In this document: piece by piece, positions 1 through 64,000 of the stretch | Layout: every line of letters starts with the position of its first letter | Position numbering within the stretch: the stretch's first letter is position 1 | NCBI GenBank assembly: GCA_031263985.1 | Contig: JAISER010000079.1 | Span: 750 to 64,749, forward strand | Length of the DNA: 64,000 nucleotides | Direction: 5' to 3' | Origin: Clostridiales bacterium | GTDB taxonomy: Bacteria; Bacillota; Clostridia; Lachnospirales; JAISER01 | Notes under the pieces: generated by a model | Told to the model about the DNA's origin: nothing | The model's database searches: none | The model's input: only the letters and a program-made list of their open reading frames with translations | Program-made: the position numbers and the translations under genes

Positions 1-867
1 CGGCCGCGCGTAGGTTTGATTTTGAATATCGAGGAAGACCATCTCGACTATTTTAAGGACATTGACCATATATCAAGTTCCTTCGCCGGCTTCGCGCGTA
101 ATGTGCGCGCCGACGGCGCGCTGATAGTGGAATCGGGCGTCATGGAACGCTTTGAATTCGTAACGAAAGGGCTTGGCTGCGAAGTCGTGACGTTTGGCGC
201 GCGGGGAGCCGATTTTTACGCCGAAAACTTGACGAATGACGGCTCAAAGTTTCGCGTTTTACGGCGCGGCGAGTTCTTTTGCGAAATAACCACAAATCTT
301 CTAGGCGCGCATAACGTTTCGAACGCGTTGGCCGCGATAGCCGCCGCGGATTTTTGCGGCATACGCTCAAGCGACATTCAAAAAGCGCTTGCCGAGTTTA
401 GGGGCGCTAAACGGCGTTTTGAACAAAAGGGCGTTATAAACGGCGTGACGATTATAGATGATTACGCGCACCACCCTACTGAGATAATCGCTACTTTACG
501 AGCGGCGAAGTCCGTAAAGAGCGGACGGGTCGTCTGCGCGTTTCAGCCGCACACGTATACGCGTTCGAAATATCTGAAAAACCAGCTTTTGGAAGCGTTT
601 GACGACGCTGACGTCACAGTCCTTTTGGATATTTATTCCGCGCGCGAAACGGACAACGGCGAAATTCATTCGCGCGACATAGCGGAAGGCTTGAAAAACA
701 GAGGGATTGATGCATATTATTGCGCTTCGTTCAAGGAAGCGGAGCGATTTTTGTTAAGTATTTGTATCCCCGGAGACATGTTGATAACTATGGGGGCCGG
801 CGACATTTATTTATTGGGCGAAAACATGTTACGCACAGACTTATCCCAACTATCCACAGGCGCGTGA
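1..867 (+). CDS. murC: UDP-N-acetylmuramate--L-alanine ligase MurC, C-terminal part (5' end lies outside the window)
   Basis: Frame 1 is open from base 1. Mur-ligase C-terminal signatures are present (DDYAHHPTEI, FQPHTYTR). Stop at 865-867. Confidence 0.85.
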   Translation, partial: RPRVGLILNIEEDHLDYFKDIDHISSSFAGFARNVRADGALIVESGVMERFEFVTKGLGCEVVTFGARGADFYAENLTNDGSKFRVLRRGEFFCEITTNLLGAHNVSNALAAIAAADFCGIRSSDIQKALAEFRGAKRRFEQKGVINGVTIIDDYAHHPTEIIATLRAAKSVKSGRVVCAFQPHTYTRSKYLKNQLLEAFDDADVTVLLDIYSARETDNGEIHSRDIAEGLKNRGIDAYYCASFKEAERFLLSICIPGDMLITMGAGDIYLLGENMLRTDLSQLSTGA

Positions 868-927
868 ACGAGGCTTATCCTATGTTAAAATGCGTCATTT
901 AATTGCAAAGCCATTAAATAAAGCCAT

Positions 928-955
928 AAAAAAGCCCTTTGCGAAGGGCTTTTTC
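928..955 (+). terminator. Intrinsic terminator after murC
   Basis: Hairpin AAAGCCCTT-TGCG-AAGGGCTTT followed by a T run. Confidence 0.6.
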
Positions 956-1201
956 GCTAATGTTTTTTTCGATAAAGCATTGATTTTTTTATTTAAGCGG
1001 CAAAGCTCACTAATATGCCGCCGGATATGCCAAATAGATTATAATAAATTTACACTTTTTTTATTCTCTCGCGAATGAGATGTTATGCACAGCCCCGCGA
1101 CCGTTTTGTCGTAAACGTCGTATATGAAAATACTGAAATAGGCGCTATAATCCTATTGCGTAACCCATAATATATAGATATATATATCTGTATTTTGTAT
1201 A

Positions 1202-1284
1202 ATGACTATACCAGACAGGTTATAAAGACCTTGGGACTCCGCGCCGCGCGTTCGCGCGGCTTAATGAAACGATTGGATAGTCAT
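1202..1284 (-). repeat. MITE-like family B, short internally deleted copy
   Basis: Termini ATGACTAT..GGATAGTCAT. Aligns to the reverse complement of 2607..2725 but lacks about 36 internal bases. Confidence 0.7.
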
Positions 1285-1311
1285 ATTTGGTATTTTGCTT
1301 ATACGCTTTGA

Positions 1312-1440
1312 TACTGAACTCAGTTTGAAACATAGTCAAACCGGGCGAGGATTTTTCACCTTGGGCCAGGCGCGGTTTCGCGACAAAGCCACGTTTTAAA
1401 AAGACCGTTCGGAGGATCATTGTTTAGACCGAGTTTATCA
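1312..1440. repeat. MITE-like family C
   Basis: Terminal inverted repeats of the TACTGAACTCAGTTTGAAAC type. Homologous copies at 20404, 23581, 34250 and 50450. Confidence 0.65.
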
Positions 1441-1524
1441 TATTTTTAGCGTTACAGCGGTTCGATAAGTTCAAAAGCGCCGTATCAGGCTGTTTGCGAA
1501 CGCGTAAAGTTCGGGGGAGATTAA

Positions 1525-2604
1525 ATGTTCAACACAAACGCGCGTATGGGCTATGACGCGCCGTACACCATGATTCCCAACGCTTTCATAGACCTTTATA
1601 TGTCGGCTGAAAACCCTATATTCACTCTTGTATATATAGATCTTTACCGTCATTGCGCCGCCTCTTCCAAAGACACCGGCGTCAAGCGCGTCGCGGACCG
1701 GTTGCAGATATTGGAGTCCGATGTGATAAAGGCGTTAAAATACTGGCAAAGAAAAGGGCTTATAGAGCTTTCCGAAGGCGGCGATCTTAACGTTGTTTTT
1801 TTAGAGATAAAGCCCGAAGCTTCGTCGCCGGTTGACGCCGTTTTAGAGACGGACTCCGAAATGTCGCCGGCCGTTAAGCCGGCCATAACGAAACCGGCGT
1901 ATTCGCGCGAAGAATTGGAAATGTACCGGAACGAAAGCAAGGAGATACGCGACCTGTTCCTTATGGCTGAACGGGAATTGGGCAAGCTTTTGTCATTTAA
2001 TGACATGAACGCGCTGTTTAGCATGTATGATTGGCTGAAATTGCCGGCCCAGGTTATAGAACGACTTGTAACGTACTGCTCGGAAACCGGTCGCGCCAAT
2101 ATGCGCTATATCGAGCGGGTCGCCGTGGACTGGGCGGAAAACGGCGTTTATACCGTCGATTCCGCAAACAGCTATATAGACGCGTTCAACAATGACTATC
2201 ACGCCATTATGAAAGCGTTCGGGCATTCGCGGCGCAGCCCGACGCCGGTCGAAACTCGGCTTATGAAAAAATGGATCGGTGAGATGCGTATGCCGCTTGA
2301 CGTTATATTGGAGGCGTGCGACAGAACGATTATGCAAATAGGCCAGCCGAAATTTTCGTACGCCGATAAAATTTTGGAGCGTTGGAACGAAAGCGGTATA
2401 AAAACGCCTCAAGATGTAATCGCTGAGGAAGAGAAGTTTTACGCCGCGCGCGAAAAGTCCGCCGAAGCCGCGAAAGCTCAAAAACGCGTCAGATCGACGC
2501 GCGTGAATAGATTCGCCAACTTTAAACAGCGTGAATGGAATTATGACCAGATTGAAAAGTTGGAGCAGCGTATGCTTAGTGACGGCGTAGCGCTGGAAAA
2601 ATGA
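1525..2604 (+). CDS. DnaD-domain replication initiation / membrane attachment protein (DnaB/DnaD-like)
   Basis: 359 aa ORF with RBS GGGGGAG. Has a DnaD-type repeat region (YIERVAVDWAENGV, ILERWNESGIKT). Sits directly upstream of a DnaI-like loader gene. Confidence 0.75.
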   Translation: MFNTNARMGYDAPYTMIPNAFIDLYMSAENPIFTLVYIDLYRHCAASSKDTGVKRVADRLQILESDVIKALKYWQRKGLIELSEGGDLNVVFLEIKPEASSPVDAVLETDSEMSPAVKPAITKPAYSREELEMYRNESKEIRDLFLMAERELGKLLSFNDMNALFSMYDWLKLPAQVIERLVTYCSETGRANMRYIERVAVDWAENGVYTVDSANSYIDAFNNDYHAIMKAFGHSRRSPTPVETRLMKKWIGEMRMPLDVILEACDRTIMQIGQPKFSYADKILERWNESGIKTPQDVIAEEEKFYAAREKSAEAAKAQKRVRSTRVNRFANFKQREWNYDQIEKLEQRMLSDGVALEK

Positions 2605-2606
2605 AT

Positions 2607-2725
2607 ATGACTATCCTATCGTTTCATTAAGCCGCGCGAATGCGCGGCGCGGGGTCCGGGGTCGAAGACCCCGGCGGGGTTTGAGGCGGAGTCCCAAGGT
2701 CTTTATGACTTGTCTGGATAGTCAT
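2607..2725 (+). repeat. MITE-like family B, full copy (about 119 bp)
   Basis: Starts 2 nt after the dnaD-like stop. Has 10-bp terminal inverted repeats and GC-rich internal hairpins (GCCGCGC-GAAT-GCGCGGC, CCGGGGTC-GAA-GACCCCGG). Near-identical copies at 8754 and 47864. Confidence 0.8.
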
Positions 2726-2748
2726 TGATAAAATCACCGATGATAATT

Positions 2749-3777
2749 ATGGAGCGTAAAAATACGGAAAGGATGGCGCCTATGGAGCGCGGAGCGGTTT
2801 ATAACGCGATTCGCCGAGAATTGGCCCAAGACAGAATGAATGCTGAAAGAGCCGCTCGTGAACGCAGAGAGAAGGCTTACGCGGACAATCCGCGTTTGAG
2901 TGAAGTCGCGAGCGATTTGGCTAAAGCTTGTTTGTCCGCGGCGAAGCTGGTCGCGAGCGGAAATGAAAAAGACGCCAAAAAAACCATGCGTCTCGCGGAC
3001 GATTTGCGGACGGAACGTGACGCGCTTTTAAAAGCCGCCGGGTTAAACGGCGATTATTTTGAGGCCGCGTATAAATGCGGCGTTTGCAAAGACGTCGGTT
3101 ATGTGGACGGTCGAAAATGCCGATGTTTCGTTCAGCGTCTCGTGCGGCGTTTTTACAGCGCGGCCAATATAGGCGATATTATAGAAGCGGAAAACTTTTC
3201 AACGTTTGACCTTCGCTATTATGACGACGCGCCCGTATATGAGAACGGTAAAACGCCTCAAAGCGCCATACAGGATATTTTGGGCCGATGTCTAGATTTC
3301 ACTGATAATTTCGACGTTAAATTTCAAAATCTGCTTTTTTATGGCGACACTGGTCTTGGAAAGACGTTTTTGTGTAACTGTATAGCTAAACGCATGATTG
3401 ACGCCGGCAAGACCGTGCTGTACGTCACGGCGCCGCGCATATTCAAAAAGATTGAGGAGCTTCGTTTTAATCGTGACAATATGGAGGCGCCCGACGATCA
3501 GCTCGACATGATATATTCAGCCGACTTGCTCATTATTGATGACCTTGGTTCGGAATTTTCCACGATATTGACAAGCGCGGAATTATTTAACGTTATAAAC
3601 GGCCGCTTGCTCGAAAAGAAGCCATCCGTAATTTCAACGAACCTGTCGCTGAACGACCTTCAAAGCGTTTATTCGGACAGAATCGTGTCCAGGCTCTTTG
3701 GCGCCTATAGCATGTTGCGATTTTTCGGTGACGATATACGATTGAAGAAAAAATACGCCGCTCCAAAGGCGCGGTGA
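2749..3777 (+). CDS. dnaI: DnaI/DnaC-family helicase loader ATPase (start codon uncertain: 2725, 2749 or 2782)
   Basis: Walker A GDTGLGKTFL, Walker B LLIIDDLG, and an N-terminal Cys cluster CGVCKDVGYVDGRKCRC. Confidence 0.8.
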   Translation: MERKNTERMAPMERGAVYNAIRRELAQDRMNAERAARERREKAYADNPRLSEVASDLAKACLSAAKLVASGNEKDAKKTMRLADDLRTERDALLKAAGLNGDYFEAAYKCGVCKDVGYVDGRKCRCFVQRLVRRFYSAANIGDIIEAENFSTFDLRYYDDAPVYENGKTPQSAIQDILGRCLDFTDNFDVKFQNLLFYGDTGLGKTFLCNCIAKRMIDAGKTVLYVTAPRIFKKIEELRFNRDNMEAPDDQLDMIYSADLLIIDDLGSEFSTILTSAELFNVINGRLLEKKPSVISTNLSLNDLQSVYSDRIVSRLFGAYSMLRFFGDDIRLKKKYAAPKAR

Positions 3778-3786
3778 ATTTCACTA

Positions 3787-3816
3787 ACACGCGGGCGCTT
3801 GATCGCGCCCGCGTGT
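3787..3816. terminator. Hairpin between the convergent dnaI-like and gerAC-like genes
   Basis: 12-bp perfect stem ACACGCGGGCGC / GCGCCCGCGTGT with a 6-nt loop. Confidence 0.55.
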
Positions 3817-4935
3817 TTATCCAATGGAGCCTGTTCCGCTGATTGAAACCGTCGCTCGCGGCTCTAAATCCATCGCGTCGAACAAGGCGGTCTCATCGCC
3901 GTCGTATCTCTCGTATATGCTTGGCTCGAATTTCCTTATTGCCTCGGCTAGCCGAAACCCGTCCGCCTTTAGTTCTTTAAACGCCAAAAATGAGTTTAGC
4001 GTTTGCTTATTGATCTCGTCTTCGCATAACTTTTCTATCTCTCGTCTCTGAAGCTGTCCGTTATTATCTTCAACGATCTCCCCCGTGACGTTAATTTCCG
4101 CGACGCAGGTCACTCCGTTGTCTTTGTCATAGAATTTCAGTTTGTTCTTGATCTTGGAAACGCTTAATACGACTCCGGAGGGAATATTAATTAACGCGCC
4201 GCGTTCGCCTGAGATCCAAGCAAGTCCGCTCAGATTTTTTTCGTCCATCCATCCGACAAGTTCGCCGTTCGATATAACCGCGGCGCCGCTCAATTTTAAC
4301 TGTTTGTCTCGCGTTTCTATCTTCGGTATTAGTGCGCATCCATTTTCGTGGAGACGTCTTGACAGAGTCGCTAAATCCAATTTTAAAGAAGATCGCTTAT
4401 TTTTATAAAAATAGGTCGCGAAAAGTCCGGCGGAGGGTTCGCCCGGCGCGTTTTTTTCTAATATTTCGGACGCTTCGCCGTCCGTCGCCACAGTAAGGAG
4501 TTTATCGCTTATTTCGTTGTCGCGTTCTAAAGCGTCCAGCGCCTCTGAGAAGGCTTCCTGGTCGCGCAGCAGGTTTTCGCCAAACACGATCACTTTCGTA
4601 TGTCCGAAATACGCGCGTTTGCTTGACATGCCGTCAGCCTCGCGCAACGCGGCGGTGAACGACGCGCCGAAGCCTTTTTTTACCGAATCACCGCTTTTGT
4701 CCTCCGATTTTTCACCTATAAGCGCGTCCAGGCTTGACACGGACAACGCCGCCGCTCTCTCTCCATCCTTCATATCCGCGCCTACAGCGTTTACGAACGC
4801 CCTTTCCTCAAGCTCGACGGAATCCCAACAGCCTGTCAGCGCGCACGCCGCTATCGTGACCACCGTCGCGACCATTGTCGCGGCCACCCTTGTGGCGAGA
4901 CTCGTGACCCTCGTCGTCACGGACGCCGTCCTCAT
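3817..4935 (-). CDS. Spore germination receptor C subunit (Ger(x)C-family lipoprotein)
   Basis: Lipobox LTGCWD. Third gene of an A-B-C operon, with a 4-nt overlap onto the B subunit. Confidence 0.8.
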   Translation of the reverse strand: MRTASVTTRVTSLATRVAATMVATVVTIAACALTGCWDSVELEERAFVNAVGADMKDGERAAALSVSSLDALIGEKSEDKSGDSVKKGFGASFTAALREADGMSSKRAYFGHTKVIVFGENLLRDQEAFSEALDALERDNEISDKLLTVATDGEASEILEKNAPGEPSAGLFATYFYKNKRSSLKLDLATLSRRLHENGCALIPKIETRDKQLKLSGAAVISNGELVGWMDEKNLSGLAWISGERGALINIPSGVVLSVSKIKNKLKFYDKDNGVTCVAEINVTGEIVEDNNGQLQRREIEKLCEDEINKQTLNSFLAFKELKADGFRLAEAIRKFEPSIYERYDGDETALFDAMDLEPRATVSISGTGSIG

Positions 4936-6026
4936 GACTTTTCCCCCAATTTTCGAGTTTTAGCTATTATCAACAACGCGGCGGGTATGAAAAACAGAAA
5001 CGCTATGTCAAACGTTTTGAACACAAAACTCTTTATCTCGTAAACCTTGTCTATGTTCGCGGCCGCGCCGGCTGCTATAAAAGCCAGCGCCGCGGCGCCT
5101 ATCACATACATGCCGGCTTTTCCTTTTTTGACCGCGTCTTTCATAAGCGTGGCGGAGAAGAACAGACACGCGTTCACGTTCGCGAATACGGATATAATCC
5201 AAAAGCTGGCTACAAGCGCGTCTTGGCGCTCTATAAATGACGCGGGCAAGTTGATGGAATTCATCATTTCAAGAACCGGCCACATCTCTCTTTTCACCCC
5301 ATACGCGCCGAATTTCGCCGTTGTGACTACGGTTACCGCGATCATAAGCGCGCCTGTAACGGCGGTGACTGTTATCAGCGCTTTTTTGGCCCTTTTGGGC
5401 TTTGTAAGATAAGGGTGTACGAGCAAAGCGAATTCGACGCCGACGAACGCCTCGCTTAAAAAAAATCCGCCTGACGCCAACCCTTCCGTCGAGCGTAAAA
5501 CCGGCAGCAAATTCGAATAGTCCATTTCAAAAGCGGCGAATATGAATATAAACGCCAGCGGCGCGAATATCAACGGGAATAGTATTTCGCCCACGCGCGC
5601 CCGCGTTTCGTAGCCTTTCGCCGCGCCGAACGCCGCCACCGCCAATATGCCGAAAAAAATTACGTTTATCGGCGTGTTCACAAGCAACGCGCTTTTCAAT
5701 ATTTCGGCGAACAGCCGTATCCTGGATGATACGTTTATTATTATCTTCAGGGCGAACAGTATCGTCAGTATCTTGGCCGCGTATGTCGTAGTGATTTTTC
5801 CGCAGTATGATGTGAACGATTCATTCGGGAATTTTCTGCCCAGCGTCGTGGCCAGCCATACGTAAACGATAGCCGCGCATGACGCCAATCCCAGCGCCGC
5901 CCAACCGTTTTGCCCGGCGAACTTGCTCGCCTCGCGAGGCAAGTATATTATATTCGCGCCAAAGATGTCCAAGAGCGCTAAAATCTGTAATTGGCGCGCC
6001 GTTATCTTGTCGTTCAGAGACAGCAT
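4932..6026 (-). CDS. Spore germination receptor B subunit (GerAB-type permease)
   Basis: 364 aa polytopic membrane protein lying between the GerA-type A and C subunits. Confidence 0.8.
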   Translation of the reverse strand: MLSLNDKITARQLQILALLDIFGANIIYLPREASKFAGQNGWAALGLASCAAIVYVWLATTLGRKFPNESFTSYCGKITTTYAAKILTILFALKIIINVSSRIRLFAEILKSALLVNTPINVIFFGILAVAAFGAAKGYETRARVGEILFPLIFAPLAFIFIFAAFEMDYSNLLPVLRSTEGLASGGFFLSEAFVGVEFALLVHPYLTKPKRAKKALITVTAVTGALMIAVTVVTTAKFGAYGVKREMWPVLEMMNSINLPASFIERQDALVASFWIISVFANVNACLFFSATLMKDAVKKGKAGMYVIGAAALAFIAAGAAANIDKVYEIKSFVFKTFDIAFLFFIPAALLIIAKTRKLGEKS

Positions 6027-6031
6027 AGATT

Positions 6032-7552
6032 TTACTCCTTAACATGAGGATTGCCTGTTTCGGGCGGATTAAGCCGCATTTCGCCGCCGGGGCGCGCGAA
6101 CAAGGGTCTTTTTTTCATCATGAACAGCGGAACGCGTATGACAGAGTCTTTAATGTCGTCGTATCCGTTAAGCTCCCCGCTGGAAAACGGAAACATATAG
6201 GGGATGCCGAAACTTTTAAGCGAGACAAGATGTATCAGCAGCGTCAAGACTCCAAGCCAGAACCCGAAGAGTCCAAAACAGCCAGCCAGCAAGACCAACC
6301 AATACTTAGACAGCCGATATCCGTTCACCAGCGACACGGACGGTATGGCGAAGCTGCAAATAGCCGTCAGTGCCACTATTATCACGACGATAGGGCTTAC
6401 AAGACCGGCTTCCACGGCGGCTTGTCCGATAATGATGCCTCCCACTATGCCTATCGCGCTGCCTATAACGTTTGGTAAGCGTATGCCGGCCTCACGTATA
6501 AGCTCGAACGCCAAATCCATTATTATAACCTCGAACATAGCAGGCAACGGCGTCGTGCGCCGTGCCTCCGCCATTTTGAAGGTCAGCGGCATAGGCAGCA
6601 TGGATGGATGAAAAACGGCCGCCGCCAAGTACAATGCGGGCATGGCCAGCGCGACGCATCCGGCCGCATAGCGCAGCGCTCGCGTAAACGTCATTATCCC
6701 CCATCGTTGATAATAATCGTCAGACGCTTGAAAAAATACCCCGAATGTAGACGGCAGCAACAGCGCCTGCGGCGAATTATCCGATATTATCGCCACGCGT
6801 CCTTCTAATATGGCCGACGCGGTTTTGTCGGGACGTTCCGTCGTTTGAATTTGCGGAAATGGTGACAGCCAATCGTCCTCTATAAGCTGTTCGATATACC
6901 CGCAGTCCAATGACGCGTCTATGTTTATGTTGTCTATGCGCTCCGTCACCATGCGCACTACATCAGGCCGCGCCACATCTTCCAGATACATAATCCCTAT
7001 ATCGGTTTTACTTCTCAGTCCCACTCTCTTTTGTATAAGCTTCAGATTCGTGTCGCGTATCCTTCGGCGTATTAGCGCGCTGTTTACGCGGAATAGCTCG
7101 TTAAACGAATCCTTTGGGCCTTGAAGCGCGACCTCCGATTCCGCCGCCGAGACCCCTCTGTTTGGATAACCCTTCGTCGAAACCACATAGCCTTTTGCGA
7201 ATCCGTCCACTAAAATTACGGTGTCGCCGCATAGCAGCGCGTCGCAAAGCTTATCTAAATCGCTCTCGTCCTCTATTTCAGCGGTAGTCACGACTCCGTC
7301 CTTGATTCCCATGTAAGCGTCCGGTTTAAGCTCATCAAACTTTGGCGGCGCGTTGCGCGCGAAGATCATCAAGTTTTTTATTATAGACCCTTCCACGACG
7401 TCTCTGCTAGCCATCATGTCAATATAAAACACGCATACCTCGATATTCCGATCTTCACCTACGGGAAATTTGCGCCGCACCAAATCTCCGCAATCCTTAA
7501 ACTTTAGCTCGATCATACCTATAGAATCGTCTATTTTTTCACTTATATCCAC
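6032..7552 (-). CDS. Spore germination receptor A subunit (GerAA/GerKA family)
   Basis: 506 aa protein with a soluble N-terminal domain and a C-terminal TM bundle. Shows typical GerA-family blocks (PSTFGVFFQASDDYY, IREAGIRLP). Confidence 0.85.
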   Translation of the reverse strand: MDISEKIDDSIGMIELKFKDCGDLVRRKFPVGEDRNIEVCVFYIDMMASRDVVEGSIIKNLMIFARNAPPKFDELKPDAYMGIKDGVVTTAEIEDESDLDKLCDALLCGDTVILVDGFAKGYVVSTKGYPNRGVSAAESEVALQGPKDSFNELFRVNSALIRRRIRDTNLKLIQKRVGLRSKTDIGIMYLEDVARPDVVRMVTERIDNINIDASLDCGYIEQLIEDDWLSPFPQIQTTERPDKTASAILEGRVAIISDNSPQALLLPSTFGVFFQASDDYYQRWGIMTFTRALRYAAGCVALAMPALYLAAAVFHPSMLPMPLTFKMAEARRTTPLPAMFEVIIMDLAFELIREAGIRLPNVIGSAIGIVGGIIIGQAAVEAGLVSPIVVIIVALTAICSFAIPSVSLVNGYRLSKYWLVLLAGCFGLFGFWLGVLTLLIHLVSLKSFGIPYMFPFSSGELNGYDDIKDSVIRVPLFMMKKRPLFARPGGEMRLNPPETGNPHVKE

Positions 7553-7574
7553 TGACTCCCTCCTCTCTCGCCGT

Positions 7575-7603
7575 TATTATCCCTTTTTGGAACAAATTTA
7601 TGC
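7575..7603 (-). promoter_or_regulatory. Candidate forespore-type (sigma F/G-like) promoter of the gerA-type operon
   Basis: The minus strand reads GCATA-N15-GGGATAATA, about 25 nt upstream of the RBS/start at 7552. Confidence 0.4.
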
Positions 7604-7616
7604 CAATGAACGCATT

Positions 7617-7630
7617 GTCACATGTGTGAC
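7617..7630. promoter_or_regulatory. Palindrome GTCACA-TG-TGTGAC (copy 1)
   Basis: Perfect 6-2-6 inverted repeat just upstream of the candidate gerA promoter. Confidence 0.35.
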
Positions 7631-7770
7631 GCCGCCTGACTTGGCTTCTCTTCTGAAAGAAAGAAATAAATGGATTTTTATGGAACTCTGTTCAAGGAAT
7701 ATCGCGGGCTTTGGATGGTCTAAGCGTTTATTAAGCTTTATAAAAGCGATGTAATGATTAGCGATATATC

Positions 7771-7786
7771 CGTCACACGTGTGACG
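7771..7786. promoter_or_regulatory. Palindrome CGTCACA-CG-TGTGACG (copy 2)
   Basis: Perfect 7-2-7 inverted repeat, 154 bp from copy 1. Confidence 0.35.
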
Positions 7787-8116
7787 CTGAGGTGAAATTT
7801 CAGACAATCAAAAAACGCCGCCTTCGAGCGACATGGGAGGGGAGGTCTGTTGAAGGCGGCGTTCTCTAAAGAGCGCGATAGTCGCGTAATAGACGCGTCA
7901 AAGGTTAAACGCTGAATCTCACGGCTTCAGAGGGAGGTTTTTTGGACTACCCTCTAATATACAATATGACACTGGTTGTACAATTGACACAACAATATCA
8001 AATTTCGTCATGACTTCAAAAAGGTTAGAAGCGAATGTATAAAAATTGAATTTTAGGCGAATAATTCTAACGTTTGTTCTATATCAGACAAGCTATTAAA
8101 ATGGAGGGCGTTACGT

Positions 8117-8716
8117 ATGTTTATTTTAGAAACGCTGCGAAGGAATAAGTCGGTTATTGTAGGGGTGACGGTATGTGTCGCCGTATGGGGCGTTTTCGCC
8201 GCGGCGGGCTATTTGGCGCTGCGAGGATTATCTGAAGCCGAACAAAAGCCGGCGTCCGAAACCGAAATAATGTTGGCCGGCAGTGAGTTAGCGCCGACAA
8301 TCGCGCGCGCTGAAGATATCATTAAGCCTACGACAAACATAACTTACGAATACGTATATTCCGAAGATGGCGCTGTAGAGAGCGCGAATGAGTTGGCGCC
8401 ATATTTTCTAATCAATATGACGCGAAAAAAGTTTGCGGAAGTCTTCGAAGAGTGGGAAGTAGTAAAATTTTCAACCGAAAATGTAATTGTGCGTAAAGCG
8501 ATCGAAGGAGCTAAGATTCAAAGTTATATAGTGGGCGAACAGGACGGCTATATATCCGTTTTTTACCAAAGTCCGGTAAACGGTGAGACGTTAAAAGAGA
8601 AAACGAATGTTCCGTTAAGCGGGCTTAGTGAGGACGAGCAAGAGAGATTGCGAGAAGGCGTTTTGGTAAGCGACGAGGATGAATTGCTGCGCGTTTTAGA
8701 AGATTACAGTTCATAG
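8117..8716 (+). CDS. Hypothetical membrane-anchored protein (any BofC-like resemblance is only a guess)
   Basis: 199 aa with an N-terminal TM segment. RBS GGAGGG lies upstream. No motif was recognised with confidence. Confidence 0.55.
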   Translation: MFILETLRRNKSVIVGVTVCVAVWGVFAAAGYLALRGLSEAEQKPASETEIMLAGSELAPTIARAEDIIKPTTNITYEYVYSEDGAVESANELAPYFLINMTRKKFAEVFEEWEVVKFSTENVIVRKAIEGAKIQSYIVGEQDGYISVFYQSPVNGETLKEKTNVPLSGLSEDEQERLREGVLVSDEDELLRVLEDYSS

Positions 8717-8753
8717 TAAAAAATCTTTCCATGCCCATCCGAGATAAGAAAAT

Positions 8754-8872
8754 ATGACTATCCAATTGTTTCATGAAGCCGCGCGAATGCGCTGCGCGGG
8801 GCACAGGGTCTAAGACCCCGGCAGGGTTTAGGGCGGAGTCCCAAGGTCTTTATGACTTGTCTGGATAGCTAT
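8754..8872 (+). repeat. MITE-like family B, full copy
   Basis: Aligns end to end with 2607..2725 and 47864..47981. Lies 38 nt downstream of a plus-strand stop codon. Confidence 0.8.
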
Positions 8873-8996
8873 TTAAGAAAATGGGCAAGAAAACGGAATA
8901 GGCTCTGTCAGAAAATAAAGTGTGCGGCCATAGCGCAAAAAGGGACTCGGGATAAAAACCGCGCCCCTTTTTTGATTGGAAATAGTTTTCAATTTT

Positions 8997-9068
8997 TAAG
9001 AGCCTGGTTAAAATCTTGCTTTTAGCGGATTTTTGCAGTGATTTTTCGCCAAACGCGGAAACGCGAAC
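8997..9068. repeat. MITE-like family A, one arm
   Basis: TAAGAGCCTGGTTAAAATCTTGCTTTTAGCGGATTTTT...TTTTCGCCAAACGCGG matches the right arm of the 170-bp copy at 51949..52118. Confidence 0.7.
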
Positions 9069-9253
9069 TACAGCGGTATCTTTACGCCGATAAGGAATTT
9101 CAGATGAGCGGCGAACGGTGAGTTAAGTCGCTTTCACTGTAAAAACCTCTGTCCGCCCTTTCTTTAATTTAAGACAATCGATGTCCGGCGATAGCGATTC
9201 TTCTGAGAACAATACCGCTAAAAGTTGATCCGCTGAAGATATTCATGTTTTTT

Positions 9254-9425
9254 GTTCTTACCGTAACGCGTGAAGAATTTGAGATAATTCGAAAAGATTT
9301 ATAAGAGGCGAAGAAACCGAAAAAACACCTAAAAAGGACTTGTATGATATTTTTCGCGCGATACTTTATTTCATAAAAGGCGGTTGTCAAGGGCATATGC
9401 CGGCGGAATGGAACAATGTGGAAAT
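9254..9425 (+). pseudogene. IS5-family transposase N-terminal fragment
   Basis: Reads DLYDIFRAILYFIKGGCQGHMPAEWNNV, which fits the DUF4096-type N-terminus of IS5-group transposases. There is no start codon and no DDE domain. Confidence 0.5.
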
Positions 9426-9505
9426 TATAAGCTCATCGGGATCGACAAAATTAAAACTTTGTGATATAATATAGAAATACAGGCGCGACAAACGGAGGTG
9501 TCTTC

Positions 9506-9982
9506 ATGGTACGTGAATTGTATCTAGCCAACAACTTTTTGAAGCGCGCGTTCAAATCCGTGAACCTAAAAGAAAAGATAACGCCTATGAAACTGCAAAA
9601 GCTTTTATATCTCACCTATAAGCATTATCTCAAATCGACAAATTCGCCGCTTTTTTCAGAACGTTTTGAGGTCTGGGCGTATGGGCCCGTCTTGGGGACG
9701 ATTTACAGACAGTTCAAAAAATATGGCGGGGAAAGCATCGACGCGTATTATGTAGACGAAGACCATTCGATATATACCATCGACGAAGAAAGCGACGGTA
9801 TATTATCCGCCGCGATAAATTATGTCTGGGAGAATTATTCGGAGTATACCGGCCCAGAGCTTTCATGTCTTACGCACCAGCCGGATACGGCTTGGCATAA
9901 AGCTGACGCGCGAAACGATTACACTCTGGACGATAATGAAATACAAGTCGAAAGGTGGTATATAATTGCACGCGGCGAATGA
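9506..9982 (+). CDS. DUF4065 / Panacea-domain protein (SocA/GepA-like, candidate PanA antitoxin)
   Basis: The block MKLQKLLYLTYKHYL...PLFSERFEVWAYGPVLGTIYRQFKKYG matches the DUF4065 signature. An extended -10 TGTGATATAAT and RBS GGAGGTG lie upstream. Confidence 0.75.
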   Translation: MVRELYLANNFLKRAFKSVNLKEKITPMKLQKLLYLTYKHYLKSTNSPLFSERFEVWAYGPVLGTIYRQFKKYGGESIDAYYVDEDHSIYTIDEESDGILSAAINYVWENYSEYTGPELSCLTHQPDTAWHKADARNDYTLDDNEIQVERWYIIARGE

Positions 9983-10298
9983 TATGAATGAGAAAACGCG
10001 CTTAAAAGAGAGCGAATTACAAACTATTGAAAACGCTGAAATCCCCAAGAAAGAAACGACAAAATTAAAAAAAGAGACGGAGTCGGAGAAACAAAACGCC
10101 CACGAGCGTAAGATGGATGTGTTTAACAGAAACGCGGGAGTAGTAACGTTATGGGGGATTCTTTTCGTAATGTCCGCTGTCGCTATAATGCGTATGGTCA
10201 TACTTGAAGACGAAGACGTGGCGAAAGACTTAGTCGAATGCCTCAAAAGCTTTGGCTTGATAATACTTGGATATATATTCAATAACATGAGAAAGTGA
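9966..10298 (+). CDS. Small membrane protein, candidate toxin partner of the Panacea-domain protein
   Basis: TTG start lies 7 nt after AGGTGG and overlaps the upstream stop by 17 nt. The N-terminus is K/E-rich and is followed by two hydrophobic segments (VVTLWGILFVMSAVAIMRMVIL, FGLIILGYIF). A terminator follows directly. Confidence 0.5.
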   Translation: MHAANDMNEKTRLKESELQTIENAEIPKKETTKLKKETESEKQNAHERKMDVFNRNAGVVTLWGILFVMSAVAIMRMVILEDEDVAKDLVECLKSFGLIILGYIFNNMRK

Positions 10299-10329
10299 AA
10301 AAACCACGCCGCCGCAGCGTGGTTTTTTT
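10299..10329 (+). terminator. Intrinsic terminator of the two-gene unit
   Basis: AACCACGC-loop-GCGTGGTT followed by T7. Confidence 0.7.
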
Positions 10330-10550
10330 GACGCCGGGACAAAACCTTTTAAGATGTCATACAGTTTTATATTAGCGTGTAGGCGTTCTTGTATACAGGA
10401 TTCCGGATTTCTGAGCTTTTTGACATTTGGCCGGCAATGAGGGCGCCGACAAGATTGGCGCGGTTTTATCCGCTGGCGGTCTAACGTGATTTGTAACATA
10501 TGGCGTAGAATTTGAATAGCGATTTGTAAAGAGCTGAAGTAGTCAAATTT

Positions 10551-10584
10551 TTGACTTTACAACGATGATTTTTTTATATATAAT
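10551..10584 (+). promoter_or_regulatory. Candidate sigma-A promoter for tRNA-Trp
   Basis: TTGACT, then TATATA/TATAAT 18-22 nt downstream, about 20 nt before the tRNA. Confidence 0.4.
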
Positions 10585-10600
10585 GCAACTAGACTTAATT

Positions 10601-10673
10601 AGGGGTATAGTTCAGTTGGTAGAACGCAGGTCTCCAAAACCTGATGTCGAGGGTTCAAGTCCTTCTGCCCCTG
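10601..10673 (+). tRNA. trnW: tRNA-Trp (anticodon CCA)
   Basis: Folds as a cloverleaf by eye: acceptor AGGGGTA/TGCCCCT, anticodon loop CTCCAAA, T-loop GGTTCAAGTCC. No encoded CCA. Confidence 0.85.
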
Positions 10674-10759
10674 TACGGGGATCTCGGCGCGAATGAGCGT
10701 GAAATTTTAACGCGTCGAGGTTTACGCTATATTTTTTTTCGCGCTTTTATCCGGCTATC

Positions 10760-10817
10760 TAAGAGCCTGTTTAATATCTTGCTTTTAGTAGGTTTTTTGT
10801 GATGATTTTTCGCCAAT
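10760..10817. repeat. MITE-like family A, one arm
   Basis: TAAGAGCCTGTTTAATATCTTGCTTTTAGTAGG...TTTTCGCCAA. Confidence 0.7.
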
Positions 10818-10845
10818 CGTTAAGATTGTCGGCGCTAAACGGGCC

Positions 10846-11574
10846 CTAAGGCGCCCAATCTATGCAGTCGCCTTGCGCCGATATATTAAAAAACCCGAAA
10901 ATCCCGCTTTTCGCAATGTTTTCAACCGCTGCGGCTTTGGAGTATTTCGCGCCAAAATGCATCGGAACGAAAAGTCCGACGTCAAACATATCAACAAACT
11001 GTTCAGCGCCTCGAGCGTAATCTTTGCCAAGTCGCGGGTCTACCGGAAACATAGCCGCGTCGAAGCGCGCATATTCATTCTTTATAACGTTCAGTTCGTT
11101 CAGAAAATCGGTCTCGTATTTTTGCGCTTCATGCGCCGGAACCTCTTCATTCCAATGCCAATTGTTCAAATCGCCCGCGTGAAATATCGTCAGTCCTTCT
11201 GATTGAACCACGAACGAAACTCCCTCGTCCGTTGAGCCGAACGCTTTAACGCTTATCGCGCCATCGCTCCAGCTATCTCCTTTTCCGATAAAGATCACGT
11301 TTCTATCCGTGTTTATCTCTACGTCATTTGAAATTATATATCTGGCTTCACAATCAAACGTCAAAATAGTTGGGTTAAAATGATCCATATGCCTGTGCGA
11401 GACAAAAAAATAGACGACCTTGTCGGATGATCGGCGTATTATGGTCTTCCCGTCGTTTTGCGGCGTATCCCTATAGTAATCGAATATAAGAACCGAGCGG
11501 CTTAGTTCGATCACGAATCCGCTGTTAGATAAATAGGTTATTTTCACGAAGAAACCCTCCTTATTCGAGACCAT
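10846..11574 (-). CDS. MBL-fold metallo-hydrolase
   Basis: HRHMDHF (HxHxDH) motif, 242 aa. Confidence 0.7.
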   Translation of the reverse strand: MVSNKEGFFVKITYLSNSGFVIELSRSVLIFDYYRDTPQNDGKTIIRRSSDKVVYFFVSHRHMDHFNPTILTFDCEARYIISNDVEINTDRNVIFIGKGDSWSDGAISVKAFGSTDEGVSFVVQSEGLTIFHAGDLNNWHWNEEVPAHEAQKYETDFLNELNVIKNEYARFDAAMFPVDPRLGKDYARGAEQFVDMFDVGLFVPMHFGAKYSKAAAVENIAKSGIFGFFNISAQGDCIDWAP

Positions 11575-11613
11575 TTGGTCGGAACTCTTCCGTTCGATAC
11601 AGTCCGCGAAGCT

Positions 11614-12762
11614 TCAAACGAAGTCTTCCGGCCGTTCGGGTGAGGCGCCGAATAAAAATAATATCGCTTTTACGATACGCCGCGCCGCGAAACCGTCACC
11701 GAAAGGGTTTTTAGCGCGGCGCATTTTATCGTAAACGTTTCTGTCGCTAAGCAGTTCAGACGCCGCGCTGATTATGGCGCTGGCGTTCACGCCGCAAAGT
11801 TTAAGCGCGCCCGTTGCAATGCCTTCGGGGCGTTCAGTGACGTTTCGCAAGACAAGCGTAGGCTTGCCGAGTTCAAGCGCTTCCTCTTGCAGACCTCCGG
11901 AATCCGTCATCACCATGTAACTGCGGGCCATCAAGTTATGCATATCGTTTAAGTCCAGCGGAGGCGTAAGACGAACGCGCGGACAATCGCCGAGAATTTT
12001 ACGCGCGATGTCCAACACGGCGGGATTCTTATGCACGGCGTATACGACCTCCACATCGTCGAAGCGATTCGCGATATCCTTCACGGCGCGGCATATATCC
12101 TCCAGAGGTTTTCCAAGGTTTTCGCGTCTGTGAGCGGTCATGGCGATTACGCGTCTCTCGCTGAAGTCGACGTCATTCAGTTGTTTTTCAGCGAATACGT
12201 AGTCCGGGCGCGTCGTCGTTTTTATAGCGTCTATAGCCGTGTTACCCGTCACGAATATCGCGCCTGAGCTTATGTTTTCCTTTAAGAGATTGGCTTTCGC
12301 GGTCGCCGTCGGCGCGAAATGCGCGTCAGCCAGACGCGCGGTAAGCGAACGATTCATCTCTTCCGGATATGGTTGGGTTTTGTCATATGTGCGCAAGCCG
12401 GCCTCGACGTGACCTAGTTTCACGCCGTTATAAAACGCCGCTAAAGCCCCGGCCAGCGTCGTCGTCGTGTCGCCGTGCACGAGCGCCATGTCAGGACGCG
12501 CGGCTTTGAATATCCACTCCAAGCCGGAAAGGGAATTTATGGTAATGTCGGTGACAGTCTGCCCGTCTTTCATGATATCCAGATCATAATCCGGCTTTAT
12601 ATCGAACGCGTGAAGAATTTGATCAAGCATACCCCTATGCTGAGCCGTCACGCACACTATAGGCTCGATTTCAGCGAACGTTCTCATCTCGGCTATGACC
12701 GGAGCCATCTTAGCGGCTTCCGGCCTTGTGCCAAAAACGCACATTACTTTAATTTTATTCAT
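11614..12762 (-). CDS. wecB: UDP-N-acetylglucosamine 2-epimerase (non-hydrolysing)
   Basis: 382 aa. Typical blocks VFGTRPEAAKMAP, HVEAGLRT, DSGGLQEEA. Confidence 0.85.
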   Translation of the reverse strand: MNKIKVMCVFGTRPEAAKMAPVIAEMRTFAEIEPIVCVTAQHRGMLDQILHAFDIKPDYDLDIMKDGQTVTDITINSLSGLEWIFKAARPDMALVHGDTTTTLAGALAAFYNGVKLGHVEAGLRTYDKTQPYPEEMNRSLTARLADAHFAPTATAKANLLKENISSGAIFVTGNTAIDAIKTTTRPDYVFAEKQLNDVDFSERRVIAMTAHRRENLGKPLEDICRAVKDIANRFDDVEVVYAVHKNPAVLDIARKILGDCPRVRLTPPLDLNDMHNLMARSYMVMTDSGGLQEEALELGKPTLVLRNVTERPEGIATGALKLCGVNASAIISAASELLSDRNVYDKMRRAKNPFGDGFAARRIVKAILFLFGASPERPEDFV

Positions 12763-12770
12763 AAATTCCT

Positions 12771-13295
12771 CTAATCCCTGTATGATATTACAAGTTTGTT
12801 TTTGTCCGCGGCTATGTTTATCGCTTTTTGCTCCTCTTCAGACAGGGAGTATGAGCTTTTGGCGTCCACCACCGGCTTCGCGTAAGCGTATGACGCTTCG
12901 CGCCCGCGCATTGAACTTATCACGACGCCGTCAAGCTTGTCGTTTAGAAGCGCCAGCGAAAAGCTCAAATCCCCGCCCATGCCGTCAAACGGATTAAAGC
13001 GGACCAATCCGACGTTTTGTACGCAAAAAGGCAGTCTCGCATTTATATCGTCTATAAGGTTCATTATGCCATCATACTTTTCCGCCACGAATTCGGTTTT
13101 TATAGTATACTCGTTCAGCATATCCTCAAGTCCGCGTTTGCCTTTCGCGCTGAAAAAGTTGTTCATCCGTTTTCCCATAGAAACAAGCTTTACGGATGTA
13201 ACCGCGCAAAATATGAGCGACGCGGCGCAAACGGCGGCGAGCGCGCAAATCACGTAGGATGAGTTAGAATCAATGTATGTAAAAACGCTTTCCAA
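12771..13295 (-). CDS. DUF4446-family protein
   Basis: N-terminal TM segment, then VGLVRFNPFDGMGGDLSFSLALLN...SMRGREASYAYAKPV. Lies downstream of parB, as is typical in Clostridia. Confidence 0.7.
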   Translation of the reverse strand: MESVFTYIDSNSSYVICALAAVCAASLIFCAVTSVKLVSMGKRMNNFFSAKGKRGLEDMLNEYTIKTEFVAEKYDGIMNLIDDINARLPFCVQNVGLVRFNPFDGMGGDLSFSLALLNDKLDGVVISSMRGREASYAYAKPVVDAKSSYSLSEEEQKAINIAADKNKLVISYRD

Positions 13296-13310
13296 CGCGC
13301 CTTTCCTCCT

Positions 13311-13455
13311 TTAGAACCTTATTTAAGATCTCCATTTCGCGTCTTTTCGGCTTATTAGACCTGCTCCGAGACTTGACTCTGGCGTCCGCGCTTCCGAGTT
13401 CGGCGGAAAATCATCACAAGAAATCCGCTAAAAACGAGATTTTAAACGGCTCTTA
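13311..13455. repeat. MITE-like family A, complete 145-bp copy
   Basis: Both termini are present (TTAGAACCTTATTTAAGATCTCC ... GAGATTTTAAACGGCTCTTA). It almost fills the parB/DUF4446 intergenic gap. Its last 3 nt are the parB stop codon. Confidence 0.8.
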
Positions 13456-14340
13456 TTCCTCTGATCTTTTAAACAGGTTCAGTATCCTGTCCAGCTCTTC
13501 GTCAGAATAATATTCGATCTCGATTTTGCCTTTATTTTTGCCGTTTTTAATCGTCACTTTCGTGCCGAACATATGTTGAAGATCAGACTCCAGCCTTGAA
13601 AAATATATTCTTTTATCATCGTCAGTTTTTTTAATAGAGGGCGCTCGGTTAGCTAAAAAGCTCTTCACGTATTTTTCCGTTTCGCGGACATTAAGCTCTT
13701 TAGCCATAATGAATTGCGCCAACGAAAACTGATCGTCCGGATTTTTGACATGAAAAAGATAGCGAGCGTGTCCGGGCGTTATGGAACCGTCGGCGACAAA
13801 GCTTTGGACGCGCGCGTCCAAGTTCAGCAGACCAAGAGCGTAAGAAACGCTGTTACGGCTTTTCCCTATCTTTGACGCTATATCTTCCTGCGTGTAAAAA
13901 TATTCGTCCGCAAGACGCTTATAGCACACAGCCTGCTCTATGGGGTTTAAATCTTCGCGCTGCAAGTTCTCTATAAGCGCGACCTGAAGCGCCTCCACGT
14001 CCGTATAATCTTTAACGATAGCCGGTATCGCGTCAAGTCTCGCCACGCGCGCCGCGCGCCAGCGTCTTTCGCCCGCGATAAGAGAATAAAACCCGTCGCC
14101 GGCGCTTTTGACTATCACAGGCTGTATAACGCCGTGCGCTCTGATGGATTCAGCCATATCGTTTATCGAGTCGATATCGAACCGTTTGCGCGGCTGTTCC
14201 GAATTAGGCTCGATCTTGTTTATGTCAATATTTATTACGCCGTCGCCGTCGCTTTTGGAGAAGTCGTTTTGTTCCGGCGCGGCTATAAGCGCGCCAAGGC
14301 CTTTGCCAAGCCCCTTTTTGGAAGGCGCCATCGCGGTCAT
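13453..14340 (-). CDS. parB: Chromosome partitioning protein ParB/Spo0J
   Basis: ParB box LIAGERRWRAA plus an HTH region. 4-nt overlap with parA. Confidence 0.9.
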   Translation of the reverse strand: MTAMAPSKKGLGKGLGALIAAPEQNDFSKSDGDGVINIDINKIEPNSEQPRKRFDIDSINDMAESIRAHGVIQPVIVKSAGDGFYSLIAGERRWRAARVARLDAIPAIVKDYTDVEALQVALIENLQREDLNPIEQAVCYKRLADEYFYTQEDIASKIGKSRNSVSYALGLLNLDARVQSFVADGSITPGHARYLFHVKNPDDQFSLAQFIMAKELNVRETEKYVKSFLANRAPSIKKTDDDKRIYFSRLESDLQHMFGTKVTIKNGKNKGKIEIEYYSDEELDRILNLFKRSEE

Positions 14341-15101
14341 GCCTCCTTATCTATAATCTCACGCGCCAAAATTCGATAACTTTCCGCCCCCTTTGATTTG
14401 CTGTCGTAGAGCGTTATGGGGACGCCGTGGCTGGGCGCTTCCGAAAGACGCACGTTTCGCGGTATCATGCTTTTATAGATGTTAGCGGATATGTACCGCT
14501 TAACTTCGTCAACCACCTGAAGCGAAATATTCAGACGCGCGTCAAACATCGTAAACACAAGGCCATCTATTACAAGACTTTTGTTAACGCTTGTCCTTAT
14601 AAGCTCTATCGTTTTCAGCAGTTGACTGAGGCCCTCAAGCGCATAGTATTCGCACTGCATCGGCACAATGACCGCGTCGGCGGCGGCCAGCGCGTTCACG
14701 GTCAAAAGGTTCAAAGACGGCGGACAGTCAATAAAGATATAGTCATATAAATTATTATAATTTCTAAGTATGCGCTTTAAAAGGAATTCGCGTCTTTCAT
14801 GGCCGATCAGTTCGACTTCCGCGCCCGCCAGATCTATGTTCGCCGGAATTACATAGAGGTTTTTAACGCATGTCTCGAGTTTCACGGCGTCCAGATAGCT
14901 TTCGCCGATCAAAAGGCTATAGATAGTTTTGTCAAGCTTATTTTTGTCTATGCCGAAGCCGCTTGTAGCGTTGCCCTGCGGGTCGATATCCGCGACGAGC
15001 GTCTTTTTGCCGACCTCCGCAAGACACGCGGATAAATTTATACAAGTCGTGGTCTTGCCGACGCCGCCCTTTTGATTGGCAATCGCTATAATACGCCCCA
15101 T
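14337..15101 (-). CDS. parA: Chromosome partitioning ATPase ParA/Soj
   Basis: Deviant Walker A NQKGGVGKTT. Start chosen at the ATG after GGAGGAA (the ORF extends to 15134). Confidence 0.9.
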   Translation of the reverse strand: MGRIIAIANQKGGVGKTTTCINLSACLAEVGKKTLVADIDPQGNATSGFGIDKNKLDKTIYSLLIGESYLDAVKLETCVKNLYVIPANIDLAGAEVELIGHERREFLLKRILRNYNNLYDYIFIDCPPSLNLLTVNALAAADAVIVPMQCEYYALEGLSQLLKTIELIRTSVNKSLVIDGLVFTMFDARLNISLQVVDEVKRYISANIYKSMIPRNVRLSEAPSHGVPITLYDSKSKGAESYRILAREIIDKEA

Positions 15102-15197
15102 GGTTCCTCCGTGAAATAAATTTTCTAAGTACATATATTCTAGAACAACGCGGGCGTAAAAGCAAGAAAATTAAACGTTATATCGCGCCGCGCATTA

Positions 15198-15270
15198 TAA
15201 GAGCCTGTTCAAGATCTCGCTTTGAAGGATTTTAACGCTCGTTTTTTTCGCCAAACGTGCAAACGCGAAG
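15198..15270. repeat. MITE-like family A, one arm
   Basis: TAAGAGCCTGTTCAAGATCTCGCTTTGAAGG...TTTTTCGCCAAACG. Confidence 0.7.
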
Positions 15271-15323
15271 GCCAAGTATTTCAAGTTTTAAATTTAAAGA
15301 TTACGTTTCGCCTTATAGCCTGT

Positions 15324-16176
15324 TTATAGTTGAATGCTATTGAAACAGTAACGCAAACAATCATCAAAACTATCGAAATAGGATAAATCTTTCCTGAGCT
15401 TGCGTTTAAGCCATGTCCAAAATTTCTCAATAGGGTTATATTCCGGGGAATACGGCGGCGGGAAGACTATTTTATGTTTATTGCTTTCGGCAAGCGAAAT
15501 AAGCCGTTTTTTTCGATGGAAAGCGGCATTGTCCATTACAATGACGGAATTAAAAGGACATTCGCGCAAGAGACAGTTTTCAAACCAAAACTCAAATAAC
15601 CGACTATCCATTGTTCCGTTAAATTGGAACGGCGACATGATTTTTTCGCCCATTTTGGCGGCGACAATACCCAAGCGCCGATATTTCCTACCGGAAATTC
15701 GCTCAATAATTTTTTCTCCGCGCTTAGAATAAGCGTACTCTCCGCGCAAAAAAGTATCGATGCCGGTTTCATCAATATAAACAATGCTTTCCGGTCGAAC
15801 ATCACGGATTTGTTCTAAATATTCGGCGACTTTTTCAGCGTCTTGCTCCTTGTAACGCTTCATCTTTTTTTACGCGTTATATTAAAGCGTTTAAGAGTTC
15901 TGCAAATCACAGATTGATGGCAGCCGAAGCGCTCGCCTATTTCTGACTGGTAAGCGTCCGGATTGATTTTTAGATACGCTAACAGGTCTTCTTCGCTTAC
16001 AGCCGTTTTATAGCTTCGGTATTTTCGCTCAAGTCCTCCGCTATCGCGATATTGTTTTAACCAGGCGTTCAATGTGTTTGGCGATATGCGAATGTCTTTG
16101 CCGTTTCCCTGATACTGTGTCCTTCTTTATGATATTCTATTGTTCTTTTCCGATATTTTTTATCATAACTCCTCAT
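15324..16176 (-). pseudogene. IS630-family transposase, disrupted
   Basis: Three reading segments are present. A 1-nt deletion relative to copy 2 (TTCGCATATCG versus TTCGGCATATCG, near 16085) stops the first segment. An A7G site at 15860-15870 separates the HTH segment (15860..16072) from the DDE segment (15324..15863). Confidence 0.7.
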
Positions 16177-16224
16177 AGGATTATTTTACTACAATTCGTT
16201 GCTTTTTCAAGAACATCTTCTATA
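15325..16224 (-). mobile_element. IS630-family insertion sequence, copy 1 (about 900 bp)
   Basis: Imperfect terminal inverted repeats TATAGAAGATGTTCTTGAAAAAGCAACG / TATAGTTGAATGCTATTGAAACAGTAACG. Flanked by TA. Encodes HTH and DDE transposase segments. Confidence 0.8.
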
Positions 16225-16625
16225 ACATCTCCGTTTTGCGTTCTTTCGGCTTATTTTCGCTACGCTTTGTCAGCGCTCTTTGCGTATATTCTTCGAATAA
16301 GCGGTGTTTGCGTTTGCGCGTTTTGCAAAAAATCATCACAAAAAAATCCGCTAAAAGCGGGATATTAAACAGGCTCTTAAAAAAGGGCGAAGCGAAACGG
16401 ACCATCGGCAGCCCTAAGCGGACTGATTCGCGCGGAGAGTCGTCAGAGGGGTAAAGCGCCTTTGTTTCGGTAATTTTCGCGGCATTCCGTGAAAAACCCT
16501 CGACCGCGTTCGCGGTGTAAAAGACGCGGAAACGGCCGCTCAGTTTTCGTTCCGCATTTTTAGGTTTCGCGGCAGATTAAAACCTGTTATTTAACGCTAT
16601 TTAAGGCTTAAACAGCGGGTTTTTT

Positions 16626-16682
16626 TGGCTCCCCCCGTGGACTCAAACCAACGACCCCGCGGTTAAGATCCGCGAGGTCGCC
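16626..16682 (-). other. tRNA 3'-half-like fragment (anticodon arm with a CTT loop, degenerate T arm, CCA end)
   Basis: The minus strand reads CGCGGATCTTAACCGCGGGGTCGTTGGTTTGAGTCCACGGGGGGAGCCA. No matching 5' acceptor strand or D arm is present. Confidence 0.3.
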
Positions 16683-16751
16683 TAAAAAGATCGTCCCAAT
16701 TTACCGCCTCTTTCCTGGCCCATTCTCGCGTTTTCCCGAATGGGCGGCCCT

Positions 16752-18977
16752 TTAGTTAAGCTCCAAAGCGGCGGTTTTTTCTTCAGCCGGTCGAAACAAC
16801 ATAAACAGAAACGCCGCGATTATCATCGCCGCGGCTATCGTCCCTATGCCGAACGCGCCCGTCGTAACAAGAATTCCGATTTGATAGATGCAAAGCGACA
16901 CGGCGTAAGCCAGCCCGCATTGATAGGCCAACGCCGCGAACAGCCACTTAGCGTTGTTCATCTCGCGTTTGATGGCGCCGATGGCGGCGAAGCACGGGGC
17001 GCACAGCAAATTAAACGTAAGCGCTGAATAAGCGGCAAGCCCTGTCAAGCTCATAGCTATAGCCTGATTAAGCGCTGAGCTTCCCTCAGCGGCGCCCATC
17101 AATACGCCCAACGTCCCGACCAGGTTTTCTTTAGCGACAAGGCCGCTTATAGTTCCGACGGCGAACTTCCAGTCGCCCCATCCCAACGGCGTAAACAGCC
17201 AGGCTATCGAGGAACCCGCCCTTGCCAAAAAGCTGTCTTGAATATGTACGGCGCCCAAACCGTCGGAGTCCCATCCGTAGGTTGACGTTATCCAAATGAG
17301 TACGGACGCCAGGAGTATTATCGTGCCGGCCCTTTTAACGAACGATGACGCGCGTTCCCAAACGCTATGGAATAGGCCGCTAGCGGAAGGCATACGGTAT
17401 GCGGGCAGCTCCATCACGAACGGAGCCGCGGCCCCCGCGAAAATCGGAGTTTTTTTTAATATTACGCCGGAGCATATGATGGCCGCCGCGCCTAAAAAAT
17501 ACGCGCTGGGAGCGACCCACCACGCGTCTTTGAAAAACGCGCCTGACACAAGCGCGATCATAGGCAATTTCGCTCCGCATGGCATAAAGGTGGTCGTGAT
17601 AATCGTTATTTTACGGTCGCGATCGTTTTCTATAGTTCGAGATGACATTATGCCTGGCACGCCGCATCCTGAACCTATGAGTATAGGTATGAACGATTTG
17701 CCCGAAAGCCCAAACCGGCGGAAAATCCTGTCCATAATGAACGCGATGCGCGCCATATAGCCGCACGACTCTAAAAAAGCCAAAAAGGTAAACAAAATGA
17801 ACATTTGCGGGGTAAAGCCAAGCACGGCGCCCACGCCAGCGACTATACCGTCCAAAATGAGGGATTTAAGCCAGTCGTCACAGGTTGCGAAATCGAGAAA
17901 GTTTTCAACCAGTACGGGAACGCCCGGAATCCATACGCCATATTCAGACGGGTCAGGCTTTGTCTCGGTCAAGCCTTTGTCAAACTCTTCGACAGCCTCA
18001 TCATACGCGGGAGAGCCGAACAAGCGCCAACCGTCGCCGAAAACGCCGTCGTTAGCCCAATCCGTAACGAACGCTCCGACCGTGGTTACGGAAACGCAGT
18101 ACACTATAAACATAACGGCGATAAAAATAGGTAGCGCTAACAAGCGATTCGTGACGATTCTATCGATCTTATCGGAAACGCTTAGCCTGTCTTTATTTTT
18201 GATGGCGACGCATTTTTTAACTAGCGCGTCAACGCGCTGATAACGTTCCGACGCTATGAGGCTTTCACTGTCGTCGTCCAGCTTTTTCTCGCATAAGCCT
18301 ATGCGCTTATCTATAATGGATATGGTTTCCTCCGAGAGCTGGAGTTTTTTAGCTATCTTTTCGTCGCGCTCGAACAGCTTCACGGCGTGCCAGCGCTTAT
18401 TTTTAACTTGATCGATTCGTTTTGTAATGTCGGCTATCGCCTGTTCCACGCTGTCCGAAAAAACTTGAGCTTTAGCTTTGCCGGAGGATTGAACGGCGGC
18501 TTCGACCGCGATCTTTTCGAGATCCGCTATGCCCGCGCCTTTCAGAGCGGAAATTTCCGCCACAGGACAGCCAAGCTCGTCTGACAGTTTTTTGGCGTCT
18601 ATCTTATCGCCCGCTTTTTGCACCTCATCGATCATGTTTATCGCCACAACGACCGGAACGCCCATCTCTACGAGCTGAAGGGTAAGAAAGAGATTGCGTT
18701 CGATATTGGCGCCGTCCACTATGTTTATTATGGCGTCCGGCTGATTATCGGTCAAATAGTCTCGCGCGACGACTTCTTCAAGCGTATACGGAGACATAGA
18801 ATAGATGCCGGGCAAATCGGTTATAATTACGTCTTTGCGGTTTTTGAGACGTCCCTCTTTTTTCTCGACGGTAACCCCAGGCCAGTTACCCACGAATTGA
18901 TTTGAGCCTGTAAGCGCGTTGAATAGTGTCGTCTTGCCGCTGTTCGGGTTTCCGGCGAGCGCTATTTTTATAGCCAT
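16752..18977 (-). CDS. feoB: Ferrous iron transporter FeoB
   Basis: 741 aa. N-terminal G domain GNPNSGKTTLFNALTG, followed by a polytopic membrane domain. Confidence 0.92.
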   Translation of the reverse strand: MAIKIALAGNPNSGKTTLFNALTGSNQFVGNWPGVTVEKKEGRLKNRKDVIITDLPGIYSMSPYTLEEVVARDYLTDNQPDAIINIVDGANIERNLFLTLQLVEMGVPVVVAINMIDEVQKAGDKIDAKKLSDELGCPVAEISALKGAGIADLEKIAVEAAVQSSGKAKAQVFSDSVEQAIADITKRIDQVKNKRWHAVKLFERDEKIAKKLQLSEETISIIDKRIGLCEKKLDDDSESLIASERYQRVDALVKKCVAIKNKDRLSVSDKIDRIVTNRLLALPIFIAVMFIVYCVSVTTVGAFVTDWANDGVFGDGWRLFGSPAYDEAVEEFDKGLTETKPDPSEYGVWIPGVPVLVENFLDFATCDDWLKSLILDGIVAGVGAVLGFTPQMFILFTFLAFLESCGYMARIAFIMDRIFRRFGLSGKSFIPILIGSGCGVPGIMSSRTIENDRDRKITIITTTFMPCGAKLPMIALVSGAFFKDAWWVAPSAYFLGAAAIICSGVILKKTPIFAGAAAPFVMELPAYRMPSASGLFHSVWERASSFVKRAGTIILLASVLIWITSTYGWDSDGLGAVHIQDSFLARAGSSIAWLFTPLGWGDWKFAVGTISGLVAKENLVGTLGVLMGAAEGSSALNQAIAMSLTGLAAYSALTFNLLCAPCFAAIGAIKREMNNAKWLFAALAYQCGLAYAVSLCIYQIGILVTTGAFGIGTIAAAMIIAAFLFMLFRPAEEKTAALELN

Positions 18978-19102
18978 CGGGCCATTCCTCCCTAAAGGTC
19001 TGCGCGAGATCTAGTTTTTTTGCCAAACGCGGAAGCCGCGCATTCAAAGAATATATGTAAAGAGCGCTGACAAGGTATAGCGGAAAATGAGATGAACAGA
19101 TT

Positions 19103-19333
19103 CTAAGTAAAATCTTCTATCTCGATAAGTTCCGCGTCCGCTTTTCGCAGGGAAAGCTCATAGCCTCTGACCGTAATTTCTATGGGGTCGCCTAACGGAG
19201 CCATTTTTCGCACGTATATTTCGACGCCTTTAGTGACTCCCATTTCAATTATACGGCGTTTTAAGGGGCCGGAACCTTTTATGCCGGTCACTTTTACTGA
19301 TTCTCCGGGTTTCGCGGTTTTGAGCGTTCTCAT
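19103..19333 (-). CDS. feoA: FeoA-family protein
   Basis: Small SH3-like FeoA sequence (GESVKVTGI...RRIIEMGV). Start chosen at the ATG after AAAGGAAG. Confidence 0.8.
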   Translation of the reverse strand: MRTLKTAKPGESVKVTGIKGSGPLKRRIIEMGVTKGVEIYVRKMAPLGDPIEITVRGYELSLRKADAELIEIEDFT

Positions 19334-19379
19334 ATAGGATCTTCCTTTCAATCCATATGCGCGATTTACGCGGATATGC

Positions 19380-19450
19380 TTAGGGCCTGTTCAAGATCTC
19401 GCTTTAAGCGGATCTTTTGTGATGATTTTTCGCCAAACGCGGACGCAGCG
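19380..19450. repeat. MITE-like family A, one arm
   Basis: TTAGGGCCTGTTCAAGATCTCGCTTTAAGCGGATC...TTTTCGCCAAACGCGG. Confidence 0.7.
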
Positions 19451-19682
19451 TTTTCGAAGAACAACGCATTAAAGCCATGAAGGGGGTTTCCCGGCCTTCA
19501 TGGCTAACGAGCGCGTTTTCGTTTTCCAACGCTCTCAAATTTAAAAAAATTTAACGACCGCCCCGCCTAAGCATATTTGGAGGATTCTTAATACAAGGGA
19601 GGGAACGTACATTTATTGAGGTTGAGGTTTTATAATTTAGCGTGATGGTCGTCAAATAATTTTAGCTAAGTAATTAAAGAAG

Positions 19683-19892
19683 TCACACAATAATCTTGCC
19701 GGCGATCTCCCGGCTTATAGCTACTCGAGAATGTTTCACGTTTACTATGACGTTTCCGTTAAATTTTGAAACAACGGTGACGCGACTGCCCGGCACGAAG
19801 CCTAATTTTTCAAGAAACTGACGCGTCTCAGCCTTACCGCCGATTTTTTTGACAGAATTTTCCTCACCTGTTTTTACCATTGTAAGGGGCAT
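19683..19892 (-). CDS. feoA: FeoA-family protein (second copy)
   Basis: GEENSVKKIGG...LEKLGFVPGSRVTVV. Start chosen at the ATG after AAGGAG. Confidence 0.75.
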   Translation of the reverse strand: MPLTMVKTGEENSVKKIGGKAETRQFLEKLGFVPGSRVTVVSKFNGNVIVNVKHSRVAISREIAGKIIV

Positions 19893-19938
19893 GAAAACGA
19901 CACTCCTTAGGCAAGCCGCGACCAATTGAACAGCTTAA

Positions 19939-19954
19939 GTTAGCTAAAGCTAAC
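19939..19954. promoter_or_regulatory. 7-2-7 palindrome GTTAGCT-AA-AGCTAAC upstream of the feoA-feoA-feoB operon
   Basis: Perfect inverted repeat about 45 nt upstream of the first feoA start. Confidence 0.3.
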
Positions 19955-20334
19955 CTATGAATATAGATTAACAGATTTAAAGTCGCGTGTCAATGATTTT
20001 TTTAAATTTCACGGCCCGTTTTTACACGGCCTGGTTTTACCCGCTCTTTGAAACAGGCGAAAGCGCTTTCATTAATCGCCGCTTAAAGCGAGTCTTTGTC
20101 ACTTTCGCGCGCCTTATCGCCTCAAGATAAAATCCAATAGGCGAACAATGTGCGTTAAACGAAAAAACAGCGCGTTTTTTTGACGGTTTACCCAAAAATT
20201 CGCGCTATAGGTCATCATCGAAGTTTTACGCGTCTATTCAAATATTCTCGGAATCCTCCTGTCCGCGCTGAATCTCGCAGGACAAGCGGTCGTTTCGCCG
20301 CAAGACCGAAAGTTTTCGCGCGGAGCTTTCGGCG

Positions 20335-20403
20335 GCGGGCTTCCGCGTTTGGCGAAAATCATTACAAAAATTCGCCAAACGCGAGATCTTAAACAAGCTC
20401 TTA
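20335..20403. repeat. MITE-like family A, one arm
   Basis: ...GGCGAAAATCATTACAAAAATTCGCCAAACGCGAGATCTTAAACAAGCTCTTA. Confidence 0.7.
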
Positions 20404-20507
20404 TACTGAACTCAGTTTAGAACATAACAAACCGGGAGAAGATTTCCGCGTCGCGCCAGGCGTGAAAAAGACCGTTCGGATGGTTACGGTTTCGACTGAG
20501 TTCAGCG
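20404..20507. repeat. MITE-like family C, abutting the family A arm
   Basis: TACTGAACTCAGTTTAGAAC ... GTTTCGACTGAGTTCAG. Confidence 0.7.
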
Positions 20508-20770
20508 TTAAAACGGCATGGAGGCGCTTCCGCTTTTCAACGCTATAAAAAGCGGAAGCGCGGCGTCAGGACATAAGGACTCGTCAAATAATATCTTGAT
20601 ATTTTTCACTTGCTCTTTCGCCGCCAGGCCGCGTTATCGTCGGTCGCCATATGCCCCCGGGTATGTCTCTTTCCTCCGCCTTGCCTGACGACGAAATCGC
20701 GGCGTGAAATTCCATCAATTTATTGTTTGACGAATCCTAAACGGTTAAAACGGTCGCTTTTTTCTGACAA

Positions 20771-21520
20771 TCATCCGCCGCAACATTCGTGGAGCTTATT
20801 TTTAGCGTAGAGATACATGAACTGCGAAGCGTGATTTTGTTCGTCCGTGATTATCTCGTAGAGCATGTCGCGCAGAAGCGGACTTGCCACGGCGAAGAGA
20901 ATTTTGCGGTAGAAATCTACCGATTTATGTTTTTTAAACATCTTTTTTTCATATGCCTTGATCGCGTCGTCGTAAACGTCGAAGCGTTCGGCTTCCACAT
21001 GGGGCTTTTCGCCGCCTATCGCGTGGCATACTTCTTGAAACAGTTTGTAATGTTTTTGCTCGTCCATGCGTATCTGACGCAATGTTTCGCGATCTTCCGG
21101 TGACCGCGCGATATACATAAGCTGTTCGATATCTTTGGCGTCGCCGGCTTCATCTTTAAGCGCCTCACGTAATACGCCGTAAACTTCTGAATCGGACTTT
21201 GGGCATTCGTTTGTCGGACACGCGCTTGTCGGGCTATCGCTCGCTTCACGCCTTATTGGCTGGACAACCGCTTTTGCCGGCGCGGCGGGAACGGTTGTCT
21301 TTAGCGGAGTCTTGACGCCTTGCCGCGTCTCACTCTTAACCGGCCATATAAAACTTGGCTGATTAGATTCCTCGTCATACTGAACGCCGCTTGGCTGGAA
21401 GCCTTCGTTCTGATAGCTTTCTTGGCGCCCTTCGTTTTGAGAGTCGATATATTTATCGTTGCGGTAAATTTCGTAGTCACGTCCGTTATTCGCGTAGGAT
21501 GCGGCTCTATATGGATACAT
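20771..21520 (-). CDS. Ferritin-like domain protein with a low-complexity N-terminal half
   Basis: Start at the ATG after GGAGGT. The C-terminal half contains paired E..H helices (RMDEQKHYKLF, ITDEQNHASQF). Confidence 0.6.
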   Translation of the reverse strand: MYPYRAASYANNGRDYEIYRNDKYIDSQNEGRQESYQNEGFQPSGVQYDEESNQPSFIWPVKSETRQGVKTPLKTTVPAAPAKAVVQPIRREASDSPTSACPTNECPKSDSEVYGVLREALKDEAGDAKDIEQLMYIARSPEDRETLRQIRMDEQKHYKLFQEVCHAIGGEKPHVEAERFDVYDDAIKAYEKKMFKKHKSVDFYRKILFAVASPLLRDMLYEIITDEQNHASQFMYLYAKNKLHECCGG

Positions 21521-21689
21521 TATTAATACCTCCAATATTTCGTTATATAATTATATGCTTTGCGGAGCCGCGGGGAACCATAAACGTTGGATGAACATCT
21601 TGAAAAAATTTCCAGGATTAAGCGGTTAAACGCGGCAAATAATAACTTATATGGAAATTCCAGCGATATAATCCAGTTTGGAGGATGTC

Positions 21690-22463
21690 ATGAAAAAAAT
21701 CGCTTTTATTTTGACAGCGATCACGCTGACGCAAGCGCTGTCAACGCAAGCGGCGCCAAAACAAACCTTGTCGGCGCAAGCGCCGTCTTCGGATTACGCT
21801 TGGCGGTACGAGCCGGAAAAGTTTGTGCTTGAACAGGAATTAGAGGCGGTTTCGGATCCGACGCGGATACGCGCCGGCGCGGGCGAGCGTTTCGCTGTAA
21901 TGGACGCTGTTCATACGGGCGAGCTTATGGAGGTCATAGGGATAATCGGCGATTGGTACGTGGTGTGTCTGAAGACGGGGGTCGTGGGCGTCGTCTCTAA
22001 AGGGGACGTGCGCGTAACGAAGATAAGCGGTTCGTACATTGAAGAGGATGAAAGGGCCGCCGCGGACAACGGAAGCGCCAGCGCGGACTTTCAGGAATCG
22101 CTTATGTTTTCGCTTGTTAACGCGTCGCGCGCGGAACACGGACTCACGCCTTACGAATGGGACGGCGAGCTTAACGCGATAGCGCGTTTAAAGGCGGAAG
22201 ATATAGCGAACAGCGAAAACATAAGCCATGTTTCCGAAAAGTACGGCACGCCGTTTAAGATGCTCAAGAGCATGTACGCGCCATATAAAAGCGCCTCCGA
22301 GAACATCGTCGCGGGCGAGTCCGCTTATTACGCGCACGCCGCTATGATGTCCAAACCGCAAAATAGAGCCAACATTCTGGCTCGATATGATAAGATGGGC
22401 GTAGGCGTCGCCAAAAGCGAACTGCACGGCGAGGTCATAGTGCAAATGTTCGTCAGGGATTAG
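21690..22463 (+). CDS. Secreted SH3-like plus CAP/SCP-domain protein (YkwD-like)
   Basis: Signal peptide MKKIAFILTAITLTQALS. The C-terminal CAP-type block reads NASRAEHGLTPYEWDGELNAIARLKAEDI...GENI. Confidence 0.7.
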   Translation: MKKIAFILTAITLTQALSTQAAPKQTLSAQAPSSDYAWRYEPEKFVLEQELEAVSDPTRIRAGAGERFAVMDAVHTGELMEVIGIIGDWYVVCLKTGVVGVVSKGDVRVTKISGSYIEEDERAAADNGSASADFQESLMFSLVNASRAEHGLTPYEWDGELNAIARLKAEDIANSENISHVSEKYGTPFKMLKSMYAPYKSASENIVAGESAYYAHAAMMSKPQNRANILARYDKMGVGVAKSELHGEVIVQMFVRD

Positions 22464-22491
22464 CCTGTTATTAATAAGGAAAAGTCGCGCT

Positions 22492-23478
22492 TCATTCGGG
22501 GAACCCGTTGGGGTGAGACGATATCCACGCCCACGCCGTTTCAATTATAGTTTCGAGTGAAGCGTATTTCGGTTTCCAACCCAATTCCTTGATTATCTTA
22601 TCGGAGGACGCCACGAGAGAGGCCGGATCGCCAGGGCGGCGCGGCGCCACATCGCAACGCAGGGGCTTACCCGTCACTTTCTCCACGCGGCGTATAATTT
22701 GTTTGTTGCTGAACCCGGACCCGTTGCCAAGGTTATATACATCGCTCTTATCGGACGACCGTATCTTTTCGAGCGCTAATATATGCGCGTCAGCTAGATC
22801 CGTGACATGTATATAGTCGCGTACGCATGTTCCGTCCGGCGTAGGGTAGTCATCGCCGAACAGCTTTAGCGCGCCGCCGTGAAGCTGCGTTTTCAGCGCG
22901 TTCGGGATAAGATGCGTTTCCGGACGGTGATCTTCGCCTATTTCGCCGCTTATATGCGCGCCGGCCACGTTAAAGTAGCGAAGCGCGGCGTAGCGTAGCC
23001 CGAACGCGCTTTCGGCCCATTTGAGCGCTTTTTCAACGGCCAGTTTCGTTTCGCCATATGGGTTAGTCGGGTTTGTCGGCGCCGTTTCGAGTATGGGAAT
23101 TTCGTCCGGTTCGCCGTATACGGCGGCGGTGGAAGAAAAAACGATATAACGGACTTGGTTGTTTTTCATCGCTTCAAGCAAATTGATAACTCCGCCGACA
23201 TTGTTTTTGTAATATTTCAGCGGTTCGTTCATGCTTTCCCCGACAAGCGAATAAGCCGCGAAATCTATGACCGCGTCTATGTTACGCGCGGAAAACAATC
23301 TGTTCGCGAACGTTTCGTCGCGCAAATCGCCCGTTATAAGCTGCGCTCCGGGCCAAACGGCGGCTTTATGCCCCGTTTCCAAATTGTCGGCGACTATGAC
23401 TTCGTGCCCTTTGTCCAGTAGCTCCGCGACGGTATGACTGCCGATATAACCGGCTCCGCCGCATACTAAAATTGTCAT
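22492..23478 (-). CDS. galE: UDP-glucose 4-epimerase
   Basis: Rossmann motif VCGGAGYIGSH and the YGETK catalytic motif. Start at the ATG after AGGAGG. Confidence 0.88.
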   Translation of the reverse strand: MTILVCGGAGYIGSHTVAELLDKGHEVIVADNLETGHKAAVWPGAQLITGDLRDETFANRLFSARNIDAVIDFAAYSLVGESMNEPLKYYKNNVGGVINLLEAMKNNQVRYIVFSSTAAVYGEPDEIPILETAPTNPTNPYGETKLAVEKALKWAESAFGLRYAALRYFNVAGAHISGEIGEDHRPETHLIPNALKTQLHGGALKLFGDDYPTPDGTCVRDYIHVTDLADAHILALEKIRSSDKSDVYNLGNGSGFSNKQIIRRVEKVTGKPLRCDVAPRRPGDPASLVASSDKIIKELGWKPKYASLETIIETAWAWISSHPNGFPE

Positions 23479-23580
23479 AACGCAACCTCCTGTTATAATA
23501 GAGACGCATGAGAGCGCCTCAAAGAGCATATAATTACTTAGCGGCCGCAAACGCCCGTTTAGCGGCGCAATTCGCCTCGC

Positions 23581-23661
23581 TCCGTCTGAACGGTATTTTT
23601 CACGCCGGGCTCTATCGCGAAGCTTCGCCCGATTTGGTTATGTTTCAAACTGAGTTCAGTA
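23581..23661. repeat. MITE-like family C, partial
   Basis: Ends ...GTTTCAAACTGAGTTCAGTA. Aligns to the reverse complement of 20404..20507. Confidence 0.6.
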
Positions 23662-23688
23662 TAAAAAAATGAAAAGAGGATCTATACA

Positions 23689-24864
23689 ATGCGTCGTGGC
23701 GAAACGGAAACAATTGGCGTGGAATATTATCTTTCTAAAATCTCTCAAGGAATTATAGCGTCGCTTGTAGCGTTGGCGGCGATTTTAGCGTTTAACAAAA
23801 ATGAGCTTTGGGCGCAGCTCTGCCTGTATGAAACCATGCCCGCGTATCAAATGGATGACGGCGTGAAAGCGTTTCTAAAGTTCAGCCAATATGACTTCGG
23901 CTTGGGTGATAAAAACGCATCCGCGATATTTTACGATTCACAACCGAACGCCGCGATGGCGGTCGCCATGTACGAGGATGACGAGTCCATAGCGCGGGAA
24001 TACGATGAGGTTCTAGGCGTTGACGACATAGTTTTTCAGCATGAAACGCCTGGAGCGGATACATACGACAATTTTGGGAAAGAAAACTTCACCATAGATG
24101 ACGTAGGAGAACTTAGAGATTTAGCCGCGCTCAAAAGTAAATTTTATATAGTGGATAACAGGACGGGCTTGTCGGAAGATTTATTCAATGTAGATAAATT
24201 TTTACAAGCTGACCTGGTTATAAACGAGAAGGCGAAAGGGCCGAAAATACTCGTTTTTCATACGCATGGAAACGAAAAATACGCTGACAGCGCCGGACAG
24301 GGGGACGGCGTAATCGGTTTTGGAGAGGCTCTTTGCGGCATATTAAACGAAAAATACGGCATAGAGACGCTTCATGATACGTCGAGCTTCGATGTAATAA
24401 ACGGTCAGTCGCATATCCTAGGGGCTTACGAACGCATGGAGCCTGTGATCAAAAAAATATTGGCCGATAATCCGTCCGTACAAGTCGCTATAGACGTGCA
24501 CCGCGACGGGGTTGACGAATCGGTCAGACTTGTTTCTGACGTTGACGGAAAGCCGACAGCGCAGCTTATGTTTTTCAATGGCTTAAGCAAACAATATAAA
24601 GAAGGCGAACTGCAAGACATAAAGAGTCTGCCGAACAAACACCGCGAGACGAACCTGGCGTTCAGTTTTCGTATGCAAATGGCCGCCAACGCCCTTTATC
24701 CGGGCATTACGCGTAAAGTATACCTAAACGCTTTCCGCTACAGCCTGCATATGCTGCCGAAATCATTGCTGGTCGAAGTCGGCGCGCAGACAAACGTCGA
24801 AGAGGAAGCTCTTAACGCCGCTGAGCCGCTCGCGGATATTTTAGCCAGCGTTATACTTAAGTAA
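23689..24864 (+). CDS. spoIIP: Stage II sporulation protein P
   Basis: N-terminal TM segment. SpoIIP-type blocks ILVFHTHGNEKY, AIDVHRDG, MFFNG. Confidence 0.8.
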   Translation: MRRGETETIGVEYYLSKISQGIIASLVALAAILAFNKNELWAQLCLYETMPAYQMDDGVKAFLKFSQYDFGLGDKNASAIFYDSQPNAAMAVAMYEDDESIAREYDEVLGVDDIVFQHETPGADTYDNFGKENFTIDDVGELRDLAALKSKFYIVDNRTGLSEDLFNVDKFLQADLVINEKAKGPKILVFHTHGNEKYADSAGQGDGVIGFGEALCGILNEKYGIETLHDTSSFDVINGQSHILGAYERMEPVIKKILADNPSVQVAIDVHRDGVDESVRLVSDVDGKPTAQLMFFNGLSKQYKEGELQDIKSLPNKHRETNLAFSFRMQMAANALYPGITRKVYLNAFRYSLHMLPKSLLVEVGAQTNVEEEALNAAEPLADILASVILK

Positions 24865-25169
24865 AGACCTTACAACTTGGTTAGCGTCTAAGCGTCAATC
24901 TTTCCGCCGCTCTTCGGCGTCCCAAAATACTGGCGCGTCGGTTTTCGCTTCTGAGCGCGGCGAAAGACTCGCTCAATAATCCACCCCGAACCCAGACGCT
25001 GAACAGGCTCTCAAATTTGTTTTCGCCGCCATATTCGCGGCGCTTCAATCCGATAAAATTATTATGGGCGACTTATGGAGTCGGTCATGAGAAAGTCGAA
25101 AGCGAGAACTCACGATAAACAGGAGGTCTCTATTAATATTGTTAATATATAAGAGAATCGCCATAAACT

Positions 25170-25580
25170 CTACTTCGCCCGTTCCAGCAAGGACACAATA
25201 TCTTTAAGCTTTTTATCTTTGCGCTTCTTGGCGGCGGTTATGGCAATATCTAAGGCGGTTTCGCCAAACATATTTAATCGCGCTGCGTCCGCTCCATGCT
25301 GAAGCAACGTTTCCGTCACTTTTTTGTGTCTGTAAAAAACCGCGTCATGTAATGGGGCATAACCGTCCGCGTCGGCGATATTAATGTCAGCTCCGTTCAG
25401 TGCCAAAACCTCGATATAATGGGCATCCCCCGCGCGGGCGGCGATATGCGATAAAGAACCATACGCCCCCAGACGGTCGATGTTCTCTAAAGCGCAAGCG
25501 TCGTCGAAATACCGCGCATAAGCGGTGAACACATCCTCTATTCTGACTTCATGGATCTGACTGTCCATTTTCTCAACCAT
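25170..25580 (-). CDS. Ankyrin-repeat protein
   Basis: 136 aa with about three ANK repeats (SLSHIAARAGDAHYIEVLALNGADIN, GYAPLHDAVFYRHKKVTETLLQHGAD, GETALDIA). Confidence 0.75.
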   Translation of the reverse strand: MVEKMDSQIHEVRIEDVFTAYARYFDDACALENIDRLGAYGSLSHIAARAGDAHYIEVLALNGADINIADADGYAPLHDAVFYRHKKVTETLLQHGADAARLNMFGETALDIAITAAKKRKDKKLKDIVSLLERAK

Positions 25581-25774
25581 GTTCCTTTATCAGTCTCCAA
25601 CCCGCTCCTAAAGCCTTCGTTTCAATTCGCCAATTCGTTTGTTTACAGATGCGATAACAGCTTTGTCGTTATCCTATATATCTAAGAGCCGGTTTAATAT
25701 CCTTTCAAGAGAATGGCGATTAGAGCCGAAGTAAGGGTTTAGCGGGAATTACGAATCCCGCGTTCATAGTTTTT

Positions 25775-26115
25775 TCAAAATCGGCGGGCTTCATCCATCC
25801 GTCCGAAGGTTCGTTCCACGCACCGGCGTTTTGGCGGTTCCATCGAGCCGGCGACAATATAGCGTTTGATTTCGGATACTTTTTTTGCCCGCGTCATAGC
25901 TTTTTCTGCGGCGGCGTCAGAGTTCCGAACGCTTTGCGCGTCCATAATTTCGAATGTAGTTTTATCTTCGCTAGGTTCTTTGTTTCGCGGCATTGTCACC
26001 AATCTTTTTTAATGCCTCGTAAAGCGGCGCCACTCCGTTTTCGCGTTCTTTCGCCAGACGTCATAATAATAGCGAACCATATCGCGCTTTGGAAAATCAG
26101 AGGGCGCCGCCGCCA
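25775..26115 (-). pseudogene. IS5-family transposase remnant (frameshifted, internally deleted)
   Basis: The minus strand reads PSDFPKRDMVRYYYDVWRKN...EIMDAQSVRNSD...KKVSEIKRYI...VERTFGRMDEARRF. It contains a stop codon and lacks the central DDE part. Confidence 0.6.
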
Positions 26116-26403
26116 CTGACAACCGCTTTTTATTAGGTAAATGGGTTCGACGGATTAATGAGTGAGTTTTTCGCCGCGTTAGAATTTTGATGACGAACGG
26201 CTACGAAAACCGACGCTTAGCTGCCAACCCAGACGATAAACAGACTCTTATATCGCTAGGATAATCTATACGTTTTATCTCCATCTTGGAGGATTATAGC
26301 GCTTCTGAAAGATTCTGAACAGGCTTTTAAAATATATTCGGCCGAAAGCCGTAAAGTTCCGTTATTGGCGGAAATTTCGCGCGGCGCGTTTTCAGGGGAC
26401 ATT

Positions 26404-27505
26404 TTAGCGCGAATAATAGTTCATCGGATTTTGACGCGAACCGTTCATCAGCGCCTCATAATGCGTGTGCGGACCGGTCGAATAACCTACGCTGCCAACG
26501 ATCGTATATTGTGGTCAACATTTACCGCGCCGGACTTTATTATGCTTAAGTAAAGACCTTGGGGACTCCGTCCCCAAACCCCCGCAAAAGGGACTTCGTC
26601 CCTTTTGAAACCCCCGCGGCGCTTCGCGCTGGCCAGGGAAGCTATCGGACTACTCCAAGATGGGGGATTCTTAGAGCCTGTTCAGTATCTAGCGCGAACT
26701 GTTCATCAGCGCCTCATAATGCGTGTGCGGACCGGTCGAATAACCTGCGCTGCCAACGATCGTATATTGTGGTCAACATTCACCGCGCCGGATTTTATTA
26801 TACCTAAGTAAAGACCTTGGGGACTCCGTTCCCAAATCCCGCTTTGAAACCCTGCGGCGCTTCGCGCTGGCCAGGGAAGTTATCGGACTATTCCGAGATA
26901 GGGGGACTCTTAGAGCCTGTTCAGTATCTAGCGCGAATAATAGTTCATCAGGTTTTGATGCGACCCGTTCATCCGCACCTCATAATGCGTGTGCGGACCG
27001 GTCGAACCCTGTGCTGCCAACGTTAGCTATCGTTTCGCCCTGACGCGCGCTCTGACCGACTTTAGAGATTAGTTTGGGGCAATGCGCGTACATTGTGGTC
27101 AATATCTGTAAAGACCTTGGGGACTTCGTCCCCACCCCCCCCCGCAAAAGGGACTTCGTCCCTTTTGAAACCCTACGGCGCTTCGCGCTGGCCAGGGAAA
27201 TTATCGGACTACTCCGAGAGATGGGGGATTATTAGAGTCTGTTCAGTATCTAGCGCGAACTGTTAATCGGCGCATCATAATGAGTGTACGGATCGGTTGA
27301 ATATCCTGCGCTTTCAACGAGCGTACATTGTGGTCAACATTTACCGCGCCGGACTTTATTATGCTTAAGTAAAGACCTTGGGGACTCCGTCCCAACCCCC
27401 CGTAAAAGGGACTTCGTCCCTTTTGAAACCCTACGACGCTTCGCGCTGGCCAGGGAAGCTATCGGACTACTCCGAGATGGGGGATTCTTAGAGCTCGTTC
27501 AGTAT
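26404..27505 (-). repeat. Array of four units: a copy of the M23 peptidase gene 3' end plus a 135-bp chimeric MITE-like spacer
   Basis: Cassette stop codons sit at 26404, 26689, 26928 and 27250, giving periods of 285, 239, 322 and 256 bp. Each cassette aligns to 27506..27745 of the expressed gene. Confidence 0.85.
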
Positions 27506-28672
27506 CTAGCGCGAATAATAGTTCATCGGGTTTTGATGCGAACCGTTCATTCGCACCTCATAATGCGTGTGCGGACCGGTCGAATACCCTGTGCTGCCAA
27601 CGTTAGCTATCGTTTCGCCCTGACGCACGCTCTGACCGACTTTAGCGATCAGTTTGGAGCAATGCGCGTACATTGTGGTCAATCCGCCGCCGTGGTCCAC
27701 AATTACGGTGTAGCCGTAGCCGTTTACCGCGCCGGACTTTATGACTGTTCCGTCCGCGGCGGACACTATGGCGCTGCCTGTTGGCGCGGGTATATCTATG
27801 CCGGTGTGAAACTCGTTTTTGCCACTTATTGGGTTAACGCGGGGACCGAATCCGGAGCTTACGCGGCTGCGGCTGGGCACGGGCCAAACGAGAGCGCCGC
27901 CGCTGTACGGAACGGGCGTATACGCGTTTTGCGCCGTGTTGTAATTCGACTGCTGTTTTTGTATAAGAGCGGCTATTTCATTATTTGACTTTTCAAGCGC
28001 GTTTATCATCTGCTGATACTTCACTTCGTCGGATTCCAGCGCGGCGACCAAGTTCTTCTTTTCGACCAGCTTTTCCTCCAGCGCGCGCGTTTTAGCCGTT
28101 TGTTCGTTAGAGAGCAGTTGTATCTCGTCTTTTTGAACCTTTACTTCCTCTAATTTTTCCTCGACAGCGACTTGCGCTTTGTACAACGTTTCGACAACAT
28201 TATCGTCATATTCGACGATTCGGTTTATGTATTCAACGCGATTCATTAAATCGGAAAGATCCTTAGATTTAAGCAAAACGTCAAGATACGCGCTTTTGCC
28301 GTTTATATACATAAATCTAAGACGTTTGTCAAACGCCTCTTGGCTTCTCGCCCTCTCACGTTCCGCTTTTTGCAGCTCATATTCCGTTTCGGCCAATAGT
28401 TCCTTCGTCTTTTCAAGCTCACGGTTCGTTACTTCTAAGTTATACATGGCGTCGTCCAACGCTTCGTCAATAGCGTCCAATTCCTCCGAAGCGGTCGCTT
28501 TTTTAAGCTCCACATCCTTCAAACTCTTTTGCGCGTCGTTTGTCTGGGCCTTTACGCCCTCTTGCTGTTTCTTAAGCTCTGACAGCGTAAGGCTGGCGTT
28601 AGCTAAAGCTCGCGCGTCAAATAACGCGAAGCAAACCGCGATTGACAAGAAAAACACCGCTAATTTTCGCAA
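27506..28672 (-). CDS. Coiled-coil M23 (LytM) peptidoglycan metalloendopeptidase, FtsEX-associated
   Basis: Signal/TM segment, about 230 aa of coiled coil, then a LytM domain with HTGIDI (HxxxD) and GPHTHYE (HxH). Lies directly downstream of ftsE-ftsX. Confidence 0.85.
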   Translation of the reverse strand: MRKLAVFFLSIAVCFALFDARALANASLTLSELKKQQEGVKAQTNDAQKSLKDVELKKATASEELDAIDEALDDAMYNLEVTNRELEKTKELLAETEYELQKAERERARSQEAFDKRLRFMYINGKSAYLDVLLKSKDLSDLMNRVEYINRIVEYDDNVVETLYKAQVAVEEKLEEVKVQKDEIQLLSNEQTAKTRALEEKLVEKKNLVAALESDEVKYQQMINALEKSNNEIAALIQKQQSNYNTAQNAYTPVPYSGGALVWPVPSRSRVSSGFGPRVNPISGKNEFHTGIDIPAPTGSAIVSAADGTVIKSGAVNGYGYTVIVDHGGGLTTMYAHCSKLIAKVGQSVRQGETIANVGSTGYSTGPHTHYEVRMNGSHQNPMNYYSR

Positions 28673-28784
28673 AGATTACAACTCCTTTGTTTATTCATCG
28701 ACGCGGCGTATGTTTTAAAATATAAAAGAGCCGCTGAAACCACCGCTTTTCAAGCGGACTCTCTCCGAAGGCCAAGGGGTCAAG

Positions 28785-29693
28785 TTAAGCCTTTAAATGT
28801 CTGCGCAAACTGCTCACGCTGCCCGCGGACCCGATAAATATGCCGAGCGCAAGCGCCGCGGGCGCCAAAATGACGAAAATTTCCGGGGCGGATTTAAATT
28901 CCACAAGACGCTCAAGCGCTTTAAACCGTTCAAATATCCTCGCCACGACGCCGTTATACCCGAACCAACACAGCGCTACAGGTATCGCGGCGCCTATGAA
29001 GCCGATAAGCATGCCTTCTATGATAAAAGGCCAGCGTATAAACCAATCCGTAGCGCCGATATATTTCATAATCTGTATTTCCATGCGCCGTGTGTTGACC
29101 GTTATTTTTATCGTATTCATGATAATGACGACGGACACGATTATCAGAGCCAATATAATCAACACGCTTACTATTCTTATGGCGTTATTTATAGAAATTA
29201 TCAGGTTTATAATTTGTTCGTCATACTTAATTTCCTCAATGCCATCTTTTTTAAGACCTTCCAGTTCCGTTACAACGGAATCGCGGTTCTTTATGTCGTC
29301 CAGCGCTACGTTGAACGACCGCGGCAGCGGGTTTTTGTCTTCCGGTATGCCGTCAAGAAGCCCTTGGTCGTCGCCAAGCTCCTCGCGGAATTTTTTAAGC
29401 GCGTCTTCGGATGAGACGTATATAACGGTTTTTACATGCGGTATGGAGCTGATTTCGCTCGACAGCGGGGTAAGATTTTCAGGAGGCACGTCATCGCGCA
29501 AATATACCGACAGATTAAGCGAGCTTTCCATCTGCTCCAAAAAGTAGGCGACGTTTTCCGCCAGGCAGTACGAAAACGAAACGACCAGCATACATGACAT
29601 AACGGTAACTATCGAAGCGAAGGACATTAAGCGGTTCCGCAGAAGCCCCGTCGCCGCTTCGCGCATGAAATAGCTTAGGCTTCTAAATTTCAT
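28785..29693 (-). CDS. ftsX: Cell division permease-like protein FtsX
   Basis: 302 aa with 4 TM segments and a large extracellular loop. Overlaps ftsE by 11 nt. Confidence 0.88.
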
Positions 29694-30369
29694 CGCTGTA
29701 TCCGCCCTTTTCGATATCTCTGGCTATCATGCCGTTTTGTATTGTTATGACGCGTTTTTTCATTCGGTCCACTATTTCCTTAGCGTGCGTCGCGACGACC
29801 GTAGTCGTGCCAAGCTCGTTTATGTCTTCCAGAAGCGTCATAATTTCCCACGCCGTTTCCGGGTCAAGATTACCGGTCGGCTCGTCCGCCAAAAGAAGCG
29901 CCGGTTTGTTAACTATCGCGCGGGCGAGGCTGACGCTCTGCTGCTCGCCGCCTGAAAGCTGGTTCGGGTACGCTTTGGCCTTTTTTTGCAAGCCGACCAT
30001 AGCGAGAACCGCCGGAACGTTGCGGCGTATATCCCTATGAGCGGCCTGCACTGTCTGCATGGCGAACGCCACGTTTTCATAGACCGTCTTGCTGGGCAGA
30101 AGGCGGAAATCTTGAAAGACGACGCCCATGCGACGGCGAAAATATGGCACGCTTTTCCTCGTAAGCGATTTAAGAACGACGTCATTTATTATAATGTCTC
30201 CGTGCGACGGCTCAATCTCTTTAAGCATAAGGCGTATTAACGTTGATTTGCCTGAGCCGCTTGAGCCGACGATAAACGCGAAGTCTCCTTTTTCAATATC
30301 AAGGGAGACGCGCGTAACGCCTTTAGCGTTGTTCCCATAAATTTTCGTCACGTCGTTCATATGTATCAA
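29683..30369 (-). CDS. ftsE: Cell division ATP-binding protein FtsE
   Basis: ABC ATPase motifs [28 protein letters not shown]. Confidence 0.9.
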
Positions 30370-30475
30370 AAACGTTTCTTCCTTCCGGCGAACCTATTTT
30401 TAAACGCCTGACGAAGCGTACGTTTAGCGGATTTTTCTATACTCCGACAAGGCGCCGTTAACTTCGTCAAATCAT

Positions 30476-30642
30476 TAGACCTGTCTTGGAACCTGACTTC
30501 GACGGATTCACGAGTGGATTTTTCACGAGGCAAGGAAACAAAAGCCGCCGCGTACACGGGCGCGCGCGCAAGGATTTCGCTGACGCCGCATTGTTGAAAA
30601 GCCGCCGCGCGGACGCCGGAGTCAGGTTCCAAGACAGGTCTA
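30476..30642. repeat. MITE-like family D (167 bp, perfect 23-bp terminal inverted repeats)
   Basis: TAGACCTGTCTTGGAACCTGACT at 30476..30498 and its exact reverse complement at 30620..30642. Confidence 0.8.
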
Positions 30643-30748
30643 TTATAAAACTCGCGTTCTATAAAGTCAACATTAAAGCCCGCCGCGCCTCGGCATATGA
30701 TAAGGAAAAACCGCGCGCGGATTTCACGCTTTGAGAGAACGGCGGCTT

Positions 30749-30782
30749 AAAAAGAGACGAGCCAGGCGGCTCGCCTCTTTTT
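30749..30782 (-). terminator. Terminator after the CotF-like gene
   Basis: GAGGCGAGCC-GCCT-GGCTCGTCTC followed by T5 on the minus strand. Confidence 0.6.
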
Positions 30783-30793
30783 GACCGTTTAGG

Positions 30794-31084
30794 TTATTGC
30801 GCGGAGGGGGAGGGTCCTCCGCCCTGCTGTTGAGCGCTGGCCTGAGTTAACTTTGACTTTACGGTCGTGGAATCTTGTTCGGAAACCGTAGGCGCCGTTA
30901 TATAATATCCTTTTTGTTCAGCGATCTTATAAAGGTCAAATTGAAATTTTTCGTCACCGTCGCGCATCTGCTGAAATGTCTGACGCAGCGTCGGGTTGCA
31001 ACATTCGCTTATAACGCGCGCGTAATTGCCTATACTCGCCTTCGTTCCGCTCAACACGTCCAAAACCATTTCTCTTTCCTGCAT
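30794..31084 (-). CDS. Spore coat protein, CotF-like domain
   Basis: Start at the ATG after GGAAGGTGA. Reads MQEREMVLDVLSGTKASIGNYARVISECCNPTLRQTF. Confidence 0.7.
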   Translation of the reverse strand: MQEREMVLDVLSGTKASIGNYARVISECCNPTLRQTFQQMRDGDEKFQFDLYKIAEQKGYYITAPTVSEQDSTTVKSKLTQASAQQQGGGPSPSAQ

Positions 31085-31112
31085 CGTGATCACCTTCCCA
31101 TAATATAGAGTA

Positions 31113-31295
31113 TTAGAGCATTTGAATGAGATTTTGAGCCGCGTTCTGCGCGTCGGTCGCCGCTTTTGTAAACATCTGCTTAATTTGCGGGTCATTGCAC
31201 TGTGACGCGTAATTGGTGAACTTAGTGTGCAGAGTCTGGTGAGCCATAGCCACTTCTCTGATAGAGTTGAGTTCAGGTTGGGTTAAGTTCTGCAT
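31113..31295 (-). CDS. Small spore coat-associated protein (companion of the CotF-like gene)
   Basis: 60 aa. ATG lies 8 nt after AAGGAG. Helical, Q/N-rich sequence. Confidence 0.55.
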   Translation of the reverse strand: MQNLTQPELNSIREVAMAHQTLHTKFTNYASQCNDPQIKQMFTKAATDAQNAAQNLIQML

Positions 31296-31524
31296 AAATT
31301 CCACTCCTTAAAAGTTTTTTATAAATCACTGTCAAGACTCGTTAAGGGGGTTTCGTTTGAAAATGACGTCCGTCAACGACCGGTTTTCATACTGAGGTAA
31401 AGTTCATATATATGGGTGGTATTTCACGTATAGAGACCATATATCAGCATATAAAGACTGGTCATTATTAACGGTTAAATCGCGGTCAAGGCTTGCGAAC
31501 GCGCTTAAAAAACGGCGAAGCCCA

Positions 31525-32478
31525 TTATTCAAGCACGGACAAAGGGTTGACCGGCACGCTGTTTTTGGCGACTTTAAAGCCGAGGTGGTTGCCCAACAAA
31601 ACGCTGTAGATGCTTGGGTTGTTAACGCCGCCTATAATTTGCCCTTTTTTAACCAAGTCGCCTTCTTTTACAAGGAGGCCGTCTTGCAGTTGACTGTACG
31701 TCGTCGTCCAACCGTTGCCGTGATCTATTACGATTAAGTTGCCGTTTTCTTTAGTGTTAGCGGTTTTAACCACGACGCCTTCGGCCGACGCCACGACTTG
31801 TGAGCCGATGTCGGCGCCTATGCAGAGGATGTCGTTCGTTCTGTACTGGTCGAGCGTTTTGTCATAGATCGCGTGGCTGTCGCTGTAATCCATGACTATG
31901 TCTCCAAGAACCGGCCAGGACATCTTGGAATTTTCGCTGAACGAATCAAATTGCGGCTCCAATACGTAATCATCCGCCGCGTTGGACGCTTCGGCCGTTT
32001 CCTCCGCGTTTAAAGCTTCAGATTCGCTGACCGTCGTTTTTTTCTTGTCGCTGTCGTTCGGCGTTTCGCTGTTTTCCGGAGCTTCTTTGTTGGCGCTTTG
32101 CTTTTGCTCCTGGTTTGGCTCCTTTGGAGCCGCGTTTTCATCCTCAGGCGTTTTGGACGCCCGCTCGTCTTCCGCGCTCGCCGACGGTTTCACCGGCTCG
32201 CCCACTTTGCCGTCCTCGGGTTTGGCGTTTTTGTCCTTTACTCTCGCTTCCAGCGCGTCGTCCATAGCCTGGCCCAGTATGGTCTGCGGATCCGCTGTAG
32301 TCGTCGCCAGCCCGGAAAGATCGATTTCATCGCTTGTATTTCCCCCCGGTTTGTTGAGAGCGGCGAAATTGTTAAACGATACGACGACGGCAAAAACCAT
32401 AACGGCGGCTAAGCATGAGTAAAGGGCTACATAAAACCCTTTTCGCTTAAACATGCTTTCTTTTGGAACTTTTTTCAT
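31525..32478 (-). CDS. Membrane-anchored M23/LytM-domain protein (possibly SpoIIQ-like)
   Basis: N-terminal TM segment, an acidic/Lys-rich linker, and a C-terminal LytM fold (LIVIDHGNGWTTTYSQL). Confidence 0.65.
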   Translation of the reverse strand: MKKVPKESMFKRKGFYVALYSCLAAVMVFAVVVSFNNFAALNKPGGNTSDEIDLSGLATTTADPQTILGQAMDDALEARVKDKNAKPEDGKVGEPVKPSASAEDERASKTPEDENAAPKEPNQEQKQSANKEAPENSETPNDSDKKKTTVSESEALNAEETAEASNAADDYVLEPQFDSFSENSKMSWPVLGDIVMDYSDSHAIYDKTLDQYRTNDILCIGADIGSQVVASAEGVVVKTANTKENGNLIVIDHGNGWTTTYSQLQDGLLVKEGDLVKKGQIIGGVNNPSIYSVLLGNHLGFKVAKNSVPVNPLSVLE

Positions 32479-32786
32479 CCACTTAACACCTCCAGTCGTA
32501 TTATTACCTGATACATTTTCGCTTATTCATTCTTTTGGTAAATTTATAAAAATTTTCAAGCGGACAAGGCTTTAATTGGCGGATAGCCGCCGCTCCACGG
32601 TTTTTTGATGAATAATATAACGCGCTATGATATTTTGTCGCGCAAAGAAGGGCGTCAATTGAAAAAAGATTTTTCGATTTAGAGATAAGCTCCTAGTATA
32701 AGAGTTTATAAAAAAGGTTAAGTTATAAGTATGCGGCGGCATACCGTCCGCAAACCGCATCACCGTTTTGGGAAGTGAAAAATATT

Positions 32787-34130
32787 ATGTCGCAACATTT
32801 TAAAGGCGGTACGCGTAATTCGATGGGGCGAAACGGCGCTCTTGCCAATAACGGTTTAAGAAGAACCCATATCTGGGTCGGCGCCATTATAATAACGTTA
32901 TTATGCGCGATATCAGGATATTTCATTACGGAAATTTACCGTTTGCCCGATCAAATTAAATTAGTGGAAGGCAAAGCGAACAAAATCAGTTATGATTTGC
33001 CTTTTAAAGCGACGATAGAAAATGAAAGCCAAGCGGTTCTAAAGGTCAACAACGCTTCCGTAGCCGATAACTTCAGCTTTGATCTGAATGATTTAAATGT
33101 CATGGAGTCAAACAAAGCGGGAAGCGCGACAATGACGCTTAATATGTTCGGGTTGCCGGTCAAAAAAATCGATATTGACATTTTGCCGGACATAGAGCTA
33201 GCGCCCTGCGGCATGGCGGTTGGGGTAAGAATAAACACGAACGGCGTCATGGTTTTAGGCGCCGGTCATGTAAATGGGGAAGACGGAAAAAACTACAATC
33301 CCAGCGACGGAATACTCCGCGCCGGCGATCTTATTTTAAAAGCGAACGATTGCGAATTGAACGGTAAGGACGATTTGATGCAGGCGGTGCAAGACAGTAA
33401 AGGCGCGATCAACTTTCAGGTAAAACGCGGTGAAGAGCTTATAGAAGCGAAAGTGACGCCAGTCATAGCCGCTTCCGACGGCGAAAACAAAATAGGCGTT
33501 TGGGTGCGTGACGGGACGCAGGGCATAGGCACTATAACGTACTATAATCCCTCGACTAATAAGTTCGCCGCGCTTGGTCACGGCATTATGGATGTGGACA
33601 CAAAGAGGCTTATGAGCGTGAAAAACGGTGAAATAAGAGAATCGAACGTCACTTCGGTGGTAAAGGGGCGCAAAGGCGCGCCCGGAGAGCTTATAGGCGA
33701 TGTGAACGGTAAAAACATTATAGGCCGAGTCGAACGCAACAGCCCATATGGCATATTTGGCTCGATAGACATTCGCGCTCAAAGCTTTATGCCGAAAGAA
33801 CGAATGAAAATCGGCCTTCAAAACGTCATACACGAGGGTCCGGCTAAGATATTGGCTACGGTGGAAGGAACGAGCGCGCGAGAATATGATATCTATATAG
33901 AAGGAATCAATAGAGGGAACGCGAGCGACGACACAAAGGGCATGGTTATAAGGATAACGGATCCGGAACTTGTGATGAAAACCAACGGTATAGTTCAGGG
34001 TATGAGCGGAAGCCCTATTATGCAAGATAATAGAATTATAGGCGCCGTAACGCACGTTTTTGTACAGGAACCCTCAAAAGGATACGGCATATTTATTGAA
34101 AATATGCTGAAATATGAAACGTCTTCATGA
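32787..34130 (+). CDS. spoIVB: SpoIVB signalling serine peptidase (S55)
   Basis: TM segment, PDZ region, and a peptidase block with GMSGSPI. ATG at 32787 follows GGGAAGTGA (the ORF opens at 32775 with GTG). Confidence 0.88.
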   Translation: MSQHFKGGTRNSMGRNGALANNGLRRTHIWVGAIIITLLCAISGYFITEIYRLPDQIKLVEGKANKISYDLPFKATIENESQAVLKVNNASVADNFSFDLNDLNVMESNKAGSATMTLNMFGLPVKKIDIDILPDIELAPCGMAVGVRINTNGVMVLGAGHVNGEDGKNYNPSDGILRAGDLILKANDCELNGKDDLMQAVQDSKGAINFQVKRGEELIEAKVTPVIAASDGENKIGVWVRDGTQGIGTITYYNPSTNKFAALGHGIMDVDTKRLMSVKNGEIRESNVTSVVKGRKGAPGELIGDVNGKNIIGRVERNSPYGIFGSIDIRAQSFMPKERMKIGLQNVIHEGPAKILATVEGTSAREYDIYIEGINRGNASDDTKGMVIRITDPELVMKTNGIVQGMSGSPIMQDNRIIGAVTHVFVQEPSKGYGIFIENMLKYETSS

Positions 34131-34133
34131 TTT

Positions 34134-34176
34134 CAAGGCTTTTCAGCTTAATGGCTGAAGAGCCTTGCTGTTTTTT
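34134..34176 (+). terminator. Intrinsic terminator after spoIVB
   Basis: CAAGGCTTTTCAGC-TTAAT-GGCTGAAGAGCCTTG followed by a T run. Confidence 0.7.
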
Positions 34177-34300
34177 AACTTTATATTGCGTTTACAGCGT
34201 TCGCATGGTATTATTCTTTAACGTTTTTATAAATTTTGAGCGGCGTTTACAGTGAACTTAGTTTGAAGCGTAGCCGAACCGGACGAGGATTTTATACTAA

Positions 34301-34398
34301 GGCTCTGTCGGAAAATAACCTGCGCATTGGGGCTTGCTCTTTTGCGCTTAGATAGCGTTGCCGGGACACAAAATCGCCGCTTATTTTCCGACAGAGCC
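34301..34398. repeat. 98-bp inverted-repeat element
   Basis: GGCTCTGTCGGAAAATAA ... TTATTTTCCGACAGAGCC (18-bp perfect termini). A related end GGCTCTGTCAGAAAATAA occurs near 8902. Confidence 0.6.
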
Positions 34399-34403
34399 TA
34401 AAC

Positions 34404-35030
34404 GCGGCGATATAGCGCCAGAGTGGCTTAAACAACCTGCAACCCGGACGCGGGCGACCATCCTGGAGAAAAAGCGTATATGGAATCGCTGAAAAAAACA
34501 TTGCGGTAAACTTTCCTGAAAAAAGATTCGCCCCAAATTTGTTTTAGATCTTTTCAAAAACGGCGCGAAGCGGAGTTTTTGTATGAAAGCTTTTTGAAGG
34601 AGGTTTGGAGGAAACTTTTTATCGAAAAAGTTTCCTCCAAAAAATCATTATCTTTAAGAAAAAACAGTCCCCAAATAACTAAAAGCTGATTTCGCGTTGA
34701 ATGGTCTGCCGCCGGTAAAAGTTCACTGTTCACGCTTCGCTGAAAAGGCGCGCCGCTCTGAGAGAACTCTATACGGAAGCGGCGATATAGCGCCGGAAGG
34801 GCTTAAACAATCTGCAACCAGGATGCGGGCGATTGTCATAAGCGTATGCGGATCACCGAAAGAGATATTGCTGTGAACTTTCCCGAAAAAAGATTCGCCC
34901 CAAATTTGTCTTAGATCTTTTCAAAAACGGCGCGAAGCGGAGTTTTTGGATGAAAGCTTTTTGAAGGAGGTTTGGAGGAAACTTTTTCTCGAAAAAGTTT
35001 CCTCCAAAAAATCTTTATCTTTTATATAAA
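34404..35030 (+). repeat. Direct repeat of about 260 bp, two copies with a 375-bp period, each holding a 17-bp perfect stem-loop
   Basis: Copies start at 34404 and 34779. Stems TTTGGAGGAAACTTTTT / AAAAAGTTTCCTCCAAA lie at 34604..34641 and 34971..35008. Confidence 0.75.
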
Positions 35031-35109
35031 ACTGGATATCCCAAATCCAAACCGGGCGAGGCTATACCGCCGCGCCGCTCATAGAAGGGGTGGAGTTAAC
35101 GATTAGGTT

Positions 35110-36138
35110 ATGAAAATAGGATGTTTTGATACGAAAAAAGAGATTCTTTTAGCACCGATGGCGGGCGTGACAAACGCGCCGTTTCGCCTTTTGTGCCAAG
35201 AGCAAGGGTGCGCTCTCACTTATACGGAGATGGTAAGCGCGAAAGCGCTCGTATATCGAAACGCCAAAACGTTAGACCTGCTTAAAATAATGCCTGGCGA
35301 AACGAATGTCGGCGTTCAACTGTTTGGCTCGGATTCGGAGATTTTAGCGGAAGCGGCGCGGATCGCCGCGGATTCATTTCCTTTTAAAGTGATAGACTTG
35401 AATATGGGATGCCCGACGCCTAAAGTTTTCAATAACGGCGACGGATGCGCGCTGATGTTATCTCCAAAGCTTATGGGAGACATTGTAGAGGCCGTGGCGC
35501 GCGCGGTAAAAACGCCGGTAACGGTTAAAATGCGCAAAGGCGTCAATCGATCTGAAACCGCTTTTGAAGCGGCGAAAATAGCGGAAGCCGCCGGCGCCGC
35601 CGCCATTACTGTCCACGGGCGTTTTCGCGAAGATTATTTTTCAGGGACGAACGATTTGCGCGCTGTGGAAGCGGTAAAACGCGCGGTTTCTATACCTGTG
35701 ATAGGCAACGGCGACGTGACAGGCCCTGTTGAAGCGAAAAATATGTTCGAGCGTACCGGATGCGACGCGGTTATGATAGGGCGCGCCGCTTTGGGGAATC
35801 CGTGGATATTCGCTCAAATATCCGGCTTTTTAAAAAAAGCCCAGATACCGCCGCCGCCCGACTCCGACGAGCGCGGAAAGACGGCTATGCGCCACGCGCG
35901 GCTCCTTGCGGCGCAAAAGGGCGAACGCGCCGCAACGCTTGAAATGCGTAAGCATTTCGCTTGGTATACAAAAGGATTACGCGGCGCGGCGGCGGCCAGG
36001 GACGCCATAAACGCGGCCGCGACGCTGGAACAATTGGCGGAGTTCCTGAATATGGGAACGGATGGGGAGCCGCTGGAGAAACGGCCATTCCGCAGCGTTT
36101 TTGCGCCTATTTCCGAATCAGAGGGTGATCACGCGTGA
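35110..36138 (+). CDS. dusB: tRNA-dihydrouridine synthase
   Basis: 342 aa. Dus-family blocks LAPMAGVTN, DLNMGCP, ITVHGR. Confidence 0.85.
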   Translation: MKIGCFDTKKEILLAPMAGVTNAPFRLLCQEQGCALTYTEMVSAKALVYRNAKTLDLLKIMPGETNVGVQLFGSDSEILAEAARIAADSFPFKVIDLNMGCPTPKVFNNGDGCALMLSPKLMGDIVEAVARAVKTPVTVKMRKGVNRSETAFEAAKIAEAAGAAAITVHGRFREDYFSGTNDLRAVEAVKRAVSIPVIGNGDVTGPVEAKNMFERTGCDAVMIGRAALGNPWIFAQISGFLKKAQIPPPPDSDERGKTAMRHARLLAAQKGERAATLEMRKHFAWYTKGLRGAAAARDAINAAATLEQLAEFLNMGTDGEPLEKRPFRSVFAPISESEGDHA

Positions 36139-36457
36139 AGGTTTTCTAACGAATAATCGCTCATGGCATTTGTTTCGCTTATAACGCTTAGTTTTTAAAT
36201 TTTTAAATAGGCTTATTTCCAGGTCAAGATGAAGCTGGATTTTTGCGCGACGGCTTTTGGCCACGCGGAGGAAAGCGCGAATGAGGAGATCCTGCAAGCG
36301 TCGGGGCGTTTTCGCCATACGCTTAATATTCTCCGCTTTCGCCCAGTTCTCAAAGCCTTTGCGGTAACTTTCGCGCGGTTCCGTTTGTTATTTCGATAAG
36401 CGAAAGCGCGCCGCGAAAATGGCGCGCTTGATTAGTCGGTCACGCATGGTCTACGAT

Positions 36458-38191
36458 TTACGCTTTATCCTGTAAGGCGCCGTAGCCTTCTTCGCCGGTA
36501 CGGACTTTTATCACATTTTCCACATTGCTGATAAAAAGCTTGCCGTCACCGAAGTTTCCGGTGTAAAGCGCCCGTTTTACCGCGTCCACCAACGTAGGCA
36601 CAGGCACTTTGCAGATGACAATATCCAGTTGCGCTTTAGGCAGCAGTTTGGTTTCCACAGGCGCGCCGCGGTAATATTCCCTAGGATAACCTTTTTGCAT
36701 GCCGTATCCCATTACGCTGGTTATCGTCATGCCGGTAATGCCAATGGCTTCCAAAGATTCCTGCAATTTGGACAGTCTGTCATATCCGGTGATGATGGAG
36801 ACCTTTGTAATTTTTTCACCCGAACCCGCCGTATTGACAATCGGAATGGCTTGTTCCACAGGGATCGCCGGTTTAGGCGGATTTACGGTGATCACTTCAT
36901 CGTCATCCGCCAGAATGCTCACCGCCGCGGCGAAGTCGGGATACGCTTTGTTTCCATGTTCACCAATGTCAAGACCATCTATCTCTTCTTGAGCGGTTAC
37001 GCGAATGCCAATGGTTTTTTTCAGAACGAACCACACCAGCGCGGAGGCCGCAAATCCGAAAACCGCGACGGCGAGAGCGCCAAACGCCTGAATGCCGAGT
37101 AATCCAAGGCCTCCGCCATAAAAAAGACCGTTGGCGGGGGACAATGTGGTTATGCCTTCTTTTGCGAAGAAACCGATTGCTAATGTGCCCAAAATGCCGC
37201 ACGCTAGATGAACGCTGGTCGCGCCGACCGGGTCATCAATTTTAGCCCTGTCAAACGCGAGAACCGCGAACACCACGGCGACGCCGCCAATCGCGCCAAG
37301 GAGCAAGGAGACCGGAATGCTCACATAGGCTGCGCTGGGAGTAATAATGACCAAACCCGCGAGACATCCGTTGATGGTCATGCCAAGATCCGGTTTGCCG
37401 ATTTTGAGCCAACTGGTCACCGTGGACATCAAAATGCCTACAATCGCCGCCGTGTTTGTCGTAAGCAGCACATGGGCCACGTCATCCGGGTTTGCGAAGC
37501 TTAGAGTGGAACCGGGATTGAAACCAAACCAGCCAAGCCACAGTACAAATACGCCGATAACCGCCAAGCTCATGTTGTGCCCGGGAATCGCTCTGGGTTT
37601 ACCGTCTTTACCATATTTGCCGATACGCGGTCCAAGAAGGATCGCGCCCGCCAAGGCCGCCCAACCGCCCAGCGAATGTACCACGGTCCCCCCGGCGAAA
37701 TCTTGGAAGCCTAGCTTCGCCAGCCAACCGCCGCCCCAAATCCAGTGTCCGACAATGGGATAAATCACTAATGTCAGGGCAAACGAAAAGATAATGAAGG
37801 CTACGTATTTCACGCGTTCCGCCACCGCTCCGGAAACAATCGTAGCCGCCGTACCGCAAAACACAAGCTGCCAAAAAAACTTGACCCAAAACGTAATTGG
37901 GGAACCCAAAAGCAAAGTGTCGGGGTTAGTGTAATACGCGGGAATGTCACCGAGGATCCAGAGGTTCCTCGTGCCGACGAAAGGGTTGTCGCCGCCAAAC
38001 ATCAGACCAAAACCCAACAGCATGAAGCCGAGCGAAGAAACGGCGAACACAATAAAGTTTTTGCTTAGGATGTTGACCGTGTTCTTTGAGCGGGCCATTC
38101 CTGATTCTACCGACGCGAAACCAAGGTTCATCCAAAAGACCAAAAACGCCGCCAGCATTACCCAAAAGGTATCAATAATAACTTGAGACAT
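36458..38191 (-). CDS. Ammonium transporter (Amt/NrgA) fused to a C-terminal PII (GlnK/NrgB-like) domain
   Basis: Single 577-aa ORF. Residues 1 to about 410 are polytopic Amt. The last about 115 aa are PII-like (GYGMQKGYPREYYRG T-loop, GDGKLFISNVENVIKVRTGEEG). Confidence 0.85.
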   Translation of the reverse strand: MSQVIIDTFWVMLAAFLVFWMNLGFASVESGMARSKNTVNILSKNFIVFAVSSLGFMLLGFGLMFGGDNPFVGTRNLWILGDIPAYYTNPDTLLLGSPITFWVKFFWQLVFCGTAATIVSGAVAERVKYVAFIIFSFALTLVIYPIVGHWIWGGGWLAKLGFQDFAGGTVVHSLGGWAALAGAILLGPRIGKYGKDGKPRAIPGHNMSLAVIGVFVLWLGWFGFNPGSTLSFANPDDVAHVLLTTNTAAIVGILMSTVTSWLKIGKPDLGMTINGCLAGLVIITPSAAYVSIPVSLLLGAIGGVAVVFAVLAFDRAKIDDPVGATSVHLACGILGTLAIGFFAKEGITTLSPANGLFYGGGLGLLGIQAFGALAVAVFGFAASALVWFVLKKTIGIRVTAQEEIDGLDIGEHGNKAYPDFAAAVSILADDDEVITVNPPKPAIPVEQAIPIVNTAGSGEKITKVSIITGYDRLSKLQESLEAIGITGMTITSVMGYGMQKGYPREYYRGAPVETKLLPKAQLDIVICKVPVPTLVDAVKRALYTGNFGDGKLFISNVENVIKVRTGEEGYGALQDKA

Positions 38192-38238
38192 AAGCGCTCT
38201 TCCTTTCTTTTTTTAAATTTGATAATATTAAAATTGGC

Positions 38239-38281
38239 AAAAAAAAGGCGCTGTGTATTCCGTTTTGGAATACGCAGCGCC
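38239..38281 (-). terminator. Terminator-type hairpin in the leader of the amt-PII gene
   Basis: The minus strand reads GGCGCTGCGTATTCC-AAAAC-GGAATACACAGCGCC followed by T8. It lies 48 nt upstream of the start codon. Confidence 0.55.
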
Positions 38282-38302
38282 TTTGCTACCTTCTAGATAT
38301 AA

Positions 38303-38331
38303 AAAATAACACACTATTTATGTTTTGTCAA
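38303..38331 (-). promoter_or_regulatory. Candidate promoter upstream of the leader hairpin
   Basis: TTGACA-N17-TATTTT on the minus strand. Confidence 0.35.
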
Positions 38332-38405
38332 TAGCCACACCGCGCGGAACCACAGTCACCGTATTTACATTTTTATAAAGTAAAGTAATACGGTAAAGTA
38401 TACGT

Positions 38406-38568
38406 ATGAATAAAAACATGAAAAAGCTGATGAAATCAGCGGAATCTGCACCGATAGATATTTTGGTCATCGCGTTTTGCGCGATAAGCTGTGGAGCGCA
38501 GACTTACCTCGAATTAGAGATATTTGGTAAGGCGAAGTATCGCTGCCGAATGGCATTTCAGACGCTGG
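38406..38568 (+). pseudogene. ISAs1-family (H-repeat type) transposase N-terminal fragment
   Basis: Reads MNKNMKKLMKSAESAPIDILVIAFCAISCGAQTYLELEIFGKAK, then LPNGIS in a shifted frame. Cut off by the IS630 remnant. Confidence 0.45.
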
Positions 38569-38685
38569 TATAGTTGAATGCCATTAAAACAGTAACGCAA
38601 ACAATCATCAAAACTATCAAAATAAATAAATCGTTCCTGAGCTTGCTTTTAAGCCATGCCCAAAAATTCTCAATTGAGTTATACC
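38569..38685 (-). mobile_element. IS630-family remnant (terminal 117 bp, same family as 15325..16224)
   Basis: TATAGTTGAATGCCATTAAAACAGTAACGCAAACAATCATC... aligns to 15325..15440. Confidence 0.75.
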
Positions 38686-38822
38686 ATCATATCCGCTAGT
38701 TCCGTGATCCCGCTCAGCGCCGCTCCCATGACCATTATCAGCGCATCGGCTAAATTAGGTTCGACATAACTCACGCGCCTTCTATCCTTTGTTTCCTTAA
38801 ATTTCTCACGTATATTTTCCAT
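38686..38822 (-). pseudogene. Second ISAs1-like transposase N-terminal fragment
   Basis: Reads MENIREKFKETKDRRRVSYVEPNLADALIMVMGAALSGITELADMM and ends at the IS630 remnant. Confidence 0.4.
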
Positions 38823-39108
38823 TGTCCATCTCCTCCGCCATTACTTTAACATAATTTGGAGGACTTGAAGAAGTCATAGTATGAATATCCATAGCTGTCT
38901 TTCCTAGAAGGTCTTTGTTCATGCGGTCGACCACGATTGACGGGAAAAAGCGACCTGATCGCCTTAATCGGTTCCACATCATCATTTCCAACGCGAAAGC
39001 GTTTTCAACCGGACTTTTCACGAATCGCCGCGAAAAGTCCAAACGTTACCTTCTCCGCGGTTCTTTTCACATTTTTCATGCTTATATGTTTTCGCCAGTC
39101 ACTATATC

Positions 39109-40125
39109 TTACCAATCAGTCCGCCGTTCTTGATATGAAAACGTCATGCTGTCAACGACCTTGCGTCGTTCCGCTTCCCCATCCATTGATGTCGACATTA
39201 TCCGCACAAGCGTTACATGCTCATTGTCAGCGCGAATATAGTAATCATGATAAATTATCGCGTCATAACCATATACGATTTGCAATTCCCTGTGTTCAGC
39301 GAGCGTCTCGCGACCGGACAGCGTAAGTTTTTCGACGGCGATCAGGTCTTTCGCCATGTTTTCATCATAAACGTTGTACCGGTTGTTATATGGGTACATG
39401 GCGTCGGGCAATCCGCGTTCCGAAGAAAACCCATATAATCTAATCGCGCTAATATGAGGTTCGCTATGATAACTTGGTCCATCTAACTGCCAATTTTTTG
39501 CGTAGTATGTCCAGCCTGATGGGACTTTAATCGTTACGGCGTAATCCTTGTCCGCCGTTCCGCCGCCTGATATCCAGTACAATTCGTCGCCGCAATAATC
39601 TATCGAATTTATCGCGAAACTAACGGCGGTCGATTCCCTCTGAATGAACAGTTTTCTGGCATTGTCGTCCCAACTGACGTGATAGCCGAATTCTTTCATC
39701 GCTTCCGCGCCGATGAAAGTTTCGCCGCCTGTGTTATAGCTGACAATCTCTTTGCCGTTGAGCGTTGTTTTTATATCGGAGCTGTAATACCTCCCGGCTA
39801 CGCTTCCGGGAGAACCACGCTTCACGCTCAAAAGAGCGCCGTCCTCCGCTTCAAGCGTAATCATTGACGTTAGCTTGTCAACGATTTCAAGGCGTCTCTC
39901 TTTTGCAAGCCACGTTACTGTAAATCCATAACGCGCCATTGACTCCGCGTCAATGAGCGTAACGCCGCCGATATTTATGGAGTTTACGGGCGTATCCCAT
40001 AGATAGGTCACAATATCGGTATAGTAGTAGCTTCCTGCGGCGGCGCCCGGCGCAGCGGGGACGGGCGCTAAAATATTCAGCGTCAACGCGATAGTCATTC
40101 CTATAAACATCAATGTTTTTTTCAA
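39109..40125 (-). CDS. Secreted protein with two copper-amine-oxidase-N-terminal-like (stalk) repeats and an unknown C-terminal domain
   Basis: TTG start lies 5 nt after AGGAGGA. Signal peptide MKKTLMFIGMTIALTLNILAP. Contains repeats of the type YYTDIVTYLWDTPVNSINIGGVTLIDAESMARYGF. Confidence 0.65.
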   Translation of the reverse strand: MKKTLMFIGMTIALTLNILAPVPAAPGAAAGSYYYTDIVTYLWDTPVNSINIGGVTLIDAESMARYGFTVTWLAKERRLEIVDKLTSMITLEAEDGALLSVKRGSPGSVAGRYYSSDIKTTLNGKEIVSYNTGGETFIGAEAMKEFGYHVSWDDNARKLFIQRESTAVSFAINSIDYCGDELYWISGGGTADKDYAVTIKVPSGWTYYAKNWQLDGPSYHSEPHISAIRLYGFSSERGLPDAMYPYNNRYNVYDENMAKDLIAVEKLTLSGRETLAEHRELQIVYGYDAIIYHDYYIRADNEHVTLVRIMSTSMDGEAERRKVVDSMTFSYQERRTDW

Positions 40126-40405
40126 ATTTATCCTCCTATACAAGCGGTTTATTGTATTAACGCAACGCGAGCTCTCCTGTAACGCCAACCGCGCTTAATG
40201 AACTTTCCCTATTTCGCTTATTAATTCTCTAAATTAATTATTCAGCGTCAACGCGATAGTCATTCCTATGAACATCAATGTTTTTTTCAAATTTATCCTC
40301 CTATATTACAAGCGGTTTATTGTGTTAACGCAACGCGAGCTCTCCTGTAACGCCAATCGCGCTTAATGAACTTTCCCTATTTAGCTCATTAAATTCTCTA
40401 AATTC
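40076..40405 (-). repeat. Tandem duplication (2 x 165 bp) of the 5' end plus RBS plus upstream region of 39109..40125
   Basis: 40076..40240 and 40241..40405 are about 95% identical. The distal copy keeps the RBS, the TTG start and an 18-codon stub. Confidence 0.8.
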
Positions 40406-40470
40406 ATTATATAGTATCGCTATTTCGACTAAAAACGGTTTTTTGCTCCCATTTGAACTGTCGCAAACGA

Positions 40471-40538
40471 GCGCTGACAAAGCGTGGCCGGAAAATAAGC
40501 CAAAAGGACGCAAAATGGAGATATTAAACAAGTTCTAA
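40471..40538. repeat. MITE-like family A, left arm
   Basis: GCGCTGACAAAGCGTGGCCGGAAAATAAGCC...GGAGATATTAAACAAGTTCTAA. Confidence 0.65.
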
Positions 40539-40660
40539 AAGGCGCTCTTCAATAAAAGCTTGCGTTAATTACGGTTTATTCAAATAGCTATATTTTTATT
40601 TTCTTATCAATTGTTATATTTTAGTAGTTTTATGTTATACTAGTAAATGCTGAGCGCTAA

Positions 40661-41722
<1,062 letters not shown>

Positions 41723-42134
41723 ACGCGGATGAAGATTATGCGTCGCTAGGGTGTGGGTATGGAGAAGGACGCCGTCCGGAATAAGCCGTTATCCATCATA
41801 CGAAATTTGCAATGAAGATCATGAGGGCTTGCGCAAGCTCACCTTCGTTCTACAGCGAACTTTTATTTGTCACGCGAAAGTTAAAGATTTGATGATAATG
41901 GACCGCCGCTTCCTCGCGGGTTCGCAGTGGGCGGGCTTGGCGAGGAACGAAGCGGGGCGATAGACGGAGGCCTGTTTTTTGGCGGGGGACTGGCGATTAG
42001 CTCAGGTCCGAAGCGCTCCCGCCCCCCCCTCGCGTCCGAATGGACGCGACATGCCATTATCACTATAGCTGACTGTCAGGCGCCATCCTTATAAAGCGTC
42101 CGCGGCTGGAGCTATGCTCGGATACAGCGCTCTT

Positions 42135-43394
42135 TTACCGCAAAATATCCACGTTTACGCAGTTCGCTATCATATCCTCAAACGTATCTCCGCGGCGTAT
42201 AAGAACCGTTTCACCAGACGGGCGCACTAGAACTTCCGCGGGGCGCGCCCGCAAATTATAATTCGACGCCATAGCGTAACCATAAGCTCCCGCGTCAAGC
42301 GCGGCCACGATATCTCCAACGGCCACACGCCGGGGGATCTCTCTGTCTTTAGCTATATAATCGCCGCTTTCGCATATGTTCCCTACTATATGCGCCAATT
42401 CCGAACCGGAGGACAACTCACTGCCCTTTTTGTATATTTCCACGTCATGATGGGAATCGTACAGCGTCGGCCTTATAAGCGTTGTGAACCCTAGATCAGA
42501 GCCGATATACTTCTTACCGCCATTTTCCTTCACCGCGTTTACCGTTCCAAGCAAAACGCCGCATTCCGCGCTTATATACCGTCCCGGCTCAACGCGGAAC
42601 TGCAACTGGCGCCCCAACTCCGTATTAAATTTCCATATGACTTTCTCGAGGTTTTCGCTGAGCGCTTCCAAGTCCATGCGCTGTTCACCCGACTGCTTTT
42701 TATAAGGTATGCCAAACCCGCCGCCGAAGTCTATCATTTTAACGGATGGGAACTGTCTCGCTATGTCAAGCAGCGCGTTCGCGCCTTCAAAGTATTTGCC
42801 CGCGTCCATAAAAAGCGAACCGATATGTTGATTTACGCCAATTATCTCCATACCGCGTTTCCGGGCTATATCCGCGACCGTTTTCGCGTCCTCGGCGTTC
42901 ACGCCGAATTTTGTTTTTTTGCCGCCAGTAATGACTTTTTCACCGTGCCCGTCGCCAACTCCGGGATTAAACCTTACTGACACCTTGGCGCCGGGACTAA
43001 TTTCACCGATCAGTTCAAGTTGAGAAAGGCTGTCGGCGCTTATCAGCGCGCCTTTGTCCAAGGCGTACCGAAATTCATCCGCGCTAGCGTTGTTCGTAAT
43101 ATAAAATATGTCGGACGCGTCGAATCCGGCGGCAAGGCACGCGAAAATTTCGCCGCAGCTTACGGCGTCCACGCAAAATCCCTCGCTCTTTATTATCTTC
43201 AGCAGCGTTAAATTGCCGTTGGATTTCGCTGAATAGTTAGGAATATACCCTGCGTACGACGACAAAGTTTTAATTTCACGGCACCGTTCGCGTAATATCC
43301 TCTCATTATACACATATGCCGGCGAACCATATTCCGATATAATGTCGAACGGGTCAAGGCCCTGGTAAAAGTTGACGCTTTCAGTGACTTTCAA
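42135..43394 (-). CDS. lysA: Diaminopimelate decarboxylase
   Basis: 419 aa fold-III PLP decarboxylase (YSAKSN, FGGGFGIPY, CESGD). TTG start after GGAGGTG. Confidence 0.85.
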   Translation of the reverse strand: MKVTESVNFYQGLDPFDIISEYGSPAYVYNERILRERCREIKTLSSYAGYIPNYSAKSNGNLTLLKIIKSEGFCVDAVSCGEIFACLAAGFDASDIFYITNNASADEFRYALDKGALISADSLSQLELIGEISPGAKVSVRFNPGVGDGHGEKVITGGKKTKFGVNAEDAKTVADIARKRGMEIIGVNQHIGSLFMDAGKYFEGANALLDIARQFPSVKMIDFGGGFGIPYKKQSGEQRMDLEALSENLEKVIWKFNTELGRQLQFRVEPGRYISAECGVLLGTVNAVKENGGKKYIGSDLGFTTLIRPTLYDSHHDVEIYKKGSELSSGSELAHIVGNICESGDYIAKDREIPRRVAVGDIVAALDAGAYGYAMASNYNLRARPAEVLVRPSGETVLIRRGDTFEDMIANCVNVDILR

Positions 43395-43440
43395 TTCAAG
43401 ACACCTCCGCCGCGCTTAAAACAGCGCGAGTTTTGGCTGA

Positions 43441-43469
43441 ATTATACACCCGGAGACAAACCGTGTCAA
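43441..43469 (-). promoter_or_regulatory. Consensus sigma-A promoter of lysA
   Basis: TTGACA-N17-TATAAT on the minus strand, about 45 nt upstream of the start. Confidence 0.6.
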
Positions 43470-43496
43470 AAAATTTAACGCCTGCGTTCTAAAGGT

Positions 43497-43566
43497 GAGC
43501 GCTGGCGAAGCGTGGCGGAAAATAAGCCGAAAAGACGCGAAATGGAGATGTTAAACAAGCTTTTAG
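43497..43566. repeat. MITE-like family A, left arm
   Basis: GCGCTGGCGAAGCGTGGCGGAAAATAAGCCGAAAAGACGCGAAATGGAGATGTTAAACAAGC. Confidence 0.65.
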
Positions 43567-43982
43567 GGTTATTTTCGAACCGCTCCTAATATAGATATAG
43601 TGACCATGCACTTTTTTTATCGTCGTTAGTATAATTAGACTATACGAAAGTTTTCGCCGCTTTCGTATCTGCATCGGCGAAACTCCCCCTGTTTGACATA
43701 CATATGAACGGAGGTGAAACAGTTTGACGGGATATTGCGCGTTAAAGAAATTTCAGACGCATCTGTCAAACTTGAAGGGATTTTACGCCGCTTAAAGCGC
43801 ATGCATGTATGGGAAATCAGGTAAAGGTTCCAAACGCGAAAAAGCATCGCCCCATTCAAAAGAAAACAAGCGATCATAAAAAGCCGTTCCATGCCATTGC
43901 ATGAATGATTATCGCTATACGGCCGCGCCAGACTTACGGACAGCGGAATCTCTCTGACGTCAGATCTAAAGACAACTTGCTA

Positions 43983-44012
43983 ATGACCGCCGCATCGGCG
44001 GTCATTTTTTTT
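43983..44012 (+). terminator. Strong orphan intrinsic terminator
   Basis: ATGACCGCCG-CAT-CGGCGGTCAT followed by T8. No annotated plus-strand gene lies upstream. Confidence 0.65.
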
Positions 44013-44221
44013 CGCGTCCGCTTGCCACGCGAAACCAAATGACTTATAATCGCCATATCGTCAAATGAGACTAACGCCGAATTTAGGAATTGTTAAACAA
44101 TAACCGGCCCCGGCGTGAAAAAGACCGTTTGGCCGGCTTATTGTTTAAGGAGAAACCGCGGGAGACATTGCGGGACAAAATTGAACGTAACGACCATATT
44201 TACGGAGGAGACGATTGGACC

Positions 44222-44764
44222 ATGAGTAAAGCCATAATGATTTTAGCCCAGGACTTTGAGGAAACCGAAGCCATAACCGTGGCGGATATATTGCGCCGCG
44301 CCGGCGTGGATCTGCGGTTGGCGGCGTTGTCTGAACTTCACGTGACCGGCGCCCACGGCGTAACGATAGTCGCCGACTCGCTTTTCGCCGACGAGGGCGA
44401 CGGTTATGACGCCGTCATTTTGCCAGGCGGCCCCGGAGCCCGGCATTATTTACAGTCATCCAAACTTATGGAGGCGATAAAGCGTTATTTTAATGCGGGC
44501 AAGACGGTCGCCGCCATATGCGCGGCCCCGGCCGCGCTCGCCGCCGCGGGCATAATGGATGGCAAAAGCGCGGTGTGCTATCCAGGCTTCGAAGCTGACA
44601 TGAAAGGCGCGAAACTGACCGACGCGCCCGTCGTCGCGGACGGCGGCGTAATAACCGCGAAAGGCCCCGGCGCGGCCGTTCATTTCGGATTAAAGCTTAT
44701 CGAGGCGCTGGAAGGCGAAGCGGCCGCCAAAGAGATCTCCGAAAAATTTATAGCGTTTATTTAG
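44222..44764 (+). CDS. DJ-1/PfpI-family protein
   Basis: The nucleophile elbow AAICAAP and LPGGPG are present. Start at ATG 44222 (the ORF opens earlier, inside a MITE-C fragment). Confidence 0.8.
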   Translation: MSKAIMILAQDFEETEAITVADILRRAGVDLRLAALSELHVTGAHGVTIVADSLFADEGDGYDAVILPGGPGARHYLQSSKLMEAIKRYFNAGKTVAAICAAPAALAAAGIMDGKSAVCYPGFEADMKGAKLTDAPVVADGGVITAKGPGAAVHFGLKLIEALEGEAAAKEISEKFIAFI

Positions 44765-44852
44765 GATATTACGGTTTTATCGGGGAAAAAATAATAACAT
44801 TGTCGAAGTCACGGACAAGAGTTTCAAAAAAGCATCGGATGGAGTTTTCAAC

Positions 44853-45941
44853 ATGCGCGATAAACAGGACATGGACATAAAAGACGTGGACATGTATGAC
44901 ATTAAAAACAAAGCCGGAATGATATTGTCGCGCGATGTCACAACAACCGACGGCGTCATTCTTTTTCCGTGCGGCGCGAGGTTAAACGGCGTTGATACAG
45001 ACCTTTTAATTGAAAACGGCGTTGAACGAATATACGTTAAGGCTCTTTCGAACGTATCAAACGAAATCACATGTCTGCTCGAGCATAATTTAGACGACGA
45101 TCTATATAGGTTTAAAAAAGCTTACGACGGCGGCCGTGAAAAGGCGAGGCGGCACATCCTAGACATAAGCAGGGGAGCGACCGTGTCGATGAATGAGCTG
45201 TTTTCCATTACCGGCGATATCATGAGCGAGTTAAGCTGCAAGAGCGATGTTTTAAAATATATATGGCTGATGGAGCATTCTGATGAGCCGACGTTCGCGC
45301 ATAGCCTTAACGTGTCTTTGTTGTGCAATCTCTTCGCGTCGTGGATTAAGTTGAGTGAAGAGGAAACGTTATATCTTACGGTCGCGGGAATTTTGCATGA
45401 TGTGGGCAAGCTGCGCATACCTGACGCCATTTTGAACAAAACGGGCAAGCTCACCGACAAGGAATATGAAATTATAAAGAGGCATACGTTGGAAGGCTAC
45501 GACATTCTACGTGATGTCGCGATACCTGAAGAGATAAAAGCGGCCGCTCTGATGCACCACGAAAAGATAGACGGCAGCGGATACCCTTCGGGTCTCGCCA
45601 ACGGTTCCATCGTATGGCTGGCTAGGATTATAGCTATAGTCGATATATTTGACGCCATGACGTCAAACAGGGCTTACAGAGGTAAGATATGTCCGTTTTC
45701 GGTCATAAAAACATTTCAAAACAACGTTTACGGCGAGCTTGACACGGAATTTCTGCTTGTATTCCTGCGGAACATAGCGTACACTTACGTAGGCAGCCGC
45801 GTGAAGCTTTCAGACGAGCGCGAGGCGGAAGTCATCTTTATAAATCAGCGCGATTTATCCAACCCCATCGTTCGAACGACGGACGACGACATTGTGGATT
45901 TATCGGCTCATAGAGATCTGATCGTAGATTCTCTTATATGA
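44853..45941 (+). CDS. HD-GYP domain c-di-GMP phosphodiesterase-like protein
   Basis: HDVGK ... HHEKIDGSGYPSGL. Confidence 0.8.
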   Translation: MRDKQDMDIKDVDMYDIKNKAGMILSRDVTTTDGVILFPCGARLNGVDTDLLIENGVERIYVKALSNVSNEITCLLEHNLDDDLYRFKKAYDGGREKARRHILDISRGATVSMNELFSITGDIMSELSCKSDVLKYIWLMEHSDEPTFAHSLNVSLLCNLFASWIKLSEEETLYLTVAGILHDVGKLRIPDAILNKTGKLTDKEYEIIKRHTLEGYDILRDVAIPEEIKAAALMHHEKIDGSGYPSGLANGSIVWLARIIAIVDIFDAMTSNRAYRGKICPFSVIKTFQNNVYGELDTEFLLVFLRNIAYTYVGSRVKLSDEREAEVIFINQRDLSNPIVRTTDDDIVDLSAHRDLIVDSLI

Positions 45942-45968
45942 CGGCTCGTCTTTCGGAAAGGACAATCA

Positions 45969-46931
45969 ATGACGGACGAAACGAACCTTAAAAATTTCGC
46001 CGCTGACTTTATCAGCGTAGAAACAGCGATTTCAAAGGCTGTGATCGGCCAAAAAGATATAATAAGAAACGTTCTGGCCAGCGTTATAGCGGGAGGTCAC
46101 GCGCTTTTGGAGGGGCTTCCCGGTCTTGGTAAAACGCACCTGGTAAAGTCTTTCGGCAAGGCGCTTGACCTGTCGTTTTCGCGTGTGCAGTTTACTCCTG
46201 ACCTTATGCCGGCCGATATAACGGGCACGGACGTTTACGAAAACGGCTTTTCATTCCGCAAAGGGCCTGTATTTACAAACCTTCTGCTCGCCGACGAAAT
46301 TAACCGCGCCACACCGAAGACCCAAAGCGCCCTGTTGGAGGCCATGCAGGAAAAAACGGTTACCGTCGGCAAAAATACATATGACCTGCCGTTTCCGTTT
46401 TTTACACTGGCAACTCAAAACCCTATAGAGCTTGAGGGCGTCTATCCGTTGCCCGAAGCGCAATTAGACAGGTTCTTCATAAAGCTTGACGTCACGTTCC
46501 CCAGCCAAGACGAGCTTTTAGAGATTGTCAACATTACGTCCGGCGAAAACCCCGTATGGCCCGAAAAAACGATGGACAGCGAAAAGATAAAGGCCATGTC
46601 GCTCGCGGCGGCAAGCGCGCCTATGGCCAGAGCCGTAGGGGAATACGCCATGAAAATCGTTTTCAACACGCACCCGGACAAACCCTCTTCTCCGGAAACG
46701 GTTAAAAAATATGTTAGGTTCGGCGCAAGCCCCCGCGGAGCGCAGTCGCTTGTCGCGCTTTCTAAGATATACGCGCTTTTGGACGGCCGCTTTAACGTGG
46801 CGTACGACGACGTTAAAAAAGCCGCTCCGCACGTTTTGCGCCATAGAATCTCGCTTAATTTCGAAGCGGCGGCGGAAGGCGTTTCTTCGGACAATATAAT
46901 AGACGATATAATATCTGAAATCACACGATAG
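45969..46931 (+). CDS. MoxR-family AAA+ ATPase
   Basis: Walker A GLPGLGKT, Walker B LLADEINRA, 320 aa. Confidence 0.85.
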   Translation: MTDETNLKNFAADFISVETAISKAVIGQKDIIRNVLASVIAGGHALLEGLPGLGKTHLVKSFGKALDLSFSRVQFTPDLMPADITGTDVYENGFSFRKGPVFTNLLLADEINRATPKTQSALLEAMQEKTVTVGKNTYDLPFPFFTLATQNPIELEGVYPLPEAQLDRFFIKLDVTFPSQDELLEIVNITSGENPVWPEKTMDSEKIKAMSLAAASAPMARAVGEYAMKIVFNTHPDKPSSPETVKKYVRFGASPRGAQSLVALSKIYALLDGRFNVAYDDVKKAAPHVLRHRISLNFEAAAEGVSSDNIIDDIISEITR

Positions 46932-46970
46932 CGTTCGCGGAACGGAGATAAAACCTGAACGGAGGCTCTC

Positions 46971-47840
46971 TTGGGCAATTTACGCGATTATATCACCGGC
47001 GAATATATAAAGCGGCTTAACGCCGCCAGGCTTAACGTCGCCGCGAAAACAGGCGCGGGCGCGGGCGCGCGCAAATCGAACGCGAAAGGCGGCTCTTTAG
47101 AATTTTCGGATTTCAGAGACTATTCGCCAGGCGACGACATACGCCGCGTAGACTGGAACAGTTACGGCAGACTGAACAAGCTTTTTATAAAAGTGTTCGA
47201 AGAGGAGCGTCAGGCTTCCGTCAATATTTTTATCGACAAAAGTAAGTCTATGGCCGTCAGTGAACGAAAGTATGACTTCGCCAGGTTGGCGGCGGCTACG
47301 CTCGCTTATTTGGCGCTTAATAAATACGACAAAGTCGGCTTTTATTGCTGTGACTCGGCCGTAAGCGTAAAATCGGGACGCTTTGAGGGCAAAAACGCCT
47401 TTGGGCGCGCGGTGGATTTTTTAAACGGAATCGAAGCCGGCGGCGAAACGGCGCTGGCCGCCGCCGTGGAACAAACGCTCAAAACGGAACGGCTGATTGG
47501 CGGGATAAGCTTTTTAATCTCAGATTTTTTCTCCGGAGATGACTATGGAAAAGCGCTCGAGGCGCTTCGAACGAAAGGTCACAATGTCGCGTTGATACAC
47601 GTGCTGGATAAAACGGAGACTGACCCGGATTTGTCGGACGCCGCGCGGCTGGTAGACGCGGAAACCGGCGGCTTTAGAGACGTTTTCATTACCAGTGACG
47701 TAATCAAGGCTTATAAAGCGGCGCTTGCCGAGTTTAAGAGCGCTATCGCGGAATTCTGCCGGCGGCGCGGCGCGGCTTACGTGTTCGCGCGTTCAGACGA
47801 AGACGCGATTTTCGCGTTGCGGCGCTTCTATGTCATTTAG
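46971..47840 (+). CDS. DUF58-domain protein (MoxR partner)
   Basis: FSDFRDYSPGDDIRRVDWN motif. TTG start after ACGGAGG. Confidence 0.8.
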   Translation: MGNLRDYITGEYIKRLNAARLNVAAKTGAGAGARKSNAKGGSLEFSDFRDYSPGDDIRRVDWNSYGRLNKLFIKVFEEERQASVNIFIDKSKSMAVSERKYDFARLAAATLAYLALNKYDKVGFYCCDSAVSVKSGRFEGKNAFGRAVDFLNGIEAGGETALAAAVEQTLKTERLIGGISFLISDFFSGDDYGKALEALRTKGHNVALIHVLDKTETDPDLSDAARLVDAETGGFRDVFITSDVIKAYKAALAEFKSAIAEFCRRRGAAYVFARSDEDAIFALRRFYVI

Positions 47841-47863
47841 TTTAAAGCGGATCTTTTTCTAAT

Positions 47864-47981
47864 ATGACTATCCAACCGTTTCATGAAGCCGCGCGAATGC
47901 GCGGCGCGGGGTCCGGGGTCGAAGACCCCGGCGGGGTTTGAGGCGGAGCCCCAAGGTCTTTATGATTTGTCTGGATGTCAT
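47864..47981 (+). repeat. MITE-like family B, full copy
   Basis: Lies 23 nt downstream of the DUF58 stop. Nearly identical to 2607..2725. Confidence 0.8.
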
Positions 47982-48029
47982 TTTTTCTAAAGTCTTCCAG
48001 CGCTCATCGCGTATATTTTGTGAATGCGC

Positions 48030-48095
48030 GGCTTTCGCGTTTGGGAAAAAATGAGCGCGAAATTTCGCTAAAACGAGATTTTGAACAAGCTCTAA
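48030..48095. repeat. MITE-like family A, one arm
   Basis: ...CGCGTTTGGGAAAAAATGAGCGCGAAATTTCGCTAAAACGAGATTTTGAACAAGCTCTAA. Confidence 0.6.
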
Positions 48096-48110
48096 AATGG
48101 AGCGATAACG

Positions 48111-49712
48111 ATGAAAAAAAACGATTTCATCATAAGGCTGCTTCTGCTGATTGAATTTTTATTGATCGCCATGCTTTGCGCGGTCGTTTTGCGCTTTTTC
48201 CCGGCCAACCATACCGTCGTATGTCTTGTTTTCGGCATGTCTGGAGTTTTCGGCGCTTATTCTGTAATGAAATACGGTCAGTCGCGCAGAGAGCGCCGCA
48301 ATTTGACGGAAATTATCCTCAGGCTCGATACTATTAACATGGAGGAGTCCGAACCGGCGGTCGAAGTTGACTTGCCCGGTTTGCGCCCTTATTTCGATAA
48401 GGTGGAGGAAATTCGGCAGCGTCAGATTAGAACGGAAAAAGACCGTGAGCGCATACTCAGCATAGTGAATTCCGTGGCGGTGAACATGGAGATAGAAGAT
48501 TTGCTTGAAAGCCTTCTGCCCGAACTTATAGACGTTACCGCCAGCAACTGCGGCGCCTTTTATCTTGCCAACAACTCGACGAATAGGCTTGAGATTAAAA
48601 AATCGATAGGCTTCAGTAAGAACATATACAGCGAGTTTGATCTTGTGATAGGCGAGGGGTTCGTCGGACTCTCCGCCAAAAGCCAGAAAATAAAGATAAT
48701 CAAAAACCTACCCGACGAAACGGAATACGTTATACGCTCGTTTTTGGGCAAGATCAAGCCAAGAAGCGTAATGACCGTACCCATCGTTAACCAGGAGCGT
48801 TTGGTCGGCGTCTTCACCTTCGCCAGCGTGCATGATTACTCTGAAGACCAGCTCGGCATGGTAAACCTGATAAAATATTATGTGGGCGCGGCCGTGGGCA
48901 ACGCCATTACGTTCGAAAAGACCAAACGGCTCACCAATGAGCTTAAATTTCAAAACAGACTCATACAAAACCTCAATGACGACCTTGAAAAAAAAGTGGA
49001 GGAACGCACGCGCTTTTTGAACGACATACTCGACAGTATAAACGATTGCGCCATATACGCCGTTGACAAAAACGGCGCGGTGCTTGTATGGAACAAAGCG
49101 GCGGAAAGTCTTTTCGGCTATTCCGCGTCGGAGATCGTGGGCAAACACGTGTCAAACATATACCCGATGGACAGCGACGACGCGGAAGGCGTTCAGCGCA
49201 AGATTGAAAAAACATCGCTTAATGGACAGTTCACCGAAAACGGCTGGCGCTACAAAAAAGACGGCACGAGCTTTTACGCGGAGATATCCATGTTTGGGCA
49301 TTATGATCAAAACGGCGACATTACAAGCTATACGAACGTCACGCGGGACATCACGACGCTTAAAAACCTGGAAAGCGACTTATGGTTTGAAAAAGAGTTT
49401 TCGTCCAAGTTGATAGAAAATAGTACGCGCGGCCTCGTGCTCGCTGACGGTGACGGAGTCATTAAAAACATAAACAGCGTGGCGGAAAAAGTCTTAGGCG
49501 AAGATCTCGTTACAGGCCAGTCGTTTTACAATATATTTGAACAGGCTCAAGATATGCGCAACAGCGTTGAGAGGATGAACGAGACCGGCGCAAGCGAAAT
49601 GTGGCGCGCCAAGCTTAAAAATAAAAGCAAGTGGATCGACATCCAGGCGTCAATTTTGACGAGCGACGTCGATAAAACGCTTGTTTTTCATTGCTCGGAA
49701 AGCGCGGGTTAA
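48111..49712 (+). CDS. Membrane-anchored GAF plus tandem PAS sensor protein with no recognisable output domain
   Basis: Two N-terminal TM segments, a GAF-like block (about aa 120-270), a coiled coil, and PAS blocks (AVLVWNKAAESLFGYSASEIVGKHV...). Confidence 0.7.
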   Translation: MKKNDFIIRLLLLIEFLLIAMLCAVVLRFFPANHTVVCLVFGMSGVFGAYSVMKYGQSRRERRNLTEIILRLDTINMEESEPAVEVDLPGLRPYFDKVEEIRQRQIRTEKDRERILSIVNSVAVNMEIEDLLESLLPELIDVTASNCGAFYLANNSTNRLEIKKSIGFSKNIYSEFDLVIGEGFVGLSAKSQKIKIIKNLPDETEYVIRSFLGKIKPRSVMTVPIVNQERLVGVFTFASVHDYSEDQLGMVNLIKYYVGAAVGNAITFEKTKRLTNELKFQNRLIQNLNDDLEKKVEERTRFLNDILDSINDCAIYAVDKNGAVLVWNKAAESLFGYSASEIVGKHVSNIYPMDSDDAEGVQRKIEKTSLNGQFTENGWRYKKDGTSFYAEISMFGHYDQNGDITSYTNVTRDITTLKNLESDLWFEKEFSSKLIENSTRGLVLADGDGVIKNINSVAEKVLGEDLVTGQSFYNIFEQAQDMRNSVERMNETGASEMWRAKLKNKSKWIDIQASILTSDVDKTLVFHCSESAG

Positions 49713-49881
49713 GCTTTTATCTTATTAAAGAGCCTGTCCTGGAACCTGGCTCCGGCGTCCGCGCGGCGTTTTTTTACGCGACAAATCTTTTCATTCATAA
49801 TAAGCGTTTTATTATCAGCGCGGCGGGCGGATTTTTTGCGCAAACCGTCCGCCGCGCTCTTATAACTTTTCAGAACCGATT

Positions 49882-50358
49882 TTAGTAGTTATCCACGATC
49901 TCTCCGAAGAACAGCTTGTGATAATCCCCGTTGTATACGGACGCCACTATTGGCCCTGGTAAATCGTCGGCATTTAGATCTTGCGCGTAGTTTATCGCGC
50001 ACTCATAATATCTGTCGCAGCCTTCGACGACGGCTCCGTCCACTGTTTTGGCCGGCGCGAATTTGACAACCTGACTTTTATCAAAATCAGCGCCGGATTT
50101 TGACCCGCATACGGCAAGTTCCTTCACGAGCGAATCATAAGGAACGCTTATCGTAAAACTTGTCGCGTCATTAAGCAGTTTTCTGGTATAACGCTGAGGC
50201 CGGACGAGCGCTATAAAATATGGCTTTTGCCACATAAAGCCTACATAGCCCCAGGAAACGGTCATCGTGTTTGTCTTATCACCGCTTTTAACCGTCAAAA
50301 ACGCGCCTTTATCGGTAAGATGCGTGAGTGCGCGCTCTAAATCTCGCTTGTAGTCCAT
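49882..50358 (-). CDS. Flavin reductase-like domain protein
   Basis: 158 aa. GAFLTVKSGDKTNTMTVSWG is typical of the flavin-reductase-like fold. Confidence 0.65.
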   Translation of the reverse strand: MDYKRDLERALTHLTDKGAFLTVKSGDKTNTMTVSWGYVGFMWQKPYFIALVRPQRYTRKLLNDATSFTISVPYDSLVKELAVCGSKSGADFDKSQVVKFAPAKTVDGAVVEGCDRYYECAINYAQDLNADDLPGPIVASVYNGDYHKLFFGEIVDNY

Positions 50359-50449
50359 AATGAACCCCCTTTTTTATTTACAGCTGATTATAACCTAATC
50401 TGAACTAAATTTCCATACCGCTTTTTTCCCTTCCGCGTAAACACGTTAA

Positions 50450-50555
50450 TACTGAACTCAGTTTGAAACGTAGCCAACCAGGGTAAGGATTTTTCGCGTT
50501 GGGCTAGGCGTAAAACAGACCGTTCGGATGATTATGGCTTAGACTGATTTCAGTA
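50450..50555. repeat. MITE-like family C, complete
   Basis: TACTGAACTCAGTTTGAAAC ... TAGACTGATTTCAGTA. Confidence 0.7.
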
Positions 50556-50577
50556 TAAAGATGGCAACCGCCGAAGA

Positions 50578-50844
50578 TCATGGCATTCGCCTCCTTTCGC
50601 GCATTATATCGCGAATTTTCGACAGCCGGTCTATTATAAGCCGATAATTTCCCTTTTCATGAGGCAAAACGCATTCGCTGCAATCTTTTATTCCGTTATC
50701 CGTATAAGAGTGGTCGCCGCCGCACATGTCGCCAAGCGCGTAAAGCGGGCAGTAACAAAATATGCAATTAAAGTTTTCGGCGTCGTCCGTATCGTGACAG
50801 GGGAACCATTCGCATAACTTGTTTTGAAAAAAACAATAATTCAT
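50578..50844 (-). CDS. Cysteine-rich small domain protein
   Basis: 88 aa. Cysteine pattern CEWFPCH...NCIFCYCPLY...CGG...CSEC. Confidence 0.65.
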   Translation of the reverse strand: MNYCFFQNKLCEWFPCHDTDDAENFNCIFCYCPLYALGDMCGGDHSYTDNGIKDCSECVLPHEKGNYRLIIDRLSKIRDIMRERRRMP

Positions 50845-50875
50845 ATTTTAGCTCCCCTCTTCATTAATAACAGTG

Positions 50876-50904
50876 TTGACAATTTCAAAATACTGCTATA
50901 TAAT
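50876..50904 (+). promoter_or_regulatory. Consensus sigma-A promoter upstream of tRNA-Ser
   Basis: TTGACA-N17-TATAAT, exact spacing counted. Confidence 0.6.
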
Positions 50905-50984
50905 TGCGGAAGTTTTATCTGAGGCTGAAATTTACAGCCGAAAAGATTCATTTAATATTCAGCGAAAGATACGTAGGGCATTGG

Positions 50985-51072
50985 GGAGAAGTACTCAAGT
51001 GGTCGAAGAGACGCCCCTGCTAAGGGCGTAGGTCGGGAAACCGGCGCGGGGGTTCAAATCCCCCCTTCTCCG
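50985..51072 (+). tRNA. trnS: tRNA-Ser (anticodon GCT)
   Basis: Acceptor GGAGAAG/CTTCTCC, anticodon loop CTGCTAA, long variable arm, T-loop GGGGGTTCAAATCCCCC. Confidence 0.85.
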
Positions 51073-51092
51073 TTTGTTTCGTCCGCTGAACG

Positions 51093-51131
51093 CGCGCGCC
51101 GTCGCGCTTCATTAACGGCGGCGCTTTTTTT
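51093..51131 (+). terminator. Terminator after tRNA-Ser
   Basis: GC-rich hairpin GCGCCG...CGGCGC followed by T7. Confidence 0.55.
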
Positions 51132-51566
51132 ATTTGACAAATCTCCGTCCTCACCATACGACATATCCATTATATCATACTTATTCATTTACCAAACAAA
51201 AAAACACTTCGTTGACAACGAAAAATGAGTAATAGCGACACAGCGACGTGCCGCAAGGATAGACCGCGACCGGAGGAACCAATTGCGCCCCTCTTCCCGT
51301 ATAGCTCGTCTTTACATCGAGAATCAAACTAGGAGTAGCGCGCGATCACCGCATTGCCATACGTGGACGCGACGCCTCATAACTCACGACGATGATCCAA
51401 TCCTCGTCCGCAAGATCCATGCGCTGGTCGCAGCCATATTTGATCCGCGCTTCGCAAACAGCGATATACTCGTTGTCGAAAAAGAAATCGCTGAGGAACC
51501 GCGGCAAGTATGGCGAGGATATAGCGGAACAGGGAAACGATTAGAATAAACGCCGTAAGCGGCGCC

Positions 51567-51662
51567 TCAGAAAGTATTAAACTTATGCGCATGTAGTCGT
51601 AATCCGCGCTTGACATTTGCCCAAAACTTTTCAATGGGATTTAAATCAGGAGAATAGGGCGT
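51567..51662 (-). pseudogene. C-terminal fragment of a different IS630-family transposase
   Basis: The minus strand reads PYSPDLNPIEKFWANVKRGLRLHAHKFNTF followed by a stop. Confidence 0.55.
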
Positions 51663-51746
51663 GATGAATATTGCCCTAAATTAATATTCATCAGCTACAT
51701 AGTAGAATGTTCCTGAAAAAGTAACGGATTGTGATAAAATAATCCT

Positions 51747-52580
51747 ATGAGTGATGATAAAAATATCGGGAAAGAACAATAGAATATCATGAAGAAGGAC
51801 ACAATATCAGGGAACCGGCAAAGATATTCGGCATATCGCCAAACACATTGAACGCCTGGTTAAAACAATATCGCGATAACGGAGGGCTTGAGCGAAAATA
51901 CCGAAGCTATAAAACAGGCTATAAGCGGAGAAGAACCGCTAGCGCATCTAAGAGCCTGTTTAAGATCTCCATTTCGCGTCTTTTCGGATTATCTTCCGCC
52001 ACACTTTGTCAGCGCTCTTTGCGTATATTCTTCGAATACGCGGCGTTCGCGTTTCCGTGTTTGGCGAAAACTCATCACAAAAAAATCCGCTAAAAGCGAG
52101 ATTTAAAACAGATTCTTAGAACAAATCCGTGATGTTCGACCGAAAAGCATTGTTTATATTGATGAAACCGGCATCGATACTTTTTTGCGCAGAGAACACG
52201 CTTATTCCAAGCGCGGAGAAGGAGTTATCGGGCGAGTTTTCGGTAGGAAATATCGGAGTTTGGGTATTGTCGCCGTTCCAATTTAACGGAACAATGGATG
52301 TCCGGTTATGTGAGTTTTGGTTTGAAAACTGTCTCTTGCGCGAATGTCCTTCTAATTCCGTCATTATAATGGACAACGCCGCTTTTCATCGAAAGAAACG
52401 GCTTATTTCGATTGCCGAAAGCAATAAACATAAAATAGCGCTCCTGCCGCCGTATTCCCTGGAATATAACCCAATTGAGAAATTTTGGGCATGGCTTCAA
52501 CGCAAGCTCAGGCAAGAGTTATCTTATTTTGATAGTTTTGATGATTGTTTGAGGTACTGTTTCAATAGCATTCAACCATA
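51747..52580 (+). pseudogene. IS630-family transposase, inactivated
   Basis: An A5 run replaces the A6 run of copy 1, giving an early stop. The gene is also interrupted by the MITE, and the terminal stop codon is lost. Confidence 0.75.
51949..52118. repeat. MITE-like family A, complete 170-bp copy nested in IS630 copy 2
   Basis: TAAGAGCCTGTTTAAGATCTCC ... GAGATTTAAAACAGATTCTTA. TA is present at both junctions. Confidence 0.8.
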
Positions 52581-52762
52581 TTCTTGTCTACGGTCAAATT
52601 GTATAAATCTGCAAATAAAAAAATGCCTATAAAAAGCAAATTATGTCATTTCTTCATATCGCGCGGACGGTTCCTTAGGAATCGAAGCCGCCGGTCATCG
52701 AATCGTCCGACGGCCTATGACCCTCGTTTTTGGCGTTTGCGCGCCCCAGCTTACAGGAATCC

Positions 52763-55700
52763 TCATGCCAACGTGCGATTTAAAACAACTGACCAGTTGC
52801 TAAACACCCCATTTTTTCTTGTGCGAGCCCTAAATTGATAACTTCCTGTGTCGGGAATAATAAGTATGCCTTCCGAACCTTCAAATGTGGCTATCTTCCA
52901 ATCTGTCGCCGACGCTTTTTTATAGCTTACATCATAAAAAGCGTCGTCATACGGCGGGTTCCAAAGCGGTATGGCTATGCTCAATTGAAGAAAGGCAGAA
53001 GAAAGGCCTAAATGTACAGTAAACGACGTTGGCTTTTCAAGCGAAAACGTAAGCGCCCTCCCCATGGTAACCCTCGCTGAAGGACTGACGGCGCCCAAAG
53101 CGTACCCGCTGTTATTCCCCCACGCGTAAGCGTATATGTCCGAGAACAAATTGTCGCCCTCGTTTATAATCGCAAGGTTGTGATACTGCCCGGCCGAGAT
53201 CGTCCCTATATCGGATCCGTTCGATTGCGTTATTTTCTTCGGTTTATATGTAATAGTCGACGCCTTCGTGTTATACCCCAACTGTAGGCTGTCGTTCTTT
53301 CCCCATGTCCACATGTACCCCGCCGAATCAAGCGACAGGTTGTGGTCAACGCTCGCGGAAATAGATTTTATAACGACGCCCGACGAAGCCACTAAGGTGG
53401 TGTCCACCGTTTGCGTCCCCGTGTAAGCGGTCAAGTTCCCCTTTCCCAACTGCCCTGACGCGTTTTGACCAAATGATTTCAGAACGGCGCCGCCTGACTG
53501 TAAAGCCAGCCCATGCCCGGCGCCCGCGGCTATCTCGACGATATCGCTAAGCCCGGCTATCGCGGTCGCTTCATAAATATTGGTCTCGGAAGACGAGCTT
53601 ATCTTGTTGAAGTCGTTGCGTCCCCAACCGTAAACCTGCCCGTCCGCGCTAAGGGCCAAGCTGAAATCTCCCCCGGCGGCTATATCGACAAAGCTGACGC
53701 CGCTTGGTTTGATTACTTTCATGGCCTGCGATCTGTATGTCGTGTAATCGTCGCCCAGTTGCCCGTAATCGTTGCGCCCCCAAGCGTAAACGTCGCCGTT
53801 TGAGTAAAGCGCCAGACTGTAGTCGCCGAACGCGGATATTTTTAATATGTTGTTTAACGGCGTGAGTATGATTGAAAAAAGCTCGTGCGGCTTCTGCACC
53901 GTTACGGGCGCCGTTTGGTCTGTCGTCGTCATATCTCCGAGCTGCCCGTAGTTGTTGCGTCCCCAAGCCGCCACCGTTCCGTTCGATTGCAGAGCGAGGG
54001 AATGTTCCGCGCCTCCGGCTATCGCGATTACATCCTTCAGCCCTGTGACCGTTTGCGGCTGAGCCGTGTCGGACGAAGTCGTTCCGTTACCTGACGCGCC
54101 GTTACCAAGCTGGCCGTATGTATTGGAGCCCCATGTGGAAACCGTGCCGTTCGGGTTAATCGCCAGCGAAAAGTCTTTTCCGGCGGCGACGCGGGGATGC
54201 GTCGTGCGGGCGACGTCGAGCGCGCGCTGCGCGTTAAGCCTGCCGCCTGTTAAGACTTTCTTTGATATGTACGGCTCTATTCCATTTAATGACTGCATAA
54301 CGTCCACACTGTCAAGTATCGCCTTTTTAATTTCGGCGGTCGTCAGTTCCGGGTTGTACGCCTTGATCAAAGCGGCGACGCCTGTGACCATAGGCGCTGC
54401 ATAAGAAGCGCCTAAATGAATTCCATAGCGATTGTTCGGCCGAGGTCCATATATAAATTTACCTGGCGCCGCTAAATCGACGCTGACAGAACCGTAATTT
54501 GACCCACCGTTATAAAACGTTTCGCTTTTGTTGGTCGGGTTAATTGCGGTGGCGGCGACGGATATCAAGTTGTCGCAGTCAAACGACGATGGGTAACTCT
54601 TAATATTATCGTAAGCGTCAATGGACCCTAAGGTATTTCCAGCCGCAACCACCATAAGGCCTTTGTAACTGTTAATCGCGTCTTCTACGGGAATATATTG
54701 CGCCTTATCCTCATCAGCGTTAGTTGTTTGCCATCCTCCGCTAAAGTTAATAATTTCTATATTGTTATTATTAGCGAACGCTATCGCTGACACTACGGCG
54801 GAAGCTTCGAAGCCTGACCCGCTATCTTTTCTGACTTTCAAGGGGACAATTTCAACGTTAGGAGCTACGCCCGTAAACGAAATATTATTGTTCCATTTAG
54901 CTCCAAGAATGCCCGCCACAGCGGTTCCGTGATAATATTCGGCGATTGTTGAAGGCAAAGGGGACGGATCGTTGTCATCATCCGCGAAATCCTTCCTTAG
55001 AGAACTATCCTGCGTTATGTTAGCCAGCTCAGGATGCGACATGTCAAAGCCGTTATCAATAACCGCGACTTTGACTCTTGATTCCGGATCTCCGGCGGCA
55101 TAGCTCCACACGTATGGCATTTTTATAGCGTCAAGCGCGAGACTTGCCGTATAACCCGGGTTGTCGCTTAGAAAGCCAGCGTCAATAGAGGGATAATAAT
55201 CTGACGGAATGTACTCGCTGACTCCATATTCCTCCATCATATAATAGTCAGGCGTGGCGTATGCCACAAACGGATTATCATTTAAAGCGTCTATTGCGTC
55301 TATGACATTTTGTTTGCCCGGTTCTTTCAGCGTTAGCGCGATTATTTTATCCGAATCGACAATGTCAAATTCGGACGTATCGTTATATTCAATAATTGAG
55401 TTGTCTTCGCCAAACTCCGTTAAACTTTTAATATTGGAAAGCTGAACGCCTAAAAATTCGTTCGTAACGTCATCCTCATCATCGTTTGATATACTAACGC
55501 TTTTCGCGGTTGCTCCGCCGGAAGATAACTTGGCTTCATTCGTTACAATAGGCGTATCTGACAGGAAACTAGCTTTAGCTTCGTCAAACGCTTCTTTAGC
55601 GGCGACATCCGTATTAACGTTCAATTCTTCCACAATGACTGACGGTCGCGCTTTAAGACCTACTATAACGGTGTCTGGCGCAAAATCATCTTCAATGTCT

Positions 55701-55948
55701 ATGTACGTGTGCATTTGGTCTTTCTCTTCTTCCGTGAATTCGGTGACAGCGAAAGAGTCTGGTCTTTCTTTTTCCAAGTCAATGGCCGCAGCGTCGTTTA
55801 TCTCAAGTTCGTTAAATTGTGTCTCATACCCCGACGCCGCGCTTGAATCCAGCGAGTCTGAATCGGCGAAAACCGGATAAACGGCGATTTCGCCTAATAT
55901 CATGACTGATATCATAAACGCTGACAGCTGCTTGCGGCGTTGTTTCAT
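52763..55948 (-). CDS. Secreted subtilase (S8) fused to a 7-blade RCC1-like repeat propeller and a C-terminal FN3-like domain (module 2)
   Basis: 1061 aa with a signal peptide. Triad motifs VAVIDNGFD, HGTAVAG, GASYAAP. Seven WG.N.YGQLG-type repeats (WGSNTYGQLGNG, WGRNNYGQLGD, WGRNDYGQLGDD and others). Confidence 0.85.
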   Translation of the reverse strand: MKQRRKQLSAFMISVMILGEIAVYPVFADSDSLDSSAASGYETQFNELEINDAAAIDLEKERPDSFAVTEFTEEEKDQMHTYIDIEDDFAPDTVIVGLKARPSVIVEELNVNTDVAAKEAFDEAKASFLSDTPIVTNEAKLSSGGATAKSVSISNDDEDDVTNEFLGVQLSNIKSLTEFGEDNSIIEYNDTSEFDIVDSDKIIALTLKEPGKQNVIDAIDALNDNPFVAYATPDYYMMEEYGVSEYIPSDYYPSIDAGFLSDNPGYTASLALDAIKMPYVWSYAAGDPESRVKVAVIDNGFDMSHPELANITQDSSLRKDFADDDNDPSPLPSTIAEYYHGTAVAGILGAKWNNNISFTGVAPNVEIVPLKVRKDSGSGFEASAVVSAIAFANNNNIEIINFSGGWQTTNADEDKAQYIPVEDAINSYKGLMVVAAGNTLGSIDAYDNIKSYPSSFDCDNLISVAATAINPTNKSETFYNGGSNYGSVSVDLAAPGKFIYGPRPNNRYGIHLGASYAAPMVTGVAALIKAYNPELTTAEIKKAILDSVDVMQSLNGIEPYISKKVLTGGRLNAQRALDVARTTHPRVAAGKDFSLAINPNGTVSTWGSNTYGQLGNGASGNGTTSSDTAQPQTVTGLKDVIAIAGGAEHSLALQSNGTVAAWGRNNYGQLGDMTTTDQTAPVTVQKPHELFSIILTPLNNILKISAFGDYSLALYSNGDVYAWGRNDYGQLGDDYTTYRSQAMKVIKPSGVSFVDIAAGGDFSLALSADGQVYGWGRNDFNKISSSSETNIYEATAIAGLSDIVEIAAGAGHGLALQSGGAVLKSFGQNASGQLGKGNLTAYTGTQTVDTTLVASSGVVIKSISASVDHNLSLDSAGYMWTWGKNDSLQLGYNTKASTITYKPKKITQSNGSDIGTISAGQYHNLAIINEGDNLFSDIYAYAWGNNSGYALGAVSPSARVTMGRALTFSLEKPTSFTVHLGLSSAFLQLSIAIPLWNPPYDDAFYDVSYKKASATDWKIATFEGSEGILIIPDTGSYQFRARTRKNGVFSNWSVVLNRTLA

Positions 55949-55972
55949 GATATATCGCTCCCTAATATTAAA

Positions 55973-64000: not shown

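Follow-up and report, generated by a model that had tools for sequence, protein, structure and literature searches.

In the 64,000-nt stretch of Clostridiales DNA considered here (the window), panA, which encodes a standalone Panacea (DUF4065) protein, and the small membrane-protein gene overlapping its 3′ end (ORF2) form a single operon, and the pair is conserved. We consider that they probably represent a toxin-antitoxin module of the PanAT type (type II-like), bicistronic and translationally coupled, made up of a membrane-hairpin toxin and of the PanA protein that binds it, and carried as an accessory "moron". By analogy with characterised systems, the hairpin protein would be toxic and PanA would neutralise it. 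A Panacea protein with a small two-helix membrane partner is a kind of system already catalogued, common in the prophages of gut bacteria and fairly ordinary, a conclusion that is well supported. The module of the window does not overturn the current understanding; what changes is that a "hypothetical protein" of the window is confidently assigned to a PanAT-type accessory module.

The two genes and their surroundings

Table 1. Features of the panA-ORF2 operon and of its flanks (positions in the window)
Feature	Position	Strand	Basis or remark
Dispersed intergenic repeat, second family, ~130 nt	8751..8880	.	
Dispersed intergenic repeat, first family	8996..9056	.	Brackets the islet with the copy at 10759-10819 and tRNA-Trp
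Possible remnant, degenerate and frameshifted, of the N-terminal part of an IS4/IS5-family transposase (DUF4096)	9254..9425	+	
Promoter-like site: -35 TCGACA, 17-nt spacer, TG-n-TATAAT (-10 at 9465-9470)	9442..9470	+	Consensus scan
Shine-Dalgarno GGAGGT, 6 nt 5′ of the ATG of gene 1	9494..9499	+	Sequence reading
panA (gene 1), standalone Panacea (DUF4065) without extra N-terminal domain	9506..9982	+	ATG, 158 aa
Shine-Dalgarno AGGTGG inside the 3′ end of panA, 7 nt 5′ of TTG 9966	9953..9958	+	Sequence reading
panT-like gene (gene 2, ORF2)	9966..10298	+	Putative TTG start, 110 aa; 104 aa from ATG 9984
Intrinsic terminator hairpin, then U7	10295..10332	+	Folding and terminator scan
tRNA-Trp (CCA)	10600..10674	+	ARAGORN; Rfam 68.2 bits
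Dispersed intergenic repeat, first family, second flanking copy	10759..10819	.	

The product of the first gene had been described, from the letters alone, as a DUF4065/SocA-type protein, and a search with the PF13274 (SocA_Panacea) HMM places it above the Pfam threshold, with E 8.4e-19 and 69 bits (cut-off 25.7 bits) over positions 1-113 of the 113 of the profile. PHROG 1281 also matches it (E 7.6e-34), and PF13274 is present in 44 of 44 panA homologues. Against the NCBIfam model SocA_antitoxin (NF047745) the PanA of the window scores 87.4 bits, below the equivalog cut-off of 190. Residues W57, G60-P61-V62 and T123 are among those invariant across the PanA clade, and H124 is nearly so. A search by sequence gave no solved structure for either PanA or ORF2.

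The signals that the preliminary description had reported around the two genes were all found, namely the TTG 7 nt past an AGGTGG, the 17-nt overlap between ORF2 and panA, and the strong terminator. The hairpin of the latter has a folding energy of -17.2 kcal/mol (z = -3.5), and none of 200 shuffled sequences was equally stable; the terminator scan picks it up on both strands, and the A-tract beside it could permit bidirectional termination. An overlap of 17 nt is also the commonest geometry in the partner family (9 loci), the candidate starts having been picked in each case by the best Shine-Dalgarno match. The extended -10 promoter proposed upstream of the unit corresponds to a promoter-like site with 11 of 12 consensus positions plus the TG, which is a match to the consensus only. 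Across the region Rfam recognised the tRNA alone, and neither an RNA antitoxin nor a riboswitch. The GC content of the islet is 40-44%, and that of the GerA and epimerase genes is 51-55%; this is not decisive for a horizontal origin, because the neighbouring BofC-like and MBL genes are low too.

For the second gene, the NCBI annotation starts the same frame at the internal ATG (LBL35_06340, MAG Clostridiales bacterium). The charged N-terminus and the two hydrophobic segments attributed to its 110-aa product agree with the hydropathy and charge profile: 43% of residues 1-56 are charged, the hydrophobic segments lie at ~57-79 (TM1) and ~90-105 (TM2) with an acidic loop (80-89) between them, and TM2 ends in LGYIF, after which there is a basic tail, NNMRK. 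The AF2 model consists of a helix at 30-80, a turn at 81-82 and a helix at 83-109, with pLDDT < 50 at residues 1-8 and 14-37; averaged in blocks of 10 residues, the pLDDT is 76-88 from position 51 on. From this model and the charge distribution, which agrees with the positive-inside rule, the product is predicted to be an N-in/C-in two-helix hairpin, with the acidic loop outside and the basic tail inside.

With regard to the flanks, said earlier to hold an IS5-type fragment, two families of MITEs and tRNA-Trp, the tRNA and the two families of dispersed repeats were recovered, and the IS5 fragment turned out to be weak. In fact, DUF4096 matches a hand-spliced two-frame translation of this fragment at 19 bits (cut-off 34.3) and E 0.0016, and the DDE domain is absent from it. 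The first repeat family has other copies in the window at 15197 and 19379 and, inverted, at 13390, 16342 and 52081, and the second at 2604 and 47861 and, inverted, at 1234. The flanking "MITEs" are dispersed genome-wide and are no evidence that this islet has moved. The tRNA-Trp has its own promoter-like site (10556-10584, promoter scan) and is a neighbour outside the operon. The closest metagenome relatives of the flanking MBL-fold gene are 40-48% identical to it, and the longer loci examined (6 kb or more) contain neither other genes of the window nor tRNA-Trp.

The partner family and its association with PanA

When ORF2 alone was used as query, both a word-indexed search and phmmer on 1.8 billion representatives returned only ORF2 itself and low-complexity noise. 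Pfam gave nothing above noise for ORF2, PHROG gave zero matches for ORF2 and three phage homologues, no PADLOC model matched PanA, ORF2 or two phage partners, and the hairpin model, compared by fold with viral structures, gave nothing at E < = 0.001 (best E 1.3). The relatives of ORF2 were recovered only via the genomic context of the PanA homologues. Judging from these sequences, ORF2 is not an orphan and belongs, as a divergent Clostridiales member, to a family without Pfam, PHROG, NCBIfam or PADLOC model. The family is large and has a conserved C-terminal motif, LK…G[YF]x[FT][GAST], mostly in the form GY[LIV]F, where the earlier description had recognised none.

The family HMM, built without the sequence of the window, ranks ORF2 at the top of the 763 ORFs of the window with E 1.3e-6, the runner-up having 0.15. 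For the closest PanA relative, BLASTP aligns the partner with ORF2 over 72 aa at 28% identity (E 2e-9), and the alignment takes in both the LK…GYIF segment and the helix before the TM segment (AH.R.MD). ORF2 also keeps F53, E91, K94, G102, Y103 and F105, which are all the invariant columns of its alignment with the Lachnospiraceae subfamily, and its identity to the other members is 8-25%.

The coupling of PanA to a small membrane protein, proposed earlier from the window, is found again in most of the loci examined among its relatives and in both directions of search. Precisely, at 75 of 80 PanA loci from genomes a co-directional ORF starts between -50 and +6 nt from the PanA stop, and at 52 of the 80 a hairpin partner with the motif lies directly 3′ of the PanA clade. 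In an independent set of 80 loci from viral contigs, 72 have one family match each, always directly downstream and on the same strand; the family matches in a 433-kb control were zero. Starting instead from two partner proteins, PanA was directly upstream at all 6 places found. The type of partner follows the PanA phylogeny, being the same in 59 of 66 nearest neighbours.

The range of the partner family comprises Clostridia, Lachnospiraceae, Streptococcus phages, Leptotrichia, Alphaproteobacteria and actinobacteria, with members in temperate phages of Blautia, Flavonifractor and Streptococcus. The Blautia obeum partner protein by itself occurs in ~2,600 indexed blocks of the collected assemblies, and the PanA clade has at least 495 confirmed matches in viral contigs.

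Proposed mechanism and alternative readings

That PanA occurs with small membrane toxins, as the preliminary description stated, is experimentally established (PMC8832971). Three membrane PanTs, each charged at the N-terminus and with TM helices at the C-terminal end, stop transcription, translation and replication indiscriminately, the cognate PanA neutralises all three of them, and the E. coli and Bartonella ones depolarise and permeabilise E. coli (PMC8832971). The predicted contacts of Panacea are with the unstructured N-terminal region of the partner and with the short helix preceding the TM segment, and neutralisation is lost with the mutations Y56A and H120E (Ernits et al. 2023, PMC10440598). 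We infer that the aromatic-GPV and TH motifs, invariant or nearly so in the PanA clade of the window, correspond to the positions of Y56 and H120. In E. coli, several of the PanTs predicted by Kurata et al. 2022 either showed no toxicity or escaped neutralisation (PMC8832971).

PanA is a cytoplasmic standalone Panacea-domain protein, and the N-terminal ~55 residues of its partner are predicted to be cytoplasmic, disordered and charged, followed by a juxtamembrane helix and then by the two-helix hairpin. On the model of the characterised systems, the free hairpin protein would insert and probably oligomerise, the inserted hairpin may depolarise or permeabilise the membrane and in this way arrest growth, and PanA would block the damage by binding the unstructured N-terminal region and the pre-TM helix of its partner. 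Most plausibly, such a module would serve temperate phages and other mobile elements as an accessory "moron", for phage defence, superinfection exclusion or addiction, and the copy of the window would be a lone chromosomal islet, stranded in a spore-forming Clostridiales MAG.

Of 38 non-redundant partners, 20 carry a conserved acidic-proline motif, E-[DE]-x-P-[PFL], in the disordered N-terminus, compared with 2.0 expected by shuffling, and this fits a docking site; the copy in the window is degenerate (ENAEIPKK). This motif and the conserved pre-TM helix are indirect hints of a complex between PanA and its partner. A second TM partner family (TT.N…GLF), without detectable homology to the first, pairs with this PanA clade too and carries the motif as well. 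A broader proposal, which we put forward only tentatively and hold for rather unlikely, is that the proteins of the first family are unrecognised, very widespread, prophage-borne membrane-hairpin effectors with a portable docking motif. In that case PanA would read a short linear motif and not a fold, its "hyperpromiscuity" would be explained, the membrane effectors would be swappable as modules, and the pair would serve prophages of gut Firmicutes in superinfection exclusion or abortive infection.

The same two proteins could work as a trigger-dependent module for phage defence or superinfection exclusion, and not as a classical addiction system, with PanA as a sensor by which, on infection, the membrane effector is released or activated; in that case plain over-expression of the effector may lack toxicity. 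We assign a low probability to this reading. The abundance of the PanA clade in viral contigs, given above, speaks for it, and so do the typical temperate-phage accessory positions of the module, 3′ of the holin and lysin genes and also just 5′ of terminase, with integrases or recombinases adjoining it in 6 of 20 sampled loci. In the window, however, no prophage surrounds the module, neither protein matches a PADLOC model, and a role in defence is a conjecture because PADLOC is without a model for either. Furthermore, the mechanism, a membrane effector with a direct binder, overlaps that of the toxin-antitoxin module, and it is mainly the biological role that differs.

Class II holins have two TM helices in N-in/C-in orientation and end in a charged tail, and the predicted hairpin of ORF2 shares these features. 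Since lysis cassettes also adjoin the module in several prophages, the protein could be regarded as a prophage-derived factor that times lysis in the manner of a holin or antiholin, regulated by PanA and not part of a toxin-antitoxin pair. This is very improbable: annotated holins and lysins are already present in those prophages, neither Pfam nor PHROG gives a holin match, and many copies are distant from lysis genes, for example beside genes for integrase, terminase or replication, or solitary in the chromosome as in the window. Just as hard to accept is that ORF2 is a decaying, non-functional remnant beside a PanA orphaned in the degraded scar of a mobile element, as its nearby repeats and possible transposase remnant, its low identity to the family and the large protein collections without an exact-word or phmmer relative might suggest, given that its frame is intact, all the invariant columns are kept, the leave-out HMM score is significant and the Shine-Dalgarno sequence, overlap geometry and terminator are preserved.

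The interest lies in a partner family which is without a model although it is often met in Lachnospiraceae of the human gut, in bifidobacteria and in streptococcal prophages, where it occupies the usual site of virulence or defence cargo. An effector of ~105 aa with a clear motif, a binder of 150 aa and a candidate docking motif make up a tractable set, which could reveal how Panacea recognises membrane toxins and any phage defence.

Comparison with known systems

SocAB of Caulobacter is a type VI toxin-antitoxin system, and SocA is the founding DUF4065 protein. The toxin SocB is soluble and blocks the sliding clamp of DNA polymerase, and SocA serves as its ClpXP adaptor. The Panacea domain is common to SocA and to the PanA of the window, whereas the partner of the latter, a predicted membrane hairpin, is not like the soluble SocB.

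RmrT(D5), the toxin of the RosmerTA system of Gordonia phage Kita, is phage-encoded and defensive (PMC10440598). By their descriptions, this protein, HokB and TisB resemble ORF2 in being small, with a C-terminal membrane segment, and they depolarise the membrane. The antitoxin differs, being an ImmA/HTH protein in Rosmer, an antisense RNA in the type I systems of HokB and TisB, and a Panacea protein in the window.

Two other candidates were set aside. The link to T1, the largest cluster of Kurata et al., was uninformative, the T1 partner of Salmonella phage Emek being a soluble protein of 161 aa with no similarity to the family; the T1 protein of C. cadaveris is listed as an mRNase (PMC8832971). 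The PanT of Streptococcus phage P9, which is toxic, membrane-associated and not neutralised (PMC8832971), is a multi-TM protein of 269 aa and not a family member.

The module can also be set beside the membrane PanTs of E. coli STEC O31 (T3), Bartonella apis/choladocola (T12) and Helicobacter (T4, WP_095295403.1) (PMC8832971, PMC10440598), of which the Bartonella one (WP_077993242.1) is D11 in NetFlax (PMC10440598). In all three, as in the window, a standalone Panacea antitoxin lies 5′ of a small co-directional partner, in the order A then T, with abutting or overlapping genes and an association with mobile elements, and in the partner a charged or disordered N-terminal part precedes TM helices at the C-terminus. 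For T12 and T4 the likeness is drawn from the published description. In sequence the ORF2 family is separate from T3: hhalign gave a probability of 4.6% between it and the alignment holding the T3-type PanT of PhiR47_1, which leaves homology of the GY[LIV]F family to the TT.N…GLF or E. coli T3-type family unsupported, and the PhiR47_1 PanT itself (22-nt gap, as in Dataset S1) scored 3.4 bits against the family HMM. The sizes differ as well, 110 aa for ORF2 and 182 aa for the T3-type protein.

The predicted PanT cluster T31 (pT37) is another case. Rows of Dataset S1 for this cluster, marked "notest", name Bifidobacterium stellenboschense, Pseudoscardovia radai, Corynebacterium and Actinomyces (PMC8832971), and one of our loci (L055, B. 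stellenboschense DSM 23968, 3-nt gap) is the same strain with the same gap as the row of T31. Its partner bears the G[YF]LFG motif, and an HMM that includes the T31 partners of L055 and of P. radai (L052), and not the window, finds ORF2 with E 1.3e-6. By sequence ORF2 is homologous to members of T31, and it is with T31 that the actinobacterial branch of the family matches. In those rows T31 is an actinobacterial and small cluster, whereas the family described here is much broader taxonomically.

Gene pair and its surroundings

The pair consists of gene 1 (panA), encoding a standalone Panacea (DUF4065) protein, and gene 2 (ORF2), encoding a small membrane protein. Both ORFs of the preliminary description were present as it had given them, with a 17-nt overlap; the strong terminator that it had placed after gene 2 was recovered as a hairpin followed by U7, and its extended -10 promoter corresponds to a promoter-like site, as judged from the fit to the consensus. 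Its assignment of gene 1 to DUF4065 was borne out by an HMM search with PF13274, in which the whole profile was matched with 69 bits versus a cut-off of 25.7 (E = 8.4e-19). Gene 1 also matches PHROG 1281 and has no extra DNA-binding or other N-terminal domain. With the NCBIfam SocA equivalog it scores 87 bits, below the cut-off of 190, and was hence considered a Panacea protein and not SocA itself. PF13274 is present in all 44 homologues found (31-55% identity); the invariant positions of their alignment are N9, P27-M28-K29-L30, K32-L33, Y35, W57, G60-P61-V62, Y67, W108, L119 and T123, with H124 nearly invariant.

The NCBI annotation of the 74.9-kb contig of this Clostridiales MAG includes both genes, with gene 2 (LBL35_06340, 104 aa) begun at ATG 9984. 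We tallied the overlaps across the partner family of gene 2, taking for each locus the candidate start whose Shine-Dalgarno fits best. The commonest was 17 nt with the Shine-Dalgarno inside panA (9 loci), while -20 occurred in 7 loci and -4 in 6. Since the window pair has this commonest geometry, the TTG is preferred over the annotated ATG, a choice that the sequence favours rather than proves.

No prophage was found around the pair in the window. Its neighbours encode a GerA-type germination protein, a BofC-like protein, an MBL-fold protein and a UDP-GlcNAc 2-epimerase, with the tRNA-Trp already reported as a flank lying 300 nt downstream of the pair. The GC content of the islet is somewhat low (40-44%). 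The dispersed repeats earlier taken as flanking MITEs are real but scattered over the whole window, and the proposed IS5-type fragment is weak. As for the longer repeats, the two arms of an inverted repeat 36 kb apart may be two copies of a mobile element, and the direct-repeat pairs at 54127-62123 suggest a tandem duplication of a ~4.7 kb block.

Coordinates of the pair, of window repeats and of related loci
Feature	Position	Strand	Description
Promoter-like site TCGACA-17-TGaTATAAT	9442-9470	+	11/12 positions fit consensus
Shine-Dalgarno of gene 1, GGAGGT	9494-9499	+	sequence reading
Gene 1 ORF	9506..9982	+	ATG start, 158 aa
Shine-Dalgarno of gene 2, AGGTGG	9953-9958	+	7 nt ahead of TTG 9966
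Gene 2 ORF	9966..10298	+	TTG start, 110 aa
Degenerate acidic-proline motif	10026-10049		gene 2 residues 21-28, IENAEIPK
Hairpin then U7	10295-10332		-17.2 kcal/mol, z = -3.5; 0/200 shuffles equally stable
Inverted repeat	15325-16160 vs 51759-52580		~0.8 kb, several blocks, 91-98% complementary; second copy near tRNA-Ser (50985-51072)
Interleaved repeat cluster	26377-27683		spacings ~240-580 nt; four copies of a 68-nt core (TCCCTTTTGAAACCC…GCGCTGGCCAGGGAAGCTATCGGACTACTCC…)
Piece related to the 68-nt core	62641		41 nt
Direct-repeat pairs	54127-62123		~4.7 kb apart; 57209-57379 vs 61951-62123, 98% identity
Tandem unit	62763-63368		202 nt, three head-to-tail copies, 91-100% identical
Blautia phage Montmirail pair	L088:2681-3916		flanking phage tRNAs, tRNA-Asn and tRNA-Ile
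Blautia-type elements	L257/L258:2580-3228; L259:2887-3228		nucleotidyltransferase gene (NTP_transf_2/Polbeta) with the panA-partner pair immediately behind it
TT.N…GLF loci	L054, L060, L062, L065-L067, L069, L070, L075, L076, L078, L084, L086		second partner family
Further TT.N…GLF loci	L092:1836-2216; L091:804-1352		second partner family

Partner family of gene 2

Searched alone, gene 2 gave nothing above noise in Pfam and NCBIfam and no match in PHROG or PADLOC; a word search of 5.8 billion proteins returned only itself, and phmmer against 1.8 billion representatives itself and low-complexity matches. On each contig with a PanA homologue there is a downstream ORF of 103-127 aa, abutting or overlapping panA. 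These partners are built alike: the N-terminus is disordered, a short loop separates a TM helix from another hydrophobic one, and the latter closes with the motif E..LK…G[YF]x[FT][GAST], mostly GY[LIV]F. The preliminary description had recognised no motif in the putative toxin; ORF2 does carry this one, as GYIF.

A genome scan by PanA alignment yielded 80 loci, 75 of them with a co-directional ORF starting -50 to +6 nt from the panA stop; in 52 of these 75 the partner is a hairpin with the motif. The hosts are Clostridia, Lachnospiraceae, Leptotrichia, Alicyclobacillus, Bifidobacteriaceae, Microbacterium, Collinsella and Alphaproteobacteria. With a family HMM built without the window, ORF2 scored 23.8 bits (E = 1.3e-6) and ranked first among 763 stop-to-stop window segments, the runner-up having E = 0.15. 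Against the partner of P0003, the closest PanA relative (54% identical), BLASTP aligned 72 aa of ORF2 at 28% identity (E = 2e-9), spanning the pre-TM helix, the two TM segments and GYIF.

As an independent set we considered 80 viral contigs out of at least 495 confirmed matches. Exactly one family match was found in 72/80, always on the same strand and directly downstream of panA; 433 kb of unrelated loci, used as a control, gave 0 matches. Reciprocally, a search from two partner proteins placed panA directly upstream in 6/6 places shown. Gene 1 and gene 2 form a conserved module. A profile search retrieved 378 family members at E ≤ 1e-3, the best 120 of which are all hypothetical proteins without Pfam domains; they include Blautia obeum ATCC 29174 NQ503_11585, for which the assembly collection has ~2,600 indexed blocks.

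The charged N-terminus and two hydrophobic segments noticed earlier in gene 2 correspond to residues 1-56 (43% charged, K+R balanced by D+E) and to segments 57-79 and 90-105. Of the ten residues in the intervening loop (80-89, LEDEDVAKDL) five are acidic, and the C-terminal tail is NNMRK; the positive-inside rule predicts a cytoplasmic location for both termini. The AF2 model with 39 homologues (mean pLDDT 65.7) has a long helix 30-80, a turn 81-82 and a second helix 83-109; pLDDT is < 50 at residues 1-8 and 14-37 and 76-88 from residue 51 on (10-residue block means). F53, E91, K94, G102, Y103 and F105 are invariant between gene 2 and the Lachnospiraceae subfamily.

The disordered N-termini (viral loci L174-L253, genome loci L008-L087) contain a short acidic-proline motif, for example EDVPP, EDEPF, EEDIPK or IDEPL. 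Precisely, [DE][DE].P[PFLIK] occurs in 20/38 non-redundant viral-contig partners, where shuffled N-termini give an expectation of 2.0 and 0/1000 shuffles reach the observed count. Gene 2 has only a degenerate version, ENAEIPKK. The motif may be a PanA docking element.

It is also present in members of a second family of small two-TM partners of the same PanA clade, TT.N…GLF, which ends in TT.(V/L)N.L..F.GV.RGLF and occurs in Proteobacteria, Bacteroidota, Fimbriimonadaceae and E. coli Stx phages. Homology between the two families was not detectable by hhalign (4.6% probability). Partner type mostly tracks PanA phylogeny, being shared by 59/66 nearest neighbours.

Phage and mobile-element settings

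Holin and amidase genes precede the pair at loci L001 and L002; in the Streptococcus phages Javan470 and Javan157 it stands at the end, between lysin and paratox genes, with PanA annotated as 'GepA'. Flavonifractor phage Chenonceau has it close to its holin and endolysin genes, Blautia phage Montmirail has it upstream of terminase with a tRNA gene on either side, and in a further prophage it stands directly ahead of the gene for the small terminase subunit. The family HMM matched the partners of three named phages with E = 1e-17 to 1e-25. For a sample of 20 viral loci we identified the largest ORF lying up to 1.8 kb upstream: 6/20 encode an integrase or recombinase, and the others include GH25 lysin, antirepressor, sigma factor, structural proteins, Rep3, primase and patatin.

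At L257 and L258, the nucleotidyltransferase gene is itself directly preceded by an overlapping DUF4160 gene. These two may form a second TA-like pair, and the neighbourhood could be a small accessory or defence cluster. In Stx2a-converting phages, 19/19 records among the matches listed (H20-H38) have a PanA tblastn match ~16.3 kb into each with no annotated feature beneath it; the gene appears to be unannotated there.

Comparison with known PanAT systems

Nine pairs of Panacea antitoxin and partner toxin (PanAT) were validated by Kurata et al. 2022 (PMC8832971). Three of their toxins are of the membrane type: the N-terminus is charged and the TM helices are C-terminal. When expressed, these three block transcription, translation and replication indiscriminately, and two of them, from E. 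coli and Bartonella, were directly shown to cause depolarisation and permeabilisation. In the Bartonella toxin, the predicted Panacea contacts lie in the unstructured N-terminal part and in the small helix ahead of the TM region, and neutralisation is lost with Y56A and H120E (Ernits et al. 2023, PMC10440598).

The E. coli T3-type toxin (phage PhiR47_1; 22-nt gap, as also in Dataset S1 of PMC8832971) is outside the GY[LIV]F family and was aligned together with the TT.N…GLF family. The T1 partner of Salmonella phage Emek and the toxin of Streptococcus phage P9 were also compared and are outside the GY[LIV]F family. Cluster T1 appears heterogeneous: the Emek protein (161 aa) is soluble, the one from C. 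cadaveris is called an mRNase and many others are unannotated small proteins.

Dataset S1 assigns B. stellenboschense DSM 23968 (gap of 3 nt) to cluster T31 with the entry 'notest'; the row corresponds to our locus L055. Because the partner at L055 is a GY[LIV]F protein, the family had already been predicted in silico, at least for its actinobacterial branch. By analogy with the validated systems, and from the anatomy and the conserved pairing, we infer that the module would be a PanAT-type toxin-antitoxin pair with a membrane hairpin as the toxin. The window pair is a new, divergent representative of an already known type of system.

Follow-up and report, generated by a model that had tools for sequence, protein, structure and literature searches.

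A four-unit array of decayed peptidase gene ends beside spoIIP in a Clostridiales genome is probably a relic of tandem duplication

Introduction

Bacterial tandem duplications and amplifications arise by illegitimate joins or by joins between short repeats, change in copy number by unequal exchange between the copies, and leave spare gene copies to a pseudogene decay that is biased towards deletion. Partial gene copies can also be put to use: in the silent-cassette conversion systems, of which Neisseria pilE/pilS, Borrelia vlsE and the MgPa repeats of Mycoplasma genitalium are examples, promoterless fragments donate sequence to a single expressed gene. A third route to gene fragments is through integrative elements, which leave partial gene copies behind, for example fragments of tRNA genes (PMC9897764), and tandem accretion is described for elements of the ICESt1 type in the passage of PMC5812530 that cites Pavlovic 2004.

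Here we describe an array of partial gene copies that at first sight could belong to any of these three kinds. It lies in a stretch of 64,000 nucleotides (hereafter the window) taken from a 74.8-kb contig in an NCBI metagenome-assembled genome (MAG) labelled Clostridiales bacterium (GCA_031263985.1 JAISER010000079.1:750-64749). An earlier, sequence-only reading of the window had recognized the array and offered three possible origins for it, namely duplication mediated by a miniature inverted-repeat element, serial integration, and a silent-cassette reservoir for recombination. We argue that the array is probably a neutral, decaying relic of a tandem duplication that would have spanned the 3′ ends of two convergent genes, an origin absent from those three proposals, and an event of an ordinary and already understood kind.

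The array resembles bacterial tandem segmental duplications in its head-to-tail units with one new junction, in a unit content that is colinear with the flanks, in the intact genes on either side, and in copies that decay through substitutions and deletions, the latter between short direct repeats. It differs from a typical case in that the segment covers two convergent gene ends, which gives the copies their look of "3′ cassettes", and in that its distal end appears to be overwritten by mobile DNA; unlike a transient amplification, it is old, with divergence of 7-14%. With pilE/pilS, vlsE and MgPa it has in common promoterless partial copies near one expressed gene. However, its copies cover the conserved catalytic core rather than a variable surface region, carry inactivating changes, and sit in an arrangement that is not conserved in relatives, and no mosaic peptidase alleles are known from the one genome and one read set by which the species is represented. 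It is like the gene fragments of integrative elements in having 3′-end fragments in direct orientation downstream of an intact copy, but no integrase was found among the neighbours scanned and there is no cargo, the homology extends over 238 nt instead of a short core, and the intervening DNA is a host spacer that ends in a fragment of spoIIP.

Results

The peptidase gene and its neighbourhood

The gene from which the copies derive encodes an FtsEX-associated M23 peptidase of 388 amino acids, with a PcsB-type coiled coil and a Peptidase_M23 domain, and it follows directly after ftsE (29683-30369) and ftsX (28785-29693). The neighbours scanned with Pfam were FtsE, FtsX, the peptidase, an ankyrin-repeat protein, SpoIIP, Coat_F and a second M23 protein, and there was neither a recombinase nor a reverse transcriptase among them. 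The peptidase keeps every residue conserved among the homologues inspected, and its C-terminal motif GSTGYSTGPHTHYEVR..NP fits their invariant pattern. The features of the locus are as follows, in gene-sense order.

27506..28672, minus strand: intact gene of the FtsEX-associated M23 peptidase (open reading frame; Pfam PF01551 and PF24568)
27369..27505, minus strand: E0, first spacer copy (alignments and fold)
27250..27368, minus strand: cassette c4, a 10-nt spoIIP fragment and a peptidase tail with five deletions
27108..27249, minus strand: E4, second spacer copy (alignment)
26928..27107, minus strand: cassette c3, a contiguous stretch of the gene, TTGACC through the stop
26808..26927, minus strand: E3, third spacer copy, with one hairpin gone through a 21-nt deletion
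26689..26807, minus strand: cassette c2, of the same architecture as c4
26550..26688, minus strand: E2, fourth spacer copy (alignment)
26404..26549, minus strand: cassette c1, the most distal copy, with four deletions, a full-length end and a TAA stop
24872..26403, no strand assigned: block of mobile DNA where the last spacer copy would be expected (inverted repeats, ankyrin Pfam matches)
24851..24871, plus strand: last 10 nt of the spoIIP open reading frame and apparent remnant of the last spacer, overlapping at the stop codon (the 21-mer TTATRCTTAAGTAAAGACCTT)
23689..24864, plus strand: intact spoIIP gene, convergent with the peptidase gene (open reading frame; full Pfam match to PF07454)

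Layout of the array

On the minus strand, 3′ of the peptidase gene, there are four units of 256, 322, 239 and 285 bp, each combining a spacer of 120-142 bp, here called E, with a fragment copied from the 3′ end of the gene. Read in gene sense from the peptidase stop (27508-27506), the order is E0, c4, E4, c3, E3, c2, E2, c1 and then unique sequence; the copied source is the last 238 nt of the gene (27743-27506). The coordinates of the sequence-only reading and its four units of 239-322 bp are confirmed, and its rule that an element of about 135 bp follows every gene copy holds for c4, c3 and c2 but fails for c1, after which there is no E. It had also called the cassettes silent, diverged copies of the gene's own 3′ end, and this we can affirm, since within the window they match only this peptidase gene and each other, and not the second M23 gene at 31525-32478. 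The cassette translations given there for c1, c2 and c4 are right when the aligned sequences are translated by hand, the alignment bears out the 2-nt deletion in c3, and a start codon in the tail frame is missing from every cassette, as read by hand for c1.

The similarity within the array is far above chance, with local BLAST E-values from 1e-10 to 1e-77 and no chance matches expected for its marker 20-mers. The E copies are 88-93% identical in pairwise comparison, and c1, c2 and c4, which have one common architecture, are 86-92% identical, which suggests that the units are of similar age. The longest exact repeat is a block of 67 nt that is identical at the c1/E2 and c4/E0 junctions, all others being of 46 nt or less. 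Cassette c3 stands apart: it is 94.9% identical to the gene over 178 nt, so that no other copy is nearer to the live gene, and at its 5′ end the junction is cut short (AGATA).

Support from assembly and reads

Because the window comes from a MAG contig, it may be asked whether strain variants, or a repeat collapsed or expanded in assembly, were strung together into a false array. The contigs of the only public run with this organism, SRR14710921, do break at the array, so that copy number and order rest on the MAG assembly. The two Logan contigs in question were independently built and match the flanks of the array at 99.97% (L001, window 30507-27597) and 100% (L039, window 26472-23640). The first ends at the first 31-mer common to the gene and c3 and the second starts right after the stretch common to c1 and c2, and these break points are what would be expected of a k=31 graph if the reads hold several copies; a break where two contexts share a 31-mer needs at least one c2-like and one c3-like copy. 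Moreover, the units differ by 7-14% and by distinct indels, exact repeats do not exceed 67 nt, so unique sequence covers every junction and 150-nt reads can resolve and order the units, and strain variation would not yield common deletion junctions or a spoIIP fragment. We therefore give an artefact of this kind very little credence.

The spacer E

The first ~20 nt of E (ATACTGAACAGGCTCTAAG) resemble the right terminal repeat of family A, an inverted-repeat element of ~170 nt with the terminal repeat TAAGAGCCTGTTTAA that is present in a full copy near 51960-52125. The remainder aligns with the body of family B, an element of ~130 nt with the terminal repeat ATGACTATCC and an 8-9-bp target duplication, with plus-strand copies at 2604, 8751 and 47861 and a minus-strand copy near 1230; the alignment of E with family B includes compensated hairpins (GGGAC-GAA-GTCCC against GGGTC-GAA-GACCC). 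In E0, the family-A-like terminal repeat (~20 nt) leads into a diverged family-B-like body with GNA-loop hairpins and then to the end GGTCTTTAC, and there is a terminator-like hairpin at the 3′ end. The hairpin body of E ends in GGTCTTTAY and E itself stops at GGTCTTTAC.

The word "chimeric", used earlier for this element, is thus a fair description of a family-A-like terminal repeat joined to a family-B-like body. E is like the miniature inverted-repeat elements of this genome in its start, a family-A-like terminal repeat, and in the family-B-like hairpin body ending GGTCTTTAY. It differs from both families in the lack of their second terminal repeat and of a target-site duplication; it has neither the family B terminal repeats nor a full terminal-repeat pair of either family, and within the window E occurs in four places only, all of them in the array. 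With its ends incomplete, a target duplication lacking and all its copies inside the array, E does not look mobile, and the proposal that the duplication was mediated by such an element finds no support.

An exact scan with a 21-nt core of E gave no match in the JGI metagenome or IMG/VR collections, and an Rfam search over the region gave none at the gathering threshold or at E-values up to 1. With a looser pattern of the last hairpin we found about ten metagenome contigs that contain a two-hairpin module ending in GGTCTTTAT, always in an intergenic position, and the last-hairpin part of E therefore belongs to a widespread intergenic module. A reading of E as an integron attC site was rejected, as its ends ACTGAAC and GGTCTTTAC do not pair, by eye, as RYYYAAC/GTTRRRY.

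A fragment of spoIIP at the junctions

A scan of the window for GGTCTT(W)WA gave one further site, at the 3′ end of spoIIP. The 21-mer TTATRCTTAAGTAAAGACCTT occurs in the window only at the spoIIP stop (24851-24871) and at the junctions of c1, c2 and c4 (26540, 26798 and 27359), no match to it being expected by chance. At spoIIP, whose product ends ...VILK*, it spans the last 10 nt of the open reading frame (the VILK codons end at 24861), the TAA stop and 7 nt more. Cassettes c1, c2 and c4 therefore open with 10 nt (TTAAGCATAA in gene sense) that are not peptidase sequence but correspond in antisense to the final 10 nt of the spoIIP open reading frame, 1.5 kb away. The junction reads ...GGTCTTTAC-TTAAG(C/T)ATAA|TAAAGTCC in c1, c2 and c4, in c3 a shortened version of this, and by direct reading of ...GCATAA|TAAAGTCC... 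the microhomology is 1 nt at most.

The start of E coincides with the spoIIP stop codon. Since the junctions of c1, c2 and c4 carry the end of spoIIP and E starts at its stop, the most likely origin of E is the spacer that once separated the two genes, and spoIIP most likely marks the distal boundary of the segment originally duplicated. Both ends of the unit are then colinear with single-copy flanks, the proximal one with the peptidase tail from 27743 and the distal one with the last 10 nt and the stop codon of spoIIP. Three units have one new junction in common, as would be expected if one duplication founded the array. The genes on either side remain intact, the peptidase with its conserved residues and spoIIP with a full open reading frame.

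Between c1 and spoIIP, local alignment search found no E remnant 3′ of c1, and beside spoIIP only AAGGTCTTTAC is left of E, a putative remnant of the last spacer copy of 11 nt (GTAAAGACCTT) that overlaps the spoIIP stop codon. Most of the intervening DNA is an element of 1.36 kb (24876-26232), which holds an ankyrin-repeat gene and frameshifted open-reading-frame fragments and is bounded by imperfect inverted repeats of ~100 nt (24876-24982 against 26152-26232). An IS5-like look of the fragments at 25775-26200 was not confirmed by Pfam, which gave no match to them. Family-A-like repeat remnants follow at 26237-26333, with an inverted family-A-like copy at 26310-26333.

Deletions and decay of the cassettes

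In the sequence-only reading, c1, c2 and c4 were said to join non-contiguous segments of the gene. The junctions are real, but they amount to four clean, filler-free deletions, and the gene tail without these stretches is c1 with 10 mismatches in 137 nt.

21-nt deletion: flanked by the direct repeat GTAA
17-nt deletion: flanked by the direct repeat GACCAC
56-nt deletion: flanked by the direct repeat ACG
6-nt deletion: no clear flanking direct repeat

An additional deletion of 27 nt between TTCGC repeats leads to c2 (9 mismatches in 110 nt) and c4 (15 in 110), and it is in frame only because these repeats happen to sit 27 nt apart. Deletions are present in all four cassettes; those listed here are typical slipped-strand events in unselected DNA.

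The pattern GSTG...PH.H(F/Y)E(V/F)R..G.H.(N/D)P is invariant in 19 of 19 homologues inspected and the live gene conforms to it. Where the homologues have the invariant EVR, c1 and c2 read EAL (...HTHYEAL...); c4 reads ...PYTHYDAP..., the first catalytic His of HxH having become Tyr; and c3, with its 2-nt deletion, is frameshifted relative to the live gene. A codon-position test for earlier coding constraint showed no clear excess of differences at third positions, about half of them lying there, with counts too small to decide. A diversity-generating retroelement was rejected as their source, the differences not being adenine-specific: of the 10 positions at which c1 departs from the gene, the cassette has A at only 2 when counted by hand.

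The two parts of the unit differ in their pattern of relationship. Distances among the E copies are about equal, in a star-like pattern, and the cassettes form a mosaic, in which c2 has the 27-nt deletion in common with c4 and substitutions in common with c1, so that recurrent deletion or conversion between copies is required; the 5′ junction of c3, unlike the other three, needs an extra step of deletion or conversion. Taken together, the star-like E copies, the mosaic c2, the closeness of c3 to the gene and the shared 67-nt block point to exchange or conversion among the copies.

Relatives and other duplications in the window

No close relative or sister genome was found in the collections searched; the nearest peptidase is 42% identical among GTDB species genomes and 49% identical in a set of 5.8 billion proteins. 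The array is absent from the locus of that nearest homologue (49% identity), in which the stop codon is followed at 16 nt by the start of the next gene. At 31 homologous peptidase loci, no copy of the gene tail was found downstream of the gene, and at 37 related loci spoIIP never lies near the peptidase gene. The complete array had no BLAST match among phage and plasmid records, and contig look-ups with the open reading frames inside the array were also without result.

Within the window, which contains 38 direct-repeat families, two further and simpler cases of the same process are seen, each a plain tandem duplication at the edge of a gene. In one, the final ~75 nt of an isocitrate-dehydrogenase gene, with 127 nt downstream of it, are present three times at 62763-63375, with GAC(C/T)TCGC microhomology at the junction; in the other, the first codons of a gene for a secreted protein, with the region upstream, are present twice at 40074-40410. 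The genome evidently tolerates such duplication relics.

Discussion

The anatomy of the array, its junction sequences and deletions, the altered conserved residues and the lack of such copies in relatives are seen directly; the order of events, the mechanism of exchange and the state before the duplication are inferred, and we propose the following history. Ancestrally, the peptidase gene on the minus strand and spoIIP on the plus strand would have been convergent neighbours with the spacer E, of ~137 bp, between them, a spacer built from repeat-element debris and carrying terminator-like hairpins. A segment of ~390 bp would then have been duplicated by an illegitimate join (...GCATAA|TAAAGTCC...), with microhomology of 1 nt or less, running from position 27743 in the peptidase gene through its stop codon and E to 10 nt into the spoIIP open reading frame. 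As this segment held gene ends only, both genes would have stayed intact and the duplication would have been free of cost, which explains its persistence. Unequal exchange between the copies may have raised the number of extra units to four. The tail copies, presumably unselected, would have decayed by 4-14% substitutions, by deletions between direct repeats of 3-6 nt and by the frameshift in c3, while patches of gene conversion would have kept some stretches identical, such as the 67-nt block in two units and possibly c3 against the live gene. Later, mobile DNA would have replaced the last copy of E, all but 11 nt, and moved spoIIP 1.5 kb away, and it is this replacement (24872-26403) that in the duplication model leaves c1 without an E. 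Weighing against this history are the distance of the nearest peptidase (49% identity), the 37 related loci with no spoIIP nearby, the deviating 5′ junction of c3 and the mixed features of c2.

Another way to build such an array would be serial site-specific integration, in which a small element with a replacement 3′ end inserts repeatedly and pushes the old tails downstream. Cassette c1 has a different stop (TAA) and unique sequence after it, just as the original displaced end would, and the partial gene copies left by integrative elements (PMC9897764), along with the tandem accretion mentioned in the part of PMC5812530 noted above, provide precedent. Yet no recombinase was found among the neighbours scanned, the repeats are separated by only 120-142 bp of host-type repeat debris and the 10-nt spoIIP fragment, and the homology with the gene is over 238 nt where a short core would be expected. 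Cassette c4, beside the gene, should be the newest displaced tail and is instead the most decayed; the lack of matches in phage and plasmid collections and the spoIIP-derived junction also argue against this route, which we regard as very unlikely.

The array might alternatively have a function, with cassettes that act as pilS, vls or MgPa do and donate sequence to the expressed gene through gene conversion, or with an effect through antisense or small RNAs that start from the promoter-like site at each c-type junction. Its copies are promoterless, partial and in a single orientation, c3 is ~95% identical to the gene, so that exchange between gene and cassette may occur, and a plus-strand TCAACA-17-TATTAT site is kept in c1, c2 and c4, inside the 67-nt block that is identical in two units. 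Against donation, the invariant residues of the catalytic motif or the frame are altered in the cassettes, so that conversion would be predicted to inactivate the enzyme, and such copies are found at 0 of 31 homologous loci; nothing suggests that the cassettes supply new gene ends. Against an RNA, the promoter-like hexamers match at 9 of 12 positions, a quality of which ~4.6 sites are expected per 4 kb, and are probably by-products of the duplication junction, and the region matches no Rfam family. A functional role is accordingly very unlikely, on both counts. There is a fainter chance still that the junction was co-opted after the duplication, as a predicted plus-strand promoter of antisense RNAs, or that copies and live gene occasionally exchange sequence; the identity of the 67-nt block between units that are otherwise 86-92% identical could reflect selection rather than conversion. 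If the junction was co-opted, transcription could pass through E and reach the next tail copy in antisense, giving RNAs with ~90% complementarity to the 3′ end of the peptidase mRNA.

If the array is the relic of a tandem duplication, as we think probable, its biological weight is small. It offers a worked example of how a tandem duplication over two convergent gene ends mimics an array of silent cassettes; the giveaway of such mimicry is a short fragment of the second gene at each junction, and looking for it may help to triage similar findings. For the organism itself, the picture is of an uncultured lineage of sporulating Clostridia rich in small repeat elements, in which several tandem duplications at gene boundaries have survived, as fits a genome where the pressure to remove spare DNA is weak.

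Sequence blocks in and around the array

26508-26574 and 27327-27393, plus strand: identical 67-nt block in two units of the array
24876-26232: 1.36-kb segment with imperfect inverted repeats (~100 nt) at both ends
25170-25580, minus strand: ankyrin-repeat gene inside the 1.36-kb segment
31525-32478, minus strand: gene for a second M23-domain protein

The two array units that share the 67-nt block are 86-92% identical elsewhere, and within the block lies a promoter-like site, TCAACA-17-TATTAT, directed into E, the spacer between the peptidase cassettes; both hexamers and their spacing are also kept in c2, one of the decayed copies of the peptidase tail. In the 1.36-kb segment, which lies between spoIIP and the array, the ankyrin-repeat gene is accompanied by pieces of ORFs with frameshifts; visual inspection suggests a resemblance to transposases, but a Pfam search of these pieces returned no match. 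The second M23 protein has ...GNHLGFKV... at the position where the HxH motif is expected, so its domain may be a catalytically degenerate one of LytM type. The neighbours of its gene include the sporulation genes Coat_F, SpoIVB and SpoIIP.

Other repeats in the window

2604-2733, 8751-8880, 47861-47990 and ~1170-1300: copies of inverted-repeat family B
8996, 10759, 15197, 19379, 13381, 16303 and 52042: ends of inverted-repeat family A
34485-34665 and 34852-35032: 181-nt direct repeat, 92% identical, 367-nt spacing
40074-40410: 168-nt tandem duplication at a gene on the minus strand (39109-40188)
62763-63375: head-to-tail triplicate repeat at a gene on the minus strand, ending at 63280

The window is dotted with these two families of small inverted-repeat elements, family B being ~130 nt long with the terminal repeat ATGACTATCC and a target duplication of 8-9 bp, and family A ~170 nt long with the terminal repeat TAAGAGCCTGTTTAA. 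The 181-nt direct repeat is intergenic and lies upstream of a gene that, judged from its sequence, encodes a putative dihydrouridine synthase. Several further repeat pairs (in 54127-55390 with 58795-60082, and 57288-57379 with 62032-62123) are 77-98% identical at an offset of ~4.7 kb, which points to segmental duplication on a larger scale or to blocks of paralogous genes.

Tandem duplications occur at gene boundaries. The 168-nt duplication spans the upstream region and first codons (signal-peptide region) of its gene, and each of the three units of the triplicate repeat comprises the last ~75 nt of an isocitrate/isopropylmalate-dehydrogenase-family gene and 127 nt downstream. These 202-nt units are 91-95% identical without indels, with a GAC(C/T)TCGC microhomology at the junction, and they contain a hairpin module of the same build as that in E.

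A recurrent two-hairpin module

26550-26600 and 62790-62870: two-hairpin intergenic module

The module consists of a variable first hairpin followed by GGGTTTGGGGAC-GGA-GTCCCCAAGGTCTTTAT, and its conservation ends exactly after GGTCTTTAT. No Rfam family matched it. It was found again in unrelated metagenome contigs (L040, L041, L045, L047, L050, L051, L055, L056 and L059), and its sites include positions between pta and ackA, beside lepA, and downstream of a flagellin gene. The module could be a mobile terminator-like element.
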